Source: Candidatus Methanarcanum hacksteinii (GTDB taxonomy: Archaea; Thermoplasmatota; Thermoplasmata; Methanomassiliicoccales; Methanomethylophilaceae). Taken from it: a stretch of DNA of 64,000 nt. Position 1 is the first letter of the stretch, and each line of letters opens with the position of its first letter. Below the pieces are notes generated by a model. That model was not told where the DNA came from. It saw only the letters and a list, made by a program, of their open reading frames with translations, and ran no database searches. A program made the position numbers and the translations under genes. The DNA is taken from assembly GCA_006954405.1 (NCBI GenBank), contig LVVQ01000001.1, positions 557,161 to 621,160 on the forward strand, given 5' to 3'. This document shows positions 1-64,000 of the stretch, piece after piece.

Positions 1-1020
1 ACCAGGAGCATAGAGCTCCAGATCATAGCATTTGGAGCATGAGAAGCTCATGTCTCCAGTGCAGAGGAGGAGCACTCTGTATGGGAGTCCAAGTCCTACG
101 ATGAGGTCCTCAGCATTCTTCCTGAGTTCCTCGAGTCTCGCATACGAATTCTCAGGGAGCACGAAATTGACCATCTCGGTCTTCCTGAACTCATGTACGC
201 GGATGATCCCTTTTGTATCCGCATGCTTACCTACTTCGCGCCTGTATGATGTGAGGTTCGCGGTGTAGTAGATCGGGAGCTGTTCCTTCTCTAGGATCTC
301 ATCCTGCAAGAGGTTCGTTATGGGGACCTCTGCTGTCGGGTTGAGGAACATATCGTCTCTCTCAAGGTAGTACATATCGTCCTTGAGGTTAGGATACTGT
401 CCCGTTCCGATGACAGCGGCCTTGTTTATGATACCGGGGACAACGAGTTCAGTATATCCCTGTTTCATGTGTGTGTCGAGGAAGTAGTTGATAAGGGCAC
501 GTTCGAGTCTCGCACCATCGCCCTTCATGACATAGAATCCGCTTCCGGAGATCTTCACTCCTCTCTCGAATTCGATTATGTCGAGATCCTCTGCGATCTC
601 CCAGTGCTCTTTGGGTTTGAATGTGAATTTCCTCTTCTCTCCAACTTCGTAAACGACCACGTTGTCATGTTCATCCTTTCCGATGGGTACGGACTCATGG
701 GGTATGTTGGGGATGTTGAGGATGCAATCGGACCTGATGACCTCGAGTTCTGACATCCTATCATCATTCGCCTTGATCTTGTCAGCGACTTCGCGCATCT
801 CCTTGATCTTCGAATCCTTCTCTTCGCCTTTGGCCATCTTGGAGATCTCCATCGAGACCTCGTTCCTCAATTTCCTAAGGCGGTTGTTCTCATCAGTGAG
901 GGATCTCCACTCTGAATCCGCATCGAGAAGCCTGTCTAGGATGGCATCGTCCTTGTTCCTGTTCTTCAGCATGGTCCTGATCTTCTCAGGGTCCTGTCTG
1001 ATTACGTTAATGTCCAACAT
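1..1020 (-). CDS. serS: Seryl-tRNA synthetase, N-terminal part (C-terminus lies beyond the window start)
   Basis: Minus-strand translation from ATG (rc of 1018-1020) reads MLDINVIRQDPEKIRTMLKNRNKDD, a coiled-coil arm, followed by class II motifs (VHEFRKTEMV). The frame stays open to position 1. It is absent from the ORF track because it runs off the window edge. Confidence 0.85.
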   Translation of the reverse strand, partial: MLDINVIRQDPEKIRTMLKNRNKDDAILDRLLDADSEWRSLTDENNRLRKLRNEVSMEISKMAKGEEKDSKIKEMREVADKIKANDDRMSELEVIRSDCILNIPNIPHESVPIGKDEHDNVVVYEVGEKRKFTFKPKEHWEIAEDLDIIEFERGVKISGSGFYVMKGDGARLERALINYFLDTHMKQGYTELVVPGIINKAAVIGTGQYPNLKDDMYYLERDDMFLNPTAEVPITNLLQDEILEKEQLPIYYTANLTSYRREVGKHADTKGIIRVHEFRKTEMVNFVLPENSYARLEELRKNAEDLIVGLGLPYRVLLLCTGDMSFSCSKCYDLELYAPG

Positions 1021-1030
1021 TCGGATCAAC

Positions 1031-1324
1031 TCAGAATTTCTTTTGGCAGAGAGAGGTCCAGGTTCTCTTATCGGTCAGGATGACGACACTTCCGCGAACG
1101 TCAACGACTATCGCACCTGTCGCTTCGGCTAGATCATCTGCTATATCCTTCGTCTCGCTCTCTGCATTAGCGAGAACTTTGACCTTGATGAGACGGTTCT
1201 TCTTGATCTGCATCTTGATCTCTTCGTAGAGGCTGTCCTTCAGACCATCCTTGCCGACATGTACGGTCGGTTCGATCTCCAGTGCTCTGCGCATGAGTTC
1301 CTTCTTTGCTTCTCTCTCCGTCAT
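1031..1324 (-). CDS. YhbY/CRS1 (CRM-domain) RNA-binding protein
   Basis: The ORF 1031..1369 contains MTEREAKKELMRRALEIEPTVHVGKDGL...IKVKV, typical of YhbY. The likely ATG at 1324 abuts the Rpp21 stop codon. Confidence 0.55.
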   Translation of the reverse strand: MTEREAKKELMRRALEIEPTVHVGKDGLKDSLYEEIKMQIKKNRLIKVKVLANAESETKDIADDLAEATGAIVVDVRGSVVILTDKRTWTSLCQKKF

Positions 1325-1641
1325 TCTCTTTGCTCCCTGGTGTATGGCATACGTTTGATGGTGCCGCATTTGAGACAGGTGATCTTCACTCTCCCGTCAC
1401 CGATCCTTACTCTGCAATCGGCTTCGATGCTCAATGGCATCCCGCAACCCTTGCAGAATCTGACATCGTCCGGGATAGGCGTGCGTGTCTTCTGTCCAAT
1501 GCGTCTTGCGATGGAAACATATCTTATCGCCCTCTCGTCATCACCGTTCTTCGCGGCATCCTTTGAGAGTTCGAACAGCTTCGACATCCTATCGCTCGCG
1601 ATCTCAGATGCGATTTTCGATGAGATGCGTCTCCTTGCCAT
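1321..1641 (-). CDS. rnp4: Ribonuclease P protein component 4 (Rpp21/Rpr2 zinc ribbon)
   Basis: 106 aa with a basic N-terminus, a CKGCGMPL...CLKCG zinc ribbon and the archaeal Rpr2 architecture. Confidence 0.7.
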   Translation of the reverse strand: MARRRISSKIASEIASDRMSKLFELSKDAAKNGDDERAIRYVSIARRIGQKTRTPIPDDVRFCKGCGMPLSIEADCRVRIGDGRVKITCLKCGTIKRMPYTREQRE

Positions 1642-1716
1642 CGTATGCCCCTAATGTAGTTCCCCACATATGAGCGCATATAAAAGTTTGTGCGCATGTG
1701 CGCAATACATAGAGGC

Positions 1717-2751
1717 TTATGCGACATGCGAGAGCAACGCGGATTTGACCTCCAATTCCTCCTCGCTCAATCCCTCATCATCCGATTCGGTGTATTGGGA
1801 CCAGAGGAACACGAAGTAGTCGTGGAAGGATTGTACAGCAGAATCCCAGCTGTCACTCGAACTCATGATGCCTAGGTCCTCGTTCGAGAGTATCCATTTG
1901 TTGTTCTTGAATGAGACCTTCGCCTCGACCGGCGTGGTGACAGAGACATCTCCGGTGGGGGAGATCAACCTGTGGAACTTTATGGATTCCACTTCGCACA
2001 TATCCTCGGCATTGTCTATTGAGATCAGGTCTCCATTGTCGGAGTATGTGAACGTACCTGCAACGACGACGATGCAATCCCCGATGAATTGTAAAGACCT
2101 CTCCAACTCATCCCTGTCCTTGAATGAGATTCTGGAATGGACATCCTTGCCTGTAGAGAAGATGTATCTCGGTCCTTTTCCGGATTTGGATTGTGACCTC
2201 TCCAGTATCCCTATGGTCGCACCATCGAATGACAATCCTCTTCTCTTGATGAACGTCGAGAGTTTTTCAACATCGACATATCCGAATCTCTTGAGCTCAT
2301 CGGTCGATCCGTATTCAAGATGGAAACCATCGGAATCGACAAGATCCTGGTGTAGTGCTACGATGTCATAGATGATGGCATTCCTGTAGAGTGCATCGGC
2401 GAAATTATCCTCCATCCAATAACTCCCAGTACCATTTCCCATGACATCCAATGTCTCTTCCATCTTAGCAATGGTGTCCTCTATGATGTCACCGAATCCC
2501 TTGGTCTCAGGATCATCCGTAGAAGCGTTGAACGACATTTCACCGTTGCCATCCATATATATCCTGAACTTCTCATCGAACTTCGGATTGACAAGTGTCT
2601 GTATGCGGAGTTCTCTGGATGTCAGATATTCTCCGATATGAGTAAATAGATCCTGGATGTCGATCATGATCTGTCCTGCCAATGCGACAGGTACTCTGCT
2701 GTCATCTTTATCGGAGACGATGTTAACGGTGAAATTTACCATCTTGTGCAC
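1717..2751 (-). CDS. Hypothetical protein (344 aa, acidic, no recognisable domain)
   Basis: Long uninterrupted ORF with coding-like composition. No motif was recognised by eye. Confidence 0.4.
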   Translation of the reverse strand: MHKMVNFTVNIVSDKDDSRVPVALAGQIMIDIQDLFTHIGEYLTSRELRIQTLVNPKFDEKFRIYMDGNGEMSFNASTDDPETKGFGDIIEDTIAKMEETLDVMGNGTGSYWMEDNFADALYRNAIIYDIVALHQDLVDSDGFHLEYGSTDELKRFGYVDVEKLSTFIKRRGLSFDGATIGILERSQSKSGKGPRYIFSTGKDVHSRISFKDRDELERSLQFIGDCIVVVAGTFTYSDNGDLISIDNAEDMCEVESIKFHRLISPTGDVSVTTPVEAKVSFKNNKWILSNEDLGIMSSSDSWDSAVQSFHDYFVFLWSQYTESDDEGLSEEELEVKSALLSHVA

Positions 2752-2923
2752 CCTTTATGGATAAGGTTATGCAGACAACATTAAAGATAATTCGCATCAA
2801 TACCTCTGAAAAATAGGAAAGTCTTATATTGGTCGCTATTATCAAGAGGGAAGGATAGACAATATCGTTAAATACAGAATGACGATTGTCAGCCCTACTC
2901 ACTAACGATAATTGGTGGTGCAA

Positions 2924-3442
2924 ATGGCAAGAAAGCCCGCAGTAATGTACAGAGAAATCAAAGGAATGGCATACACCCGCAGAGAATACATGGGTGGTGT
3001 TCCTAACAGCAGGATCAGTCAGTTCGACATGGGAAACCTCAAAGACGAGTTCCCGATCACACTCACACTCAAATGCAAGAACCGTGTCCAGATCAGGCAC
3101 ACATCCCTCGAGGCAGGGCGTATCGCAGCCAACAGGGTCCTGACAAAGGATGCAGGTGTCGCAAACTATCACCTTAAACTCAGAGCATACCCCCACGTTG
3201 TCCTCAGGGAGAACAAACTTGCTACCGGCGCAGGAGCTGACCGTGTTTCAAGTGGTATGCGTTTAGCCTTCGGAAAGAATGTCGGTACTGCAGCAAGACT
3301 TGAATGCAACCAAGCAATCATGACTGTAAGCTGCACACCCGCAGCATTCAACACAGCAAAACTCGCACTTTGGAAAGCATCGATGAAGTACCCCACACCG
3401 TGCTACATCGATGTTGAGAAAGGTAAAGAGTTCGTCAACTGA
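2924..3442 (+). CDS. rpl10e: 50S ribosomal protein L10e (uL16)
   Basis: MARKPAVMYREIKGMAYTRREYMGGVP...AFGK. A GGTGGTG ribosome-binding site lies just upstream of the ATG at 2924. Confidence 0.85.
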   Translation: MARKPAVMYREIKGMAYTRREYMGGVPNSRISQFDMGNLKDEFPITLTLKCKNRVQIRHTSLEAGRIAANRVLTKDAGVANYHLKLRAYPHVVLRENKLATGAGADRVSSGMRLAFGKNVGTAARLECNQAIMTVSCTPAAFNTAKLALWKASMKYPTPCYIDVEKGKEFVN

Positions 3443-4431
3443 TGTTCGACCTGAAACTCAGTGATATTACTGCGTGGATCAGCGACAGAGGATATTCCTC
3501 TGTCGCACTCCAGTTGCCAGAAGGATTGAAGATAAGGGCAACTGAGATAATCGATTTTCTATCTGATAATACAGATTGTAGTTTTGTGATCCTGGGGGAT
3601 CCGTGTTATGGTGCATGTGACCTGTACGTGGATTACAAGGATGTCGCGGATGCATTGGTCCATTTTGGACATTCCCCGATACCTTCCCAAGGAGATGATG
3701 GCGATGTGTTCTATGTCGAATCGTTCTTCGATACCGACATAAGGGAGCACGTGAAGAATATCCTTGATGAATTGCCTGAGAAGGTCGGATTGTTGGCTAC
3801 GGTCCAATACGTTGGATGCATAAATCAGGCAAAGGAAGTCATAGAATCGAGCGGAAGGAAGGTATCCGTCGGTATCGGTGACAAGAGGATAATGTATCCT
3901 GGTCAGATCCTCGGTTGTAATTGTTCAGCCGCAGAGTCTGTGGCGAATGATGTTGATATGTTCCTATTCATCGGAGAAGGTGATTTCCATCCATTGGCGA
4001 CCGCTTTTGGTGTAGGGGCGCCTATGCGCGTACTCAATCCGATAACAGGTGAATTCAGATCCGTGGATGAGGTCAGGGACAGGATCCTTAGGAAGAGATT
4101 CGCAGCCATACAAAGAGCAGTGCCTGCTGAAAGCTATCTTGTCATCGTTTGTAGCAAGATCGGTCAGGAGAGGAATGCTCTTGCTGACGATATCATCAAT
4201 AAGATAAGATCGTCCAGGAAGAAGGCATACAAGGTATACATGAATGAGATCTCGCCACAAGGACTCATGGCATACAGAGTCGATGCATTCGTGAGCACTG
4301 CATGCCCTAGATTGGCCATGGATGATTATTCTAGATATGACAAACCAGTCCTTACGCCGATAGAGGCGGAGGTCGCATTGGGCATCCGCGAATGGGATGA
4401 TTATGTCTTCGATGCGATAAGGCCAGAGTAA
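3442..4431 (+). CDS. dph2: 2-(3-amino-3-carboxypropyl)histidine synthase Dph2 (diphthamide biosynthesis)
   Basis: 329 aa with conserved Cys residues in three-domain spacing (DPCYGACD, GCNCS, CSKIG). The ATG overlaps the L10e stop. Confidence 0.75.
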   Translation: MFDLKLSDITAWISDRGYSSVALQLPEGLKIRATEIIDFLSDNTDCSFVILGDPCYGACDLYVDYKDVADALVHFGHSPIPSQGDDGDVFYVESFFDTDIREHVKNILDELPEKVGLLATVQYVGCINQAKEVIESSGRKVSVGIGDKRIMYPGQILGCNCSAAESVANDVDMFLFIGEGDFHPLATAFGVGAPMRVLNPITGEFRSVDEVRDRILRKRFAAIQRAVPAESYLVIVCSKIGQERNALADDIINKIRSSRKKAYKVYMNEISPQGLMAYRVDAFVSTACPRLAMDDYSRYDKPVLTPIEAEVALGIREWDDYVFDAIRPE

Positions 4432-4460
4432 GAAGGACAGTATGTTTTGTTACGTCCGCA

Positions 4461-5243
4461 ATGGTTTATATCTTGAACGTGATGGGTGAGCAGATGTTCA
4501 CGACGCAATCCCTTTTCGACGGCCATATGCCATCTGGCGTAAGAATCGGCATCGGTAGCAGTGGAACGTCTGACAAGATATATGAGAGCACGAAGGAGTT
4601 CGGCGACTCTGTCACGGTCTACACGGATCCAGGACGTATGATAGACGACCTCTACGAAGGAAGGATCGATGCTGCAATACGCGGCGACATATCTTCATCC
4701 GAACTACTCCCGATCATCAAGAGAAGATTCGGTATCGATGAGTTGGAGAGGATAGTATTCCTTGAACCGATCGGAAGGAAGTTGATAATAACCGCTCCCG
4801 TAGGCATAGATGAGGGGTGGACGATCCAACAGAAACATGATCTCGTCACCCGGTCAGTGAGATTGATGGAACGTATCGGCATGGGTACGAGGATAGCGAT
4901 CATGTCTGGCGGGAGAAAGGACGATATCGGGCGCTGTAAGGCCGTGGACGATACGATAAGGGACGCATTGGAATTGGTGGACATCCTTGTGAAAGAAGGT
5001 TATGATGCATATCATTCAGAGATCCTTCTGGAGAACGCGGTCGACGAAGCGGATCTGATCATCGCACCCGACGGGATATCAGGCAATCTTCTGTTCAGAT
5101 CGATGCATTTCATCGGAGGAGCTTTGGCGCTTGGTGCACCTGTCATCAATATCGACAAGGTGTACATAGACACATCTCGTGCCAAAAAAGATTATAGAGA
5201 TTCAATAATGCTAGCAATGAGGTTGACGGAGGGAAAAAGATGA
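4461..5243 (+). CDS. Phosphotransacetylase-like protein (possibly methanogen marker protein 4 family)
   Basis: 260 aa with a PTA/PTB-like C-terminus (GNLLFRSMHFIGGALALGAPVIN). Family assignment is by recollection only. Confidence 0.4.
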   Translation: MVYILNVMGEQMFTTQSLFDGHMPSGVRIGIGSSGTSDKIYESTKEFGDSVTVYTDPGRMIDDLYEGRIDAAIRGDISSSELLPIIKRRFGIDELERIVFLEPIGRKLIITAPVGIDEGWTIQQKHDLVTRSVRLMERIGMGTRIAIMSGGRKDDIGRCKAVDDTIRDALELVDILVKEGYDAYHSEILLENAVDEADLIIAPDGISGNLLFRSMHFIGGALALGAPVINIDKVYIDTSRAKKDYRDSIMLAMRLTEGKR

Positions 5244-5713
5244 TGTTAGAGATAGACGGTGAGCATTCAGGAATAAGGTTTTCAGCATGTCATTTCATCC
5301 CAAGACATGAGAAGTGTTCTAGACTTCATGGACACTCATACATCCTTAGGCTCAGGGTCGATGGGGACATCGGAGAGAACGGTATGATCATGGATTTCGT
5401 ATCGTTGAAGAAGGAACTTAGGAAGTTCGTCGATGAATTTGATCACAGGACCCTCCTTCCAGGTAAATCAGACATCGTCAAGATAACGGATGATGATGAT
5501 TCCTACGATGTCATCTGCGATTCGAAGAGATACGTCTTCCCCAAATCGGATGTCGTCATATTGGATGTACCTACGACTACGGCCGAGGAGATGACCAAGA
5601 TGATGGTCAACAGGATGGTGAATGACATAGAATTCCCCAAGAATGTGCGCTCGATCTCCATAGGAATGGATGAGGAGAGGGGACAGACCGCTTGGTACAC
5701 GTTGGAGGTGTGA
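5240..5713 (+). CDS. queD: 6-carboxy-5,6,7,8-tetrahydropterin synthase QueD (PTPS family)
   Basis: CHFIPRHEKCSRLHGHSY motif; 157 aa. Confidence 0.8.
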   Translation: MMLEIDGEHSGIRFSACHFIPRHEKCSRLHGHSYILRLRVDGDIGENGMIMDFVSLKKELRKFVDEFDHRTLLPGKSDIVKITDDDDSYDVICDSKRYVFPKSDVVILDVPTTTAEEMTKMMVNRMVNDIEFPKNVRSISIGMDEERGQTAWYTLEV

Positions 5714-6387
5714 CCATTCCCAAAGCAGTCGTTCTTCTATCCGGCGGGTTGGATTCTACGACCTGCCTCGCTCAATCCATCGCTGATGGCAATGAGCCGA
5801 TAGCACTCAGTTTCAGATACGGTCAGAGACATACCAAGGAGCTCAAATCGGCGGCGAATGTTGCAGCATATTATGGTGTGAAGCACATAATCATCGATAT
5901 GGACCTCAGTATGTTCCATTCCGCACTCACAGATATGTCACTTGATGTTCCTGAGAACAGGGATGAGGATTCGATGGGATCGGACATTCCGATAACATAT
6001 GTGCCTGCGAGGAACATAATCATGCTGTCCGTGGCCGCCGGTGTTTGCGAATCATTCGGTGCGGATAAGATATACATCGGTGTGAACTCGGTGGATTATT
6101 CAGGTTATCCTGATTGTCGTCCGGAATTCATCAAAGCCTTCGAGGATGCCATCAACAAGGGTACGAAAGCAGGAGTGGAAGGCCATCCGATCAAGATCGT
6201 GACCCCGATCCAATATGCTTCAAAATCGGATATCGTGAAGTTAGGGAAGAAATTGGGCGCTCCTTTGCATCTCACGTGGTCATGCTACGAAGGCGGAGAG
6301 AAGGCTTGTGGTAAGTGTGATTCATGTCAACTCCGTCTGAAGGGATTCGCGGATGCAGGATACAAGGACGAGATAGAGTACGAGTGA
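5692..6387 (+). CDS. queC: 7-cyano-7-deazaguanine synthase QueC
   Basis: KAVVLLSGGLDS PP-loop and a C-terminal CxxC...C zinc site. Start is a TTG at 5692 with a GAGGAGAGG ribosome-binding site; a GTG at 5710 overlapping the queD stop is an alternative. Confidence 0.85.
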   Translation: MVHVGGVTIPKAVVLLSGGLDSTTCLAQSIADGNEPIALSFRYGQRHTKELKSAANVAAYYGVKHIIIDMDLSMFHSALTDMSLDVPENRDEDSMGSDIPITYVPARNIIMLSVAAGVCESFGADKIYIGVNSVDYSGYPDCRPEFIKAFEDAINKGTKAGVEGHPIKIVTPIQYASKSDIVKLGKKLGAPLHLTWSCYEGGEKACGKCDSCQLRLKGFADAGYKDEIEYE

Positions 6388-6392
6388 TACAG

Positions 6393-7016
6393 ATGATGAT
6401 TTCCGAGACGTTCAGATCGATCCAGGGAGAAGGTAAGAGGATTGGTGCCCTAACGTATTTCATAAGGACCGTCGGATGCAATCTCGACTGTTCATGGTGT
6501 GATACGCAATACGCGATGAATGGCGGAGGGGACTTATCGATCGAAGAACTGATCGATCTGGTGAGATCAGATGATGAGATCTGTCTTACAGGCGGAGAGC
6601 CATTATTGCATCGTGAATCAGCGATTCTCATAGAGAAGTTGACAGAGATGGGGAAGACCGTGGTCGTGGAGACCAACGGTTCCGTGGATCTCTCCAACAT
6701 GCCGAACAATGACAATGTGATCTACAGTATGGATATCAAATGCCCATCATCTCACATGGAGGATCGCATGATGTTCTCAAATATCGATCTTCTTCAAGCT
6801 AAGGATCAGGTCAAATTCGTCATCTCGGACGGGAATGATCTGGAGTATGCCATCTCGGTAGTCGAGAGATACAGCCCGAAGTGTGAAGTGATATTCTCTC
6901 CAGTGGGAGGGATGGATATCGAACCGCTCGCTGAGGAGATCATAGCGAGAAGATTGAAGGTAAGGGTCCTCCCCCAATTGCATAAGTTGATATGGGGAAA
7001 TAAGAAGGGTGTTTAA
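6393..7016 (+). CDS. queE: 7-carboxy-7-deazaguanine synthase QueE (radical SAM)
   Basis: MMISETFRSIQGEG...VGCNLDCSWCDT; ATG 6 nt after the queC stop. Confidence 0.8.
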   Translation: MMISETFRSIQGEGKRIGALTYFIRTVGCNLDCSWCDTQYAMNGGGDLSIEELIDLVRSDDEICLTGGEPLLHRESAILIEKLTEMGKTVVVETNGSVDLSNMPNNDNVIYSMDIKCPSSHMEDRMMFSNIDLLQAKDQVKFVISDGNDLEYAISVVERYSPKCEVIFSPVGGMDIEPLAEEIIARRLKVRVLPQLHKLIWGNKKGV

Positions 7017-7354
7017 GCGAACTTCCTGTCGCGTTCCACCCTTCTTTTGAATGCATTCATGCATTCTTCCACAGTGCCTTCCTCATCGAATGATACCTTG
7101 ATTCCGGCTTTGGTCAGTATGTCGTATCCGTGGGAACCGATCCCCCTAGTTATCACTGCATCCACGCCGATGCCAACGATCGCGTTGGCTACCTTCATAC
7201 CTGCGCCTTCCGCATCCATGAACTCATTCTTGACCACTTCGTAATCCAGTGTGTCATAATCCACGATAAGGAAGTATGGTGCGTGACCGAAGTCCTCAGA
7301 TACCTCTGATGACAGGTCATCGCCATCGGATAGCACGCCGACCTTCATATTCAT
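7013..7354 (-). CDS. NifX/NifB-C-like dinitrogenase FeMo-cofactor-binding domain protein
   Basis: 113 aa: KVGVLSDGDDLSSEVSEDFGHAPYFLIVDYDT... Confidence 0.6.
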   Translation of the reverse strand: MNMKVGVLSDGDDLSSEVSEDFGHAPYFLIVDYDTLDYEVVKNEFMDAEGAGMKVANAIVGIGVDAVITRGIGSHGYDILTKAGIKVSFDEEGTVEECMNAFKRRVERDRKFA

Positions 7355-8163
7355 TCCACTGTCTTTATGATCTTGTCCACGATCGTGTTGAATGCTTTCG
7401 CGGATTCGGACTCAGGTGCATCTATGACAATTGGCATGCCCGAATCTCCAGAATCCACGATCTTCGGTTCGATCGGGATCTTTCCAAGGAATTGTATGTT
7501 CATGTTCTTTGCGGTAGCCACTCCACCGCCTGATTTGAAGATCTCAGTGATCTCTCCGCAGTGAGGACATACGAATCCGCTCATGTTCTCAATCAATCCT
7601 ATGATCGGTATCTCTACCTGTGCTGAGAATGTCACTGTCTTCCTGCAATCCATGAGTGCAACATCCTGCGGTGTGGTGACAAGGACGATACCGTCCGCTT
7701 TCTTCATGAGTTGTGCGACAGAGATCGCTTCATCGCCCGTTCCTGGGGGCATATCGACGACAAGGTAGTCCAAGTCTCCCCATTTGACGTCCTCGATGAA
7801 TTGTCTGATGGCTGTTCCTTTCACAGGGCCTCTCCAAACGATTGCCGAGTCCTTGTTCGGAAGGAGGAATTCCATGGATATGACCTTCAATGATGGTGGT
7901 ACGAGGACAGGTATCAATGATTCATCCTGCACGTCGAGTTGCTCATACTCTACGCCGAACATCTTCGGGATGTTGGGGCCGGTGATATCGACATCCATTA
8001 TCCCTGTCTGATAGCCTTTCATGGACAGGGCCATAGCTATATTGGATGACACGGTACTCTTACCGACTCCTCCTTTTCCGCTCATGACGATGATTATGTG
8101 TTTGATCTTTCCAAGACTCTCTTGGAGTTTGAAGTCCTCAGCGTTGATCATTGGTTTGGGCAT
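7351..8163 (-). CDS. Mrp/NBP35 (ApbC) family Fe-S cluster carrier ATPase
   Basis: GKGGVGKST Walker A and a CPHCG motif. The track start at 8187 is TTG; the first ATG (MPKPMINAEDF) is at 8163. Confidence 0.8.
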   Translation of the reverse strand: MPKPMINAEDFKLQESLGKIKHIIIVMSGKGGVGKSTVSSNIAMALSMKGYQTGIMDVDITGPNIPKMFGVEYEQLDVQDESLIPVLVPPSLKVISMEFLLPNKDSAIVWRGPVKGTAIRQFIEDVKWGDLDYLVVDMPPGTGDEAISVAQLMKKADGIVLVTTPQDVALMDCRKTVTFSAQVEIPIIGLIENMSGFVCPHCGEITEIFKSGGGVATAKNMNIQFLGKIPIEPKIVDSGDSGMPIVIDAPESESAKAFNTIVDKIIKTVE

Positions 8164-8247
8164 GATATCAATCCTGTGAAGTTCCAATTAACTTCGTTAA
8201 TGCGGGTAATGGTGAACTCTTTATTAGCCGTTTGCTATATCTCACTC

Positions 8248-8637
8248 ATGCCACTGGGTGATCCGCATGGCGGGAATTTCATATACACCAACGAAGGCCT
8301 ACCTAACGGTATCGCGGCCATATCCATCCCTACGAAGAATGTCGATCGTTCAATCAGGTTCTACGTGGAATTATTGGGATTAAAATTGTTGTCACGCAGT
8401 GATGCTGTCGCGATCCTATCTGTCGGGAAGGATATCATCATCCTCAGGAAGTCGGATGTGGTCGGCGTGGATACAGGCCTTTACCTTAGCACCGAGAGTC
8501 CTTTCGATCTCCACAGGAGATTGATAGATGAGGGCGTGATATTCGTGATCGATCCGAAAAGAGTCGATATCGGATTGATAACAAGATTCAAGGACGATGA
8601 CGGGAACATCATCGGCGCTATAGAGATAAATCAATAA
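8248..8637 (+). CDS. VOC/glyoxalase-family protein
   Basis: IRFYVELLGLKLL...VIFVIDP...DDDGNIIG. Track ORF 8098.. overlaps the mrp start. The ATG at 8248 sits about 25 nt downstream of a TTTATTA box, so it is probably leaderless. Confidence 0.5.
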   Translation: MPLGDPHGGNFIYTNEGLPNGIAAISIPTKNVDRSIRFYVELLGLKLLSRSDAVAILSVGKDIIILRKSDVVGVDTGLYLSTESPFDLHRRLIDEGVIFVIDPKRVDIGLITRFKDDDGNIIGAIEINQ

Positions 8638-8673
8638 CAAAAATAAAGGAGGGGCTTGCGCCCCTTTAATGTT

Positions 8674-10209
8674 TCAATAGAATTTTCCAGCTGTCGCTTC
8701 ATCGAATTCTCTCTTGATTTCCTCGGTAGGCTCTTCGGTCATTCTGCTGACGATGACACCTACGATCAATGAGAGGATGAATGCTGGGAGAAGTTCGTAC
8801 AATCCGCTATCCCATACGAATGTCTGGATTCCGAACATGTTTCCGAACACTCCTCCCGATATGAACAGCGTGTTCCATAAGATGACTGTCAGGAATCCGA
8901 CGATCATGGATGCGAGTGCACCCTGTCTGTTCATGCGCTTCCAGAACAATGCAAGGACCATGACAGGTCCGAATGATGCACCGAATCCGGCCCAAGCGAA
9001 TGAGACGAGGCCCATGATGTTGTTGTTTCCGCTGAGTGCTATCAACACACCGATGACTGCGATGATGGCGACGCATATCCTGGACATCCACATCAGCCTG
9101 TTGTCCTCGATCTTCTTCTCTCCCTTCTTGTTGTAGAGATCGTTGGTTATCGCGGATGCAGCGACCAGTAATTGTGAATCGGCTGTACTCATTATAGCAG
9201 CCAAGATCGCAGCATAGAGGAATCCTGCGATGATCGGTGCACTGTTGCCGAAGAGGTTCGAGACCATCTGAATGAACACATTCTCTGCATCGAAACCTGC
9301 TGGGTTCCCGAGATATACGCGACCGATGACTGCGATGAATCCCACAGATGCGAGTGCAACGACGACCCAAAGTGTACCGATGCGGCGTGCGACCTTCACT
9401 TCCTCAGGGTTCTTAATCGCCATGTACCTGACAAGGATGTGAGGCATACCTACGTATCCAAGACCCCATGCAAGGCATGACAGCAATACGATGGCTGTTA
9501 TCGGTTCTCCGCCTGACCATAAGAGATTGGTACCGTTCTCGACCAAGGAATTGAATGTTGAGGATACTGTATCCCATCCGCCTCCGATCTCTCCGAGTGC
9601 TACCAACGGGACAACGACAACGGCGATGATCATCATTATCGATTGGATGAAGTCGGTCCAACAGACAGCCTTGAATCCGCCCGAAAATGTGTATAACACT
9701 ATGATGAATCCTGTGATGATGACAGCCAACTCATAACCTATCTCGCTGAACACGAGGTTGAAGAGTTTTCCGCCTGCAACGAATCCTGATGCGACATATA
9801 TCGTGAAGAAGAACAGGATGGCGACACCCGTCACGACCCTTATGTATCCCTTATCATCTCTGAAACGGTTGGAGAAGAACACAGGGACCGTAAGTGAATT
9901 GTTACATTTTTCCGAATATTTTCTTAGACGTTTGGCAACGAACAGCCATGCGAGGTAGGAACCTATCGCAAGGCCGATACCGATCCAGATCTGGCCCATT
10001 CCAAAAAGATAGATGGAACCGGGTAGACCCATGAGTAGCCATCCGCTCATGTCTGATGCTTGTGCGGACATCGCTGTCACGTATGGGTTCATATCCCTTC
10101 CGCCGAGAACATAATCGGACATGTTGTGGGTTTTGTTGTAGAAATAGAAGCCCACACCCAATACCACTATGAAGTAGATGATGAAGGCCAATAAGACAAG
10201 CATATCCAT
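8674..10209 (-). CDS. Sodium:solute symporter (SSS family, PutP-like)
   Basis: 511 aa, multi-TM, with an N-terminal YVLGGRDMNPYVTAMSAQASDMSGWLLMGLPG signature. Confidence 0.8.
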   Translation of the reverse strand: MDMLVLLAFIIYFIVVLGVGFYFYNKTHNMSDYVLGGRDMNPYVTAMSAQASDMSGWLLMGLPGSIYLFGMGQIWIGIGLAIGSYLAWLFVAKRLRKYSEKCNNSLTVPVFFSNRFRDDKGYIRVVTGVAILFFFTIYVASGFVAGGKLFNLVFSEIGYELAVIITGFIIVLYTFSGGFKAVCWTDFIQSIMMIIAVVVVPLVALGEIGGGWDTVSSTFNSLVENGTNLLWSGGEPITAIVLLSCLAWGLGYVGMPHILVRYMAIKNPEEVKVARRIGTLWVVVALASVGFIAVIGRVYLGNPAGFDAENVFIQMVSNLFGNSAPIIAGFLYAAILAAIMSTADSQLLVAASAITNDLYNKKGEKKIEDNRLMWMSRICVAIIAVIGVLIALSGNNNIMGLVSFAWAGFGASFGPVMVLALFWKRMNRQGALASMIVGFLTVILWNTLFISGGVFGNMFGIQTFVWDSGLYELLPAFILSLIVGVIVSRMTEEPTEEIKREFDEATAGKFY

Positions 10210-10313
10210 TTGATACTCTCCGTAATACTATGGGAAATGCAATTATAATATAAATGAGGGATGGGGGAAGCTGGACGCTTTTCCGACGTATCGTCGAACG
10301 GCCATCATAACCT

Positions 10314-11486
10314 TTAGGTGATAGAGTCTGTACTCTTCATTCGTTTCACAAGGTATGTGCATGTGAATATCAGAGCGATCATCGTGAATGCACCGCCCAC
10401 ATAACCGATCGAACCGATCGATATCGTATCCGTGGTTATACCTCCGATGATGGATCCCATCGCTATCCCTACATTGAATATCCCGCTGTACATGGACATC
10501 GAGATCGCGGATGCATCCATGGGCGATGTGCGTATGGCCTCACTTTGGAATGATACGTTGAATGCGGTCGCGAAGAATCCCCAGAACATACAGATCATCA
10601 TCATCGTGATAGCGGAATATGCGGATACATTCAGGAGCATGAGGCATACGGATACGCCCAATATCGAACCGATCAGGAATTCGTAACGTATCCTGTCGTA
10701 GTATTTGATGAAGACGAAACTTCCGACTATGCCCGCGAATCCAAAGATCGTAAGACCGACGGTCGTCATCGATTCGGATAGGTTCGCTATTTGTATCATG
10801 AATGGTTCGATGTAGCTGTATCCTGTGTAGTATCCTGTGACGAATATCGCTATGACGACATATATCCCGACGAGGGCTTTGTTCCTGAAGAGTTCCGGAA
10901 GCCTTCTCAATGTGAACGTACCTGGATTCTCCACTCTGGGGAACACTATCACAAGAAGGATCAATGCGAATATCGCCACTATGGCGATGGATATGAATGA
11001 TGCTCTCCATCCCATCGCGAGACCTATCATCCTTCCTATCGGAAGGCCAGCGATCATAGCGATGGATGTTCCCGTGGCCACCATGCTTATTGCCAACCTT
11101 CTGTATTCCATGGTCACGACCCTGACAGCCAACGGAGTGGCTATGGACCAGAATATCGAATGCGAGACTGCCACGCCAAGACGTGCCATGATGAGCATCT
11201 CATAACTGTCGGATATCCCCGACAATATCTGGAATCCTGCGAAAAGGGCTATGCACATCAATAGCATTCTGCGATACTCCATCTTCCTCAGGAGGAGCAT
11301 TATGGGCAAGGATAGTATCGCCACAGCCCAAGCGTAGATCGATATTATCATCCCTGCTTTGGATTCGGTTATCCCCAAGTCCATGGATATGTCCGTAAGC
11401 AACCCGATGGGCATGAATTCGGACATATTGAAAATGAATACGCTGATGGTTATGCCGATCAACGGTAACCAGTTCTTTGGGGACAT
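10314..11486 (-). CDS. MFS transporter
   Basis: 390 aa with about 12 predicted TM helices and an MFS-like repeat structure. Confidence 0.7.
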   Translation of the reverse strand: MSPKNWLPLIGITISVFIFNMSEFMPIGLLTDISMDLGITESKAGMIISIYAWAVAILSLPIMLLLRKMEYRRMLLMCIALFAGFQILSGISDSYEMLIMARLGVAVSHSIFWSIATPLAVRVVTMEYRRLAISMVATGTSIAMIAGLPIGRMIGLAMGWRASFISIAIVAIFALILLVIVFPRVENPGTFTLRRLPELFRNKALVGIYVVIAIFVTGYYTGYSYIEPFMIQIANLSESMTTVGLTIFGFAGIVGSFVFIKYYDRIRYEFLIGSILGVSVCLMLLNVSAYSAITMMMICMFWGFFATAFNVSFQSEAIRTSPMDASAISMSMYSGIFNVGIAMGSIIGGITTDTISIGSIGYVGGAFTMIALIFTCTYLVKRMKSTDSIT

Positions 11487-11599
11487 CGTGGATGCTCGAT
11501 GTACAACTTGTGGATAAAGATTATTACATCACCATATCGAATCGAAGGGATGTGAGGGATGATAGGGCCCTTCGAATCCTCATCGAAGGGCGATGTCAA

Positions 11600-12814
11600 T
11601 CAGTTTCCGACGTTAGCTTTGGTCACAGCTGCATCGATCTCGTTCCTGAGATGATCAGGAAGTCCGTTGATGCCTCCGACGAGGAATCCTCTGACGATCA
11701 TACTGACCGCATCATCCTCCGACAGTCCGCGTGACATAAGATATTCGATCTGATCCCTTGCGATCTTACCGACAGCGGCCTCGTGCGTCATCTCGACATC
11801 CGCTACCGTCGATTCAAGTTCTGGGATGGCATCCGTGCTACCGCCATCGGAGAGCATGATGCTTCTGCATTCGAGGTGTGCTTTCACACCAGGTGCATGA
11901 CCCTCCAGACGACCGCGTGCCTTGATCTTACCTCCGTGAACGATGTTCCTGGAGATGATCTCCGCTGAAGTGTTCGGTGCATTGAGTATGACGCTACCGC
12001 CCATATCGACATCAGAACCCTCGTTCGCGATGCAGATTGTGTTCATCTTGCATGTGGCACCCTCGCCATTGAGATAACAGGCAGGATAGCTCTGCAATGT
12101 GCCTACAGGTTTTAACAGGACGTAGTTGTTGACGTACCTTCCACCCTTCTCCACTATGCATGCGGTCCTGGGACGGACAGCCGTCTGTGTTCCCCAGTTA
12201 TGGATCATGGAGAATACGACAGATCCTCCTTCCTTGACATAGATCTCCGATACACCGACGTGCAATGCGTCATTGACATGGTTGCCTGTGGCGCATCCTG
12301 TGATGATCTCCAACGATGCGTTCTTATCGACGATGACGATATTGTGGAGCGTCTGTATGGATTTCTTGCTGTCTATCATCATGCACGTCTGCACAGGATT
12401 CTTCACCTTGTATCCTGGTTTGACATAGATGAAATAACCATCTCCGTCTTCGAGACATGTCTTCGCAGTGTACTTGTCCTTGTCAGGTTTCACTGCATTC
12501 CAGTAGTAGTCCTTCACCCAATCATACTTGGCGAGGGCCTCTTTCGTGGACATGACTTCCACGCCCTCTTCAGCCTTGTTGTTGCAGTGACTCATGGCGT
12601 TATCGATGAACATGATCGTTCCGTCACGACCTTCCTCATTGGATACGACACCGATATCGTCCATGATCGCACGTGTGGCCTCATCCGCCTTCTCAAGATC
12701 ATCGATCTCATGCGGTTCGAAGGAACCCAATTCATAATGGTCGAGGTCGATATCCGGGCCGTATGCCGCTTTTTTGTCAAGTGCTTCCTTCAATCCATCT
12801 TTACCATTCTGCAT
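11600..12814 (-). CDS. sufB: Fe-S cluster assembly protein SufB/SufD
   Basis: C-terminal SufBD beta-helix region. The start was moved to the ATG for MQNGKDGLKEAL at 12814, which overlaps the sufC stop by 25 nt. Confidence 0.75.
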   Translation of the reverse strand: MQNGKDGLKEALDKKAAYGPDIDLDHYELGSFEPHEIDDLEKADEATRAIMDDIGVVSNEEGRDGTIMFIDNAMSHCNNKAEEGVEVMSTKEALAKYDWVKDYYWNAVKPDKDKYTAKTCLEDGDGYFIYVKPGYKVKNPVQTCMMIDSKKSIQTLHNIVIVDKNASLEIITGCATGNHVNDALHVGVSEIYVKEGGSVVFSMIHNWGTQTAVRPRTACIVEKGGRYVNNYVLLKPVGTLQSYPACYLNGEGATCKMNTICIANEGSDVDMGGSVILNAPNTSAEIISRNIVHGGKIKARGRLEGHAPGVKAHLECRSIMLSDGGSTDAIPELESTVADVEMTHEAAVGKIARDQIEYLMSRGLSEDDAVSMIVRGFLVGGINGLPDHLRNEIDAAVTKANVGN

Positions 12815-13545
12815 GATATGCACTCTCCGTAACCCCTTTCTCTGATGTCCTTGAGTATGTCCATCGGACGACCCGTGCATCTGATGAGCCCTTCCTTGAG
12901 GACGAATGCCTTGTCGGCACCGATGTAGTCGAGGATCTGTCCAGTGTGTGTTATGACAAGTGAGGAGACATGTCTCTTCGAGTTAGAACCGCAATTCTCG
13001 CATTTGCCGTTGTTCTTGGTGTAGAGCAGGTCGTGTACCTTCTTTCCGATGAGATCGATGCTTTCGAGATCGACTCCGGACTCAGGTTCGTCCAGGAGTA
13101 CGAATTCAGGTTCCTGTGCCGTCAGTTGCAGGAGTTCGGATCTTTTGATCTCTCCGCCAGAGAAACCGACGTTCACATCCCTTGCAAGGAAGTTATCCAT
13201 CCTGAAATCGGTCGCATCAGGGACATCCTTTCCATTCGCCGTGGCCTTCACAAGGTCTCCGAGTTTCACTCCTACGACATTCGGTGGTCTTTGCATCATC
13301 ATGCCTATTCCGAGTTTAGCACGCTCATTCACAGGCATATCCGTGATGTCAATCCCTTCGAATATGATCTTTCCACTCGTCACTTTGCATGTTCCGTATC
13401 CCATCACCGCTGCGAGGAGCGTGGATTTGCCTGAACCGTTGGGACCGAAGAGCACACAGGTCTCCCCTTCTCCAACACTCAATGTGACGCCTTTGAGGAT
13501 CTCCCTTCCACCGGCTTCAACGTGAAGATCGACGATGTCTAACAT
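12790..13545 (-). CDS. sufC: Fe-S cluster assembly ATPase SufC
   Basis: GPNGSGKST Walker A, LSGGE signature and the SufC D-loop. Confidence 0.85.
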   Translation of the reverse strand: MLDIVDLHVEAGGREILKGVTLSVGEGETCVLFGPNGSGKSTLLAAVMGYGTCKVTSGKIIFEGIDITDMPVNERAKLGIGMMMQRPPNVVGVKLGDLVKATANGKDVPDATDFRMDNFLARDVNVGFSGGEIKRSELLQLTAQEPEFVLLDEPESGVDLESIDLIGKKVHDLLYTKNNGKCENCGSNSKRHVSSLVITHTGQILDYIGADKAFVLKEGLIRCTGRPMDILKDIRERGYGECISCRMVKMD

Positions 13546-13694
13546 TCTCTCACCTTGGTGGGGTCATACACGTTAATGTAATTAAAATATTCATAACGGC
13601 GTTAACTCACACCTCTCGATAGATGCGTCAAGCAATACCATCTGCGCACATCATTGCCGATTTGTTTATACGGCATCATTCATAACGTGTAGGC

Positions 13695-14267
13695 ATGAAG
13701 GTCGTTGCACTGAACGGGAGTCCACGTCTACTAGGGAACACATCCAATGCATTGAACGTGGTCCTTGATGAACTCAATAAGGAAGGTATCGATACCGAAT
13801 ACATCCAGGTCTATGAGGATCACATGAATCCATGTAACCATTGCAGTTCATGCGAGGTGCGCGGAGACGGGAGATGTGTCGCAGAGGACGACAATATGAA
13901 TCTCTACCTTGACAAGATGAAAGCGGCCGACGGGATAATATTGGCATCCCCAACATACTATGGATCATGTACGGCTCAATTGAAGATATTCCTGGAACGT
14001 GCTGGATTGGCATGCATGTTCGATAAGGATCGCCCACTCAGAGGAAAGGTAGGGGCGGCATTGGTCATCCAAGAACGCAATGGAGGGTACGCCGTCTATT
14101 CAGAATTGGTCAATTGGATGCTCAGCAATGAGATGACAGTAGTCGGTTCCAATCCATTGTGTGTGATCAACGCGAAGAACCCGTTCGACTATGAGAATGA
14201 TGAGAAAGGGATGAAAGCCCTGAAGATGATGTCCAAGAACATCATCTCAGAGCTAGAGAAAAGATGA
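13695..14267 (+). CDS. NADPH-dependent FMN reductase / iron-sulfur flavoprotein-like
   Basis: MKVVALNGSPR...ILASPTYYGS flavodoxin-like fold with a CxxC..C cluster. Confidence 0.6.
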   Translation: MKVVALNGSPRLLGNTSNALNVVLDELNKEGIDTEYIQVYEDHMNPCNHCSSCEVRGDGRCVAEDDNMNLYLDKMKAADGIILASPTYYGSCTAQLKIFLERAGLACMFDKDRPLRGKVGAALVIQERNGGYAVYSELVNWMLSNEMTVVGSNPLCVINAKNPFDYENDEKGMKALKMMSKNIISELEKR

Positions 14268-14269
14268 AC

Positions 14270-15019
14270 TCAGAAGAATAGGAAGCCGCAACCTTCCTTC
14301 ACGGAGACGTTGGCCAAAGATTCCAAACGCTCGAGGGGTCCGGAGTATCTTCTCACATACATCTTCCCTTCCTCTGGAAGAGCGACTTTGAGGATCTCCA
14401 CCTCTTTGAGCAGTTCCTTCGCATCATCGGGTGTGAACTTCCTCTGTTCCTCGGAACTCTTGAGTGCGGATGCGATTATCCTGCAGTCATGTTTCTCCGC
14501 GATCTGAGGGAGAAGGCTGTTATTCGGTCCGAATGCACCTATGCACCCCCTTCCTTTATCCCATGATAACGGACATCTTGCACAGGCATCATTCATCTGA
14601 TCGAAATCGAGAAGGTCCCATCTCGTGAGACGGTCATCGGGTTTGGATAGTCCTATCGCTCTCTCTTTCTTGGAATCATCAAGTCTGTCAAGGAGGACCC
14701 AACCAGTGTACTTCTTTTGTATCTTAGGTCTGAGTTTCTCAAGATCCTCTTCCTTCTTCACCTTCTCGATGTATATGGCATCGGATTCCTCGTTGATCCT
14801 GTTCCTCTTGATGAATTCCTCGAAGTCGGAGAAGATATCCTTGGCATCCTCCAAAGAAACGAATTCATCGATCTCTGCCGCATCCGCGAATTGTGACGGA
14901 TCATCAACGATGACCTTCACGAAATCATTCTTATCACTGCGACAAACCGCATTCTTAGCTTCCATCTCACAGACACCGATGTTTATTCCCATCCAAAAGC
15001 ACCTCTCTGACGATATCAT
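14270..15019 (-). CDS. Hypothetical protein (Cys-containing: CARCPLSWDKGRGC)
   Basis: Track ORF to 15043 begins with GTG; the first ATG is at 15019, about 40 nt downstream of a TTATAACG box. Confidence 0.4.
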   Translation of the reverse strand: MISSERCFWMGINIGVCEMEAKNAVCRSDKNDFVKVIVDDPSQFADAAEIDEFVSLEDAKDIFSDFEEFIKRNRINEESDAIYIEKVKKEEDLEKLRPKIQKKYTGWVLLDRLDDSKKERAIGLSKPDDRLTRWDLLDFDQMNDACARCPLSWDKGRGCIGAFGPNNSLLPQIAEKHDCRIIASALKSSEEQRKFTPDDAKELLKEVEILKVALPEEGKMYVRRYSGPLERLESLANVSVKEGCGFLFF

Positions 15020-15089
15020 TCGCCGATGATATAACGTTATCACCGGTCAATCGCCATCGTTATAATCATTCAGATGTATCTAGAGGCCA

Positions 15090-15581
15090 ATGGCTGACAT
15101 AATGATACGTAAGAGGAAGAGGATGAGAGAGAAGGATATCAAGGCTCTCAAAGAGGATTTGAACACTTTGCTCTCGATCGAGACATTCGCTGATAAGGAT
15201 GTCATAGATATGGCCGAGAGTTCGGATTTCGATGTGATCTTCGTCAACAACTCGATCCTTGCTTTGGTGTATCAGGGAAAACCGTTCCTTACGATCAGAG
15301 GATTGTTGAAATACAGGCCAGAATCGTATTCGGTGACAGTGGATATGGGTGCTGTGCAGTATGTCACGAACGGTGCCGATGTGATGGGCCCAGGTATCGT
15401 GGGTGCGGACGACAGGATATCCGAGGGGGATCTCGTTTGGATAAAGGATTACAAGAACAATGCACCTTTGGCCGTAGGCGTCGCATTGCGTGATGCGGCA
15501 GGACTCAAGGGCAGGCAGAAGGGTAAGGCCATCCATACGATACACTACGTCGGAGACAAACTATGGAAATCCGGTGAGTGA
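15090..15581 (+). CDS. PUA-domain RNA-binding protein
   Basis: C-terminal PUA-like segment (GADVMGPGIVG...GDLVWIKDYKNNAPLAVGVAL). Confidence 0.55.
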   Translation: MADIMIRKRKRMREKDIKALKEDLNTLLSIETFADKDVIDMAESSDFDVIFVNNSILALVYQGKPFLTIRGLLKYRPESYSVTVDMGAVQYVTNGADVMGPGIVGADDRISEGDLVWIKDYKNNAPLAVGVALRDAAGLKGRQKGKAIHTIHYVGDKLWKSGE

Positions 15582-15925
15582 TGATGTTAGGCATCGGAAA
15601 GAGGAAGGATCTCAATATCAAATGCGATGCGATATTCGTGGATCTCTCGAAGGAGGAGATCCCGGGGGATGTCTCCGCGCAAAGGGTCAAAGTGATAAAG
15701 GTACGCAACCCGTCCGATGTCGAAAGATTACCTGGCGTGTTGTTATCGGAATGTGTCCTGATTGTGAATCTGGATGGGTTCAGCGGAGATGTGGATGCAT
15801 CCGTAGAGAGGATGAGGACGATGGCCCGTATGTCGAAGTTTGAGCATCAATCCATCAATCCGATGACCTTCATCTTCATCCCTGAGAAGGTCAAATTGAC
15901 GAATCTTGCCATACGTGAGAAGTGA
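15578..15925 (+). CDS. Hypothetical protein (115 aa)
   Basis: ORF translationally coupled to the PUA gene (ATGA overlap). Confidence 0.35.
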   Translation: MMMLGIGKRKDLNIKCDAIFVDLSKEEIPGDVSAQRVKVIKVRNPSDVERLPGVLLSECVLIVNLDGFSGDVDASVERMRTMARMSKFEHQSINPMTFIFIPEKVKLTNLAIREK

Positions 15926-15929
15926 GAGG

Positions 15930-17258
15930 ATGGCCAATAAGAGCAAGATCGTCCACGATCCCATCCATGGGAGCATAACCATCGCCCCACCTTTCTTGGA
16001 TATATTGGATAGGCATGAGATGCAGAGGATACGCTCGGTCAAACAACTTGGGTTGGGTGATCTGGTATTCCCTGGCGCGAATCACACGAGATTCGAGCAT
16101 TGTCTCGGCGTATACCATTTATCGGGAAGGATGGGCAAGGTCTTGGACTTGGATGACGAGGATGTCACGGCACTCATGGCGGCTGGTCTGCTCCATGATG
16201 TCTGTCACGCACCATTCTCACACACATTGGAGGAATCGATGGAATCCATCACCGGCAGGAATCACATGGATCTCGCCAGGGATCTGATATTAGGCAGGAT
16301 CCCCACATTCATGGAGAGGGACAGGGATATCCTGGATGGTATCGATTCAATATCGGAGATCCTGGAGGATGGCGGGATATCAGCGGACATGGTCTGCGAT
16401 CTCATTGCATATCCGAAATCAACGCTCGGTCCGTTCCATATAGGTGATGAGATGCCTTATTTCTCATCAAGGGACTATATGCACCAGGTCATCCACGGCC
16501 CTGTGGATTCGGATCAGATGGATTATCTTCTTAGAGATGCGCATTACACGGGTGTGAATCTCGGCACCATCGACATGGAGAGGTTGTTGAGTCAGATGGT
16601 GAAATACAACGATCAATTGGTCTTGAAGAGAGGAGGCATAGTCGCGGCAGAGGGACTCGTAGTCTCACGCCTGTTGATGCATTCCTCGGTATATTTCCAT
16701 AAGACCATACGTACGGCCGAGATGATGTTGGTGAAGGCCGTGGATGAGGCGATGGATCAAGGTTGCGACATGTCCGAGATGTATCTCATGACGGATTCCG
16801 ATCTCATCCAGAGGTTGATGTCGTTCGGAGGTAAGGCATCGGACATCACCAGGAATATCATGTTGCGCAGATTGTACAAGAAGGCGTACATTTTGTATTT
16901 CAGTTCGTTGAGCGATGACGATGTCATCGAATTGGCAAGATATGCTTTGGACTCGAATGCGAGGAAGGAATTGGAAGGGCGCATCGCTGCGAGAGCAGGA
17001 GTTGATGTGTCGGATGTCATCGTGGACATGCCGCCAAGATCCGCATTGCTGTCCGAGCAGAAGATCGGTAAGACCGATGTGAACATACTGGACGGCGGAA
17101 GGATCAGGACATTATCATCATTCTCGACCTTGGCTAGATCACTTCAGAGCAGGTCGAATTTCGATTGGGCCCTCATGGTATCCGCACCTGCAGGCATGGA
17201 GGGTGCGGTCGCTAAGGCTGCACGCAATATAATCGGAATAGAGGACGTCACCCTTTGA
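15930..17258 (+). CDS. HD-domain phosphohydrolase (dGTPase/SAMHD1-like, COG1078)
   Basis: HTRFEHCLGV...HDVCHAPFSH HD motif. Start moved to the ATG for MANKSKIVHDPIHG. Confidence 0.7.
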   Translation: MANKSKIVHDPIHGSITIAPPFLDILDRHEMQRIRSVKQLGLGDLVFPGANHTRFEHCLGVYHLSGRMGKVLDLDDEDVTALMAAGLLHDVCHAPFSHTLEESMESITGRNHMDLARDLILGRIPTFMERDRDILDGIDSISEILEDGGISADMVCDLIAYPKSTLGPFHIGDEMPYFSSRDYMHQVIHGPVDSDQMDYLLRDAHYTGVNLGTIDMERLLSQMVKYNDQLVLKRGGIVAAEGLVVSRLLMHSSVYFHKTIRTAEMMLVKAVDEAMDQGCDMSEMYLMTDSDLIQRLMSFGGKASDITRNIMLRRLYKKAYILYFSSLSDDDVIELARYALDSNARKELEGRIAARAGVDVSDVIVDMPPRSALLSEQKIGKTDVNILDGGRIRTLSSFSTLARSLQSRSNFDWALMVSAPAGMEGAVAKAARNIIGIEDVTL

Positions 17259-18699
17259 TGACGCCTATGGGCCTCATCCTGGCGACCTTACCGGTGAGTC
17301 CTGCATCACACACGACGGATACGACCTGACTGACATCCTTGTATGCCTGCGGGGCCTCCTCGACCAATCCCTCGTCGGAGCCGCTTCTCAAGTATATGTC
17401 GTCGCCGGACATGCGCGTCCTTATGGAGTCCGCAGTTATCGAACTGATTGCCTTCTTCCTGGACATGACCCTTCCAGCACCGTGACACGATGACCCGAAG
17501 GTCTCCTTCATAGATCCCGGCCTTCCGACTAATATGTACGTTCCTGTGCACATGTCACCAGGGATTATCACAGGTTGGCCGATGTTGCGATATCTCATCG
17601 TGATCTCAGATCTTCCAGCGGCGAAGGCCCTTGTCGCACCTTTCCTGTGCACCAGTACATCCATGGATTTTCCATCGACATCATGGCGTTCCTTCTTAGC
17701 TATGTTGTGCGCCACATCATACAACACTTCGATGCCCATGCTCTCTGCGGAACAACCCATGATCGTCTCGAAGGATTCTCTGATCCAATGTGTTATCATC
17801 TGACGATTGGCCCATGCGAAGTTCGCTCCGCATGACATCGCTTTGAAGTATCTCCCCCCGATATCGGTATCCAACGGGGCACATGCGAGTTGTCTGTCTG
17901 GAAGGGAGACTTTGTTGTCCCTTATGTATTGCTCCATACTCATGAGATAGTCCGTTGCGATCTGGTGGCCGCAACCTCTCGAACCGCAGTGTACGGTCAC
18001 GGTTATCTGTCCTTTCTCCAATCCGAATGATCTTGCGACATCCTCATCGAATATCTCATCGACCACATCCAATTCCAAGAAGTGGTTGCCTGAACCGAGC
18101 GATCCCAATTGAGGGATCCCCCTCTTCTTCGCTTTATCGCTGACGGTGGTCGGGTCCGCTGTGGCCATGGTCCCGCATTCCTCGGTGACATCCAGGTCCT
18201 TCTCCCATCCGAATCCATTCTCTACTGCCCATCTCGATCCCTCAGAGAGTATGTCGTTTATGACATTCATATCGACCCTGGTGAGTCCTTTCGAACCAAG
18301 GCCTGACGGGACGTTCTTGTAGAGGGCATCTATGAGATCGGACTTCTTACCCTTGATGTCATCCAACGTGAGATTGGTCCTTATGGTACGGACACCGCAA
18401 TTGATGTCGAAACCGATACCGCCAGGGGAGATGGATCCCGAATCAGCATCGACGGCAGCGACACCCCCTATGGGGAATCCGTATCCGAAGTGTATGTCAG
18501 GCATGGCCAAGGATCTGCCGACGATGCCTGGGAGGCATGCGACATTCGCTACCTGTTGCGGAGAATTATCGTCCATGATCGAATCCAACATGCTTTCGTT
18601 CGAGAAGATCACCGCATCGGTTCTCATACAAGGCATATGCTCTTTGGATATCTCCCATCTGTTATCATCGATCTTTCTGAATTTACCGCTCCAAGCCAT
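17248..18699 (-). CDS. rtcB: tRNA-splicing ligase RtcB
   Basis: 483 aa with GFDINCG, GSGNHF and HCGSRGCGHQ metal-site motifs. Confidence 0.9.
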   Translation of the reverse strand: MAWSGKFRKIDDNRWEISKEHMPCMRTDAVIFSNESMLDSIMDDNSPQQVANVACLPGIVGRSLAMPDIHFGYGFPIGGVAAVDADSGSISPGGIGFDINCGVRTIRTNLTLDDIKGKKSDLIDALYKNVPSGLGSKGLTRVDMNVINDILSEGSRWAVENGFGWEKDLDVTEECGTMATADPTTVSDKAKKRGIPQLGSLGSGNHFLELDVVDEIFDEDVARSFGLEKGQITVTVHCGSRGCGHQIATDYLMSMEQYIRDNKVSLPDRQLACAPLDTDIGGRYFKAMSCGANFAWANRQMITHWIRESFETIMGCSAESMGIEVLYDVAHNIAKKERHDVDGKSMDVLVHRKGATRAFAAGRSEITMRYRNIGQPVIIPGDMCTGTYILVGRPGSMKETFGSSCHGAGRVMSRKKAISSITADSIRTRMSGDDIYLRSGSDEGLVEEAPQAYKDVSQVVSVVCDAGLTGKVARMRPIGVIKG

Positions 18700-18734
18700 G
18701 ATTACATCTCACTAGATGAAGTTATTAGAAGTAA

Positions 18735-18810
18735 GGGCCGGGACCGAGATTTGAACCCGAGTCAAGGGATCCACAATCCCCTAGGATAACCAAGCTACCC
18801 TATCCCGGCC
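18735..18810 (-). tRNA. tRNA-His (anticodon GTG), with an encoded G-1
   Basis: Hand-folded. Acceptor GCCGGGA/TCCCGGC with an extra 5' G and discriminator C. Anticodon stem GGGGA/TCCCT with loop TTGTGGA. T-loop TTCAAATC. No encoded CCA. Confidence 0.8.
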
Positions 18811-19087
18811 ATATTTCAATCCGTGCATTGTATAGTTGTAGATAAAGTTATCTAATTCAATACTAAACGCTACGCTGTATCATCAAGAGTTATTTCGTTC
18901 CTCTGGAGTCATAAGAGGTCAGAAAGAGATTATGGACAGTAATGATCCATCAAAAGACAGAGCGTCAAGGTATGCTCTGTCAATGATCATTCTGATGGAG
19001 GGCGATTCAGATCCGCATCCGTGATATGTATAACGTATCGACGGTATCTTCGGACTCTTTCGTCTTATATATAAGTGAATTATATGA

Positions 19088-20008
19088 ATGCTCATGGCAA
19101 AACGCAACATCATCTCCGTCCTCGACATGAAGGACGATATGCCTCAGCTCGTTGAACTCGCCGAAAAGCTCAAGAAGGAACGTGGGAACCATGGAGAACC
19201 TCTGAGAGGGAAGACACTTGCAATGATATTCGAAAAGCCCAGCACAAGGACCAAGATATCATTCGATGTCGCGATGAGTGAACTCGGGGGACACCCGCTA
19301 TATCTTTCAGCAAGGGATATGCAGCTCGATCACGGCGAGACCGTTGAGGATACCGCAAGGGTGATGAGCCGTTTCGTACACGGGATAATGTACCGTGCAT
19401 TCGACTATAAGATGATGGATAGGCTCGGGGACAGTGCTACAGTCCCTGTGATCAGCGGATTGGACAATCTCGAACACCCATGTCAGGCGCTTGCTGATAT
19501 GCTCACGATAAAGGAGCACCTCGGCTCATTCAAGGGTAAGAAGCTCGTATATCTCGGAGATGGGAACAATGTCTGCAACTCGCTCCTCTATGCATGCGCC
19601 ATAATGGGTGTAGACATGATCGCATGCTGTCCGGCCGTCAGGATGCCGAATGCCGAGATCATGCTCGGTGCCGCACGTATCGCAGATCAGAACGGAAGTA
19701 AGATCCTGGCATCCCATGAACCTTTGGAAGCGTGCGTGGATGCAGATATCCTCTACACGGACACATGGGTCTCGATGGGCGACAGCACATCCGAAGAGGT
19801 AGCTGTGAAGATATTCAAGAAATATCAGATCAATCAGGAATTATTGGACATAGCGAAACCGAATTGCATCGTGATGCACTGTCTCCCATGCCACCGCGGA
19901 CAGGAGATAACCGATGATGTCATCGAAGGTCCGCACAGCGTGGTATTCGACGAGGCGGAGAACAGACTTCACGCACAGAAGGCCATCCTGTTGACACTTC
20001 TCAAATGA
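19088..20008 (+). CDS. argF: Ornithine carbamoyltransferase
   Basis: STRTK, HPLQ-like and HCLP motifs plus DTWVSMG; 306 aa. A TATA box (TTATATATAAG) lies about 25 nt upstream. Confidence 0.8.
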   Translation: MLMAKRNIISVLDMKDDMPQLVELAEKLKKERGNHGEPLRGKTLAMIFEKPSTRTKISFDVAMSELGGHPLYLSARDMQLDHGETVEDTARVMSRFVHGIMYRAFDYKMMDRLGDSATVPVISGLDNLEHPCQALADMLTIKEHLGSFKGKKLVYLGDGNNVCNSLLYACAIMGVDMIACCPAVRMPNAEIMLGAARIADQNGSKILASHEPLEACVDADILYTDTWVSMGDSTSEEVAVKIFKKYQINQELLDIAKPNCIVMHCLPCHRGQEITDDVIEGPHSVVFDEAENRLHAQKAILLTLLK

Positions 20009-21407
20009 GTTGGGATGCGACCATATCCTCGACTATGTCGAGGAATTGGTCCTCTTTGTCTACAGGTATCGTGGCCCCTGCCGCAACGTTGTGCCCTCCA
20101 CCATATCCGCCGACGATCTCAGCCGCCCTGTTCATGATGATGGACAGGTCCAACCCCCTTTCTCCCAATGAGCGGTCCGCTCTTGCAGAGACTTTCACTC
20201 CATCATCGGCTTTGGCGAATGCTATTATCGGCATCATCCGATTGAATCCCTCTGTACTTAATATCATGCCTGCAACTATTCCGACGACGGTGTCCTTTAT
20301 GGCATCGCCTGCGTCGAAGTATTGTATGAATTGTCTTCTGTGGATCAGATCGTTGTGCTTCACGTACTGCAGTGCTGATGAGATGTTCTTCCTATGTTCC
20401 GCACGATTCCTCTCAGCATCTGCCATCGCGGACTGTTCGCCGAAACATATCTTCACACCTGTAGGGGCATCATCATATCTTCCGCACGAGTTGAGAGAGG
20501 TCGCGAATTCCTTCGCATCCCTGAGGCCTCCTGTCAAGGGGAATCTAGGCAATGTGTATGTCTCCCCTATCAGTATCCATTCATCACACGGTCTGATGTG
20601 CTCTCTGAGCGCGTCACGTACCTTCTGTTTCTCATCTGGTGACAGGTCGAGCCATTTACGGCTCACATTGTTCTCGGTCAAAGGTATGCCTAGATCATCG
20701 AAGAACTCATGACATGCATGGGAATCATCCGTCAACCCATCCAGATTCGGATCGTTGCTGTATTGGATGAACTGCACCAGAGGTCTGCTTGCTCTCCCGA
20801 ATAATCTGAGATCCTTCTCTGCGATCACATCGCCATTGGCTATGGCATCGTTGAGTGCAATGCGATTGACGCCTATCAACCCATATTCATTGCGGTCCTG
20901 AAGATCCCCGCACGCACCTATCACACCAAGATATGCAAGGTCTCTGTTGGATTGGTCTATCGCTTTGGATATAAGGTATGTCGTGGTGGCACCGCAAGCC
21001 TCTGTGGATCCATCCATCCCATATGTGTGACAGTTCACATGTTCGATGATCTGAAAACTATCGAGCGTCAATTGTCCTCTGCGCCATTTGGGATCCGGTA
21101 CATGATGGTCGGAGACGACGATCCTGTCCCTTTTGTAATCAGAGAGGTATCCGCTCCCCAGGTCCACTATCCAAACGGTATCCTTGTCGGTCGTGTTTAT
21201 GGTGTGGATGGTGTCGCTATCCATCTTGTTCGCAAATAGTACGTTGTACTCCTTACCAAGACGTTCACATGTCTTCGACGCTATGGCCGCGGATGTTATC
21301 CCGTCCGCATCGATATGTGCGACTATGAGCACATCCTTGGCTTTGCGGATCATGTCCGCTGCGTGTTCCGCATCCGCCATCAATCTGTCGATCGGTTCAG
21401 AAGCCAT
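20001..21407 (-). CDS. DHH/DHHA1 phosphoesterase, archaeal RecJ/GAN (Cdc45-like) nuclease
   Basis: DHH motifs (HIDADGITS, DHH) and a C-terminal GGGH DHHA1 motif. Confidence 0.7.
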   Translation of the reverse strand: MASEPIDRLMADAEHAADMIRKAKDVLIVAHIDADGITSAAIASKTCERLGKEYNVLFANKMDSDTIHTINTTDKDTVWIVDLGSGYLSDYKRDRIVVSDHHVPDPKWRRGQLTLDSFQIIEHVNCHTYGMDGSTEACGATTTYLISKAIDQSNRDLAYLGVIGACGDLQDRNEYGLIGVNRIALNDAIANGDVIAEKDLRLFGRASRPLVQFIQYSNDPNLDGLTDDSHACHEFFDDLGIPLTENNVSRKWLDLSPDEKQKVRDALREHIRPCDEWILIGETYTLPRFPLTGGLRDAKEFATSLNSCGRYDDAPTGVKICFGEQSAMADAERNRAEHRKNISSALQYVKHNDLIHRRQFIQYFDAGDAIKDTVVGIVAGMILSTEGFNRMMPIIAFAKADDGVKVSARADRSLGERGLDLSIIMNRAAEIVGGYGGGHNVAAGATIPVDKEDQFLDIVEDMVASQLI

Positions 21408-22149
21408 GTTGTCTCACCAGTCTATCATAGGTCTCTTCAGCGACATTGACGAGATTCACTGTATCGGCGCGGTTGTATTCCGTCAACAGTTCCAAGGCAC
21501 GGGAGTCCCCGTTCTTCTTCCATGACTTCCATAAGCGTACCGCTTCCTCCCCGTCTATGTCGGATATGTCATCATCCCTCTTCAGTCCGAGCTCCACCTC
21601 GACCTTCTTGAGGCCTCCGGGCAACCCTGCCTTCCTGCAACCGAACCTCAGATCGAAATGAGGCATGTCGAAGTCGACTGTCGGAAAACTATTCTTCAAT
21701 ACAGGTACGTCGAAGCATCTCCCGTTGAATGTGACGAGCATCTTGACGCCATCCAATGCATCGGATAGCGATTCCGCATCGAGGTCCTTCTCACAGGTCA
21801 ATGTGGTCGTATCATCCTTCTTGTGGATGGTCACTACGGTCACCGTGGAATCCCTTTCCAATCCATCAGTCTCTATGTCCAGATATGCTACGTCATCATG
21901 GAATCTCCCATACAGTCTCCATTGTTCCCCTGGCGGTAGCATCTCGCCGAGCCCATAGCAGTCACGATCATCAAGGAGGTCGTATGCCTCAGCGAACAAT
22001 AGGTCGTATTCCGCTTTCTTGGAATCTTTGACACCGGGTATGTCGCTGGATTCCATGAAATCGCTCCAGGTATTGATGCCGGACGACCAGAGTCTACTCT
22101 CTTTGCCTTTTCCGATGCCCTTCGCGATCAGGAACGTACGCTCTATCAT
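21397..22149 (-). CDS. RNase H-like fold predicted exonuclease (YprB-like)
   Basis: DIETDGL exonuclease motif. Start placed at the ATG (MIERTF) about 30 nt downstream of a palindromic TATA box; the track start at 22248 is upstream of that promoter. Confidence 0.5.
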   Translation of the reverse strand: MIERTFLIAKGIGKGKESRLWSSGINTWSDFMESSDIPGVKDSKKAEYDLLFAEAYDLLDDRDCYGLGEMLPPGEQWRLYGRFHDDVAYLDIETDGLERDSTVTVVTIHKKDDTTTLTCEKDLDAESLSDALDGVKMLVTFNGRCFDVPVLKNSFPTVDFDMPHFDLRFGCRKAGLPGGLKKVEVELGLKRDDDISDIDGEEAVRLWKSWKKNGDSRALELLTEYNRADTVNLVNVAEETYDRLVRQHGF

Positions 22150-22172
22150 TGCAACCTGATGTACCGTCCTAC

Positions 22173-22186
22173 TAAAATATATTTTA
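22173..22186. promoter_or_regulatory. Palindromic TATA element (TAAAATATATTTTA) shared by divergent genes
   Basis: Perfect 14-nt AT palindrome centred between the minus ATG at 22149 and the plus ATG at 22208, each 25-30 nt away. Confidence 0.4.
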
Positions 22187-22207
22187 CTAGTGACAGGATA
22201 CACGGGC

Positions 22208-22933
22208 ATGGATTCCGTGGAGATAATGCCTGGCGTCAGAGTGACCAAGGAGAGGTGTCTTTACATCGACGATGGTCCAACTGTCGTACTTGGGGATCTT
22301 CACCTAGGCTATGAGAAGGCATTGGAGGAGGACGGGATGTTCATCCCTCGCATCAACACGGACTCGATAAGAGAGGAACTCAATCTTATAATATGCAAAT
22401 ATGAGCCGAAGCGCATCGTTCTCCTCGGGGACATAAAGCATGACTTCAAGAGGACGAGGTACGAAGGAAAGGAAGAGGTGCACAGGGTCATCGAACTTCT
22501 GAAGAATGCATCGGACGTCATAGTGGTGAAGGGGAACCATGATAATTTCCTTCAGAATATCCTGCAGGACACCGGCCTCATGGCGGTGGATTATGTGGAT
22601 ATCTGCGGTTTCAGGATGGAGCATGGACATGTGGATTCCGGAAAACGTCCTGTGATAATCGGACATGAGCATCCATCGGTCAAGGTGCATGGCGCCGTAT
22701 TCGGAGGCGTCAAGGTGCAGTGTTTCCTCCATCTGAAGAAAGACGGGATAATCGTGATACCTCCGTTCTCGCCTTTGTCATCAGGCTCGGATCTCACCTT
22801 GGCGGGGCCGGAGACGTTCATGTCTCCTGCTTGTAAGGCCGCAGACGTATCCGATGCGGATGTCTACGGTGTGACCGAGTTCGGTATACTCCCTATGGGC
22901 AAATTAGGCGATATCGAAAATTTGGAAATTTGA
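22208..22933 (+). CDS. Metallophosphoesterase (calcineurin-like, Mre11/SbcD-type motifs)
   Basis: GDLHLG, GDIKHD, GNHDN and GHEHP motifs. Start taken at MDSVEIMPG after the TATA box. Confidence 0.65.
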   Translation: MDSVEIMPGVRVTKERCLYIDDGPTVVLGDLHLGYEKALEEDGMFIPRINTDSIREELNLIICKYEPKRIVLLGDIKHDFKRTRYEGKEEVHRVIELLKNASDVIVVKGNHDNFLQNILQDTGLMAVDYVDICGFRMEHGHVDSGKRPVIIGHEHPSVKVHGAVFGGVKVQCFLHLKKDGIIVIPPFSPLSSGSDLTLAGPETFMSPACKAADVSDADVYGVTEFGILPMGKLGDIENLEI

Positions 22934-23086
22934 TATGTTAACATCATTAAGAGAGAAAGTTTTAAATATGCTCTTAATATACGCGCGTAATATAGTACAT
23001 GGATATATAATCCATCCATAAAACCCTTTATATCGGTTGAGGCGAATTATGTTCCATCGTCTTTTTGACAAGACGGAGGAATAGAA

Positions 23087-23725
23087 ATGAGCGCAGAAAT
23101 GGATGAACTCATCGACATTGTCGTAAAGGGTAAGATCAAAGAAGGAAAGGACGCAACACAGAGATGCCTCGATGCAGGACACGATGCAAAGGACATCATC
23201 TTCAACGGACTTTCAAAAGCAATGTCGATCGTCGGAGACAAGTACGCAGCAAAGCAGTACTTCCTTCCCCAGGTTCTTCTCTCGGCAAACACACTCTACA
23301 TGGGTCTCAACCTTGTTCTCCCTATGCTCACAGGAGCAGGCGGAGAGACAAAAGGTAAGGTCGTTCTTGCAGTCGTCGAGGGAGATGTCCACGACATTGG
23401 AAAGAACATCGTGAAAGCCATGCTTACCGGTCTCGGACTCACAATCTACGACTTGGGTAAGGATGTCCCGATCAAAGACATCGTCGAGAAGGCAAAGACA
23501 GAGGGAGCACAGATCATTGCAGAGTCCACACTCATGACACCTACACTCGCAGGTATGAAAGAGTGCGAGAAGATGCTCGCAGAGGAAGGACTCAAAGGAA
23601 AGATCAAGACAATGATCGGTGGTGGAGCAACCTCGAAAGAGTTCGCAGACCAGATTGGAGCAGACGGCTGGTCCTACGACGCAGTCGAGGCTTCACACGT
23701 TGCATCAGCATTCCTTGGGCTGTAA
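23087..23725 (+). CDS. Methyltransferase cognate corrinoid protein (B12-binding, MtaC/MtmC/MtbC-like)
   Basis: DVHDIGKN (DxHxxG) B12-binding motif, an N-terminal cap helix domain, and a GGAGG ribosome-binding site. Confidence 0.8.
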   Translation: MSAEMDELIDIVVKGKIKEGKDATQRCLDAGHDAKDIIFNGLSKAMSIVGDKYAAKQYFLPQVLLSANTLYMGLNLVLPMLTGAGGETKGKVVLAVVEGDVHDIGKNIVKAMLTGLGLTIYDLGKDVPIKDIVEKAKTEGAQIIAESTLMTPTLAGMKECEKMLAEEGLKGKIKTMIGGGATSKEFADQIGADGWSYDAVEASHVASAFLGL

Positions 23726-23765
23726 ACACGTAGAAGCAAATTCATACTTTTTCCCTCAACTTTTT

Positions 23766-23813
23766 CCCTCATGGGGGGATGTCCTGCCCCCCTTGAGGTT
23801 TTTCACATATTCT
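23766..23813 (+). terminator. Hairpin plus T-tract after the corrinoid protein gene
   Basis: CCCTCATGGGGGG / CCCCCCTTGAGGG 12-bp stem followed by TTTTT. Confidence 0.5.
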
Positions 23814-23899
23814 TCATCATTCCCTTTCTTCATGGAACGTTATACGGTATGTTCTGTGGTACTGCTCACTATTATACGGTATGCGTCGATACGTAATCT

Positions 23900-26110
23900 A
23901 TGAAACAGTCGGAATTCGATCAATGGGTCCAGGATTGGATCAAAAGAGAGAAGGAAGCAGGCAGGAAATGCTTCGAAGTTAAGAAATCCGGTAACAATTA
24001 CTACGTCTATTTCCAGTCGACAAGATATAATGCCGAGACGAAGAAGAGAGAGAAAGTATCCGGATATCTGGGCAAATTGGTCGAAGGAGAGGGACTGATC
24101 GAACCCGACACATACTCTGAGGATGATGAGAAGTCATCTGTTGCAAGGTATGGTCTCGGAATCGACACCGGAGGTACGTTCACGGATGCGGTCATCGTCG
24201 ACCTTGACGATTATTCCGTCGTGGTCAAGAAGAAATCGCCCACGACGCATCACGATCTGTCGATAGGATTGTACAATGCAGTGGATGCGGTCTTCAGATC
24301 TACGGATATCAGACCATCGGACATATCGCTCGTAGGAATATCCACTACATTGGCCACGAATTCAATCCTGGAAGGCAGTGGCGGAGAGGTAGGACTCATC
24401 CTCATAGGATGGAATCCGATGGAACCTGTCAATTTCGGTGAGAAGAAGCAGGTGATCATCAAGGGCGGTTGCGATAGCAAGGGCAGACAGATAGCCTCCA
24501 TGAGTAAGGATGAGGTCATCGCAGCATTGGACAGCATGAAGGGAGAGGTGGATGCGATCGCTATCTCGGGATTGTTCGCCAGTATGAATCCGTCACAGGA
24601 GAAGAAGGTGAAGGAATTGGCAGCATCCTATACAGGGCTTCCAACCGTTGCAGGACATGAGCTCTCTGCCGTTCTCGGTATCGATACAAGGGCAGAGACG
24701 GCTGTGTTGAATGCTAAACTGATCCCTGTCGTCAGTAAGTTCTTCGATGATGTGGAGGCGACATTCAGGAAGAAGGGCATAGAAGCACCGATAATGGCAT
24801 ACAAGGGAGACGGTTCCGTCATGACATTGGAACAGGCAAGGTTGTATCCTGTCGAGACCATACTTTCCGGACCCGCAGCCAGTTCCATGGGCGGAAAGAT
24901 ACTTTCAGGCCTCGAGGACTGTGTGATAGTGGATATCGGAGGCACATCCACAGATATCGCGATAATGGATTCTGGATTCCCTCAGATCCAATTCAACGGT
25001 GCATCGGTTGGAAAATGGAGGACCCGTGTGAAGGCTGTCGATATGTACACGGTCGCATTGGGCGGGGATTCGAGGATAAGAGTGGATGGACACAGCATCA
25101 CGATAGGTCCTGAGAGGGTACAACCATTATGCAGATTGGCCGAGAAGCACCCTGATGTGGTCGGCAAGATCATGCACTCCAACGTCTACGACTACTACGA
25201 GGCGGTCGATGATTATAACCTTCAGGTACTCACCGAGAAGGAACAGAGGGTGTACGACTCGACAATCGGAAAAGGACCTCTTTCGAACATGGAAGTGAAG
25301 AATGAGGTGGAAGGCCTCTGGATGATCGATGATGAATTATCCTCATTGGTCACGAAGGGTGCGATGATCCTGTCATCACTCACGCCTACGGATATAATGG
25401 TCTACGACGGTTCATTTAAATTGGGATCGAAGGACGGAGCGAGAGCAGGTGTCCATGCGGTGGGCGAGAAGCTCGGTATGACCGAGAGGCAAGCATCACG
25501 CATAGTCTTCGATGAGGTGAAGGAGAAGATCGCAGAGGCGGTCATGAGCAAGATGCTCGACGATCAGATGCTGGAATGGAGGGACAGAGGTTCAGAGCTC
25601 CTGCTGAGAAGGATGTTGACATTGCATCACGGCGATACCGCGATGAATATGAAACCAAGCTTCAGCATACCTGTCATCGGAGTGGGAGCACCATCTAAAT
25701 ACATGATGTCCGACCTCAGCGAGAGATTGGGTGCCGAGGTGGTCTTCCCCGATAACAACGATGTCGGTAATGCAGTAGGTGCTGTGTGCAGTAAGATAAG
25801 CGAATCGCTGTCAGGGAACGTGATCCCTACGCCCGACTACAAATTCTTGACGACAGTCCCGTTCATAGGCTCATCATACCATGTCCACTTGGATACGGCG
25901 ATATCATCCGCCAAACGCAGTCTGGAGTCATATCTCGAGAACAAGCTGAAGGCGATGGGTGCTAGGAATGTTATGACATCGTCCAAGATAAAGACATATA
26001 TGGCTTCTGAAGGAGGCATAGGGGATTACACCGATGAGGGATTATCGGGTACTGTGAACTATGTTGAGATAATATCAAGAGCGATAGGAGATCCACCTGA
26101 AAGGGATTGA
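23900..26110 (+). CDS. Hydantoinase/oxoprolinase (HyuA) family ASKHA ATPase with a unique ~90-aa N-terminal extension
   Basis: GLGIDTGGTFTDAVIVD hydantoinase_A N-terminal signature and a second DIGGTSTD ATPase motif; 736 aa. Confidence 0.7.
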   Translation: MKQSEFDQWVQDWIKREKEAGRKCFEVKKSGNNYYVYFQSTRYNAETKKREKVSGYLGKLVEGEGLIEPDTYSEDDEKSSVARYGLGIDTGGTFTDAVIVDLDDYSVVVKKKSPTTHHDLSIGLYNAVDAVFRSTDIRPSDISLVGISTTLATNSILEGSGGEVGLILIGWNPMEPVNFGEKKQVIIKGGCDSKGRQIASMSKDEVIAALDSMKGEVDAIAISGLFASMNPSQEKKVKELAASYTGLPTVAGHELSAVLGIDTRAETAVLNAKLIPVVSKFFDDVEATFRKKGIEAPIMAYKGDGSVMTLEQARLYPVETILSGPAASSMGGKILSGLEDCVIVDIGGTSTDIAIMDSGFPQIQFNGASVGKWRTRVKAVDMYTVALGGDSRIRVDGHSITIGPERVQPLCRLAEKHPDVVGKIMHSNVYDYYEAVDDYNLQVLTEKEQRVYDSTIGKGPLSNMEVKNEVEGLWMIDDELSSLVTKGAMILSSLTPTDIMVYDGSFKLGSKDGARAGVHAVGEKLGMTERQASRIVFDEVKEKIAEAVMSKMLDDQMLEWRDRGSELLLRRMLTLHHGDTAMNMKPSFSIPVIGVGAPSKYMMSDLSERLGAEVVFPDNNDVGNAVGAVCSKISESLSGNVIPTPDYKFLTTVPFIGSSYHVHLDTAISSAKRSLESYLENKLKAMGARNVMTSSKIKTYMASEGGIGDYTDEGLSGTVNYVEIISRAIGDPPERD

Positions 26111-26204
26111 GTCGCACGTTTCAAACAATTTCCGCTAAACACTTTTACCCCTCCCTTTCCTTTTTATAACTGTAATCATATCCTCCCGATAGAGGAGACT
26201 TATC

Positions 26205-27236
26205 ATGGCAATGACACCAAGAGAGAGAGTACTCGCAGCAATGAAACAGGAGAAGCTGGACAGACCCCCAGTCGCAGTCTTCACACAGTCAGCAACCATC
26301 GACCAGATGGATGCATTAAACATCTACTGGCCCGAAGCACACTCAGATGCAAAGATGATGTGCGAGCTCGGAGCAGCACAGGCAACCGTCTTCGGATTCG
26401 AAGCAGTCAGGTCCTCATTCTGTCTCACAGCAGAAGCAGAGGCACTCGGATGCAAAGTGGATCCTGGAAAGAAAGACAGGACACCTATGCTCAAAGCACA
26501 CCCCTTCAAATTCGACCCCATGTCCGGTGAATATGACGAGCCTAACCTCATGTCCCCTGAGGAGTTCCTCAAGACAGGAAGGCCCGCAGTCATTCTCGAG
26601 GCAACAAAACTCATGAAAGAGAAATACGGAAAGGACTACGCAGTCATCGCAGGTAACACTGGACCTTTCACACTCGCAGGTCACCTCGTTTCAACAGAGA
26701 ACCTCGTTTTCGGAATCATGATGGAGCCCGACAAGGTCAAAGAGTGGGTAGATGCAGTCAACCCCATCGTTAAAGCATACTGCCAGGCACTTTCAGACGC
26801 AGGAGCAGACATCATCCAGATGTCAGAGCCTTCAGCATCAACAGACCTTCTTTCACCCGACATGTTCACAGAGTATGCAGGATCATACGTCAAGGCATCA
26901 CTCGCAGCAACAAAGGGAGCAGACACAGTTCTTCACATCTGTGGAGACACAGCACCTATCCTCGACCACATGATCGAGACAGGCGTAACAGGTCTCTCAA
27001 TCGAGGAGAAAGTCGACTCCGCAGAGGCAGTCAAGATCGTCGGTGGACGTGCAGCACTCGTCGGAAACGTCGGTGTCGTCTCACCCTTGCTCCAGGGAAC
27101 ACCTGAGGACTGTGCAGCAGCAGGAAAGAGGATCGCAGAGGCAGGATTCAACGTAATCTCACCTGGATGCGGACTTTCAGCTCTTATCCCCGGTGCAAAC
27201 CTCAAAGCACTCGTCGACTCTGTCAAATCACTCTGA
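26205..27236 (+). CDS. Methylcobamide:CoM methyltransferase (URO-D family, MtaA/MtbA-like)
   Basis: 343 aa URO-D-like protein (MAMTPRERVLAAMKQEKLDRPPVAVF...) with conserved His and Cys near the C-terminus. Confidence 0.75.
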   Translation: MAMTPRERVLAAMKQEKLDRPPVAVFTQSATIDQMDALNIYWPEAHSDAKMMCELGAAQATVFGFEAVRSSFCLTAEAEALGCKVDPGKKDRTPMLKAHPFKFDPMSGEYDEPNLMSPEEFLKTGRPAVILEATKLMKEKYGKDYAVIAGNTGPFTLAGHLVSTENLVFGIMMEPDKVKEWVDAVNPIVKAYCQALSDAGADIIQMSEPSASTDLLSPDMFTEYAGSYVKASLAATKGADTVLHICGDTAPILDHMIETGVTGLSIEEKVDSAEAVKIVGGRAALVGNVGVVSPLLQGTPEDCAAAGKRIAEAGFNVISPGCGLSALIPGANLKALVDSVKSL

Positions 27237-27360
27237 TTGCAGAATCACAAACGAATTAATCAAGGGGGCATCAGCCCCCACTTCTACATATACTTCGATA
27301 CGTTTTCGTTGCAAGGCCATTTTATACTCAACATTCCAATGCACTGGAAGAGGATTTACT

Positions 27361-29001
27361 ATGGCATACGGAATAGCACTCGATCTCGGTACGAGCGGGT
27401 TCAGATCCCACCTTGTCGATCTTGACAAAGGTGCCAAGATTATTGATACGGCGATAACGGTCAGACACCCGCTTCCGGGTGCGAACATAATGGATCATAT
27501 GCACTTCTGGATGACTTCAGGAAGGGCGATCACGCATAACATCATCGCGCAGACGGTGTACGATCTCATAAGCCTCTATGGAAAGGAGAAACTCTCTGAG
27601 GTGAAGAAGATATCAGTCTGCGGTAATCCCATCCAGTTGTCATTGTTCGAGGACATCGAGATAAGGGATTTGGCATTCGCTGGTGAGAACAAGATCAAGA
27701 ACCTCGGTGTGACCCCTCCATTAAGGAAGGCACACATAACCACTGCTGGTGATATCGGGCTGTTAGGCATCAATCCCGAGGTGGAGGTGCTCATGCCCCC
27801 TGCGATAAGGCACGAGATCGGTGCTGATGCATTGGCCATGATAATAAAATCCGGTATGCTTGACAAGAAAGAGGTCTGCATGGTCACCGATTATGGTACG
27901 AATGCAGAGATGGGACTCTACCTGGACGGTGAATTGTATTCAGGTTCCGCTGCTGCCGGTCCAGCGATGGAAGGTCAATCCATTGAACAGGGTGTCCTCG
28001 CATCACCGCGTGCGATCTCGGATGTCAATATCGCAGATGACGGTACATGGGAGAACGTCGTACTTGACGATCATCTGATCCCTGTGACGACCGCTAAGGT
28101 GGATCCTGTGACCGGAAATACAGTCAGGATCCTGGACTACAAGGCGAAAGGGATCACAGGAACAGGTACCGTATCATGCATATCTGAAGGTCTCAGATCG
28201 GGCGTGATCACACTTCCCGGAATAAAGACCCCAGATAACAAGATCCATCTCGTGGACGGTGTAACGATATCCGCCAACGATGTACACGAAGCAGGGAAGG
28301 CCATGGGTGCAATCCGTGCAGGTCACAGGACTCTGATGTATGAGGTAGGTCTCTCCGATGCTGATGTGAAGACTATGTACATGGCTGGTGCTTCAGGAAC
28401 ATATGTTGATCCTGTAAAAGCACAGTATTGCGGAATGATACCTCGCGTATTGGATGAGGTGTATCAGCTCGGTAACACATCATTGATGATGGCTCACGAT
28501 CTGCTCAAATCCGATGGTGCTCTCGATATGATGCAGGATGTTGCGAATTCGATCTCTGCGAACCACATAATGTTCGCAGGGAATCAGAAGTTCGAAGACA
28601 TGTACGTCCTCGAGCTCGCATATTGGGATGAGGGTATGCCATACGACATGTACAACGAATTGATGGTAGCATCTGGATTCCCGCCGCTCCCTGAGATCGT
28701 ACATCCGAAGATATGCAAGAGGATCGTGAAATCGGACATACCTGAGGTCGGTGCAGGAATACACACTTTGGATCCTGTCGGTATGATCATGACAGGTATA
28801 TTCGACGGATGCACCGGATGCAGGAAATGTCAGCGCGGATGCCCTGAGAAGGCATTGACCGTGACCGATACGCCCGACGGAGCGCACATGATAAACGTAC
28901 GTTCCGACCTCTGTCTCGGTACCGCATGTAAGGCATGTGAATTCAATTGCCCAGAGAAGGTCTATTCTTTCACAGATCTCAAAGTGCAATACAAACTCTG
29001 A
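27361..29001 (+). CDS. ramA: Corrinoid reductive activation protein RamA (ASKHA domain plus C-terminal 2x[4Fe-4S] ferredoxin)
   Basis: MAYGIALDLGTSGFRSHLVDL N-terminus and C-terminal CTGCRKCQRGCP...CKACEFNCP. Start moved from the track's 27193 to the ATG after a TTTTATAC box. Confidence 0.8.
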   Translation: MAYGIALDLGTSGFRSHLVDLDKGAKIIDTAITVRHPLPGANIMDHMHFWMTSGRAITHNIIAQTVYDLISLYGKEKLSEVKKISVCGNPIQLSLFEDIEIRDLAFAGENKIKNLGVTPPLRKAHITTAGDIGLLGINPEVEVLMPPAIRHEIGADALAMIIKSGMLDKKEVCMVTDYGTNAEMGLYLDGELYSGSAAAGPAMEGQSIEQGVLASPRAISDVNIADDGTWENVVLDDHLIPVTTAKVDPVTGNTVRILDYKAKGITGTGTVSCISEGLRSGVITLPGIKTPDNKIHLVDGVTISANDVHEAGKAMGAIRAGHRTLMYEVGLSDADVKTMYMAGASGTYVDPVKAQYCGMIPRVLDEVYQLGNTSLMMAHDLLKSDGALDMMQDVANSISANHIMFAGNQKFEDMYVLELAYWDEGMPYDMYNELMVASGFPPLPEIVHPKICKRIVKSDIPEVGAGIHTLDPVGMIMTGIFDGCTGCRKCQRGCPEKALTVTDTPDGAHMINVRSDLCLGTACKACEFNCPEKVYSFTDLKVQYKL

Positions 29002-29072
29002 TTCAGATGGGGGCCACACCCCTATTCTCTTTCTTAGATACATTTTATATGTAGTATTAACATCCTTAAGGC

Positions 29073-29771
29073 ATGTCGGACAACAGCGTATTCGCAGAGA
29101 AGTTCAAGACGATTCTCAAGCTCAGACACGAGCCTGTGGCTGTAAAATTGGTAAAGAAGGATGAGGAGTATCCAGCAGGTTATGACGCACCTTCCGAGCA
29201 GATGACTCACTGTCAAGCCGTGATGGGAGCGAAGAATGGAAATTCATACAAGATGCCTGCAGCTATGCAGTCATGCAACGTCGGTGCATCCACTTTGGGA
29301 ATGATCCCGAAGCCTGAGAAGGTCATCAGTGGCGAGTTCCATGCGAATATAGGTATACACGAGTCGCCTGATGCGGCCAAAGCGATGATCGCCGCTGCCG
29401 TTGACGTTCCCTTCGAGACACAGGGCGAGGTCGTATGCCCACTGAAGGATGCGAATTTCATACCTGATGTTGTAGTCTTCGTCGACATACCCGAGAGGAT
29501 CTATTGGTTCGAGGCATTCCTCACACGTAAGGTCGGAGGGCGCGTAACATACACCACAGCACCGTTCCAATGCGCATGTGAGGATGTCACTGCGATACCC
29601 ATCGTATCAGGCAAGCCGAACATCTCGATCGGTTGTTTCGGTTGCAGGAAGAGGACGGATATGAAGGCTGACGAGATGGCTATCGGTGTTCCCTACAGCT
29701 TGATCGCAGAGATGGTATCCGATCTCGACATCTACAAGGACGGCGTCTTCCTCAAAGCAAAGAGGGACTGA
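29073..29771 (+). CDS. DUF169-family protein
   Basis: 232 aa with conserved Cys pattern (HCQAV, CNVG, CFGC). Confidence 0.5.
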   Translation: MSDNSVFAEKFKTILKLRHEPVAVKLVKKDEEYPAGYDAPSEQMTHCQAVMGAKNGNSYKMPAAMQSCNVGASTLGMIPKPEKVISGEFHANIGIHESPDAAKAMIAAAVDVPFETQGEVVCPLKDANFIPDVVVFVDIPERIYWFEAFLTRKVGGRVTYTTAPFQCACEDVTAIPIVSGKPNISIGCFGCRKRTDMKADEMAIGVPYSLIAEMVSDLDIYKDGVFLKAKRD

Positions 29772-29780
29772 TGTCCGAAC

Positions 29781-29820
29781 GGTCCCGCCTATGTCGAATG
29801 GCGGGACCAATTTCTTATTT
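29781..29820 (+). terminator. Hairpin plus T-tract after the DUF169 gene
   Basis: GGTCCCGCC / GGCGGGACC 9-bp stem followed by AATTTCTTATTT. Confidence 0.5.
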
Positions 29821-29889
29821 AACCACATGGTCTGTGGATTTAACTATTGTTTAGATAGATTAAATACGATGATTGCGTAACGTCGTTGC

Positions 29890-30369
29890 ATGGCAGAGCT
29901 GATCGACAGGAAAGATGTTGAGATCCTGAAACGGTTGAAGGTGGATTCTAGAACCCCTATGGGTAGCATAGGGAACAAATTGAACATATCCAAGGCAACC
30001 GTGAGCCGTCGTGTGGCAAGGATGGAGGATGAGAACATCATCCGCAAATATTCCATGGATGTGGACCTTACCAGTATGGGCATCATGAAATCATTGGTGA
30101 TGATACAGGTCGTAGGTACCCCCACGGCAGTGATCATAGATCAGCTCAGGGATTATGAGGAGATCGGTGGCATCTACAAGACATTCGGTGATCACAATAT
30201 CATATGTGAGATATACACGAAGAATGTGGATGAGATATACGAGATGATCCAATCCAAATTGTTGAAGATGCCAAGCGTCAGGAACGTGGAGGTAGATGTC
30301 CTCATAGGGGAGGAGACTCTCAATGAGAATGCAGACCTCAAACTCTATGAGAAAGGATTGAAGGAGTGA
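29890..30369 (+). CDS. Lrp/AsnC-family transcriptional regulator
   Basis: HTH (ISKATVSRRVARMEDENII) followed by a RAM domain. Confidence 0.8.
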   Translation: MAELIDRKDVEILKRLKVDSRTPMGSIGNKLNISKATVSRRVARMEDENIIRKYSMDVDLTSMGIMKSLVMIQVVGTPTAVIIDQLRDYEEIGGIYKTFGDHNIICEIYTKNVDEIYEMIQSKLLKMPSVRNVEVDVLIGEETLNENADLKLYEKGLKE

Positions 30370-30373
30370 CATC

Positions 30374-31597
30374 ATGGCTGGGATCATACTCAATCGTTGT
30401 CCGAAGGTGTCTGCAGATACAGGGATAAGGGTCGTTCCGCCAGAAGAGACGCTCAAGAGAGTGATCCCCCTCTTGGATAAGGCAGGGATGGAGCCGCTAG
30501 AGGATATCACCGATAAGGACAACATAGGCATTCCAGTCTATTCCGTGTACAGGAAGAAGACTGCGAAGGGAACGTTCGGTAATTACAATGGTAAAGGCGC
30601 CACACCCGAACAGGCGATGGCATCAGCCGCGATGGAAGCCATCGAAAGATACAGTGCTGAATTACATGATGACGATGAGATAGTACTTGGTACGATACAA
30701 CAGGTAAGGGACAACGGTCCGATGATAGAACCGGATGATCTGATCCTTCCTGCGCGTGTTATGTACAATCTCGAAGCGGCAGATATTGCATGGACAACAG
30801 GATATGACCTCATACAAGGCCAAGAGGTATGGGTCCCGGCATGTGCAGTGTACTATCCATACTATCCCGATGGGGATCTGCAATTGTTCAGATTCCACAC
30901 GAACGGCATAGCATCAGGGAATACCATCGAAGAAGCGATACTGCATGGTATGTTTGAAGTCATAGAGAGGGATGCATGGTCGATAGCGGAAGCATTCGAC
31001 AGGACGAATGCCGACATAGTGATAGATGATGAGGATTCCGTGCCTGGAAAACTCCTCAAACAGTTCAGAGATAATGGAGTGGAGATACACCTCAAGGATC
31101 TGACCAGTGATCTTGGCATACCTACGATCGGAGCATCATCCGATGATGTTTCCACGAAGGATCCCGAGCTTTTGAACATAGGCGTAGGGACACATCTCGA
31201 TCCTGTCATCGCTGCAACCAGAGCATTGACAGAGGTAGCACAGAGCAGGACCACTCACAAACATGGATTGAAGGTCAATGCGAATCTTGTCAAAGTGACC
31301 AAAGAGATGGGCTATGAGAGGATCAAGGCTGTGAACAGACTCTGGTATTCCGACAACGACAAGAAGATAAGATTGTCGGAGATGCAGAATCTCTCAACAC
31401 CCTATGTGAGGGATGATATCGAAGTGGTACTTGGAAGCCTGGTGGAGCATGGATTCGAACGTGCAGTGGTAGCGGACCTTACAAGAGATGATGTGAACAT
31501 ACCTACAGTAAGGATGATCATTCCCGGAATGGAGGTATCCACGATGGATTCGGAACGCGAAGGCCCAAGACTCTGGGGAAGATGGCCAAAACGGTGA
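30374..31597 (+). CDS. ycaO: YcaO-domain protein (candidate McrA thioamidation enzyme)
   Basis: EAIERYSA and EVIERDAWS YcaO ATP-binding motifs; immediately upstream of mcrB. Confidence 0.8.
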   Translation: MAGIILNRCPKVSADTGIRVVPPEETLKRVIPLLDKAGMEPLEDITDKDNIGIPVYSVYRKKTAKGTFGNYNGKGATPEQAMASAAMEAIERYSAELHDDDEIVLGTIQQVRDNGPMIEPDDLILPARVMYNLEAADIAWTTGYDLIQGQEVWVPACAVYYPYYPDGDLQLFRFHTNGIASGNTIEEAILHGMFEVIERDAWSIAEAFDRTNADIVIDDEDSVPGKLLKQFRDNGVEIHLKDLTSDLGIPTIGASSDDVSTKDPELLNIGVGTHLDPVIAATRALTEVAQSRTTHKHGLKVNANLVKVTKEMGYERIKAVNRLWYSDNDKKIRLSEMQNLSTPYVRDDIEVVLGSLVEHGFERAVVADLTRDDVNIPTVRMIIPGMEVSTMDSEREGPRLWGRWPKR

Positions 31598-31709
31598 AAG
31601 AACGAGTAATAGGTTCAATAAAAAACAACCATTAAATATCAAAAAGCAGGCGGTTTTTGTCGATTCAAACTTCATTTATAAATGGCCAAAAAATGGTCTT
31701 TTTTATCTT

Positions 31710-31726
31710 AACAATCGATAATTGTT
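31710..31726. promoter_or_regulatory. Perfect 17-nt palindrome AACAATCGATAATTGTT upstream of the mcr TATA box
   Basis: Self-complementary sequence centred about 26 nt upstream of the TATA box at 31741. Confidence 0.35.
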
Positions 31727-31740
31727 AGAAATGCTTTACT

Positions 31741-31748
31741 TTATATGC
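31741..31748 (+). promoter_or_regulatory. mcr operon TATA box (TTATATGC) with an A-rich BRE-like flank
   Basis: The position implies a transcript start near 31770 and a 5'UTR of about 60 nt ending in GGAGGT, 5 nt before the mcrB ATG. Confidence 0.45.
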
Positions 31749-31829
31749 TAAAATGGCATACGGAAGAACTACAAGGGGAGGCAAAAAGGTTAGCCCTTTT
31801 GCTGATTTATGAATAAACGGAGGTATGAA

Positions 31830-33164
31830 ATGCCAAAATACAATGACGTAATAGATCTGTATGACGACAGAGGAAAGCGTATCGCTAAACAGATTCCTCT
31901 GGAGGCAATCAGTCCGTTGCGCAACAATGCAATCAAGAGAATTGCAGCAATGACCGAGAGGACGATCGCAGTCAACCTCGCCGGAATCGAGAAAGCTCTC
32001 AAGACCGGTTCAATGGGTGGAGACGGTGCAATCATCAAGGGAAAAGAAATTGACATCCCCCTCGTGAAGAATGCAGACAAGATTGCAAAAGCAGTAAAAG
32101 AAATGGTCCAGGTAGAAGAGGGCGACGATACAATCGTCAACGTGAAAGCTGACGGAAAGAGTCTCGTCGTTGTCGTACCTGAGGCAAGGATGCGCGCAGG
32201 AATCGAGTACACAACTGGATTCACATGTGTCGCAGCAGCAACAGTACAGGCAATCATCGACGAATTCAAGATCCCGATGTACAAGGCAAACATGGTCAAG
32301 GGAGCAGTATGGGGAAGATACCCCCAGACAATGACCTTCACCGGTTCAAACGTAAAGTCAATCCTTGAGGTTCCTCAGAACAACGAAGGTGCAGGTTACG
32401 CACTCAGGAACATCATGGCAAACCACGTCGTTGCACTTGTAGGCAGGAACGCAATGCAGGGTGTTGCACTTTCAGCAATCTTCGAGCAGACAGCATCATT
32501 TGAGATGGGTGACGCAATCGGTCCGTTCGAGAGAGGACACCTCCTCGCACTCGCATATGAGGGACTTAACGCAAACAACATGCTCTACTCAATCGTCAAG
32601 AAGAACGGAAAGACCGGAACAGTCGGTACCGTTATCGAGACACTCATGGAGAGGGCAATCGAAGACGGAGTCATCAAGGTGAAAGAAACACTCCCCAGCG
32701 GATACAAGGTCTACACAACCGATGATCTCATGCTCTGGAACGCATACGCAGCAGTCGGTCAGGTCGCAGCAGTCATGGTCAACGTTGGAGCAGCAAGGGC
32801 AGCACAGGGTGTTCCCTCAACAATCCTCTACTACAACGATCTCCTTGAGCACGAGACAGGCCTGCCTTCAACAGACTACGGACGTTCAATGGGAGTTTGT
32901 GTTGGAATGTCATTCTTCTCACACTCGATCTACGGTGGAGGAGGACCTGGACTGTTCCACGGAAACCACGTTGTTACAAAGCACTCTAAGGGAGTTCTGA
33001 TCCCCGCTGTCACAGCAGGTAACTGTCTTGATGGTGGAACACAGACCTTCTCAGCAGAGGCAACATCAGGATTGTTCAAAGAAGTCTTCGGAGACGTTCC
33101 TGAGTTCAAGACACCGATGCAGATTGTCGCCGCGGAGGCAAAGAAAGTCGCAAAGAAGCTGTGA
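31830..33164 (+). CDS. mcrB: Methyl-coenzyme M reductase beta subunit
   Basis: [17 protein letters not shown]-terminus; about 444 aa. Confidence 0.9.
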
Positions 33165-33170
33165 TGTAAA

Positions 33171-33602
33171 ATGTCAGAGAGTACCAATAATTCAGACCCC
33201 AATTATGCCGGAGTACCTCTTCCTGAGGTATGGATTCAAAGTCAGCGTCTGCTTGGAGCAGATAGTACAGAGAAAGTGTTGAAAGCATTGGAGGGTGTGG
33301 AGAAGATCAGGCAGATCAACCTCAAGGGCGAAAGTCTCCCCGCCACCATCAACAGTGGCCCTAACAAAGGCTTGCCCAACAATCACACCGAACGCAGGAT
33401 GATCAATTTCTGCGGAAAGGATGTTGAACTCAAACATCTGGTAGGTGATTTCTACATTGAGCTTTCCGTCAACAATGAGGATGAGCTGAATGAGAAAGTG
33501 AAGGAGATCGAGGAAGCTGTCAAGGACACTATGCCTTTCGGTTACAGTGTTCAGGTCGGAAGGTACTCCAAGTACAGAGCATCAATGCACGATTATAGAT
33601 AA
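33171..33602 (+). CDS. mcrD: Methyl-coenzyme M reductase operon protein D
   Basis: 143 aa in the canonical position between mcrB and mcrG. Confidence 0.8.
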
Positions 33603-33613
33603 GGTGTTTAATT

Positions 33614-34387
33614 ATGGCATATAAGAGACAATTCTACCCTGGTGAGTCCATTCCTGCAAAGAACAGGAGAAGATACATGGACCCCAAACAGAACCTTAAG
33701 AAACTGAGAGACATCGCAATGGATGATGTCGTCAGGATCATGGGACACAGGAACCCTGGAGAGGAATACAAGTCGATCCACCCCCCGATCGAGGAGGGAA
33801 AGGAGCCCGACTGTCCTATCAGGGCACTCGTTAAACCGATCGAGGGAGCAAAGCACGGAGACCGTGTAAGGTACATCCAGTTCACGGATTCAGTCTACTT
33901 CGCACCCATCTCGCCCTACCAGAGGGCATGGATGTACCTCTCCAGGTACAGAGGTATCGATACAGGTACACTGTCCGGAAGGCAGATCATTGAGATGCGT
34001 GAGAGGGATCTCGAGAAGATCGCAAAAGAAATGATCGACAACGAGACATTCGACCCTGCACTCACTGGAATCAGGGGTGCAACAGTTCACGGACACGCAT
34101 GCCGTCTCGATGAGCACGGACTCATGTTCGATGCATGGCAGAGGTATGTCTGGGACGACAAGAAGAAAGAAGTCGTATACGTCAAGGATCAGGTTGCACT
34201 TCCCCTTGACAGGAGAATCTCCGTTGGAAAGCCCGCAAAGATGGATGACCTCAAGAAGAGGACAACAATCTTCAGAGCAGACGGTGTAGACATGAGAGAC
34301 GACAAAGAGGTTACCATGTACGGTCTCAGGATCCACAAACTGAGGACACTCGGTGGTTACCAGCCCTACAAAGTTAAGGGGATCTGA
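33614..34387 (+). CDS. mcrG: Methyl-coenzyme M reductase gamma subunit
   Basis: [12 protein letters not shown]...RRRYMDP N-terminus; 257 aa. Confidence 0.9.
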
Positions 34388-34392
34388 TTAAG

Positions 34393-36051
34393 ATGGCAGC
34401 AAAAGAAAGGTTGTTTATTGACGCCTGTAAGAAGAAATTCAAAGAGGACCCAACCAGCATCGAGACAAAGTTCTACTGCTACGGCGGATGGAAACAGTCA
34501 AAGAGAAAGGTCGAGTTCGTAGAAGCAGCAAACAAGATCGCAAAGCAGCGTGGCATACCCATGATGAACCAGGACATCGGAGTTCCGCTCGGACAGAGGT
34601 CCTGGATGCCCTACCAGCTCTCACACACAGATATCTTCGTAGAGCCGGATGATCTTCACTGCATCAACAATGCTGCAATTCAGCAGGCATGGGACGACAT
34701 CAGGAGGACAGTCCTCGTTGGTCTCGACTCACCCCACAACACAATCGAGAGAAGGCTTGGAAAAGAAGTCACACCTGAGACAATCAACGAGTACCTCGAG
34801 GCAGTTAACCACACAATGCCCGGAGGAGCTGTTGTTCAGGAACACATGGCTGAGATCAACCCTGCACTCGCATACGACTCATACGTCAAGGTCTTCACCG
34901 GAAACGACGAGCTCGCAGACGAGATCGACAAGAGGTTCCTCATCGATATCAACAAGCAGTTCTCAAAGGACCACGCAAAACAGCTCAAAGCAGCAATTGG
35001 AAACACACTCATGCAGGCAGTCCGTGTCCCGACAATCGTCGGACGTGTCATGGATGGAGGTACAATCTCGAGGCACGCAGCTATGCAGATCTCGATGGCT
35101 TTCATCACATCATACAAACTCGCAGCAGGAGAGGCAGCAATTGCCGACTTCGCATACTCTGCAAAACACCAGTGTATCAACATGGGTACCATGATGCCCG
35201 CAAGGCGTGCAAGAGGACCCAACGAGCCTGGAGGAATTCCCTTCGGATTCATGGCAGATATCGCACAGTCAGACCGTGTACACCCGGACGACCCCGGACG
35301 TGCAGCTCTTGAAGCAGTCGCACTTGGTGCAATCGTCTTCGACCAGATCTACCTCGGTGGATACATGTCTGGTGGAGTAGGATTCACACAGTACGCATCA
35401 GCAGCATACACTGACAACATCCTTGAGGATTACACATACTATGCAATCGACTACATCAAGGACAAGTTCGGTGGCTTCGGAAAACTCAACCCCGAAGACT
35501 TCGACAAGCTGATCCAGCTCGGAGATGACATCAACTCATACGCACTCGAGTCCTACGAGAAGTACCCCGCAATCATGGAGGCACACTTCGGTGGATCACA
35601 GAGGGCAACAGTTGCAGCAGCAGCAACCGGTATCGCAGGTTCAATGGCTACCGGTGTCGCAGACTGCGGTCTCAACCTCTGGTACCTCTCAATGCTCCAG
35701 CACAAGGAGAGGACAGGAAGGCTCGGATTCTACGGATACGACCTTCAGGATCAGTGTGGTTCAGCCAACTCATTCGCATACAGGTCCGATGAGGGTCTGC
35801 CCATGGAATTGAGGGGTCCGAACTACCCCAACTACGCAATGAACGTCGGTCACCTCTCTGGATACACAGGTATCCCGAAGGCAGCTCACGCAGCACGCGG
35901 AGACGCATTCACAGCCAACCCATTCATCCGTATCGCATTCGCAGACCCGAGCCTTGTGTTCGACTTCGCGAACGTCACAAAAGAGATCGGACGTGGCGGA
36001 CTTCGTGAATTCAAGCCTGCAGGTGAGAGGACCGCAATCATTAAGGCATAA
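34393..36051 (+). CDS. mcrA: Methyl-coenzyme M reductase alpha subunit
   Basis: 552 aa. Contains the [12 protein letters not shown] region (the thioglycine and didehydroaspartate site) and a Gly-rich C-terminal region. Confidence 0.9.
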
Positions 36052-36062
36052 GCGTGAAACAC

Positions 36063-36341
36063 ATGCAACTGGGTGAGATCTACAAATACATGCCAACATC
36101 GACTGTTGGGAAAGTGGTGGATATTCGTGAGAAGGACGGTAAGACTTGGGCTTTGCTCGATTTCACTGGCCTTTGGTACGATGTTTCAAAGCTCACTCCT
36201 GCGGATGTAAGTGAATATAAGGAGATCTCGTTCAAATACAGAGAGAGGTCCTTCGATTCCAGCGTTAGGTCCGTTGAGGAACTGGCGAAGGAGATTCAGG
36301 ACGTCGACATATCTGACTTTACACCCAGTGGCGGCGGATGA
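36063..36341 (+). CDS. Small hypothetical protein immediately after mcrA (92 aa)
   Basis: ATG 12 nt after the mcrA stop. The track start at 36054 is GTG. Confidence 0.4.
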   Translation: MQLGEIYKYMPTSTVGKVVDIREKDGKTWALLDFTGLWYDVSKLTPADVSEYKEISFKYRERSFDSSVRSVEELAKEIQDVDISDFTPSGGG

Positions 36342-36360
36342 ACGCTTAACCAAACCAAAC

Positions 36361-36420
36361 CTTTTACACTTTTTACCTTTTTTTTACTTTTGTAAAAACG
36401 AACGTGTTTTTCAACATTCT
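36361..36420 (+). terminator. Oligo-T rich region (probable mcr operon terminator)
   Basis: CTTTTACACTTTTTACCTTTTTTTTACTTTTG: repeated T5-T8 runs typical of archaeal termination. Confidence 0.45.
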
Positions 36421-36506
36421 ATGTTTTACCACCCACACTTATTTTTACAATGAACTGTTTATTACGAAGTCGTCGCAATATGCGATAAAATAAGGGGAGG
36501 GATTTG

Positions 36507-36743
36507 ATGGCAAAGACATCGTTCAATCTCAAGGATCCGGCGACTTTCGTTGGTTTCATCTTGGGACTTCTTGCAACAGCGCTCTTCAACGTGTTGGGAT
36601 TGATTATCCTTATCGTTGTTGTGCTGTTCTATTATTTCACCAACAAGAAGAACGTTGTGCCCGCATTGATCGGTGCACTCGTCGGTATTGTTATCGGCAT
36701 CGTGATCAACATCATAGTCGGTGGCGTTATCGCGTTATTCTGA
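36507..36743 (+). CDS. Small membrane protein (2 TM)
   Basis: Two hydrophobic helices; a GGGAGGG ribosome-binding site at 36494. Confidence 0.4.
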   Translation: MAKTSFNLKDPATFVGFILGLLATALFNVLGLIILIVVVLFYYFTNKKNVVPALIGALVGIVIGIVINIIVGGVIALF

Positions 36744-36796
36744 TGAAATAAAAGGCCAAGAAACAAACATCTTAATTTTTTCTACACCTATGCCAC

Positions 36797-37057
36797 ATGA
36801 CAGCAATCGATCGAGATGATGATATGTTTAGAAGGAAGAGTAAAGTGAACGTGAGGAGGAAATCTCCAGTGAAATCTATCAGAGATTTCGAGAAAGATCT
36901 TCTTAGGAATAACAAAGGTGGCGGAAAGGTCACCAATTGTCATATAGATAGGGATGAATTCACTATCACGATCGATATCGATGATGCTAAATTCGAGATG
37001 ACTTATGGGCAGGCAGCTCTGATCCTCGTGGCGTTAAAAGGCATCTACAATAAATGA
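36797..37057 (+). CDS. Hypothetical small basic protein (86 aa)
   Basis: ORF only. Confidence 0.3.
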   Translation: MTAIDRDDDMFRRKSKVNVRRKSPVKSIRDFEKDLLRNNKGGGKVTNCHIDRDEFTITIDIDDAKFEMTYGQAALILVALKGIYNK

Positions 37058-37112
37058 TCGAGTGCGGGTATTGATAAATATTAATTCAATATTGACAGGG
37101 ATTGTGAACTGA

Positions 37113-37667
37113 ATGATGGCTGAGAATGATTATCTGATCGGAAAGGATGTCATCACCAAGGATGCGTACAAGTTAGGGGAGATACAAGATTACTCTTGTG
37201 AGACTGTATCCTGGAGCATCATGGGTCTTAGGGTGAAGAGTGGCAATAATGTGGCGCCGTTATTGAACATCGGTAGCGGCAAATCCATGATTTTGCTTCA
37301 GCCAGATGATTTCACGATAAATGATGTTGTGCTTTTGGATGACACAATAGAGGAAGTCAGATCTAAGATCACTGCGGATAGGTCGGATTACCTTTCGATC
37401 AATTCGATGATCGGTATGAGTGTATATGCCTCTGACGGATTGTTGGTCGGAACGATTGATTCCATCGAAGTAGATTATTCCAAATGGAAATTGATCTCGA
37501 TGCAAGTAAAGTTGGACAAGGCTGCACATCAAGCTCTAGGTGTCAAGAAGATCCTATTCGGTAAGAAGATATCGGGGATCCTCATGTCGCAGATAGACGG
37601 CATAAGGGATTCCGTGATATTATCCCTTGATACTGACAGTATAAGGGGTCAGATGATCATCCTTTGA
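37113..37667 (+). CDS. PRC-barrel domain protein (two tandem PRC-like repeats)
   Basis: Repeated (I/V)xGKDV...LGEIxD and SxxIGMSVYASDGLLVGTIDSIEVD modules. Confidence 0.5.
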   Translation: MMAENDYLIGKDVITKDAYKLGEIQDYSCETVSWSIMGLRVKSGNNVAPLLNIGSGKSMILLQPDDFTINDVVLLDDTIEEVRSKITADRSDYLSINSMIGMSVYASDGLLVGTIDSIEVDYSKWKLISMQVKLDKAAHQALGVKKILFGKKISGILMSQIDGIRDSVILSLDTDSIRGQMIIL

Positions 37668-38211
37668 CCGTATTGAATGCTACGAGGATGGATGCGTATT
37701 TTCCATTATCTTCCATCCCGTGCCATTTCCTAATCATCTTGTCACATGTAGGCGCAGGACTGCATGATATGACATCGAAGCATCCGTTGCTCTCATTCAA
37801 CTCAGGGAATGGAACAGGCGGCATGATGAATGATTCGCTACCTCCTGGTGGTATCTCAACATAGGGAAATATGACGAAACCATCCGACAACCAGAGTACG
37901 TCGTCTCTGTTCCTGTATTCCGCAGATGTCTCGGGGAAGACTTCGGTACCTAGGAGTTTCCCATCACTTGAAAGCAGGATTACAGTGGGTTTTGGCGGTG
38001 GCCTGAACCTGGGATCCTTGACGATACAGATGACTTTCTCCCTTTTCAGAGCTTCCATATAACCTAGATTACAAACTGTGATTCCTCCGCAGGCCTTCAC
38101 GGTATTCTCCTCGGCCTGTACCTCTGCTTTGATCTTGTCATCGAGGTAGAAGGCGTCGATGACACCTCTGAGTCCTTTCAGCAGTTTGATATGCTGGTCA
38201 TCTTCACACAT
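37657..38211 (-). CDS. Hypothetical Cys-containing protein (184 aa)
   Basis: ATG at 38211 (track start 38217 is GTG). The motifs VKACGGITVCNLGY and CSPAPTCDKM are not recognised. Confidence 0.4.
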   Translation of the reverse strand: MCEDDQHIKLLKGLRGVIDAFYLDDKIKAEVQAEENTVKACGGITVCNLGYMEALKREKVICIVKDPRFRPPPKPTVILLSSDGKLLGTEVFPETSAEYRNRDDVLWLSDGFVIFPYVEIPPGGSESFIMPPVPFPELNESNGCFDVISCSPAPTCDKMIRKWHGMEDNGKYASILVAFNTVKG

Positions 38212-38234
38212 GTTCACTCGTATGTTTACTTGTT

Positions 38235-39128
38235 CTAAAATACCTTATCCTCGGAAAGTTTCGTTACGATAGGCCCTTTGGACGTCAGTATCTCCTTTAT
38301 GTCGACGACACCGATGGCTGCGATCGCTTTCCCATCGAGATCGATCGGAGTGACGACGACTTTGATACCTTTATATGGTCCACTTGTAGCGATCTTCCTT
38401 ATGCACGTTTTTGTGCGGATGACATCCTCTAGGACCTCTCCGGTGTATGCATTGTCGATGACGACCCCATTCTCGATTCTCACACCAAGGTCATCCCTGC
38501 TCTTCGCACAGACGGGAAGTCCACCTACCAATTCGTGTATCGCGAACGCGAGTGACAATATCTCTCCGGTGGATGATCTCGATGATAGGATGTCCTTGAT
38601 GCCTTTCTGTAATCTTAGGCCGCCCATCGTATTTAATGCGGCCGATATCGCACCGCATTCCGCGAGTTCGTAGGAATCTGCCGTACCGATGATCACCGCA
38701 TCATCGTTCCTTACCGCGAATATGTCTCTGATGATCTTCTCGGTATCCTTGTCCACGGGGTAATCTGAACCAGGGAAGATGAGGCGGTTGTTGGAACATA
38801 TCAATGTCGTAGCACCCTTCGCACCCGATATGATTGCCGAATCCCTCTCCTCACAACCGAATGAGATCCTTCTGGAGGCATGTCTGATCAGTACGGCACA
38901 GTTGTACATGCCGATGGTGAGGTCATGTAGGACGATCGGTTTCGCATCCAGGAATATCAATCCTCTGTATTCATCCCCTTCCTTTGTCAGTGTGATCCCA
39001 CTCTTTCCGATCTCTATGTATTTGTTCTCGAGGAGGATATTCAGGATCGTCCTTGTGCTGCCTTCTCCGATGCCAAGTACCGATGATAGTTTCTTCCTTC
39101 CGATCGGTTCATCGACATCCATGGACAT
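38235..39128 (-). CDS. Putative regulator: N-terminal winged-helix domain plus C-terminal uncharacterised domains
   Basis: GRKKLSSVLGIGEGSTRTILNILLENKYIEIGKSGITLTKEG resembles a wHTH. The track start at 39260 is TTG; the first plausible ATGs are at 39128 and 39122. Confidence 0.4.
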   Translation of the reverse strand: MSMDVDEPIGRKKLSSVLGIGEGSTRTILNILLENKYIEIGKSGITLTKEGDEYRGLIFLDAKPIVLHDLTIGMYNCAVLIRHASRRISFGCEERDSAIISGAKGATTLICSNNRLIFPGSDYPVDKDTEKIIRDIFAVRNDDAVIIGTADSYELAECGAISAALNTMGGLRLQKGIKDILSSRSSTGEILSLAFAIHELVGGLPVCAKSRDDLGVRIENGVVIDNAYTGEVLEDVIRTKTCIRKIATSGPYKGIKVVVTPIDLDGKAIAAIGVVDIKEILTSKGPIVTKLSEDKVF

Positions 39129-39329
39129 GATCGATTTCCATATGTGATAATCATTGAATTTCGGGGCAGGCCCACAGATCCTGACGTTGGATGATGGATG
39201 CATCATACATCCAGTGTTCTGTTCGGATATAACAATTCTGGTGTTGTCAGTCGTAGCCAATATTAACGCGACTAATCTTTACACACGATAAAGGCACGCT
39301 TTATCTATTTAAAAGTGATAACGCTGTTT

Positions 39330-40949
39330 ATGTCAAATGAATCTGTCGAACTTTTAAAATTAGAGAATGTCTCGAAAGTTTATGACGGAAGGACTGTGCT
39401 CAACAATGTCAGTGCTACTTTGTCAAGCGGTAAGATCCTCGGTCTTATCGGAAAGAGCGCAGCCGGAAAAAGTGTTCTGATCCATATGATCAGAGGTTCT
39501 GATGATTACGCACCCACTTCAGGCAGGGTGCTCTATCATGTCAACATATGCCCCAAGTGTGGAAACCTTGACCTTCCGTATTCAGGTCACGTATGTACGA
39601 AATGCGGTGCTGAACCGAAGACAGAATGGGTGGACTACTGGGCACTCCCCGAACGCGATCCTGTCAGACAGGAGCTCAAACAACGTATCTCCATCATGTT
39701 GCAGAGGACGTTCGCTCTCTTCGGAGACAGTACGGTGATGGAGAATATATTCGAAGCCATCGGAGATAAGGTCTCTGAGAAGGAGAAGATCGAGAAGACC
39801 ATCGAGCTCTTGGAATTCGTCAACATGACTCACAGGATAACGCACATCGCGCGTGACCTTTCAGGAGGAGAGAAACAGCGTGTCGTCATGGCAAGACAGC
39901 TTGCGAAGAACCCGTTGATATTCCTCGCTGACGAACCAACAGGTACTCTCGATCCGTATACCGCCAACATCGTTCACGAGAGGTTGGTTAAATATGTGCG
40001 CGAGAACAACATCTGTATGGTATTCGCATCACATTGGCCGGAGGCCATCAACAAGATGGCGGATGAGGCGATATGGCTCGACTCAGGTAACGTCGTCATG
40101 AGTGGCGATCCTAAGACCGTCACATCCAAATTCATGGAGGAATACCACTTCGAGAGAAGGAAGGATACCAAGCTCGGAGAGCCTCTCATCGTTCTCGAGA
40201 ACGTGAAGAAACATTACTTCTCCGTCGTGAGAGGTGTCGTGAAGGCTGTGGATGGAGTATCATTCACCATAAGGGAGAATGAGATATTCGCGATGGTCGG
40301 TATCTCTGGTGCAGGTAAGACCACGACATCCCGTATGATCGCAGGTATGACTCCAGTAACATCTGGTGTCGTCAAGATCAAGATCGGTGACGATTGGGTG
40401 GATATGAGCGAATCAGGATTCATGGGCAAGGGAAGGGCGACACCATACATCGGTGTCCTCCACCAGGAATACACATTGTATCCGTTCGATACCATCCTCA
40501 AGAACCTCACAGTCTGCATAGGGATGACGATGCCTGCCGAGATCGCCAAAGTGAAGGCGATACAGGTCCTTCAGAGCGTAGGATTCCCAAGGAAGGATAT
40601 CGAGAAGGTCCTGTACTCATACCCCGATGCATTGTCTGTCGGTGAGCAACAGAGGGTCGCATTCGCACAGGTCCTCATCAAAGAACCCCGTATCGTCATC
40701 TTGGATGAACCTACGGGAACGATGGATCCGATAACAAAGGTCACTGTCGCCAAAGCCGTGTTGAATGCGAGGGACAACCTCGGTGAAACGTTCGTCGTCG
40801 TCAGTCACGACATGGATTTCATCCTCAATTGTTGCGACCGTGCCGTTCTCTTCAAGAACGGAAAGGTCATCGAGGAAGGAAAGCCGGAAGAGATCGTCAA
40901 CGGTTTCGACAAGATAGAAAAAGAATTGGAAAATGGTGAACAACAGTGA
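39330..40949 (+). CDS. atwA: Methyl-coenzyme M reductase system component A2 (tandem ABC ATPase)
   Basis: Two Walker A sites ([16 protein letters not shown]), two LSGGE/LSVGE signatures and a CPKCG...CTKCG zinc ribbon insert in domain 1. Confidence 0.85.
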
Positions 40950-41569
40950 AACAGAAGATTGGAAGGCATCTCAGTTTCGTTGAGTGCCGTGAATCCATGG
41001 GGATGGGTCAGGGCGGAGGCTTGGCGCAGAGAGCGACCATCTCGGAAAGCGGCAGGGATGTTGTCGCCATCGCCATGGGCCCTGGAAGAAGACACATCAC
41101 GAAACCTGTGTGCGAGATCACGTACGCACTCAGGGAAGAAGGTATCGACACGTCGGTCTTGGTCCTTAACGCGGGTGCAGGTGTGCCTGCGGATGCAGAG
41201 GATGTTTCCCATGGACAGTGTATGGGATTGGATCCGATCGAAGTGGAGAGGATACAACAATTCAAAGTGGCATTGATACACCTCGGGAATGTCCGCAGCC
41301 ACATAATATGGAAAGCGAGACTCATCCTCAGGAATGTCGACATCCCTGCGATAGTGGTATGTCAATGTCCTGTGGATTTCGAGGATTTCGCCGCCATCGG
41401 TGTGAAGACGAAGGATGTCATGCCACCCGATGATAAGGTGAACACCAAAGGGACCATAATAGAGATTGTCAACGGAGTCATAAGAGGGATCTCATGCCCT
41501 CAGGATAAGTTGGATGAGATCGTTTCGAAGGTACAGAGCATGCTCCCTAAACAGGAGGAGTCGAGATGA
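40946..41569 (+). CDS. mcrC: Methyl-coenzyme M reductase protein C
   Basis: [18 protein letters not shown]...[15 protein letters not shown] matches the McrC consensus. The GTG start overlaps the atwA stop (GTGA). Confidence 0.85.
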
Positions 41570-43083
41570 AGGTATTCGTCAACGGCAAGGAGAAGGAGTT
41601 GCCATCGAAAGCAACACTCAAATCGGCATTGACCGGCGAGCATTACGTTAAGGGTACGCTTGTATCGATCCACCTCTCGACCGAGAAGTTGGTCAAGGAA
41701 TCCGATGATTTCGAGATCGTCACAGAGAGGGGTAGCATGGTGATCCATCTTGACGATACTCCGGATGCGAAGATCTGGAGATCGAAGGTAAGTTATATGT
41801 CCGAACTCTTCCTGAGATGGAGGACAGAGAGGCTCGATGCCTTCGGTTCATTCTCTACAGATATAGAGTTCGATCAGACGGAAGGGATCTACAAGCGTTT
41901 CGATTGTTTCTTCTCATTGGGAGGGAATGATAATTCCACGACATACATGATGATCGCGAGGAAGGACCATAAGAGATCATATGGTGCTGGTAGCGGTCGC
42001 ATAGGACACATCACGAAAGGGAGGCACATCCTGGACATATTCCAAGAGGGAGACAGGATCATAGAGGTCAAGCCTTTGATATCCGAAGAGAGTACGGAGA
42101 ACGTCATAGTCACGACCGATCTCTCATTCAAGCTCGAGGACGGATATTCCGTCGACACGCACGTGAGGATAAAGCTCGACGAATCATCACCGGAGAGTGC
42201 GGAGCATGTATTGATCCTGTCGGACAAAGGTCATATGCACATATCGGACACATCTGGAAGCTATGCGGCCTGTAGTGAGGATCAGGATATCTCGATGGAG
42301 ATCGAGGACAGAAGGGTGAGGGACATAGGTTCGGTCACCGTGAGGAATCAGGGTGTCGGATTAGGAAGGATATTCATCTACAAGGAGAAGAGGCAGTTAT
42401 CAGAGGTGCACAATTACGCAGGTACCGTGATAAGCGGTATGCCCATAGTCAAGATGGCCAAGGGCGATAGCAGCATCAGTGTTGTGACAGAACCTCTTCG
42501 TTTGTTGACTGTCGGTATGACGCAGAAGAAAGCATCGGAATTCCTCGATTCCAGAGGCGTGAAGCAGGAAAGGGTAGGTGACGTCGATGATGATGCGATT
42601 GTTGTCGAACAGATACCTGAAAGGACTATCGATGCATTGAAGGCTGGAAAGGTCAAGACATTCGCTGTGAAAAAGGACAGGATCTACAGGATATCCTTGG
42701 ACAGGAAGAAATCTCCATTGAGCGTCCATTATTTCGAGAAGGTCACAGGCTTGAGTCATAAGCCCATAGGTTCGTTGAAGGTGTTCTTCATGTTCGATGG
42801 GATGCCCATGGTGCAGTTCGAAGGCGATCCGAGCAGAGCGCATATGCTCTATCCCGATGAACCGTTCAAGAAGTGTAAACGCGGAGACATCGGTGTAACG
42901 AATCAGGCAAGACCCAATGCAGGCCTAATAGGCATAAGGTTGGAGGACAGCAAGGAGTACGGACCTACCGGTGAGGAGGGATATGGTACGAACATCCTCG
43001 GAAAATTCGAGGATGACCTTGATGAATTCTTAAAGAAGACTGATGATGAGGAGGTCATCTATGTCACGGAGGAGAGATTATGA
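41566..43083 (+). CDS. mmp3: Methanogenesis marker protein 3
   Basis: 505 aa. The ATGA overlap with mcrC, the size and the position match the mmp3 slot of the Mcr activation cluster. Confidence 0.55.
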
Positions 43084-43502
43084 GTGAAGAGAGAGAAACA
43101 AGACTTCTCATGATATCGCCCACATCCAATATAACACCGGATCAGCTCTCGCGTACGATCCACTCCATGGGCGAGAGGATCACAGTGAAGGAGACCTGCT
43201 ACGGATGTCTCATCGAAGGGCCTAGTGAGGTCGTGAGGCGTGTACGTGATAGGGCTAGAGAGATGGATCGTAACGCCATATTCTCGAAGATCAGAGCATA
43301 TCCCGCGAGCGACCCAAGAAGATGCCGTGCACAGCATGGTACCAGGCCTGGTTATTCCCAATTGGAGATGGAATGGAAGGCCCTTACCAACATAGAGGCT
43401 GGACTCGATGCATTGGATAGAGGAGAGGAGATCAAGGAACCCACTCCTAAGAAACAACTTTCAGTAATGGAATTTAAGAAAATATGTGAGGCGAACCAAT
43501 GA
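43080..43502 (+). CDS. mmp6: Methanogenesis marker protein 6 (probable)
   Basis: 140 aa with translationally coupled overlaps on both sides. Assigned by size and synteny only. Confidence 0.4.
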   Translation: MSEERETRLLMISPTSNITPDQLSRTIHSMGERITVKETCYGCLIEGPSEVVRRVRDRAREMDRNAIFSKIRAYPASDPRRCRAQHGTRPGYSQLEMEWKALTNIEAGLDALDRGEEIKEPTPKKQLSVMEFKKICEANQ

Positions 43503-43951
43503 AGGTGTTCATCGACCCCCCAAACAGTATGATTTTATTCGATTTGATAGAGAGGTTCGGACATGAGCCCCTCAGTACAATGGCAGCACTCCAAGAGAGG
43601 GTGGACAATATAGAGATAGATATGCCTCCGATGAATGTGACATTGGATGACGTCATCAAAGGACTCAAATATGCAGGTATAGAGGTACCGTCAGGTATCA
43701 GAGGAAGACTTGCGATATGGGGCCCCCTAATCGAGGAAGCGGATGCCGCTGTCGTCATGGAAGGGGCACCGTTCGCCTTCGGATGTGTCGGCTGTGAACG
43801 TTCCAACCTCATGGTCAAGTATCTGTTGCAGAGGCGCGGGATACCCGTGGTCACTGTCAATTATCCCGAGAATGAGGAAGAAGGTAAACTCGTGGTTGCC
43901 AAGATAAAGGAATTCTTGGACAAGCTCAATGATAAGAGGGAGGTGGATTGA
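43499..43951 (+). CDS. mmp5: Methanogenesis marker protein 5 (probable)
   Basis: 150 aa; [10 protein letters not shown] motif; coupled overlaps. Assigned by size and synteny only. Confidence 0.4.
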
Positions 43952-45180
43952 TGTCCGAGTTGATCAAGATTGCACAGTTGTCATGCGGAACCGAATACAG
44001 CAGTGTCCAGTATGAGATAGAGAAGGCCGCACGCAGTGTCGGTGCCAAGATAGTATATCCTGACGTATCCGCTGCAGATGTGGATGATGCGGTGCAGAGA
44101 TTCGGTTTCAACCCAAGGTCTCCGCAGCTCAAATTGATGATTGCACGTGCCGTCCAATTGGCTGATGGACTCTACGATGCTGATGCAGTGTTCATCGCAA
44201 CATGCTTCAGATGTGCCGAGGCCGCACTCGTGAGGAATGAACTCAGAAGATTCATCCAAGAGAACACAAGACTCCCTGTGGTCACATACTCGTTCACAGA
44301 GAGGCTCAAGGCATCGCAGCTCCTCACAAGGATGGAGGCATTGGTCACCATAGTGGCAAGGAAGGAACTCCTTGCCAGAGAGAAGCAATCCGGATTGACC
44401 GCAGGATTGGATTCGGGTTCATCCACGACCAAGGCTGTCATCATGAGGGATAACAAGATCATAGGGAAGGCATGGATGCCCACAGGTAATGTGGTGGAAT
44501 CCGCCACATCTGTCCTTGAGGATGCACTGAAACAAGCTGGCGTGAAATTATCTGATATTGAGGCGATAGGCACGACAGGATACGGACGTTTCACTCTCGG
44601 TAAACATTTCAACGCCAAATTGGTCCAAGAGGAATTGACGGTCAACTCCAAAGGAGCCGTATGGTTGGCTGACAGACAGAGGGGAGAGGCGACCATCATC
44701 GATATAGGCGGGATGGATAACAAAGCGATAACCGTCCGTGATGGTGTCCCTGATAACTTCACCATGGGTGGTGTCTGTGCAGGTGCATCCGGTCGTTTCA
44801 TGGAGATGACCGCCAGAAGGCTCAAGATCGATGTAGCTGACCTTGGAAAATATGCAGTGAAAGGGGACTGGAGGAATGCCAAGATGAACTCATACTGTTC
44901 AGTCTTCGGTATACAGGACCTTGTCACGACACTCGGTGAAGGGAAATCATTCGAGGATGTCGCGGCCGCAGCATGTCATTCAGTGGCCGAACAGGTCTAT
45001 GAGCAACAGCTTCAGGAGGTCGATGTGAGGCATCCGATCATCCAGGTCGGAGGTACATCGCTCAATGCCGGACTTGTCAAAGCCGTCGGCGAGGTCCTTG
45101 GAGAGGCACCTATCGTGCCTCCGAACTCACAGTACATCGGAGCCGTCGGAGGAGCACTTCTGAGTTCAGGATTCCTGTGA
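43951..45180 (+). CDS. mmp15: Methanogenesis marker protein 15 (BadF/BadG/BcrA/BcrD-type ATPase)
   Basis: C-terminal ASKHA ATPase ([28 protein letters not shown]). The ATG overlaps the preceding stop (TGATG). Confidence 0.65.
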
Positions 45181-45189
45181 GGTGTCCAT

Positions 45190-45750
45190 ATGCTTATCGA
45201 TGTGACCGGTACGGAAGAATATGCATGCGAAGCATACAAGAAGCTCTTCGAGGACATCATGAACGATGTCGGCAAGGCAACGATGATAGATCGTGCTAAG
45301 TTGGTGCTCAAACCAGAGGTCCCTCTGTTCATATTCAGCGTCAGATTGATCAATGAGCCGACGAACAAAGTCGTTTCCGATGCCGCGGATCTGAGGCAGG
45401 AAGGATCCGACACACACGTCTCCATCTCCGATGAGAGATATGCTCCCGAGATCATAGCATCACTCTGGAAGAATTATGGCAGGGATAAGGTCGAACAACA
45501 GACGAGATTCGATCTCACCGTATACGGCGGGGATGAGAAGGCCATATCGAATTACCAGATATCATCTGGAGAGGAAGCAAAGAAAGAGATCATCGGTGCA
45601 CTCTGGAGGGTCATGCCTGAGGGCATCAAGAACAGACACAACATGTCCGATGGCAACGTGATAACGATAGTCGCCACGGAGGAGCTGATGCATCCAGAGA
45701 TGATAGATGAGGGTGTGAGCGTGCACAAGTCGATGAAGGAGGTTGCCTGA
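45190..45750 (+). CDS. mmp17: Methanogenesis marker protein 17 (probable)
   Basis: 186 aa; assigned by size and position. Confidence 0.45.
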   Translation: MLIDVTGTEEYACEAYKKLFEDIMNDVGKATMIDRAKLVLKPEVPLFIFSVRLINEPTNKVVSDAADLRQEGSDTHVSISDERYAPEIIASLWKNYGRDKVEQQTRFDLTVYGGDEKAISNYQISSGEEAKKEIIGALWRVMPEGIKNRHNMSDGNVITIVATEELMHPEMIDEGVSVHKSMKEVA

Positions 45751-46682
45751 TGTTCGAGGTCATGATGTATGATGGAGGCATCTATCGTTCGGATGAGTTG
45801 TTCGAAGCGATAGAGGATGTTGGCGGTGTCGTATTGCAGAGGACGAGGAGCGCACAGCTTCTCACTGTCACCATGTCCATCCCAGGTGAGGACAAGGAGA
45901 TGCTGTCGGAGAAATGCAGGGAGATCGGAGGCGAAGTGAAGAATGTTCCCCTTGCAGGTACAGAGATCGCAGTGGTCGGATGTACGTTAGGAAGACACCA
46001 CATGCCGCACCCGATATGCGACATAGCCGAGGAGATCAGACAATACGGGGGCATATCCGTTGTCATGGGCCTTGCAAGAGGCAGGGGTAAGAGCACCTCC
46101 CAGATATCAGCCAAAGAGAAGGGTATAATCGAGGAATACGATGCAGCGGTGTTCATGCTTGGTAATTTCAAACAATGCATCGAATCCAAGAAGGCATTGT
46201 TCGATGACATCGATATCCCTGTGATCCTAGTATGCGGTCCACAGCCTGACGGTCTCGATGAGGATTGTGAGGCTATCGTGTCCGGTGTCGGCCGTAAGGC
46301 AGAGAGGATGAGGACCACGGATGAGAGGAAGAAACTTACTGAGATCGCCGACGTCGTTGATCAAGTCATCAGGAAAAGAAGGGCGATGTTCGAGGAGGAT
46401 CCTCTGTTCGTCCATCCTGCTGAATTGAAACAGTTGTTGGAGACATATGAGCCGATAGACATGAGTCTCAGACCTGCACCCATCGTCCTTCACCTGGACG
46501 GCCTTAGGGTCAAGATACCATATAGCGAACACAAGGATTATTTCGATAATCTGACCGTCTATGGTAGGAAACTGACGGACATAGCTAGGATCTCAGAGTC
46601 CAAGATCGATGACAGTAGTACGATCATAAGGATAAAGACGAAGTCAGAGGTCGATGACGAGGATCGCAGGAAGGGCATATGA
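45750..46682 (+). CDS. mmp7: Methanogenesis marker protein 7 (probable)
   Basis: 310 aa; TGATG coupling with the upstream gene; last gene of the cluster. Confidence 0.5.
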   Translation: MFEVMMYDGGIYRSDELFEAIEDVGGVVLQRTRSAQLLTVTMSIPGEDKEMLSEKCREIGGEVKNVPLAGTEIAVVGCTLGRHHMPHPICDIAEEIRQYGGISVVMGLARGRGKSTSQISAKEKGIIEEYDAAVFMLGNFKQCIESKKALFDDIDIPVILVCGPQPDGLDEDCEAIVSGVGRKAERMRTTDERKKLTEIADVVDQVIRKRRAMFEEDPLFVHPAELKQLLETYEPIDMSLRPAPIVLHLDGLRVKIPYSEHKDYFDNLTVYGRKLTDIARISESKIDDSSTIIRIKTKSEVDDEDRRKGI

Positions 46683-47098
46683 TCCGTAAGGGGACATATG
46701 TCCTCTTCCTCCACATCCCATGTGATACCATTGTCAACGTAGGTTCAATCGGTCCAATCCCATTCCAAGAAGGATATTACTGCTATGTGGGCAGTGCGAT
46801 GGGCGGGTTGGACCAGCGCATCAATAGGCATATCTCCAAAGAGAAGAGATTGCGGTGGCACATCGATTATCTGACAATGGCATCCGATGAAGTATATGCA
46901 TTCGAATCCAGCGGAGACTGTATCCCGGAATGTGATTTGGCGAAATTGTTGTCCGACAATGGTTCCACCCCGGCGGTCGAGGGATTCGGATGTTCTGATT
47001 GTAATTGTGCAACGCATCTTTTCCGTGCTGAACCAGCATTTTTGGAAAGTATCCTAGTAAAAAATGGTCTTACGAAATTCGTACCAAAAATTGAATAA
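46679..47098 (+). CDS. DUF123 / GIY-YIG-superfamily (Uri-like) endonuclease domain protein
   Basis: GTYVLFLH...YYCYVGSA...RINRHISKEK...RWHIDYL; coupled (ATGA) to mmp7. Confidence 0.55.
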   Translation: MIRKGTYVLFLHIPCDTIVNVGSIGPIPFQEGYYCYVGSAMGGLDQRINRHISKEKRLRWHIDYLTMASDEVYAFESSGDCIPECDLAKLLSDNGSTPAVEGFGCSDCNCATHLFRAEPAFLESILVKNGLTKFVPKIE

Positions 47099-47213
47099 AC
47101 TTATTATATTCGAAACATGAGGTTTTTAGTTTATATACTCAGGAAGGAAGGGTTATAAACACTAATCTATTTTACAGCACTATCAAGTCACACTGTAAAG
47201 TGAGGGACAGAAT

Positions 47214-48815
47214 ATGAAAGGCGTAGAAAACTTATCACGCAAAGTGACTCCCGAAGTCATCAATAAATTGATCGAGATCTGTGGAAAGGACGATGTCAAC
47301 ACAGGTGAGATGGACAGACTCCTTTACGCTCACGATCTTGCACCTTTGCCAAAGGAAGCAGGTATTGCGTTCAAACACATTCCTGATGTAGTCGTCAGGC
47401 CCGAGTCCGTACAGGAACTCTCCAAGATCGCAGCACTCGCATTCAAGACAGGCGTCGCAGTGACACCCAGGGGAGCATCCTCATGGGGTCTCGGAGGATC
47501 CATGCCCGTTGAGGGAGGTATCCTTCTCGACATGTCCGCCAAGATGAACAAGGTCATCGCTGTGGACAAGGTCAACATGACAGTCAAAGCACAGGCAGGA
47601 TGCACATGGAAGCAGATCATGGATGCATGTGATGCAGAGGGTCTCTTCGTTGGATCCACACCTTCATCATTCCCCTCAGCAACGCTCGGCGGATGGGTCT
47701 CCACCGGTGGAATCGGAATCGGCGGATACAAATACGGAGGAGCAAGGGAGAACATCATGAACCTTGAGGTCGTCCTCTCGGATGGTATGGTCATCAACAC
47801 AGGTTACGACAGCATCGGTAACAACATGTCCGGATACAACCTCAACCAGCTCTTCGCAGGTGCAGAGGGTACACTCGGATTCATAGGCACGGTCACACTC
47901 AGGGTATACCCCAAGGGTGAACTCAGGTACCTCGGCTACGACTTCGACAAACTGAAGGACATGCACGGACCTATCCAGAAGATCGTCAACCACCCCAGCG
48001 TAAAGCCGCTCCACATCGCATGGTCTGACAGTTACCACTTCGACAACCAGAGGAAAGCAGGACTTCACGCACCTGATGTGTCCAACCTCTTCCTCGTCAC
48101 ACTTCAGGGAGCACCCGAGTTCCTTGACCTCGAAGAGAAGACGATCGATGCTATCGTAGAGGAAGCAGGCGGAAGGAAGGTCTCAAGCGAGATCTGCGAG
48201 CACGAGTGGGAAGAGAGATGCTACGAGTACAGGTGCCGCAAGGCAGGTATCGGATCGATCCCCGCAGAGGTCGTTGTGGAAGTACAGCACTGGGGAGAGT
48301 TCGTCGACGAGTGTTACAAGGGATTCGAAGCAATGAAGATGGAGCCCGGAGGAATCGTCGGAATGATCTCTGACCGCAGCACAGCGATGTTCATGCCTTA
48401 CTACTTCAAGGATGATGAGAGCATGCTCGGAATGCTCGCATTCGCATACAACTTCTACATGGGCGACAAGGCAATGCTCTACGGCGGTCGTTCACTCGGA
48501 TTTGGCGTCTTCTTCGCATCGAACCTCGATGTTGTCCACCCCGGTGATGAACCTGCAGTGATGAGGGACATCAAGACATTGATGGATCCCCACGACATCG
48601 TCAACCCCGGACACCTCGTCTGCGGAAAGACAAGGTTTGGAATCAACCTCGACAAGAACATCATGGGTGTCGCATCGAAGCTCATGGTCGGTGTCAAGAA
48701 GTTGTTACCCAAGGACTCAAGATTCGAATCCAACCTCGGAAGGTTCTACTACAACCAGCTCGAGGAAGAGAAGATGGAGTCCCTTGAGGTCACATACGGA
48801 AAGGGAACCGAGTAA
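47214..48815 (+). CDS. FAD-linked oxidase (GlcD/D-lactate dehydrogenase-like, FAD_binding_4)
   Basis: PRGASSWGLGGS...GGWVSTGGIGIGGYKYG FAD-binding region; 533 aa. Confidence 0.7.
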   Translation: MKGVENLSRKVTPEVINKLIEICGKDDVNTGEMDRLLYAHDLAPLPKEAGIAFKHIPDVVVRPESVQELSKIAALAFKTGVAVTPRGASSWGLGGSMPVEGGILLDMSAKMNKVIAVDKVNMTVKAQAGCTWKQIMDACDAEGLFVGSTPSSFPSATLGGWVSTGGIGIGGYKYGGARENIMNLEVVLSDGMVINTGYDSIGNNMSGYNLNQLFAGAEGTLGFIGTVTLRVYPKGELRYLGYDFDKLKDMHGPIQKIVNHPSVKPLHIAWSDSYHFDNQRKAGLHAPDVSNLFLVTLQGAPEFLDLEEKTIDAIVEEAGGRKVSSEICEHEWEERCYEYRCRKAGIGSIPAEVVVEVQHWGEFVDECYKGFEAMKMEPGGIVGMISDRSTAMFMPYYFKDDESMLGMLAFAYNFYMGDKAMLYGGRSLGFGVFFASNLDVVHPGDEPAVMRDIKTLMDPHDIVNPGHLVCGKTRFGINLDKNIMGVASKLMVGVKKLLPKDSRFESNLGRFYYNQLEEEKMESLEVTYGKGTE

Positions 48816-48827
48816 AACAATGGAATC

Positions 48828-48870
48828 GAGGGAGTTCAACTCCCTCTTCCAATCTTTATCTGATTTTAAA
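48828..48870. terminator. Bidirectional hairpin terminator between convergent genes
   Basis: GAGGGAG TTCAA CTCCCTC perfect 7-bp stem with T-rich flanks. Confidence 0.5.
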
Positions 48871-49531
48871 AACGTCCGATGAGTTCGGATATGTTATTGA
48901 GAATCTCTGGTCTATGATCGTATGATTCCCACATGGTGCGGCTGTGCTCATTTTGGGCCAATCCGATGAATGCCGCTCCTGAATCCCTAGCACAGAGATA
49001 ATCCGTCACAGCATCTCCGACATAGATCATCTCATCGGTTCTTACGCCCAATCCCTTCGCAAGATACTCCATGGCCACAGGGTTCGGTTTCTGTTCACCG
49101 ACAGGATGGTCATCGTACGCCTCTATCGCATCGAAATATCCTGTAAGGTCAAATCTATCCATGGTCTTGAGGACATACCCTCTGTGGCCTCTCGAAAGAA
49201 GCCCTATCTTGTATCCTTTCGATGATATCTCGTCAAGGAGCTCTCTCACCATCGGGAACGGTTTCGAACTAGAGATGTTCAACGTCTCTATCCTCGTGGA
49301 TTCCTCATTGACCATGCGTTCCAATTCATCAGAGCTGATATCTTTCCCGATCGAATGCAGATAATCGATACCTGCGACCAACATATCCTTCTCGGACATT
49401 ATATGGGCGAAGACCCTGCTCGGTACACCCAAGGATGTCAATACATCATGTTCGACCATCCCCAGTCTAGCATAGTCGATATCACTGTCGATCAAGGTTC
49501 CATCCATATCGAATCCGATGGCTTTGAACAT
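48866..49531 (-). CDS. HAD-superfamily hydrolase
   Basis: FDMDGTL motif I, LSRG motif II, K...GDAVTD motifs III/IV. Confidence 0.7.
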   Translation of the reverse strand: MFKAIGFDMDGTLIDSDIDYARLGMVEHDVLTSLGVPSRVFAHIMSEKDMLVAGIDYLHSIGKDISSDELERMVNEESTRIETLNISSSKPFPMVRELLDEISSKGYKIGLLSRGHRGYVLKTMDRFDLTGYFDAIEAYDDHPVGEQKPNPVAMEYLAKGLGVRTDEMIYVGDAVTDYLCARDSGAAFIGLAQNEHSRTMWESYDHRPEILNNISELIGRF

Positions 49532-49562
49532 GATCGGTCAATGTGCATAGGAGGATATAAGT

Positions 49563-49862
49563 GTCAGGTGAGGGTAGTAGCCCCCCTTCTGTTTAAAGCG
49601 GCATTCAACTTCGCATTCTACCCACGGGTCCCGGGCAGGTCTTCCCCGTTGTATGAACTTGCTCCGATGGGGAGTCGCCGTTTCACCAAATCTCCGGAAA
49701 TGTCACCACCAGGTGGATCATCCTATGGCCGGAACTGTGTCGTTTCTGAGCCCTTGCCACGACTCTCGCCGTACAGGCTTACGCCTGTCCATCTTGCCCT
49801 TGGAGGAGGGAACTTCCTCAGCTGGATCCAGTCTTACCGTCGGCCGCTCTCCCTCTCCTGAC
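49563..49862 (-). ncRNA. rnpB: RNase P RNA (archaeal type A-like)
   Basis: Minus-strand transcript matches universal RNase P RNA regions. The P4 5' strand GAGGAAGUU-CCCUCC pairs with the 3' strand ACAGAA-GGGGGG-CU. A P10-12 GGUGAAACGG motif is present. The P15-16 region (CGGAGCAAG..UUCAUA..ACGG..CCCGGGACCCGUGGGUAG) is recognisable. A P1 terminal helix (GUCAGGAGAGGG / CCCUCACCUGAC) closes the molecule. A TAAAATAT box lies about 25 nt upstream. Confidence 0.7.
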
Positions 49863-49882
49863 ATTACGGGTTATCGGATGTA

Positions 49883-49891
49883 GATATTTTA
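49883..49891. promoter_or_regulatory. TATA element between RNase P RNA (minus) and fprA (plus)
   Basis: ATATTTTA lies 22-27 nt from the RNase P RNA 5' end and from the fprA ATG at 49910. Confidence 0.4.
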
Positions 49892-49909
49892 CAGTAACGC
49901 AACGACATC

Positions 49910-51097
49910 ATGATTAAATCATCACTGTGCGATACCGACCTCATGATTGCCAAGTTGTCGGATTCGATACAGATGATCACAGAAGAGGATGATGATCTAG
50001 ACCTCTTTGAATGCAGATACCCTATACCAGATGGTGTAACGTACAATTCGTACGTGATATCCGATGAGAAGATCGCTGTTTTGGATACGATGGACGCACG
50101 CAGATCGCAAGCATGGGAACAGGATATATCCGCGATCTTGGACGGTAGTGAGCCCGATTACCTTGTGGTACACCACATGGAGCCCGATCATGCCGCTTGC
50201 ATAGGGGAATTCTCATCCAAGCATCCGAAGATGAAGATCGTCGGTAACGAGAGGACGTTCAAGATGATCGAACAGTTCTTCGGGAAGGGATTCGAAGACA
50301 GGAGATTGATCGTGGAGGATGGATATGTCTTGGAGCTTGGGAAACATTCATTGAAGTTCATAACAACGCCGATGGTCCATTGGCCGGAGGTTATGATGTC
50401 GTATGAGGCATCGGAGAAGATCCTCTTCACCGCCGACGCGTTCGGAAGATTCGGACCATCCGATCCGAATTATGATTGGGTCCTTGGCGCAAGGCGTTAT
50501 TATTACAACATAGTCGGGAAATACGGCCCTCAGGCAGCTAAGGCACTGGAGAAGGTAGCTTCATTGGATGTGAGATCGATATGCCCTCTGCATGGCCCTG
50601 TGCTCAATGAGGATCTTGGAACCTATGTCGACTATTACGTCAAATGGGCCAATTACAAGGCAGAATCGAACGGGGTCTTGATCGCATATACATCCGTATA
50701 CGGTAACACGAAGAAGGCTGCATACGATCTACTCGATATTCTGAAGAAGAAAGGTGTCGAGGCCGAGATCATCGATGTTGCCCGTACTGACGTATCATAT
50801 CTCATAGAGAAGGCATTCTTCTACAGCAAGATGGTGGTCGCAACGACCACATACGAAGCAGGGATATTCCCTGTGATGGCCAATTTCCTCTTGGAATTGA
50901 AGGACAAGAGATACTCATCCCGTGATGTGGGAGTGATCGAGAACGGATCATGGACTCCTGCAGCAGGTGCGGAGATAGAGAGGATATTCTCATCGATGGA
51001 AGGTGTGAGACTCGTACGTCCGAGGATAACAATAAGGTCAGCAATGAAGGATGAACAGATGGTGGAATTATCCGATCTGGCTGAAAAATTGGCATGA
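49910..51097 (+). CDS. fprA: Flavodiiron protein FprA (F420H2 oxidase-type A-type flavoprotein)
   Basis: Metallo-beta-lactamase motif (HHMEPDH) plus a C-terminal flavodoxin domain (LIAYTSVYGNTKKAA). Confidence 0.8.
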   Translation: MIKSSLCDTDLMIAKLSDSIQMITEEDDDLDLFECRYPIPDGVTYNSYVISDEKIAVLDTMDARRSQAWEQDISAILDGSEPDYLVVHHMEPDHAACIGEFSSKHPKMKIVGNERTFKMIEQFFGKGFEDRRLIVEDGYVLELGKHSLKFITTPMVHWPEVMMSYEASEKILFTADAFGRFGPSDPNYDWVLGARRYYYNIVGKYGPQAAKALEKVASLDVRSICPLHGPVLNEDLGTYVDYYVKWANYKAESNGVLIAYTSVYGNTKKAAYDLLDILKKKGVEAEIIDVARTDVSYLIEKAFFYSKMVVATTTYEAGIFPVMANFLLELKDKRYSSRDVGVIENGSWTPAAGAEIERIFSSMEGVRLVRPRITIRSAMKDEQMVELSDLAEKLA

Positions 51098-51181
51098 GTT
51101 GGAAATAATGTGGAAAACATCCTCGATTGAACGTTGTTAAAACCAAAAGCTTATTAATTACGTTCTAATCGGGGGTATGCT

Positions 51182-51268
51182 TGCAAGGGTAGTCAAGCAT
51201 GGCCAACGACGCTAGCTTGAGGGGCTAGTCCTTAGTGGTCCGCGAGTTCAAATCTCGTCCCTTGCACC
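51182..51268 (+). tRNA. tRNA-Leu (anticodon GAG) with encoded CCA
   Basis: Hand-folded. Acceptor GCAAGGG/CCCTTGC, anticodon stem CTAGC/GCTAG with loop TTGAGGG, a long variable arm, T-loop TTCAAATC, discriminator A and CCA. Confidence 0.8.
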
Positions 51269-51428
51269 ACTTTATCATCCTATTACCACAAGAGCTTGAG
51301 CGCTCGACAATGAATCCTGATAGCGTGAGCTGAGATTGAAATTCTGGGATCATGTTGTTTTCTAACTCCATGGTAATGGATAGCTATGTTCAAGAAAACT
51401 TTATGAGAACGCAGAAGCATCTGAAATC

Positions 51429-51767
51429 ATGTACTGTCAGTATTGCGGAAGAGAGATTCCGGATGGTGCGGCATACTGCCCTGATTGCGGAAGCAAGGTC
51501 GGTCTTGTGCCCTCAACGTACGCTTCACCATATCCCGTCTACAATCGGATGCCGAAAGAACCATCGACTTTGGGTCCATTCTTGCTAGGGATGTTCCTTG
51601 GACTCATCGGAGTCATAGTCGCAGTACTGGTCTACAACGGTAACGATGGCCCATACACGAAGAATCCGACAACTCACGCACTCGTTTGGAGCATATTGGG
51701 AATATTGGTCTGGATACCGATAATGATCATTCTATTCTCATTGATGTCGATCGGGTCATCAGTGTGA
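51429..51767 (+). CDS. Zinc-ribbon plus 2-TM membrane protein
   Basis: N-terminal CQYCG...CPDCG zinc ribbon followed by two hydrophobic helices. Confidence 0.45.
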   Translation: MYCQYCGREIPDGAAYCPDCGSKVGLVPSTYASPYPVYNRMPKEPSTLGPFLLGMFLGLIGVIVAVLVYNGNDGPYTKNPTTHALVWSILGILVWIPIMIILFSLMSIGSSV

Positions 51768-51844
51768 ATCACAGATGAAGTTCGACGAGAAGAATCCATC
51801 TGAAGTATTGCATCAGTGTTGATTTGGAATCCGCTACTTCACAC

Positions 51845-52528
51845 TCATGCCATCAATGATCTGTAGAAATCGGTGATCGAATCGAATTCGACCTTCACAC
51901 CCTCTTTCATCCAATCATCCGATCTGAATGCACCGGTGGTGACCGCTATGAAATCGGTGCCCGCATCCTTGGCGCATCTGTAGTCCATACCATGGTCACC
52001 GAAATAGAGTATCTCATTCGTCTTCACATTCAATCTATCTGCCATGTGCTGCATCGCAATAGGCGAAGGTTTCGATTCCTCCTCTGGGTAATCATCCCTT
52101 GCGATGAGACAATCTACCCTCTTCAGTGAATCACACTTCTTCAATACGGCTTCGGCATATTCCCTGCATCCTCTGGTCAATACACCAGTGGATAGGCCGA
52201 AAGAATGGATCAGATCCAACAATGGATTCGTTCCATCGAACGGTCTAGCCTCATCCACCCTCTCCATCTCGATGTCACGTGCCATCTTGGATATGTTGGC
52301 CCCTATCTTGTAGATGTCCTCGACCTTGTTGTGCTTCTTAAGGTATTCAATGCCGGAATCTATGTTGAATTTGAAACTCTCGCTGCGATCGATCGCAGTC
52401 TCCGGAACCCCGAGTCTGACCATCTCATCGAATGCAACATTCGCCATCTTGACATAATCGACTTTCGTATTGAGCAATGTTCCATCCATATCAAAACAGA
52501 CGGCTTTGTATTTCGGGTTCAGCTTCAT
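51845..52528 (-). CDS. HAD-superfamily hydrolase (paralog of 48866..49531)
   Basis: FDMDGTL motif and GDHGMD motif IV. Confidence 0.7.
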   Translation of the reverse strand: MKLNPKYKAVCFDMDGTLLNTKVDYVKMANVAFDEMVRLGVPETAIDRSESFKFNIDSGIEYLKKHNKVEDIYKIGANISKMARDIEMERVDEARPFDGTNPLLDLIHSFGLSTGVLTRGCREYAEAVLKKCDSLKRVDCLIARDDYPEEESKPSPIAMQHMADRLNVKTNEILYFGDHGMDYRCAKDAGTDFIAVTTGAFRSDDWMKEGVKVEFDSITDFYRSLMA

Positions 52529-52619
52529 TGGTTGATGGTATGTGATAACATGGATTTATATCCGTTCTCTGTACCGTCGAACGATAGGTTATAATCGCAT
52601 CCTACAGATATGGTGTGAC

Positions 52620-53939
52620 ATGGATCTGTTCGATACTACGAGGAAGGAGATATTGGCCAGGGAAGCGCCCCTTGCGAATCGTATGAGGCCAAAGACCATC
52701 GAGGATGTGGTCGGACAGGAACATATCCTTGGAAAGGACAAACTCCTGTATCGTTCGATCAAGGCCGATAGGATCAGTTCCTTGATATTCTATGGCCCTC
52801 CAGGTACTGGGAAGACGACCTTAGCACAGGTCATAGCCAATACGACAAAGGCGGATTTCAGAGAGATGAACGCCACATGTGCTGGAAAGAAGGATATGGA
52901 GGATGCGGTCAAGCATGCGCAGGACATACTGGGCATGAACGGGAGAAGGACGATACTATTCATCGACGAGATCCATCGTTTCAACAAGGGTCAGCAGGAT
53001 TACCTATTACCATTCGTCGAGAACGGCACCATAATACTCATTGGCGCTACGACAGAGAACCCATATTTCGAGGTGAATCGCGCATTGATATCACGCTCGA
53101 TGGTATTGGAACTCAAACCGTTGGATCGTGAGGACATCATCACGATATTGAAACATGCGATCTCCGATGCAGATAACGGATTGGGGAAGGAGAAGATATC
53201 CATCGATGATGATGCGTTAGTATTCTTGGCCGATATGTGCAACGGCGATGCTAGATCGGCGTTGAATGCATTGGAGATAGCATTCCTCACTACAGATCGT
53301 GATGCTGATGGTTCCATCCATATAGACGTGGATGTCGCATCATCATGCATACAGAAACGCATACTTGGATACGACAAGGACGGGGACAATCACTACGACA
53401 CGATCTCTGCTTTCATAAAGAGCATGCGCGGCTCTGATCCAGATGCCACCGTGTATTATCTGGCTAGGATGTTGTATGCAGGGGAGGATGTGAAGTTCAT
53501 TGCAAGGCGCATAATGATATGTGCCTCCGAGGACGTATCCAATGCCGATCCCCAAGCTATCATCATCGCTACGGCAGCCTCACAGGCCGTCGAGCGGATA
53601 GGTATGCCTGAGGCCAGGATAATCCTAGCACAAGCCGCGATATATGTCGCATGCGCCCCGAAGAGCAACTCATCCATCACAGCGATAGATGCTGCCATGA
53701 ACTCGGTCAAGAATGAGCCCATGGGGCAGATCCCGCCATATCTGAAGGATGCACATTACAGCAGTGCGAAGGAGTTGGGCCGTGGATTGACGTACAAGTA
53801 TCCTCACAACTATCCTGATCACTATGTGGAGCAACAATATCTTCCAGATGCTGTCAAGGATCGCAAGTTCTATGAGCCATCCGATAGTGGATATGAGAAA
53901 TCGATAAAGAGGTTGTTCGAGAGGATAGGTAAACGTTAG
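52620..53939 (+). CDS. rarA: Replication-associated recombination protein A (RarA/MgsA AAA+ ATPase)
   Basis: GPPGTGKTT Walker A and the ILFIDEIHRFNK box; start at the ATG for MDLFDTTRKE. Confidence 0.85.
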   Translation: MDLFDTTRKEILAREAPLANRMRPKTIEDVVGQEHILGKDKLLYRSIKADRISSLIFYGPPGTGKTTLAQVIANTTKADFREMNATCAGKKDMEDAVKHAQDILGMNGRRTILFIDEIHRFNKGQQDYLLPFVENGTIILIGATTENPYFEVNRALISRSMVLELKPLDREDIITILKHAISDADNGLGKEKISIDDDALVFLADMCNGDARSALNALEIAFLTTDRDADGSIHIDVDVASSCIQKRILGYDKDGDNHYDTISAFIKSMRGSDPDATVYYLARMLYAGEDVKFIARRIMICASEDVSNADPQAIIIATAASQAVERIGMPEARIILAQAAIYVACAPKSNSSITAIDAAMNSVKNEPMGQIPPYLKDAHYSSAKELGRGLTYKYPHNYPDHYVEQQYLPDAVKDRKFYEPSDSGYEKSIKRLFERIGKR

Positions 53940-54931
53940 TTCGGATTCTCGCAGATCTTCACTATCTGTTCTATGAATCCATACGTACCCGTTCCGCCGC
54001 CGACATCAGGCGTACGGAATCCCCTCTTGTATGCAGAACGTATGGCTTCCCACAGTTTATTGCCTTCATCCTTGTATCCAAGGAAATCAAGCATCATGGC
54101 TGCGCATCTTAGGGATGCCGTCGGATTCGTCGCGTTATATCCTGCAAGGTCAGGATTGGATCCATGGAGCGGTCTGAACAATCCTCTCGTCCTATTGATC
54201 GTCGCACACGGTACGAGATATGTGCCGCCTGTCAGCTTCGCCACCATCTCCGATAGCACATCGGAGAATGGACTGTATGAGATCACCGTATCGATCGTGT
54301 TGGGTTTGGTCAGGATCCTGGAGGCCAACTCAGGGATGCTCACATCATCGGATGATATCGAAGTACCAACCATGCATCTGTGGAATGATTCGATGGACAT
54401 CGACTCCATCTCACTCGCAGGATCGCCCTCATGCGCAAAGAGGATCGTTTTGGAATCATTCCTTTCAGCATATTCCCTCGATGCGATGAATGTCCTGTCC
54501 ATCTCTGAATACAGATATGATCTGGTGACATCGACGCTATCTATGTCGTTGATCTCTGTTACGTTGACATCATCAGAAGCGTTCCTTATGAACGTGGCAT
54601 CGATGTCGATCGAACTCAACTCAGGGATTATAGATTCTATGCGTCTTATATTCAATTCCAATCTCATCCTTCTTTCGATCTCCGTTATAGGATTCCTGAA
54701 GGATCTGTCATCGGTAGGGATGGTGATGCCGCCCATCAGGACGGCATCACATTCGTCGATGATCTCAAGTGTCGATACAGGGAGTGATTCCCCAGTCCTT
54801 TTGTAGCATTCGTAGCCGCAGTCAGCGGAGATCATGTCGATATCTCCGGTCAGTGCCTTGAGCACCGATACTGCGGCAGTCGTCACTTCAGGACCTACGC
54901 CGTCACCTGAGAGCACCGCGATCTTCTTCAT
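53936..54931 (-). CDS. Isocitrate/isopropylmalate dehydrogenase-family protein (LeuB/AksF-like)
   Basis: N-terminal IAVLSGDGVGPEV and a C-terminal G-rich NAD site; 331 aa. Confidence 0.7.
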   Translation of the reverse strand: MKKIAVLSGDGVGPEVTTAAVSVLKALTGDIDMISADCGYECYKRTGESLPVSTLEIIDECDAVLMGGITIPTDDRSFRNPITEIERRMRLELNIRRIESIIPELSSIDIDATFIRNASDDVNVTEINDIDSVDVTRSYLYSEMDRTFIASREYAERNDSKTILFAHEGDPASEMESMSIESFHRCMVGTSISSDDVSIPELASRILTKPNTIDTVISYSPFSDVLSEMVAKLTGGTYLVPCATINRTRGLFRPLHGSNPDLAGYNATNPTASLRCAAMMLDFLGYKDEGNKLWEAIRSAYKRGFRTPDVGGGTGTYGFIEQIVKICENPN

Positions 54932-55881
54932 CAGAGCCTATCCTCAACGGCTGCCATGATGAGCGGGAGGTTGATCGTAGCATCTCCTTCCACGGTCATC
55001 TTCTTGGCATTGGCCTTGACCTTACCCCATGAGACGGCCTCTCTGATCTGTGCACCGGAGAGTGAACCGTCGTATTCCTGTGCTGTCGTGAGGTAGATCG
55101 CATAATCCAATCCTCCGCGGAACTGATTCCACCAGATGACGTGGTGTTTCGAGATACCTCCGCCGATGATGATCGCACCCGTGTTCTTCGCCTCATCCGT
55201 CATCTCGCTGAGCATCTGCTCATCAGCGAAGAGATCGATCCTGAGCTTTCTGTGCATCTGGTAGTACATCCAGAGCTGACATCCGAATGAACCGTCCGTG
55301 ATACCGGGGACGACTATGGGTACGTTGTGTTTATGACACTGATACAGAAGTGAGTCCTCATTATCGAGTCTCGCACCGACCTGATCTATGATCTCGTGTG
55401 TGGACAATGATGTGGTGTCCTTGAAGATGTCATCGAACATAGGGAGGAGGTTATCCTCAAGAACGATACCATAGCAGTCGTCGGGTACGAGGACGTTACC
55501 GAGCCTGCTGATACCATTGTCCCTGAGTTTCGCATCATCCATCAAGAAGTCGCCTTTGTAGTATGAGGCCCATGTCCTTGAAAGGTCGTGGTCCAATGTT
55601 CCGCATGTTGTGATTATGACATCGATGAATCCTTTCTTCACCATGTCGACGATGACACCGCGCGTACCTGTCGCCATGATGCATGCAGGGAATGACAGGA
55701 TGCGAAGACAATCCTTCTTCTTGAACATCTTCTCTACGATGTCAGCGGCATCTGAGAGTTTCTGTGCTGTGAATCCGCCTGATTTTCCCATCATCTTGAC
55801 GAGATCATTGGCCGTCATCCCTTTCTTGATCTTGATATCCTTGACTGCAACGAGTTTCTTGTTATCAAAAGTTGCTACCAT
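54931..55881 (-). CDS. dys: Deoxyhypusine synthase
   Basis: 316 aa with DHS family signature regions (GGGISKHH, TTAQEYDGSLSGA). Confidence 0.8.
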   Translation of the reverse strand: MVATFDNKKLVAVKDIKIKKGMTANDLVKMMGKSGGFTAQKLSDAADIVEKMFKKKDCLRILSFPACIMATGTRGVIVDMVKKGFIDVIITTCGTLDHDLSRTWASYYKGDFLMDDAKLRDNGISRLGNVLVPDDCYGIVLEDNLLPMFDDIFKDTTSLSTHEIIDQVGARLDNEDSLLYQCHKHNVPIVVPGITDGSFGCQLWMYYQMHRKLRIDLFADEQMLSEMTDEAKNTGAIIIGGGISKHHVIWWNQFRGGLDYAIYLTTAQEYDGSLSGAQIREAVSWGKVKANAKKMTVEGDATINLPLIMAAVEDRL

Positions 55882-55957
55882 GATACTAACTTCCGTTATG
55901 CGGTGGTTACGGCCTCTTATTAATTAAGTTTATCAATTGACCAAAGAAGGATCGAAT

Positions 55958-57514
55958 TCAATCCTTCTTCCTGAGTAACGGTAATGCATGCAAGAAGAAA
56001 CGGATGAGTCCTCTCTTACTTCCGAAGAGACTTTGCGTCATCTCGGTCTGTATGTCCGTACCCTCTTTCGTGTACGGTGTCCACCACGGATCATTGCTCC
56101 AAGCACCCTTATCCTCATGCAGATGCTGTATCTCCATCAGACTCAGGAATCCTTCCTCGCCATGGCTCTTCCCGAATCCGCTCATGTGTGTCCCGCCCCA
56201 TGGGAGCGAAGGCATACCATAGTTGTACAGCAGGTTGTTCACGTTGACCATGCCCGAATTCATCCTTCCTGCCAATTCATGTCCGTATTGGATATCCTCA
56301 GTCCATACCGAACCGCCAAGGGCATACGGACAACTGTTGTTGAGTTCTATAGCTTCATCGTCATCATCGAATGGAACTATCGTTGTGAATGGCCCGAACA
56401 CTTCGGTCGTGTACAGTTCGCTGCCAACAGGTATATCGGTGATCACGGCAGGTTCGAGGAACCATCCCTCGAGTCCTTCCACTCTCTTGCCTCCATATAC
56501 GACATTTGCACCGAGTTCCTTCGCTCTTTCAACAGCATCCAGTACGTCATGCATCGCCCTCTCATTGATGACAGGTCCGATGGATATCGTCGGATCGTTG
56601 TAGTCATATCCTATCTTCAGCCCTTTCACTCTCTCTACGAATTTTGATACGAAATCATCATAGATCGAACTGTGGACCATGATCCTCTGCACTCCGACAC
56701 ATACTTGCCCAGAGTTCACATAGGATCCCCAGACGGCAGCTTTGATCGCTCTATTGATGTCAGCATCCTTCAGGATGATCATAGAATCGCATCCTCCGAG
56801 TTCAAGGGATACAGGAGTGAGGTTATCCGCGGCTGAACGCATTATGCTCATGCCCGTATCAGTCCCACCCGTGAACATGATCCTTCTCACCGAGGGGGAT
56901 TGCACCAATGCATTGCCTATCCCCGAACCATGGATGCAGATGACGAGATCATCAGGGAATCCTGCTTTTTTGAATAGTGATGATATCAACTCTCCGCAGA
57001 GAGGCGTCTCGGATGAAGGTTTGAGTATGACTGAATTCCCGACGGCAACGGATGACATGCATTCTGTGAACGGGATGCAGATCGGGAAGTTGTATGGCGA
57101 TATGCAAGCGGTGATACCCGCGGGTTTGTATCTGATGTAGGATCTGCGCCCCATGGCACGCATCATCATGTCCATGGGTTCTATCTTCCTGCGTATCTCG
57201 AATTTGAATCTGTTGAGCCAATCGGCACAGTACTTTGCATGCGCTGATGATACAAAGAATTCCGTGTTGATGCATTCCGCCTTCGGTTTACCCGTTTCCT
57301 TATGCACAGTGAGTCCGAGTTCTTCCACATCATCGGCGATGATCTTACTCAATCTTCTGAAATACTCGCTCCTTCTCTTTGGAGGTATCTTAGCCCATTC
57401 CCTCTGTGCCTTATCACTCCTTTCGATTATAGAGTCGATTTCCGACACGTCTATCGTTTCAACAGAACCTATCTCTTCGGTGGTCGCAGGGCAATAAGAT
57501 TTCAGTATTCCCAT
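55958..57514 (-). CDS. Aldehyde dehydrogenase family protein
   Basis: LELGGCDS with catalytic Cys and the FTGGTDTG NAD site. Confidence 0.8.
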   Translation of the reverse strand: MGILKSYCPATTEEIGSVETIDVSEIDSIIERSDKAQREWAKIPPKRRSEYFRRLSKIIADDVEELGLTVHKETGKPKAECINTEFFVSSAHAKYCADWLNRFKFEIRRKIEPMDMMMRAMGRRSYIRYKPAGITACISPYNFPICIPFTECMSSVAVGNSVILKPSSETPLCGELISSLFKKAGFPDDLVICIHGSGIGNALVQSPSVRRIMFTGGTDTGMSIMRSAADNLTPVSLELGGCDSMIILKDADINRAIKAAVWGSYVNSGQVCVGVQRIMVHSSIYDDFVSKFVERVKGLKIGYDYNDPTISIGPVINERAMHDVLDAVERAKELGANVVYGGKRVEGLEGWFLEPAVITDIPVGSELYTTEVFGPFTTIVPFDDDDEAIELNNSCPYALGGSVWTEDIQYGHELAGRMNSGMVNVNNLLYNYGMPSLPWGGTHMSGFGKSHGEEGFLSLMEIQHLHEDKGAWSNDPWWTPYTKEGTDIQTEMTQSLFGSKRGLIRFFLHALPLLRKKD

Positions 57515-57562
57515 GGAACTCTGTATGTCCGCATGGTTTAATTTGATTATCCGCGTCCATAG

Positions 57563-58021
57563 GTGTCTTTATTACATGAAGTAATCATGTCATACAGCAT
57601 GATGTTGATGGAGAGATGCTGTGATTATCCCGAACTACTCGAATCGTTGAGAGGGAGATCGGTACTGATATGGTCGTGCTCCATATGCGCATCATTATGC
57701 AATGGCATAGGCAGCAAAGCATCGGCGGAATCATTGTCTGATAGGCTGACATCCGATGGGATAGATGTGAAAGGCATCATCATGACCGGTGCAGCATGCA
57801 TAATGAGTAAGGTCAGATCCACGTCGGACGATTCTGGGATCGATGGTTCGGATGTCATACTGGCTCTGTCATGCAACATGGGTTCCGATAACATTTCTCG
57901 CGTGACCGGCAAGGATGTCATGAACCCCATCATCACCATCGGTTACGGATATCTCGATGATGACGGGATACCTCGTCTTCCTGATGGTTCTACGTTATCA
58001 TCGAAATCATCTCCGTTCTGA
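57563..58021 (+). CDS. Hypothetical Cys-rich protein (strand uncertain)
   Basis: ORF only. A 104-aa antisense ORF also exists at 57625..57939, and the composition is not decisive. Confidence 0.25.
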   Translation: MSLLHEVIMSYSMMLMERCCDYPELLESLRGRSVLIWSCSICASLCNGIGSKASAESLSDRLTSDGIDVKGIIMTGAACIMSKVRSTSDDSGIDGSDVILALSCNMGSDNISRVTGKDVMNPIITIGYGYLDDDGIPRLPDGSTLSSKSSPF

Positions 58022-58099
58022 GTTTATATAAATTATTTACCTATCCTTTTTATACAACAACGAATGTTGGGGGCTCAGCAACATTAGGAGTTAACTATA

Positions 58100-60310
58100 A
58101 TGATTGAGTTCACCATGGACAACTTGTTGTGGATGGTACCTGTCGCTGCAGTTATCGCCTTGGTGGTTGCCGCTGTTTTCTTCAAACAGATATTCTCGAA
58201 GGACAAAGGAACCCCCGAGATGCAGGCAATCTCCGATAAGATCGAGGAAGGAGCTATGGCTTACCTCGCAAGGCAGTACAAGACTATCGCTATCATCGCA
58301 CTTGTTGTTGCTATCATCATCTTCGCAGTAGGATTCTGCGAGGATTTCAAAGACTACTTGAACGGAAAGGTCGCAGTAGCGTTCCTCATCGGTGCAGGAT
58401 GCTCGATCCTCTCCGGTTACATCGGAATGAAGGTCTCTGTCAATTCTAACATCAGGACATCGGCTGCAGCAACACGCTCGCTCGATGAGGCATTCAAGAC
58501 ATCATTCCGCGGAGGAGCGATCTCAGGAATCGCAGTGTCCGTCCTCTCACTCGCAGGACTCTTCGCTGTGTTCTTCCTCTACGACATCTGGTGTGACGGC
58601 GATATGACCGCTACACTCCACTCGGTCGTGGGTTACGCATTCGGTGCATCTATGGCAGCTCTCTTCGCACAGCTCGGAGGAGGTATCTACACCAAAGCCG
58701 CAGATGTCGGAGCGGATCTCGTCGGAAAGGTCGAGGCAGGTATTCCCGAGGATGACCCCAGGAACCCCGCTGTCATCGCAGATCTCGTCGGAGACAACGT
58801 CGGTGACTGTGCAGGACGTGGAGCAGATATCTTCGAATCCACAGCCGCTGAGATCATCGGTTCGATGGTCATTGGTCTTGCAGTCGTCAAGCTCTCAACA
58901 GTTGGGATCTTCAACAACAACTTCATCTACCTTCCGCTTGTCATCATGGCATTCGGACTCATCGCATCCTTGGTCGGAATCTTCTGTGTACGTCTCAAGG
59001 ATGAGGATGCAGACGTCATCAAGTCACTCAACCTCGGTTACTATGTGACTATGGCCCTCGTCATCGTTACGATGATATTCTCATGCTATTGGCTTCTCAA
59101 TGGCGACAACGGCCTCACACAGATCGGTGGATTGTCAGTGACGGTCAACTGGTGGATGTTCGCAATCGCTGGAATCGTCGGTATCGCACTTGGACTCGTC
59201 GTCGTCTATGTCACACAGTACTACACAGGCGACCACAAACCAGTCAAGACGATCGCGGAACAGTCCGAATCAGGACCTGCAACGAACGTCATCATGGGTC
59301 TCTCGGTCGGTATGGAGTCCACAGTCATCCCTGTGGTCTGCATCGGTATCGCAATTATCGCAACATTCCTCCTTGGTTACTTCGCCATCGATGGAGCATT
59401 CGTCGACTCTACATACAAGATGACGATGGGACTTTACGGAACAGCGATCGCAACCGTCTCTATGCTCGCATCATCCGCATTCATCCTCGCAGAGGATACG
59501 TTCGGACCGATCACGGACAACGCAGGCGGTATCGCGGAGATGTCCAACCAGCCTGAAGAGGTAAGGAACAGGACAGACAAGCTCGATTCCGTCGGTAACA
59601 CAACAAAAGCACTCACGAAAGGATACGCAATGTCATCCGCTGCACTCGCAGCATTCCTTCTGTTCGCAGCATTCTTCGAGATCGTTGCCGAGCACAACGG
59701 AACAACGATCATCGCTGAGATGAACCAGGTCGTTCTTGGAAATCCCCTGATCTTCGTCGGAGGACTCATCGGAGCAGCACTCGTGTTCTTCTTCGCATCA
59801 CTCGCTATACGTGCAGTTGGAACGGCTGCCGGTGAGATGGTCCAGGAGGTCCGTGAGCAGTTCAAGGATGGAAAGATCATGGCTGGAGAGAAACAGCCTG
59901 AATACGGAAGGTGTGTCGATATCGCAACGAAATCCGCCCTCAGGCAGATGGTCGTTCCCGCACTCCTGCCTATCCTCGTACCTGTCGTCTTCGGACTCCT
60001 TTACAGGTACGCTCTGCCTACAGAGTTCCAGGTACTCGCACCCTATGCGGTCGGCGGACTCATCATGGTAGCTACCATCGTCGGTATCCTCATGGCCAAC
60101 TTCCTCAACAACGGTGGAGGAGCATGGGATAACGCAAAGAAATACATCGAGACCGGTGCACACGGAGGAAAGAAGTCACCTGCACACGCAGCAGCTGTTG
60201 TCGGTGATACCATCGGTGATCCGTTCAAGGACACTGCAGGACCTTCGATCCACGTTCTGGTCAAACTGCTCTCGACCATCTGTTTGGTCACAGCAGTCCT
60301 GTATCTCTAA
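58100..60310 (+). CDS. hppA: Membrane-bound proton/sodium-translocating pyrophosphatase
   Basis: 736 aa, about 16 TM helices, with GGG..TKAADVGADLVGKVE and DNVGDCAGRGADIFES motifs. Confidence 0.9.
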   Translation: MIEFTMDNLLWMVPVAAVIALVVAAVFFKQIFSKDKGTPEMQAISDKIEEGAMAYLARQYKTIAIIALVVAIIIFAVGFCEDFKDYLNGKVAVAFLIGAGCSILSGYIGMKVSVNSNIRTSAAATRSLDEAFKTSFRGGAISGIAVSVLSLAGLFAVFFLYDIWCDGDMTATLHSVVGYAFGASMAALFAQLGGGIYTKAADVGADLVGKVEAGIPEDDPRNPAVIADLVGDNVGDCAGRGADIFESTAAEIIGSMVIGLAVVKLSTVGIFNNNFIYLPLVIMAFGLIASLVGIFCVRLKDEDADVIKSLNLGYYVTMALVIVTMIFSCYWLLNGDNGLTQIGGLSVTVNWWMFAIAGIVGIALGLVVVYVTQYYTGDHKPVKTIAEQSESGPATNVIMGLSVGMESTVIPVVCIGIAIIATFLLGYFAIDGAFVDSTYKMTMGLYGTAIATVSMLASSAFILAEDTFGPITDNAGGIAEMSNQPEEVRNRTDKLDSVGNTTKALTKGYAMSSAALAAFLLFAAFFEIVAEHNGTTIIAEMNQVVLGNPLIFVGGLIGAALVFFFASLAIRAVGTAAGEMVQEVREQFKDGKIMAGEKQPEYGRCVDIATKSALRQMVVPALLPILVPVVFGLLYRYALPTEFQVLAPYAVGGLIMVATIVGILMANFLNNGGGAWDNAKKYIETGAHGGKKSPAHAAAVVGDTIGDPFKDTAGPSIHVLVKLLSTICLVTAVLYL

Positions 60311-60318
60311 ACAAGTTT

Positions 60319-60345
60319 AAGGGAGGTAATCCCTCCCTTCATTTC
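60319..60345 (+). terminator. Hairpin after hppA
   Basis: AGGGAGG TAAT CCCTCCCT followed by TCATTTCT. Confidence 0.45.
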
Positions 60346-60428
60346 TATACTATATCCTTATACGCGTATGCGTGTAATCAGCTTTATATAAGAGGGCTTT
60401 AATCTCCAGCCATTCAAGAGGATATCCT

Positions 60429-60992
60429 ATGTACATGATAACACAGGCCGAGAGGGTAGTGCGCATACCTCCAGCAGATCTTGGTGAAGACATAGACAAA
60501 GTCATCGATGCCCTCACATGGGATTCATTCGAAGGACAGATCGGACCTAACAAGGAGATAACTATCCTTGTACAGGATGTCGAGACCATTGGACCTGGAC
60601 GTATCGTTCATGGAGACGGAGCGGTCTATCAGACGGTCAAATTCAATCAGCTCGTATTCAAACCGAAAGAGAACGAGATCATCGAGGGTGAGGTCGTAGA
60701 GATAGTCAAATTCGGTGCTTTCATCAGATTCGGTCCGTTGGACGGACTCCTTCACGTGAGTCAGGTGTTGGATGACCGTGTCGATATCGATGCAGAGAAT
60801 CAGAGGCTCATCGGAAAGGACACTGGAAGGACCCTCAACATCGGAGACATCGTCAGGGCAAGGATCGTCAGTATCGACCTCAACGAGAAGAATCCCCAGG
60901 ATAGTAAGATCGGATTAACGATGCGCCAACCCGGTCTGGGAAGACTCGAATGGATCGAGGAAGACAAGAGGAAACAGGAGGCTGATGCCTGA
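60429..60992 (+). CDS. rpoE: DNA-directed RNA polymerase subunit E' (Rpo7, S1 domain)
   Basis: An OB/S1 fold following an N-terminal Rpo7 domain. A TATA box (CTTTATATAAG) lies about 30 nt upstream. Confidence 0.8.
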   Translation: MYMITQAERVVRIPPADLGEDIDKVIDALTWDSFEGQIGPNKEITILVQDVETIGPGRIVHGDGAVYQTVKFNQLVFKPKENEIIEGEVVEIVKFGAFIRFGPLDGLLHVSQVLDDRVDIDAENQRLIGKDTGRTLNIGDIVRARIVSIDLNEKNPQDSKIGLTMRQPGLGRLEWIEEDKRKQEADA

Positions 60993-61183
60993 TGGTCGGA
61001 CCTGTTTACAAAGCATGCAAACAGTGCAGCTTCATCTCTGAAGAGGACACATGCCCCCGCTGCGGAGGACAGACATCCAGAGAATGGCAGGGCTACCTCG
61101 TGGTCATAGACTATGAGAAATCCGACATAGCTAAACAGATGGGCATCTCATCCAATGGGAAATATGCCCTGAGGGTGCGTTGA
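60992..61183 (+). CDS. spt4: Transcription elongation factor Spt4 (RNAP subunit E'')
   Basis: CKQC...CPRCG zinc ribbon; 63 aa; TGATG coupling to rpoE'. Confidence 0.65.
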   Translation: MVGPVYKACKQCSFISEEDTCPRCGGQTSREWQGYLVVIDYEKSDIAKQMGISSNGKYALRVR

Positions 61184-61188
61184 TCCAA

Positions 61189-61689
61189 ATGTCCGGCAGA
61201 AGGATCCCTGGGGGGAGAAGAGATCTCTTCAAGGAACCGCTGGGCACAGATTTGGATGAAACTGAACTCAAACAACATAACGCTGCAAAGATGATCACTG
61301 TTGGGGATGTGGTATCTCTGACGGTGAGGAGGAACGGCATGACGCCACTCCTGTCCATCTATGATGGATACACGGAGAGGCATGAGATGACCGGGTTCGC
61401 CACCTATGTCGAAAGTCATGGGTTGGAAGAGAAGGTCATCGTCAATCCTGCAGGTACGGTAACCTGTGAGCTTGAAGATGCCATAAGAAACGCGATTACT
61501 GGTGAGGCAGGGATAATACGTGTCGAAGGCGAGGAGGATCTGGCAGTGATGCCGTGTATCCTGAACGCGCCTGATGGCTACGATATCATCTATGGTTGGC
61601 CAGGAAAAGGGATGATGTGCGTCACCACGGACGAACACATCCGCAAAAGAGTAAAAGAACTCTGGAATATGATGGAGGACTTTGAATGA
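61189..61689 (+). CDS. DUF359 protein (archaeal GTP-dependent dephospho-CoA kinase family)
   Basis: ITVGDVVS motif. ATG at 61189 (track start 61180 is TTG). Confidence 0.6.
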   Translation: MSGRRIPGGRRDLFKEPLGTDLDETELKQHNAAKMITVGDVVSLTVRRNGMTPLLSIYDGYTERHEMTGFATYVESHGLEEKVIVNPAGTVTCELEDAIRNAITGEAGIIRVEGEEDLAVMPCILNAPDGYDIIYGWPGKGMMCVTTDEHIRKRVKELWNMMEDFE

Positions 61690-62006
61690 AGATGGAAATC
61701 AACGAGAAGAAAGAGAACGTCATCCTCAAAAGGACTGAGGTACGTTTCACAATCGACCACAAAGGCGAGTCAACACCCAGCAAAGGCGCTGTCGTTGACG
61801 AGCTTGCAAAGAAACTGGATGCAAAGAGGGATGCAATCGTCCTCAACAACATCGATACAGTCTACGGAAGCGGACTCTCCAAGGGTTACGCAAAGGTATA
61901 CGTAACGAAAGAGGACGCACAGGCTATCGAGCCCGAATACATCCTCAAGAGGAACGGAATCCAGAAGCCCGAGTACAAGGCACCTGAGGCCACAGAGGGA
62001 CAGTGA
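61686..62006 (+). CDS. rps24e: 30S ribosomal protein S24e
   Basis: NxILKRTEVRF...DHKGESTPS. Confidence 0.8.
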   Translation: MKMEINEKKENVILKRTEVRFTIDHKGESTPSKGAVVDELAKKLDAKRDAIVLNNIDTVYGSGLSKGYAKVYVTKEDAQAIEPEYILKRNGIQKPEYKAPEATEGQ

Positions 62007-62011
62007 TTTAG

Positions 62012-62185
62012 ATGGCAGCTAAAGCAGAAGCTAAGAAATCAGTCAAGAAAGGTGACGCATACAAGGATGGACAGAGGACAAAGCCTGTCTGCCCCAAGTG
62101 TGGACCTGGTGTGTTCATGGCAACACACGGTGACCGTGTATCATGCGGAAAATGCGGATATACAGAGTTCACGAAGAAAGAGTAA
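62012..62185 (+). CDS. rps27ae: 30S ribosomal protein S27ae (zinc ribbon)
   Basis: Hand-translated 57 aa: [57 protein letters not shown]. It is below the ORF track's size cutoff. Confidence 0.75.
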
Positions 62186-62300
62186 GGAAGGAAAAATCTT
62201 CATTCGGTCTCCTCCCTCTCAAGCGGAGACTCAGGATCCCCGGTTCATCGACGGGTTTCAAACCTCTTACCCTTCCCAATTCTTCTACATTAATTTGATT

Positions 62301-62374
62301 GGACCTGTAGTATAGCTTGGATAGCATTGGAGCCTCCGGAGCTCTCGACCCGGGTTCAAATCCCGGCAGGTCCG
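62301..62374 (+). tRNA. tRNA-Arg (anticodon CCG)
   Basis: Hand-folded. Acceptor GGACCTG/CAGGTCC, anticodon stem GGAGC/GCTCT with loop CTCCGGA, T-arm CCGGG-TTCAAAT-CCCGG, discriminator G, no encoded CCA. The D-arm pairing is imperfect in the manual fold. Confidence 0.75.
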
Positions 62375-62397
62375 CTTCAGATTCAGGTTCGAATCCA
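62358..62397 (+). repeat. Direct repeat copy 1 (tRNA-Arg 3' end plus 23 nt downstream)
   Basis: AAATCCCGGCAGGTCCGCTTCAGATTCAGGTTCGAATCCA; a second copy lies at 63937-63976. Confidence 0.55.
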
Positions 62398-62559
62398 TAT
62401 TGTAGATTAGCCTGTGATTTCTGGATATACAATTTTTCTAGATTTTTCGAAAGTCTTTGTGAATATTGCACAAATCTACGATTTATCAAATTATTATAAA
62501 CTTATTACATAAATCCACGATTAATAAAAGATATATACATGCTATGCCATGTCTAAAAC

Positions 62560-63747
62560 ATGGGGAAGTATCTGGTACGTGAGCAATACCTCAGTAAGAT
62601 TCGTGCGGGTCGTGATGACACAGGGGTTATCAAGGTCATAACGGGAATGAGACGTTGCGGAAAATCAGTCATTCTTGAATTATATGCGGAAGAGCTCAGA
62701 CAGTCCGGCATTTCCGAGGAAGACATAATCTTCATCAATTTCGAGAAGTTTGAGTTCCAGAAGATAAAGACCAGCGAACAGCTGAATGATTATCTTCATC
62801 AGAGGATCGATCCGAACCGCATAATGTACGTTCTGTTGGACGAGATACAGGATGTGAAGGATTGGGAACTATCCCTTTCGGCACTTAATGCAGAGAAGAA
62901 CTGTGATGTTTATGTTACTGGTTCCAACTCAGATATGCTTTCATCACAGCTAGCCACCCGTATATCCGGCCGTCACACGGAGGTCGAGGTATTTCCTTTG
63001 TCCTTCTCTGAATACATGGAGATGCATGGATACACCGATAGGGAGAAGGCATTCATCGAATATCTTGAATGTGGGGGGTTACCGGGAGTAGACCCTTCGA
63101 GGGATCAAAGGTACAGGCAGGACTATCTCCAGGGCGTATACAACACCATCGTCGTCAAGGACGTACTGAGGCACGTCAACGTTAGCGACCCCATGAAGGT
63201 GGAGGCGATTGCGAGGTTCCTATATGCAAATATAGGCAACATCACTAGCAAGTCTTCCGTAGCGGAGGGCACAGGAATCCCCGAGTCCACTGTGGGGATA
63301 TATATGAAGGCCATGGAGGATGCGTTCCTCATACTCCCATGCGACCGTTACGATATGGTAGGAAAGAAATTGTTTTCGACCATCGGGAAATATTATGTCA
63401 CCGATCTGGGGATGAGGAAAGCCGTTCTGAATATCGCCGCAGGCACCGACATAAGCAAACCTTTGGAGAATCTCGTATACGTTGAACTGCTACGCAGAGG
63501 GTATAACGTCAGGGTCGGATGTTACAGGGATTCTGAGGTGGATTTCATCGCCGTGAGATACGACACCATGGAGTACATCCAGGTATGTCAGACTATGATG
63601 TCGGATGACACCAGGAAACGGGAGATCAAACCTCTGACGAGGCCGAAGGACAATTATGTTAAGACTGTCTTGACTCTGGACCGCTTCGGTCTTGGGAACG
63701 AGAACGGGATACTGATTAGGAATGTTTTGGATTGGTTGCTGGAGTAA
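62560..63747 (+). CDS. AAA-family ATPase with DUF4143 C-terminal domain (COG1373-type)
   Basis: Walker A GMRRCGKS and Walker B VLLDEIQ; 395 aa; sits in an AT-rich segment. Confidence 0.7.
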   Translation: MGKYLVREQYLSKIRAGRDDTGVIKVITGMRRCGKSVILELYAEELRQSGISEEDIIFINFEKFEFQKIKTSEQLNDYLHQRIDPNRIMYVLLDEIQDVKDWELSLSALNAEKNCDVYVTGSNSDMLSSQLATRISGRHTEVEVFPLSFSEYMEMHGYTDREKAFIEYLECGGLPGVDPSRDQRYRQDYLQGVYNTIVVKDVLRHVNVSDPMKVEAIARFLYANIGNITSKSSVAEGTGIPESTVGIYMKAMEDAFLILPCDRYDMVGKKLFSTIGKYYVTDLGMRKAVLNIAAGTDISKPLENLVYVELLRRGYNVRVGCYRDSEVDFIAVRYDTMEYIQVCQTMMSDDTRKREIKPLTRPKDNYVKTVLTLDRFGLGNENGILIRNVLDWLLE

Positions 63748-63936
63748 TTTTGATAATTATGGGGTTTCTGTTTTTATGACGTCATCGACAAAGGATATGG
63801 GATCGGCATCAGTTACTGCGTGATTGATCGTTTCTGATGTTAATGATAAATGAAGGCTATTAATCAACGGTACGTACCAATATACTCTACACGATACCAT
63901 GCCGTATCTGATTTTTTCATGTCTGGCCTATGTATA

Positions 63937-63976
63937 GGGCGGATCCCGGCGGGTCCGCATCAGATTCGAGTTCGAA
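63937..63976 (+). repeat. Direct repeat copy 2 (partial tRNA-Arg 3' end plus downstream motif)
   Basis: GGATCCCGGCGGGTCCGCATCAGATTCGAGTTCGAATCCC; about 33 of 40 positions identical to copy 1. Confidence 0.55.
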
Positions 63977-64000
63977 TCCCACGTTGACATTTAAATAGTA

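What the first reader, a model, noticed from the sequence alone, without database searches (positions are those of the whole stretch)
62301..63976. Direct repeats of the tRNA-Arg 3' end flank an AT-rich DUF4143-ATPase segment (integrated-element remnant?)
The last 17 nt of tRNA-Arg(CCG) plus 23 nt downstream reappear 1.58 kb away with about 33/40 identity. Between the copies the GC content drops visibly. The only gene is a COG1373/DUF4143 AAA ATPase, a family frequently carried on archaeal mobile or accessory DNA. The repeat also includes a T-arm-like GGTTCGAATCC element that does not fold as a real T-arm. This is the classic attL/attR signature of integration into a tRNA 3' end. No integrase is present, so it may be a decayed element, or the repeat at the window edge may belong to a larger element that extends beyond 64000.
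Basis: seen in the sequence. Interest (0 to 1): 0.6.

Follow-up and report, generated by a model that had tools for sequence, protein, structure and literature searches.

The report
tRNA-Arg-anchored array of mobile gene cassettes
The repeat is real: it bounds a 1.6-kb gene cassette that some strains of this gut methanogen carry and others lack, and it is the first unit of an integron-like stack of integrase-less cassettes (toxin-antitoxin and candidate antiviral genes) built on the 3' end of a tRNA-Arg gene.

Summary
Observation confirmed. The 37-nt repeat (62360-62396 / 63943-63979, 33/37) is far beyond chance, and the second copy is not a tRNA. Conspecific strains (flanks 1.2% divergent or less) lack exactly the 1583 bp between the copies, so this is a mobile insertion into the 3' end of tRNA-Arg(CCG).

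It is not a lone decayed element. Beyond the window lie a DUF6290/ParE toxin-antitoxin unit, a third decayed copy and a second DUF4143 ATPase. In related Methanomethylophilaceae the same locus holds up to six or more units of 0.7-3.3 kb. Each ends in AAGCGGT|TCCCGGC|GGGTCCGC, preceded by a hairpin module. Identical cassettes occur at different array positions and in different species. One array of about ten units sits at a non-tRNA site. Other species have an empty site.

No integrase was found in any array, in 10-kb flanks, or among the window ORFs tested. The best reading is non-autonomous cassettes inserted by an unidentified trans-acting site-specific recombinase, with crossover in the 7-nt TCCCGGC. 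The cargo ATPase matches PADLOC candidate defence family PDC-S01.

The mechanism resembles integrons or cis-mobilisable elements, but integron membership tests fail. I call it a new variant of a known kind. Interest 0.7.

The parts
62301..62375 (+). tRNA-Arg(CCG) gene, the anchor (attB-like) of the array. Its last 15-16 nt belong to repeat copy 1.
   Evidence: ARAGORN. The tRNA sits after S24e/S27ae in all 17 relatives where ARAGORN found it. Rfam tRNA hits in relatives.
62360..62396 (+). Repeat copy 1: tRNA 3' end plus 21 nt downstream (ATCCCGGCAGGTCCGCTTCAGATTCAGGTTCGAATCC). In occupied strains the part to the right of TCCCGGC is supplied by the cassette.
62361..62367 (+). TCCCGGC, the inferred 7-nt crossover (overlap) segment at the tRNA side.
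   Evidence: Similarity between the tRNA and the cassette sites starts here. The A/G, T/A and AG/GA differences to its right are linked to the cassette. The terminal site of the non-tRNA array L193 loses similarity right after TCCGGC. This is an inference, not a biochemical result.
62368..63950 (+). The 1583-bp inserted cassette, present or absent between conspecific strains. Its boundaries can be placed anywhere within the shared ATCCCGGC.
   Evidence: L150 and L151, plus 4 similar places not shown, lack it. L152-L159, L001-L010 and the window carry it.
62376..62396 (+). Type-A cassette left end (CTTCAGATTCAGGTTCGAATCC), including the T-arm-like GGTTCGAATCC.
   Evidence: The same left end starts the TA cassette in the window species, L045, L106 and L193, and other cassettes in L029, L162 and L193. 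It does not fold as a T arm (read from the sequence).
62472..62538 (+). AT-rich promoter region of the ATPase gene. It holds two direct repeats AAATCYACGATTWAT (62472-62486 and 62511-62525) and a TATA-like AAAAGATATATAC about 25-30 nt before the ATG.
   Evidence: for the repeats. The promoter and operator roles are inferred from position and from conservation upstream of homologues at other loci.
62560..63747 (+). Cargo gene: 395-aa AAA_14 + DUF4143 ATPase, matching PADLOC candidate defence family PDC-S01.
   Evidence: Pfam. PADLOC PDLC04787, E 1.5e-137, full length. AlphaFold model with pLDDT 87.5. Nearest folds are Orc1/Cdc6 and STAND NTPases. No relative with a solved structure by sequence.
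63856..63943 (+). Cassette right-end module: palindrome GGTACGTACC (63869-63878), T-run, CATGTCTGGCC motif (63918-63928), then GCGGA (63939-63943).
   Evidence: It aligns with the right-end modules of other cassettes. It is 72-83% identical to three modules in the L193 array. Hairpins are predicted in the modules of other cassettes. For this one the prediction is weak, z -0.74.
63943..63979 (+). Repeat copy 2: recombination site GCGGA|TCCCGGC|GGGTCCGC plus the type-A left end of the next cassette (DUF6290/ParE, which starts beyond the window end).
   Evidence: In strains without the ATPase cassette this exact version follows the tRNA body.

Best explanation
The segment 62368-63950 is a small, non-autonomous gene cassette. 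It was inserted by conservative site-specific recombination into the 3' end of the tRNA-Arg(CCG) gene.

Each cassette of this family has four parts:
- a left end, which replaces the last 8 nt of the tRNA body, its discriminator base and the downstream flank;
- its own AT-rich promoter;
- one or a few cargo genes;
- a right-end module of about 70 nt with a hairpin, ending in RGCGGW.

Recombination takes place in the 7-nt TCCCGGC that the cassette site (RGCGGW|TCCCGGC|GGGTCCGCY, an imperfect palindrome) shares with the tRNA. New cassettes enter next to the tRNA and push older ones outward. This builds an array: here tRNA | PDC-S01-type ATPase | DUF6290-ParE | second ATPase. The recombinase is not in the cassettes, the arrays or their flanks, so it must act in trans, and it has not been identified. 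The cargo is mostly toxin-antitoxin pairs and candidate antiviral ATPases, so the locus works as a variable stockpile of defence and addiction genes.

Shown directly:
- the repeats and their conserved architecture;
- precise presence/absence of the cassette within the species;
- the same cassettes in different array positions and species;
- empty sites in other species;
- one array at a non-tRNA target;
- absence of any recognisable recombinase nearby.

Inferred:
- the recombinase class (probably a tyrosine recombinase);
- a circular intermediate;
- insertion rather than deletion as the direction of the polymorphism;
- the exact cleavage points;
- defence activity of the cargo.
For: - **Repeat far beyond chance:**
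- **Empty state within the species:** L150 and L151 (plus 4 similar contigs) have the tRNA body joined to TCCCGGCGGGTCCGCATCAGATTCGAG, which is the copy-2 version, followed directly by DUF6290/ParE. The strains differ by at most 122 SNPs per 10.3 kb of flank.
- **Third site:** a more decayed copy lies after ParE. It shares about 45 nt of element-side sequence with copy 2. L152 shows it was once a proper site.
- **Arrays in relatives:** L162 has 6 sites and L029 has 5. L160, L106 and L147 have 3 each, L045 has 2 and L193 has 9 plus 1 decayed. In 8 loci there are 19 site-bounded units of 0.68-3.35 kb.
- **Invariant junction:** AAGCGGT|TCCCGGC|GGGTCCGC, with several classes of right-end module and two classes of left end.
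- **Cassette shuffling:** the Metallophos cassette keeps the same two ends at array position 2 in L160 and position 4 in L162. The TA cassette lies next to the tRNA in L150, L045 and L194, and second in the window species and L106.
- **Horizontal spread of the TA cassette:** it is 86-87% identical end to end between species whose adjacent housekeeping DNA is 71.5% identical.
- **Non-tRNA array:** the array in L193 ends in a right-end module plus TCCGGC, followed by unrelated flank.
- **Empty or nearly empty sites in other species:**
- **No integrase:** there is no Phage_integrase or other recombinase Pfam hit in any array or within 10 kb of its flanks, nor in my own scans.
- **Palindromic core and hairpins:** predicted.
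Against: - No recombinase has been found, so the central actor is hypothetical.
- No free circular cassette or attP-bearing replicon was found in IMG/VR, or in the phage and plasmid collections.
- The metagenome scan was wasted on too loose a pattern.
- Covariation support for the hairpin is weak. Only 2 of 18 pairs show double changes, both in one divergent sequence.
- The window cassette's own module folds no better than shuffles (z -0.74).
- The ATPase gene with its promoter is found with different cassette ends in L162 and L193, and outside arrays altogether. Gene and ends therefore re-assort by some additional process.
- ATPase2 has no right-end site. Its absence in L152 is not site-bounded.
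- The within-species polymorphism could be a deletion rather than an insertion.
Confidence: 0.62

Rival explanations
1. Serial decay. Several ordinary integrase-encoding plasmids or proviruses integrated one after another into tRNA-Arg (tandem accretion). Each later lost its integrase and most of its genes, leaving remnants still flanked by att sites.
For: Tandem integration at one locus and loss of the integrase gene after integration are both documented for archaeal elements (review PMC8371274). The distal sites are more decayed than the proximal ones (copy 3). ATPase2 lacks a right-hand site. Sister species hold variable genes after the tRNA with no recognisable sites.
Against: None of the 19 site-bounded units in 8 loci, nor of the roughly 10 in L193, carries an integrase or a replication or structural gene. 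All are only 0.7-3.3 kb and usually hold one gene or operon. Both ends stay well conserved although the interior would have to be almost entirely deleted, many times independently. The same complete small units recur in different arrays and species. No parent element with these ends was found in IMG/VR or in the phage and plasmid collections.
Confidence: 0.2
2. No dedicated recombinase exists. The repeated module has another function, for example a terminator or a tRNA-like 3' processing signal at gene ends. The presence/absence and shuffling arise from homologous or microhomology-mediated recombination between these short repeats.
For: The modules lie at gene 3' ends, contain hairpins followed by T-runs, and end in a minihelix-like palindrome built from the tRNA acceptor and T-stem sequence. 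The strains lacking ATPase1 could be deletion products.
Against: The shared identity at junctions is only 15-22 nt. Orientation is always the same. In the loci examined the sites occur only in arrays, and the only other site-like match in the 64-kb window is copy 2 itself. The hybrid site in the empty strains is resolved in the leftmost 8 nt of a 37-nt repeat. An array exists at a target that shares only TCCGGC, which homologous recombination would not produce.
Confidence: 0.1
3. The DUF4143 ATPase (AAA+ NTPase with a C-terminal PD-(D/E)XK-like domain) is itself the mobility enzyme. It homes its own gene next to tRNA genes.
For: DUF4143 ATPases are strikingly over-represented in the arrays: 2 of 3 units here, 3 of 6 in L162, 5 in the L193 array. 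Close homologues with the same promoter repeats occur as solitary insertions elsewhere, in one case 350 nt downstream of tRNA-Thr.
Against: Many cassettes lack such a gene, including the TA, Fic, Metallophos, peptidase and multi-gene units. The solitary copies have no flanking core sites or repeats. The predicted fold is Orc1/Cdc6- and STAND-like, with no recombinase or transposase fold. The family matches a candidate defence family. The usual (D/E)xK lysine is not evident in this clade in a small alignment (weak evidence).
Confidence: 0.05
4. The second copy is a second tRNA gene, a tRNA pseudogene, or a chance match, and the arrangement is conserved core genome.
For: None beyond the sequence similarity to the tRNA 3' end.
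Against: No tRNA is called at copy 2 or at equivalent sites in relatives. Similarity to the tRNA stops at the T-loop/T-stem border. Chance expectation is 0.00. The arrangement varies within the species and is absent from other species.
Confidence: 0.01

Closest known systems
Integrons (attI x attC cassette arrays, including sedentary chromosomal integrons rich in toxin-antitoxin and defence cassettes)
   Same: - Ordered, same-orientation array of small units, mostly one gene each.
- Each unit ends in a structured recombination site.
- Insertion next to a fixed anchor site, with older units further out.
- Identical cassettes appear in different arrays.
- Cargo is dominated by TA and candidate defence genes.
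- The cassettes carry no recombinase.
   Different: - No IntI-type integrase beside the anchor.
- The anchor is the 3' end of a tRNA gene, not attI.
- The site has no GTTRRRY / RYYYAAC boxes.
- The cassettes carry their own promoters, and genes occur in either orientation.
- The host is an archaeon of the Methanomethylophilaceae.
Cis-mobilisable elements (CIMEs) and tandem accretion at the att site of integrative elements (ICESt1/ICESt3 paradigm in Streptococcus; from my own knowledge)
   Same: Elements are bounded by att sites but lack recombination genes. They lie in tandem at one attachment site and are presumed to move through an integrase supplied by a related element.
   Different: No related autonomous element has been found. 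The units are far smaller and far more numerous. They show several classes of conserved, hairpin-bearing ends.
Classical archaeal integrative elements in tRNA genes (SSV-type and pNOB8-type integrases; review PMC8371274)
   Same: The target is the 3' part of a tRNA gene. A direct repeat of the tRNA 3' end flanks the insert, and the tRNA is regenerated from element DNA. Tandem integrations and integrase loss are known.
   Different: No integrase or integrase fragments, and no replication or virion genes. The units are 0.7-3.3 kb, not 5-40 kb.
PADLOC PDC-S01 / COG1373 (AAA_14 + DUF4143) ATPases
   Same: The cargo protein matches the PDC-S01 model over its full length (E 1.5e-137) and both Pfam domains.
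   Different: PDC-S01 is only a candidate defence family. No activity has been tested here or, to my knowledge, elsewhere.
IMEX elements (integrase-less elements that exploit Xer recombination at dif, forming arrays)
   Same: Integrase-less units accumulate in tandem at one chromosomal site through a host-encoded recombinase.
   Different: The site is GC-rich and tRNA-derived. Its short arms lie around TCCCGGC, unlike the AT-rich 11-6-11 dif architecture described for archaea (PMC2958812). No link to XerA has been shown.

Membership tests
tRNA-targeted integrated mobile element (attL/attR) | Direct repeat made of the tRNA 3' end flanking the insert, with an intact tRNA regenerated | tested here: met
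   The tRNA is called in both occupied and empty strains.
tRNA-targeted integrated mobile element (attL/attR) | Empty site in close relatives, with the junction inside the repeat | tested here: met
   L150 and L151 (same species) lack exactly 1583 bp. Other species are empty.
tRNA-targeted integrated mobile element (attL/attR) | Element encodes its own integrase | tested here: not met
   The only gene is the ATPase. No integrase lies within 10 kb on either side or in any related array.
Integron | IntI-type tyrosine recombinase gene adjacent to the insertion site (attI) | tested here: not met
   Upstream genes are S27ae, S24e, DUF359, Spt4, RpoE' and H+-PPase. Ten further window ORFs had no recombinase domain in Pfam.
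Integron | attC sites: imperfect palindromes with R''/L''-L'/R' boxes (RYYYAAC...GTTRRRY) | tested here: not met
   The sites are palindromic and preceded by hairpins. The conserved sequence is RGCGGW|TCCCGGC|GGGTCCGC, without the integron boxes.
Integron | Array of mostly promoterless, co-oriented cassettes read from a common promoter Pc | tested here: not met
   The cassettes have their own AT-rich upstream regions. Some genes lie on the opposite strand (L017/L162 first cassette, peptidase S15).
Cis-mobilisable element (CIME-like) | Bounded by functional att sites and devoid of recombination genes | tested here: met
Cis-mobilisable element (CIME-like) | A related autonomous element with an integrase uses the same att site | tested here: inconclusive
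   None found in IMG/VR, in the phage and plasmid collections, or in about 60 related loci. Whole genomes could not be searched.
PADLOC PDC-S01 (candidate defence ATPase) | Full-length match to the family HMM | tested here: met
   PDLC04787, E 1.5e-137, residues 3-395.
PADLOC PDC-S01 (candidate defence ATPase) | Protection against viruses | not testable with these tools
   Requires an experiment.
IMEX (Xer-exploiting element) | Integration at a dif-like site (11-bp arms, 6-bp spacer) recombined by XerA | not tested
   Only the architecture was compared with the description in PMC2958812. The dif site of this genome is unknown.

The most novel reading that the evidence does not exclude
Methanomethylophilaceae (gut and rumen methanogens) possess an integron-like gene-capture system that evolved independently of bacterial integrons. 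A dedicated, still unidentified trans-acting recombinase inserts, excises and shuffles promoter-bearing single-gene cassettes through a tRNA-derived palindromic site with hairpin accessory modules. The 3' end of tRNA-Arg(CCG) serves as the primary docking site, and secondary sites are used occasionally. The system stockpiles toxin-antitoxin and antiviral genes that are exchanged between species.
Probability: 0.45. Interest if true: 0.85.

Novelty: new variant of a known kind. Interest (0 to 1): 0.7.

Why it matters
Arrays of exchangeable cassettes are known from bacterial integrons, where they drive rapid adaptation and store defence systems. Here the same logic appears in host-associated methanogenic archaea, but built on a tRNA gene and without a recognisable integrase.

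If the reading holds, three things follow:
- It points to an unknown recombinase and a new recombination site. A site of about 22 bp with a 7-nt crossover is potentially useful as a genetic tool for methanogens, which are hard to engineer.
- It gives a defined and easily located hot spot for cataloguing archaeal defence and addiction genes. These include the abundant but uncharacterised COG1373/DUF4143 (PDC-S01) ATPases.
- It provides a strain-level marker locus in human-gut and rumen Methanomethylophilaceae.

Tried and rejected
**Tried, with no result**
- IMG/VR scans with the 28-nt repeat and with AGCGGTTCCCGGCGGGYCC gave 0 hits.
- My single metagenome scan used too loose a pattern (GCGGWTCCCGGCRGGYCC). 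Only L045, L076, L087, L106 and L147 were relevant.
- blastn of a full junction (module + site + left end) against the phage and plasmid collections found no match.
- Search for a recombinase: Pfam on cargo and unknown ORFs. Pfam on ten window ORFs that had no obvious housekeeping identity. NCBIfam, PADLOC and PHROGs on the unknown ORFs. A regex for the tyrosine-recombinase box II in all related loci. Nothing was found.
- The two no-Pfam ORFs in L160 (336 and 315 aa) look like membrane proteins when read by eye.
- A search for decayed sites after the tRNA in sister species L011 and L013-L016 found none.
- Literature searches found no description of this arrangement.

**Considered and rejected**
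- Second tRNA or pseudogene.
- The junction region as coding sequence of a split SSV-type integrase. The ORFs across junctions are short. The modules differ by indels that are not multiples of three, and they contain palindromes.
- The ATPase as the recombinase.

**Inconclusive**
- Whether the strains lacking the cassette form one lineage. The SNP distances are not decisive.
Full report
**Observation**

The window ends in a ribosomal-protein cluster (RpoE', Spt4, DUF359, S24e, S27ae), followed by tRNA-Arg(CCG) at 62301-62375. The last 15-16 nt of the tRNA plus 21 nt downstream (62360-62396) recur at 63943-63979 with 33/37 identity. With up to three mismatches the pattern occurs only twice in 64 kb, against 0.00 expected.

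The only real gene between the copies is a 395-aa AAA_14 + DUF4143 ATPase at 62560-63747. The second copy is not a tRNA.

The GC drop is real but modest: 44.4% against 49.0%, the 1.7th percentile. It comes from the non-coding ends. The ORF has host-like GC and GC3.

**What lies beyond the window**

The exact ATPase protein occurs on many long contigs of one species, so I could read 10 kb past the window end. Downstream come four things in order:
- a DUF6290 antitoxin / ParE toxin pair;
- a third, decayed copy of the repeat;
- a second DUF4143 ATPase (30% identical to the first);
- conserved backbone genes: nitroreductase, GNAT, AcnX and FEN1.

No integrase or viral gene is present. Copies 2 and 3 share about 45 nt of element-side sequence upstream of the tRNA-like part.

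**Empty site within the species**

I looked up the window's S27ae protein to sample other strains. Six of 22 contigs (L150, L151 and four similar ones) have the tRNA followed directly by the toxin-antitoxin pair. In them the tRNA body is joined to the copy-2 version of the repeat...TCCCGGC-G-GGTCCGC-A-TCAGATTC-GA-G.... In occupied strains the tRNA carries the copy-1 version (A, T, AG). The 1583-bp segment is therefore a precise presence/absence polymorphism among strains that differ by at most 1.2% in 10 kb of flank. The sequence differences to the right of TCCCGGC travel with the cassette. Another strain (L152) lacks the second ATPase, but that indel is not site-bounded.

**The same architecture in relatives**

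A species-level genome scan with S24e identified the organism as a member of the Methanomethylophilaceae. ARAGORN found tRNA-Arg(CCG) after S24e/S27ae in 17 of the 18 related loci scanned. The non-tRNA copies in different genomes are all preceded by related modules of about 70 nt and followed by one of two classes of left end. The invariant junction is AAGCGGT|TCCCGGC|GGGTCCGC(T/C). This is an imperfect palindrome that folds as a small hairpin, with a larger hairpin 30-60 nt upstream. Covariation support for the larger hairpin is weak.

In a rumen species, strains with identical S27ae carry two entirely different arrays between the tRNA and the GNAT/AcnX backbone. A Metallophos cassette with the same two ends is unit 2 in one array and unit 4 in the other.

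Across eight loci I counted 19 site-bounded units of 0.68-3.35 kb. Their cargo includes the following:
- DUF4143 ATPases;
- DUF6290/ParE;
- Phd/YoeB;
- Fic;
- an AAA-ATPase_like + PDDEXK_9 protein;
- Metallophos;
- peptidase S15;
- one four-gene unit; from the ORF translations alone I read these as a LysR-type regulator, a flavodoxin, an acetyltransferase and an aldo-keto reductase, and none was scanned against a family library.

The toxin-antitoxin cassette is 86-87% identical from end to end between the window species and three other lineages. The adjacent housekeeping DNA is only 71.5% identical. This indicates transfer of the cassette between species.

Three other species show little or nothing at the site. 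Two have only a 73-74-aa ORF between the tRNA and AcnX, and one has a single hydrolase gene there.

**An array away from the tRNA**

A ParE homologue led to L193, a 247-kb contig. It holds nine perfect or near-perfect sites plus one terminal decayed site. The cargo there is DUF4143 ATPases, two DUF6290/ParE pairs, MNT/HEPN, Fic and Phd/YoeB. The array lies between CobN/SLFN_AlbA_2 and GMP synthase, and no tRNA is called in the 20 kb. The terminal site is a normal right-end module followed by TCCGGC and then unrelated DNA.

Two lines of evidence therefore confine the crossover to the 7-nt TCCCGGC:
- similarity between the tRNA and the cassette sites begins at TCCCGGC;
- similarity at this array's terminal site ends right after TCCGGC.

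An array at a non-tRNA target argues for a site-specific enzyme rather than homologous recombination.

**The missing recombinase**

No recombinase domain appears in any array or within 10 kb of its flanks. My scans of cargo, unknown ORFs and ten window ORFs found none either. No attP-bearing virus or plasmid turned up. Whole genomes could not be searched, so a trans-acting enzyme is inferred, not shown.

**The cargo of the window cassette**

The ATPase matches PADLOC candidate defence family PDC-S01 over its full length (E 1.5e-137). It has no relative with a solved structure by sequence. A confident AlphaFold model (pLDDT 87.5) most resembles Orc1/Cdc6 and STAND NTPases such as CED-4, Apaf-1, MalT and Avs5, at domain level only (TM at most 0.48). 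It shows no recombinase fold.

Its gene and promoter carry a pair of 15-nt direct repeats. The same gene-plus-promoter unit occurs with other cassette ends in L162 and L193, and as solitary copies at unrelated loci. The gene and the cassette ends therefore re-assort by a further, unexplained process.

**Comparison with known systems**

Integration into tRNA 3' ends, tandem integration and integrase loss are all established for archaeal elements (PMC8371274). What departs from that picture is the number of tiny, complete, integrase-less units with conserved structured ends, together with their shuffling. Functionally this is closest to integron cassettes, or to cis-mobilisable elements that accrete at an att site. 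The integron membership tests fail: no IntI beside the anchor, no attC boxes, and no promoterless co-oriented cassettes. I found no description of such arrays in the literature I could search.

**Verdict**

However, the feature is the first unit of a tRNA-anchored cassette array, not a lone decayed element.

| Explanation | Confidence |
|---|---|
| Trans-mobilised cassette (best explanation) | 0.62 |
| Serial decay of ordinary integrative elements | 0.2 |
| Homologous recombination between functional repeats | 0.1 |
| ATPase-driven mobility | 0.05 |

I call it a new variant of a known kind, with interest 0.7.

Noticed in passing
window 62472-62486 and 62511-62525: Two direct repeats AAATCYACGATTWAT lie 39 nt apart just upstream of the ATPase gene (0.02 expected by chance). 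The same pair, or one copy, precedes close homologues of the gene at unrelated loci (L186, L182-L184, L187, L162). It is probably an operator. The gene with its promoter seems to move independently of the cassette ends.
   Followed up: partly
L182 9572-11188 and L187 9658-11188: An 82%-identical homologue of the ATPase sits about 350 nt downstream of tRNA-Thr(CGT) among housekeeping genes. It has no flanking repeat and no core site.
   Followed up: partly
L193 6760-18518: An array of nine sites plus one decayed terminal site at a non-tRNA locus (between CobN/SLFN_AlbA_2 and GMP synthase). It contains five DUF4143 ATPases and several toxin-antitoxin pairs. The terminal site keeps only TCCGGC of the core.
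   Followed up: partly
L014 12035-12754: In a close relative (S24e 98% identical), a 239-aa ORF with an HUH-like motif (PHFHNLVYG ... AAYLYTH) follows a truncated DUF4143 ATPase right after tRNA-Arg. It has no hit in Pfam, NCBIfam or PHROGs, and no credible match in the PDB (only ThreeFoil at E 0.39). It could be a rolling-circle Rep-like protein.
   Followed up: partly
L005 about 13297-13326; L152 about 12690: Further strain-level indels occur in the same hot spot. One is a 1.1-kb deletion removing the 3' end of the second ATPase and the nitroreductase. The other is a strain lacking the second ATPase altogether. Neither is bounded by core sites.
   Followed up: partly
window 62376-62396 and 63959-63979; L045, L106: The T-arm-like piece of the type-A left end (CGGGTTCGAATCCC in L045) is identical over 14 nt to the T arm of the tRNA-Arg of relatives. 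It is a partial second tRNA-Arg fragment 8-9 nt after the core. Its origin and role are unknown.
   Followed up: no
window 62368 versus L150 10357: Cassette insertion changes the tRNA itself. Empty strains have G at acceptor position 67 (a U6-G67 wobble). Occupied strains have A (a U6-A67 pair), supplied by the cassette.
   Followed up: no
window 1717-2751 (-): A 344-aa ORF with no hit in Pfam, NCBIfam or PADLOC.
   Followed up: partly
L087 438-1919 (-): A 493-aa ORF that looks like a DDE transposase (judged by eye only) lies inside a cassette, just after a core site with a type-B left end.
   Followed up: no
L186 9800-10987: An 89%-identical homologue of the ATPase lies on a contig whose other genes look bacterial (SpoIIE, STAS, C39-peptidase ABC exporter, radical SAM/SPASM). 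This could be transfer between domains or an unusual archaeal region.
   Followed up: no
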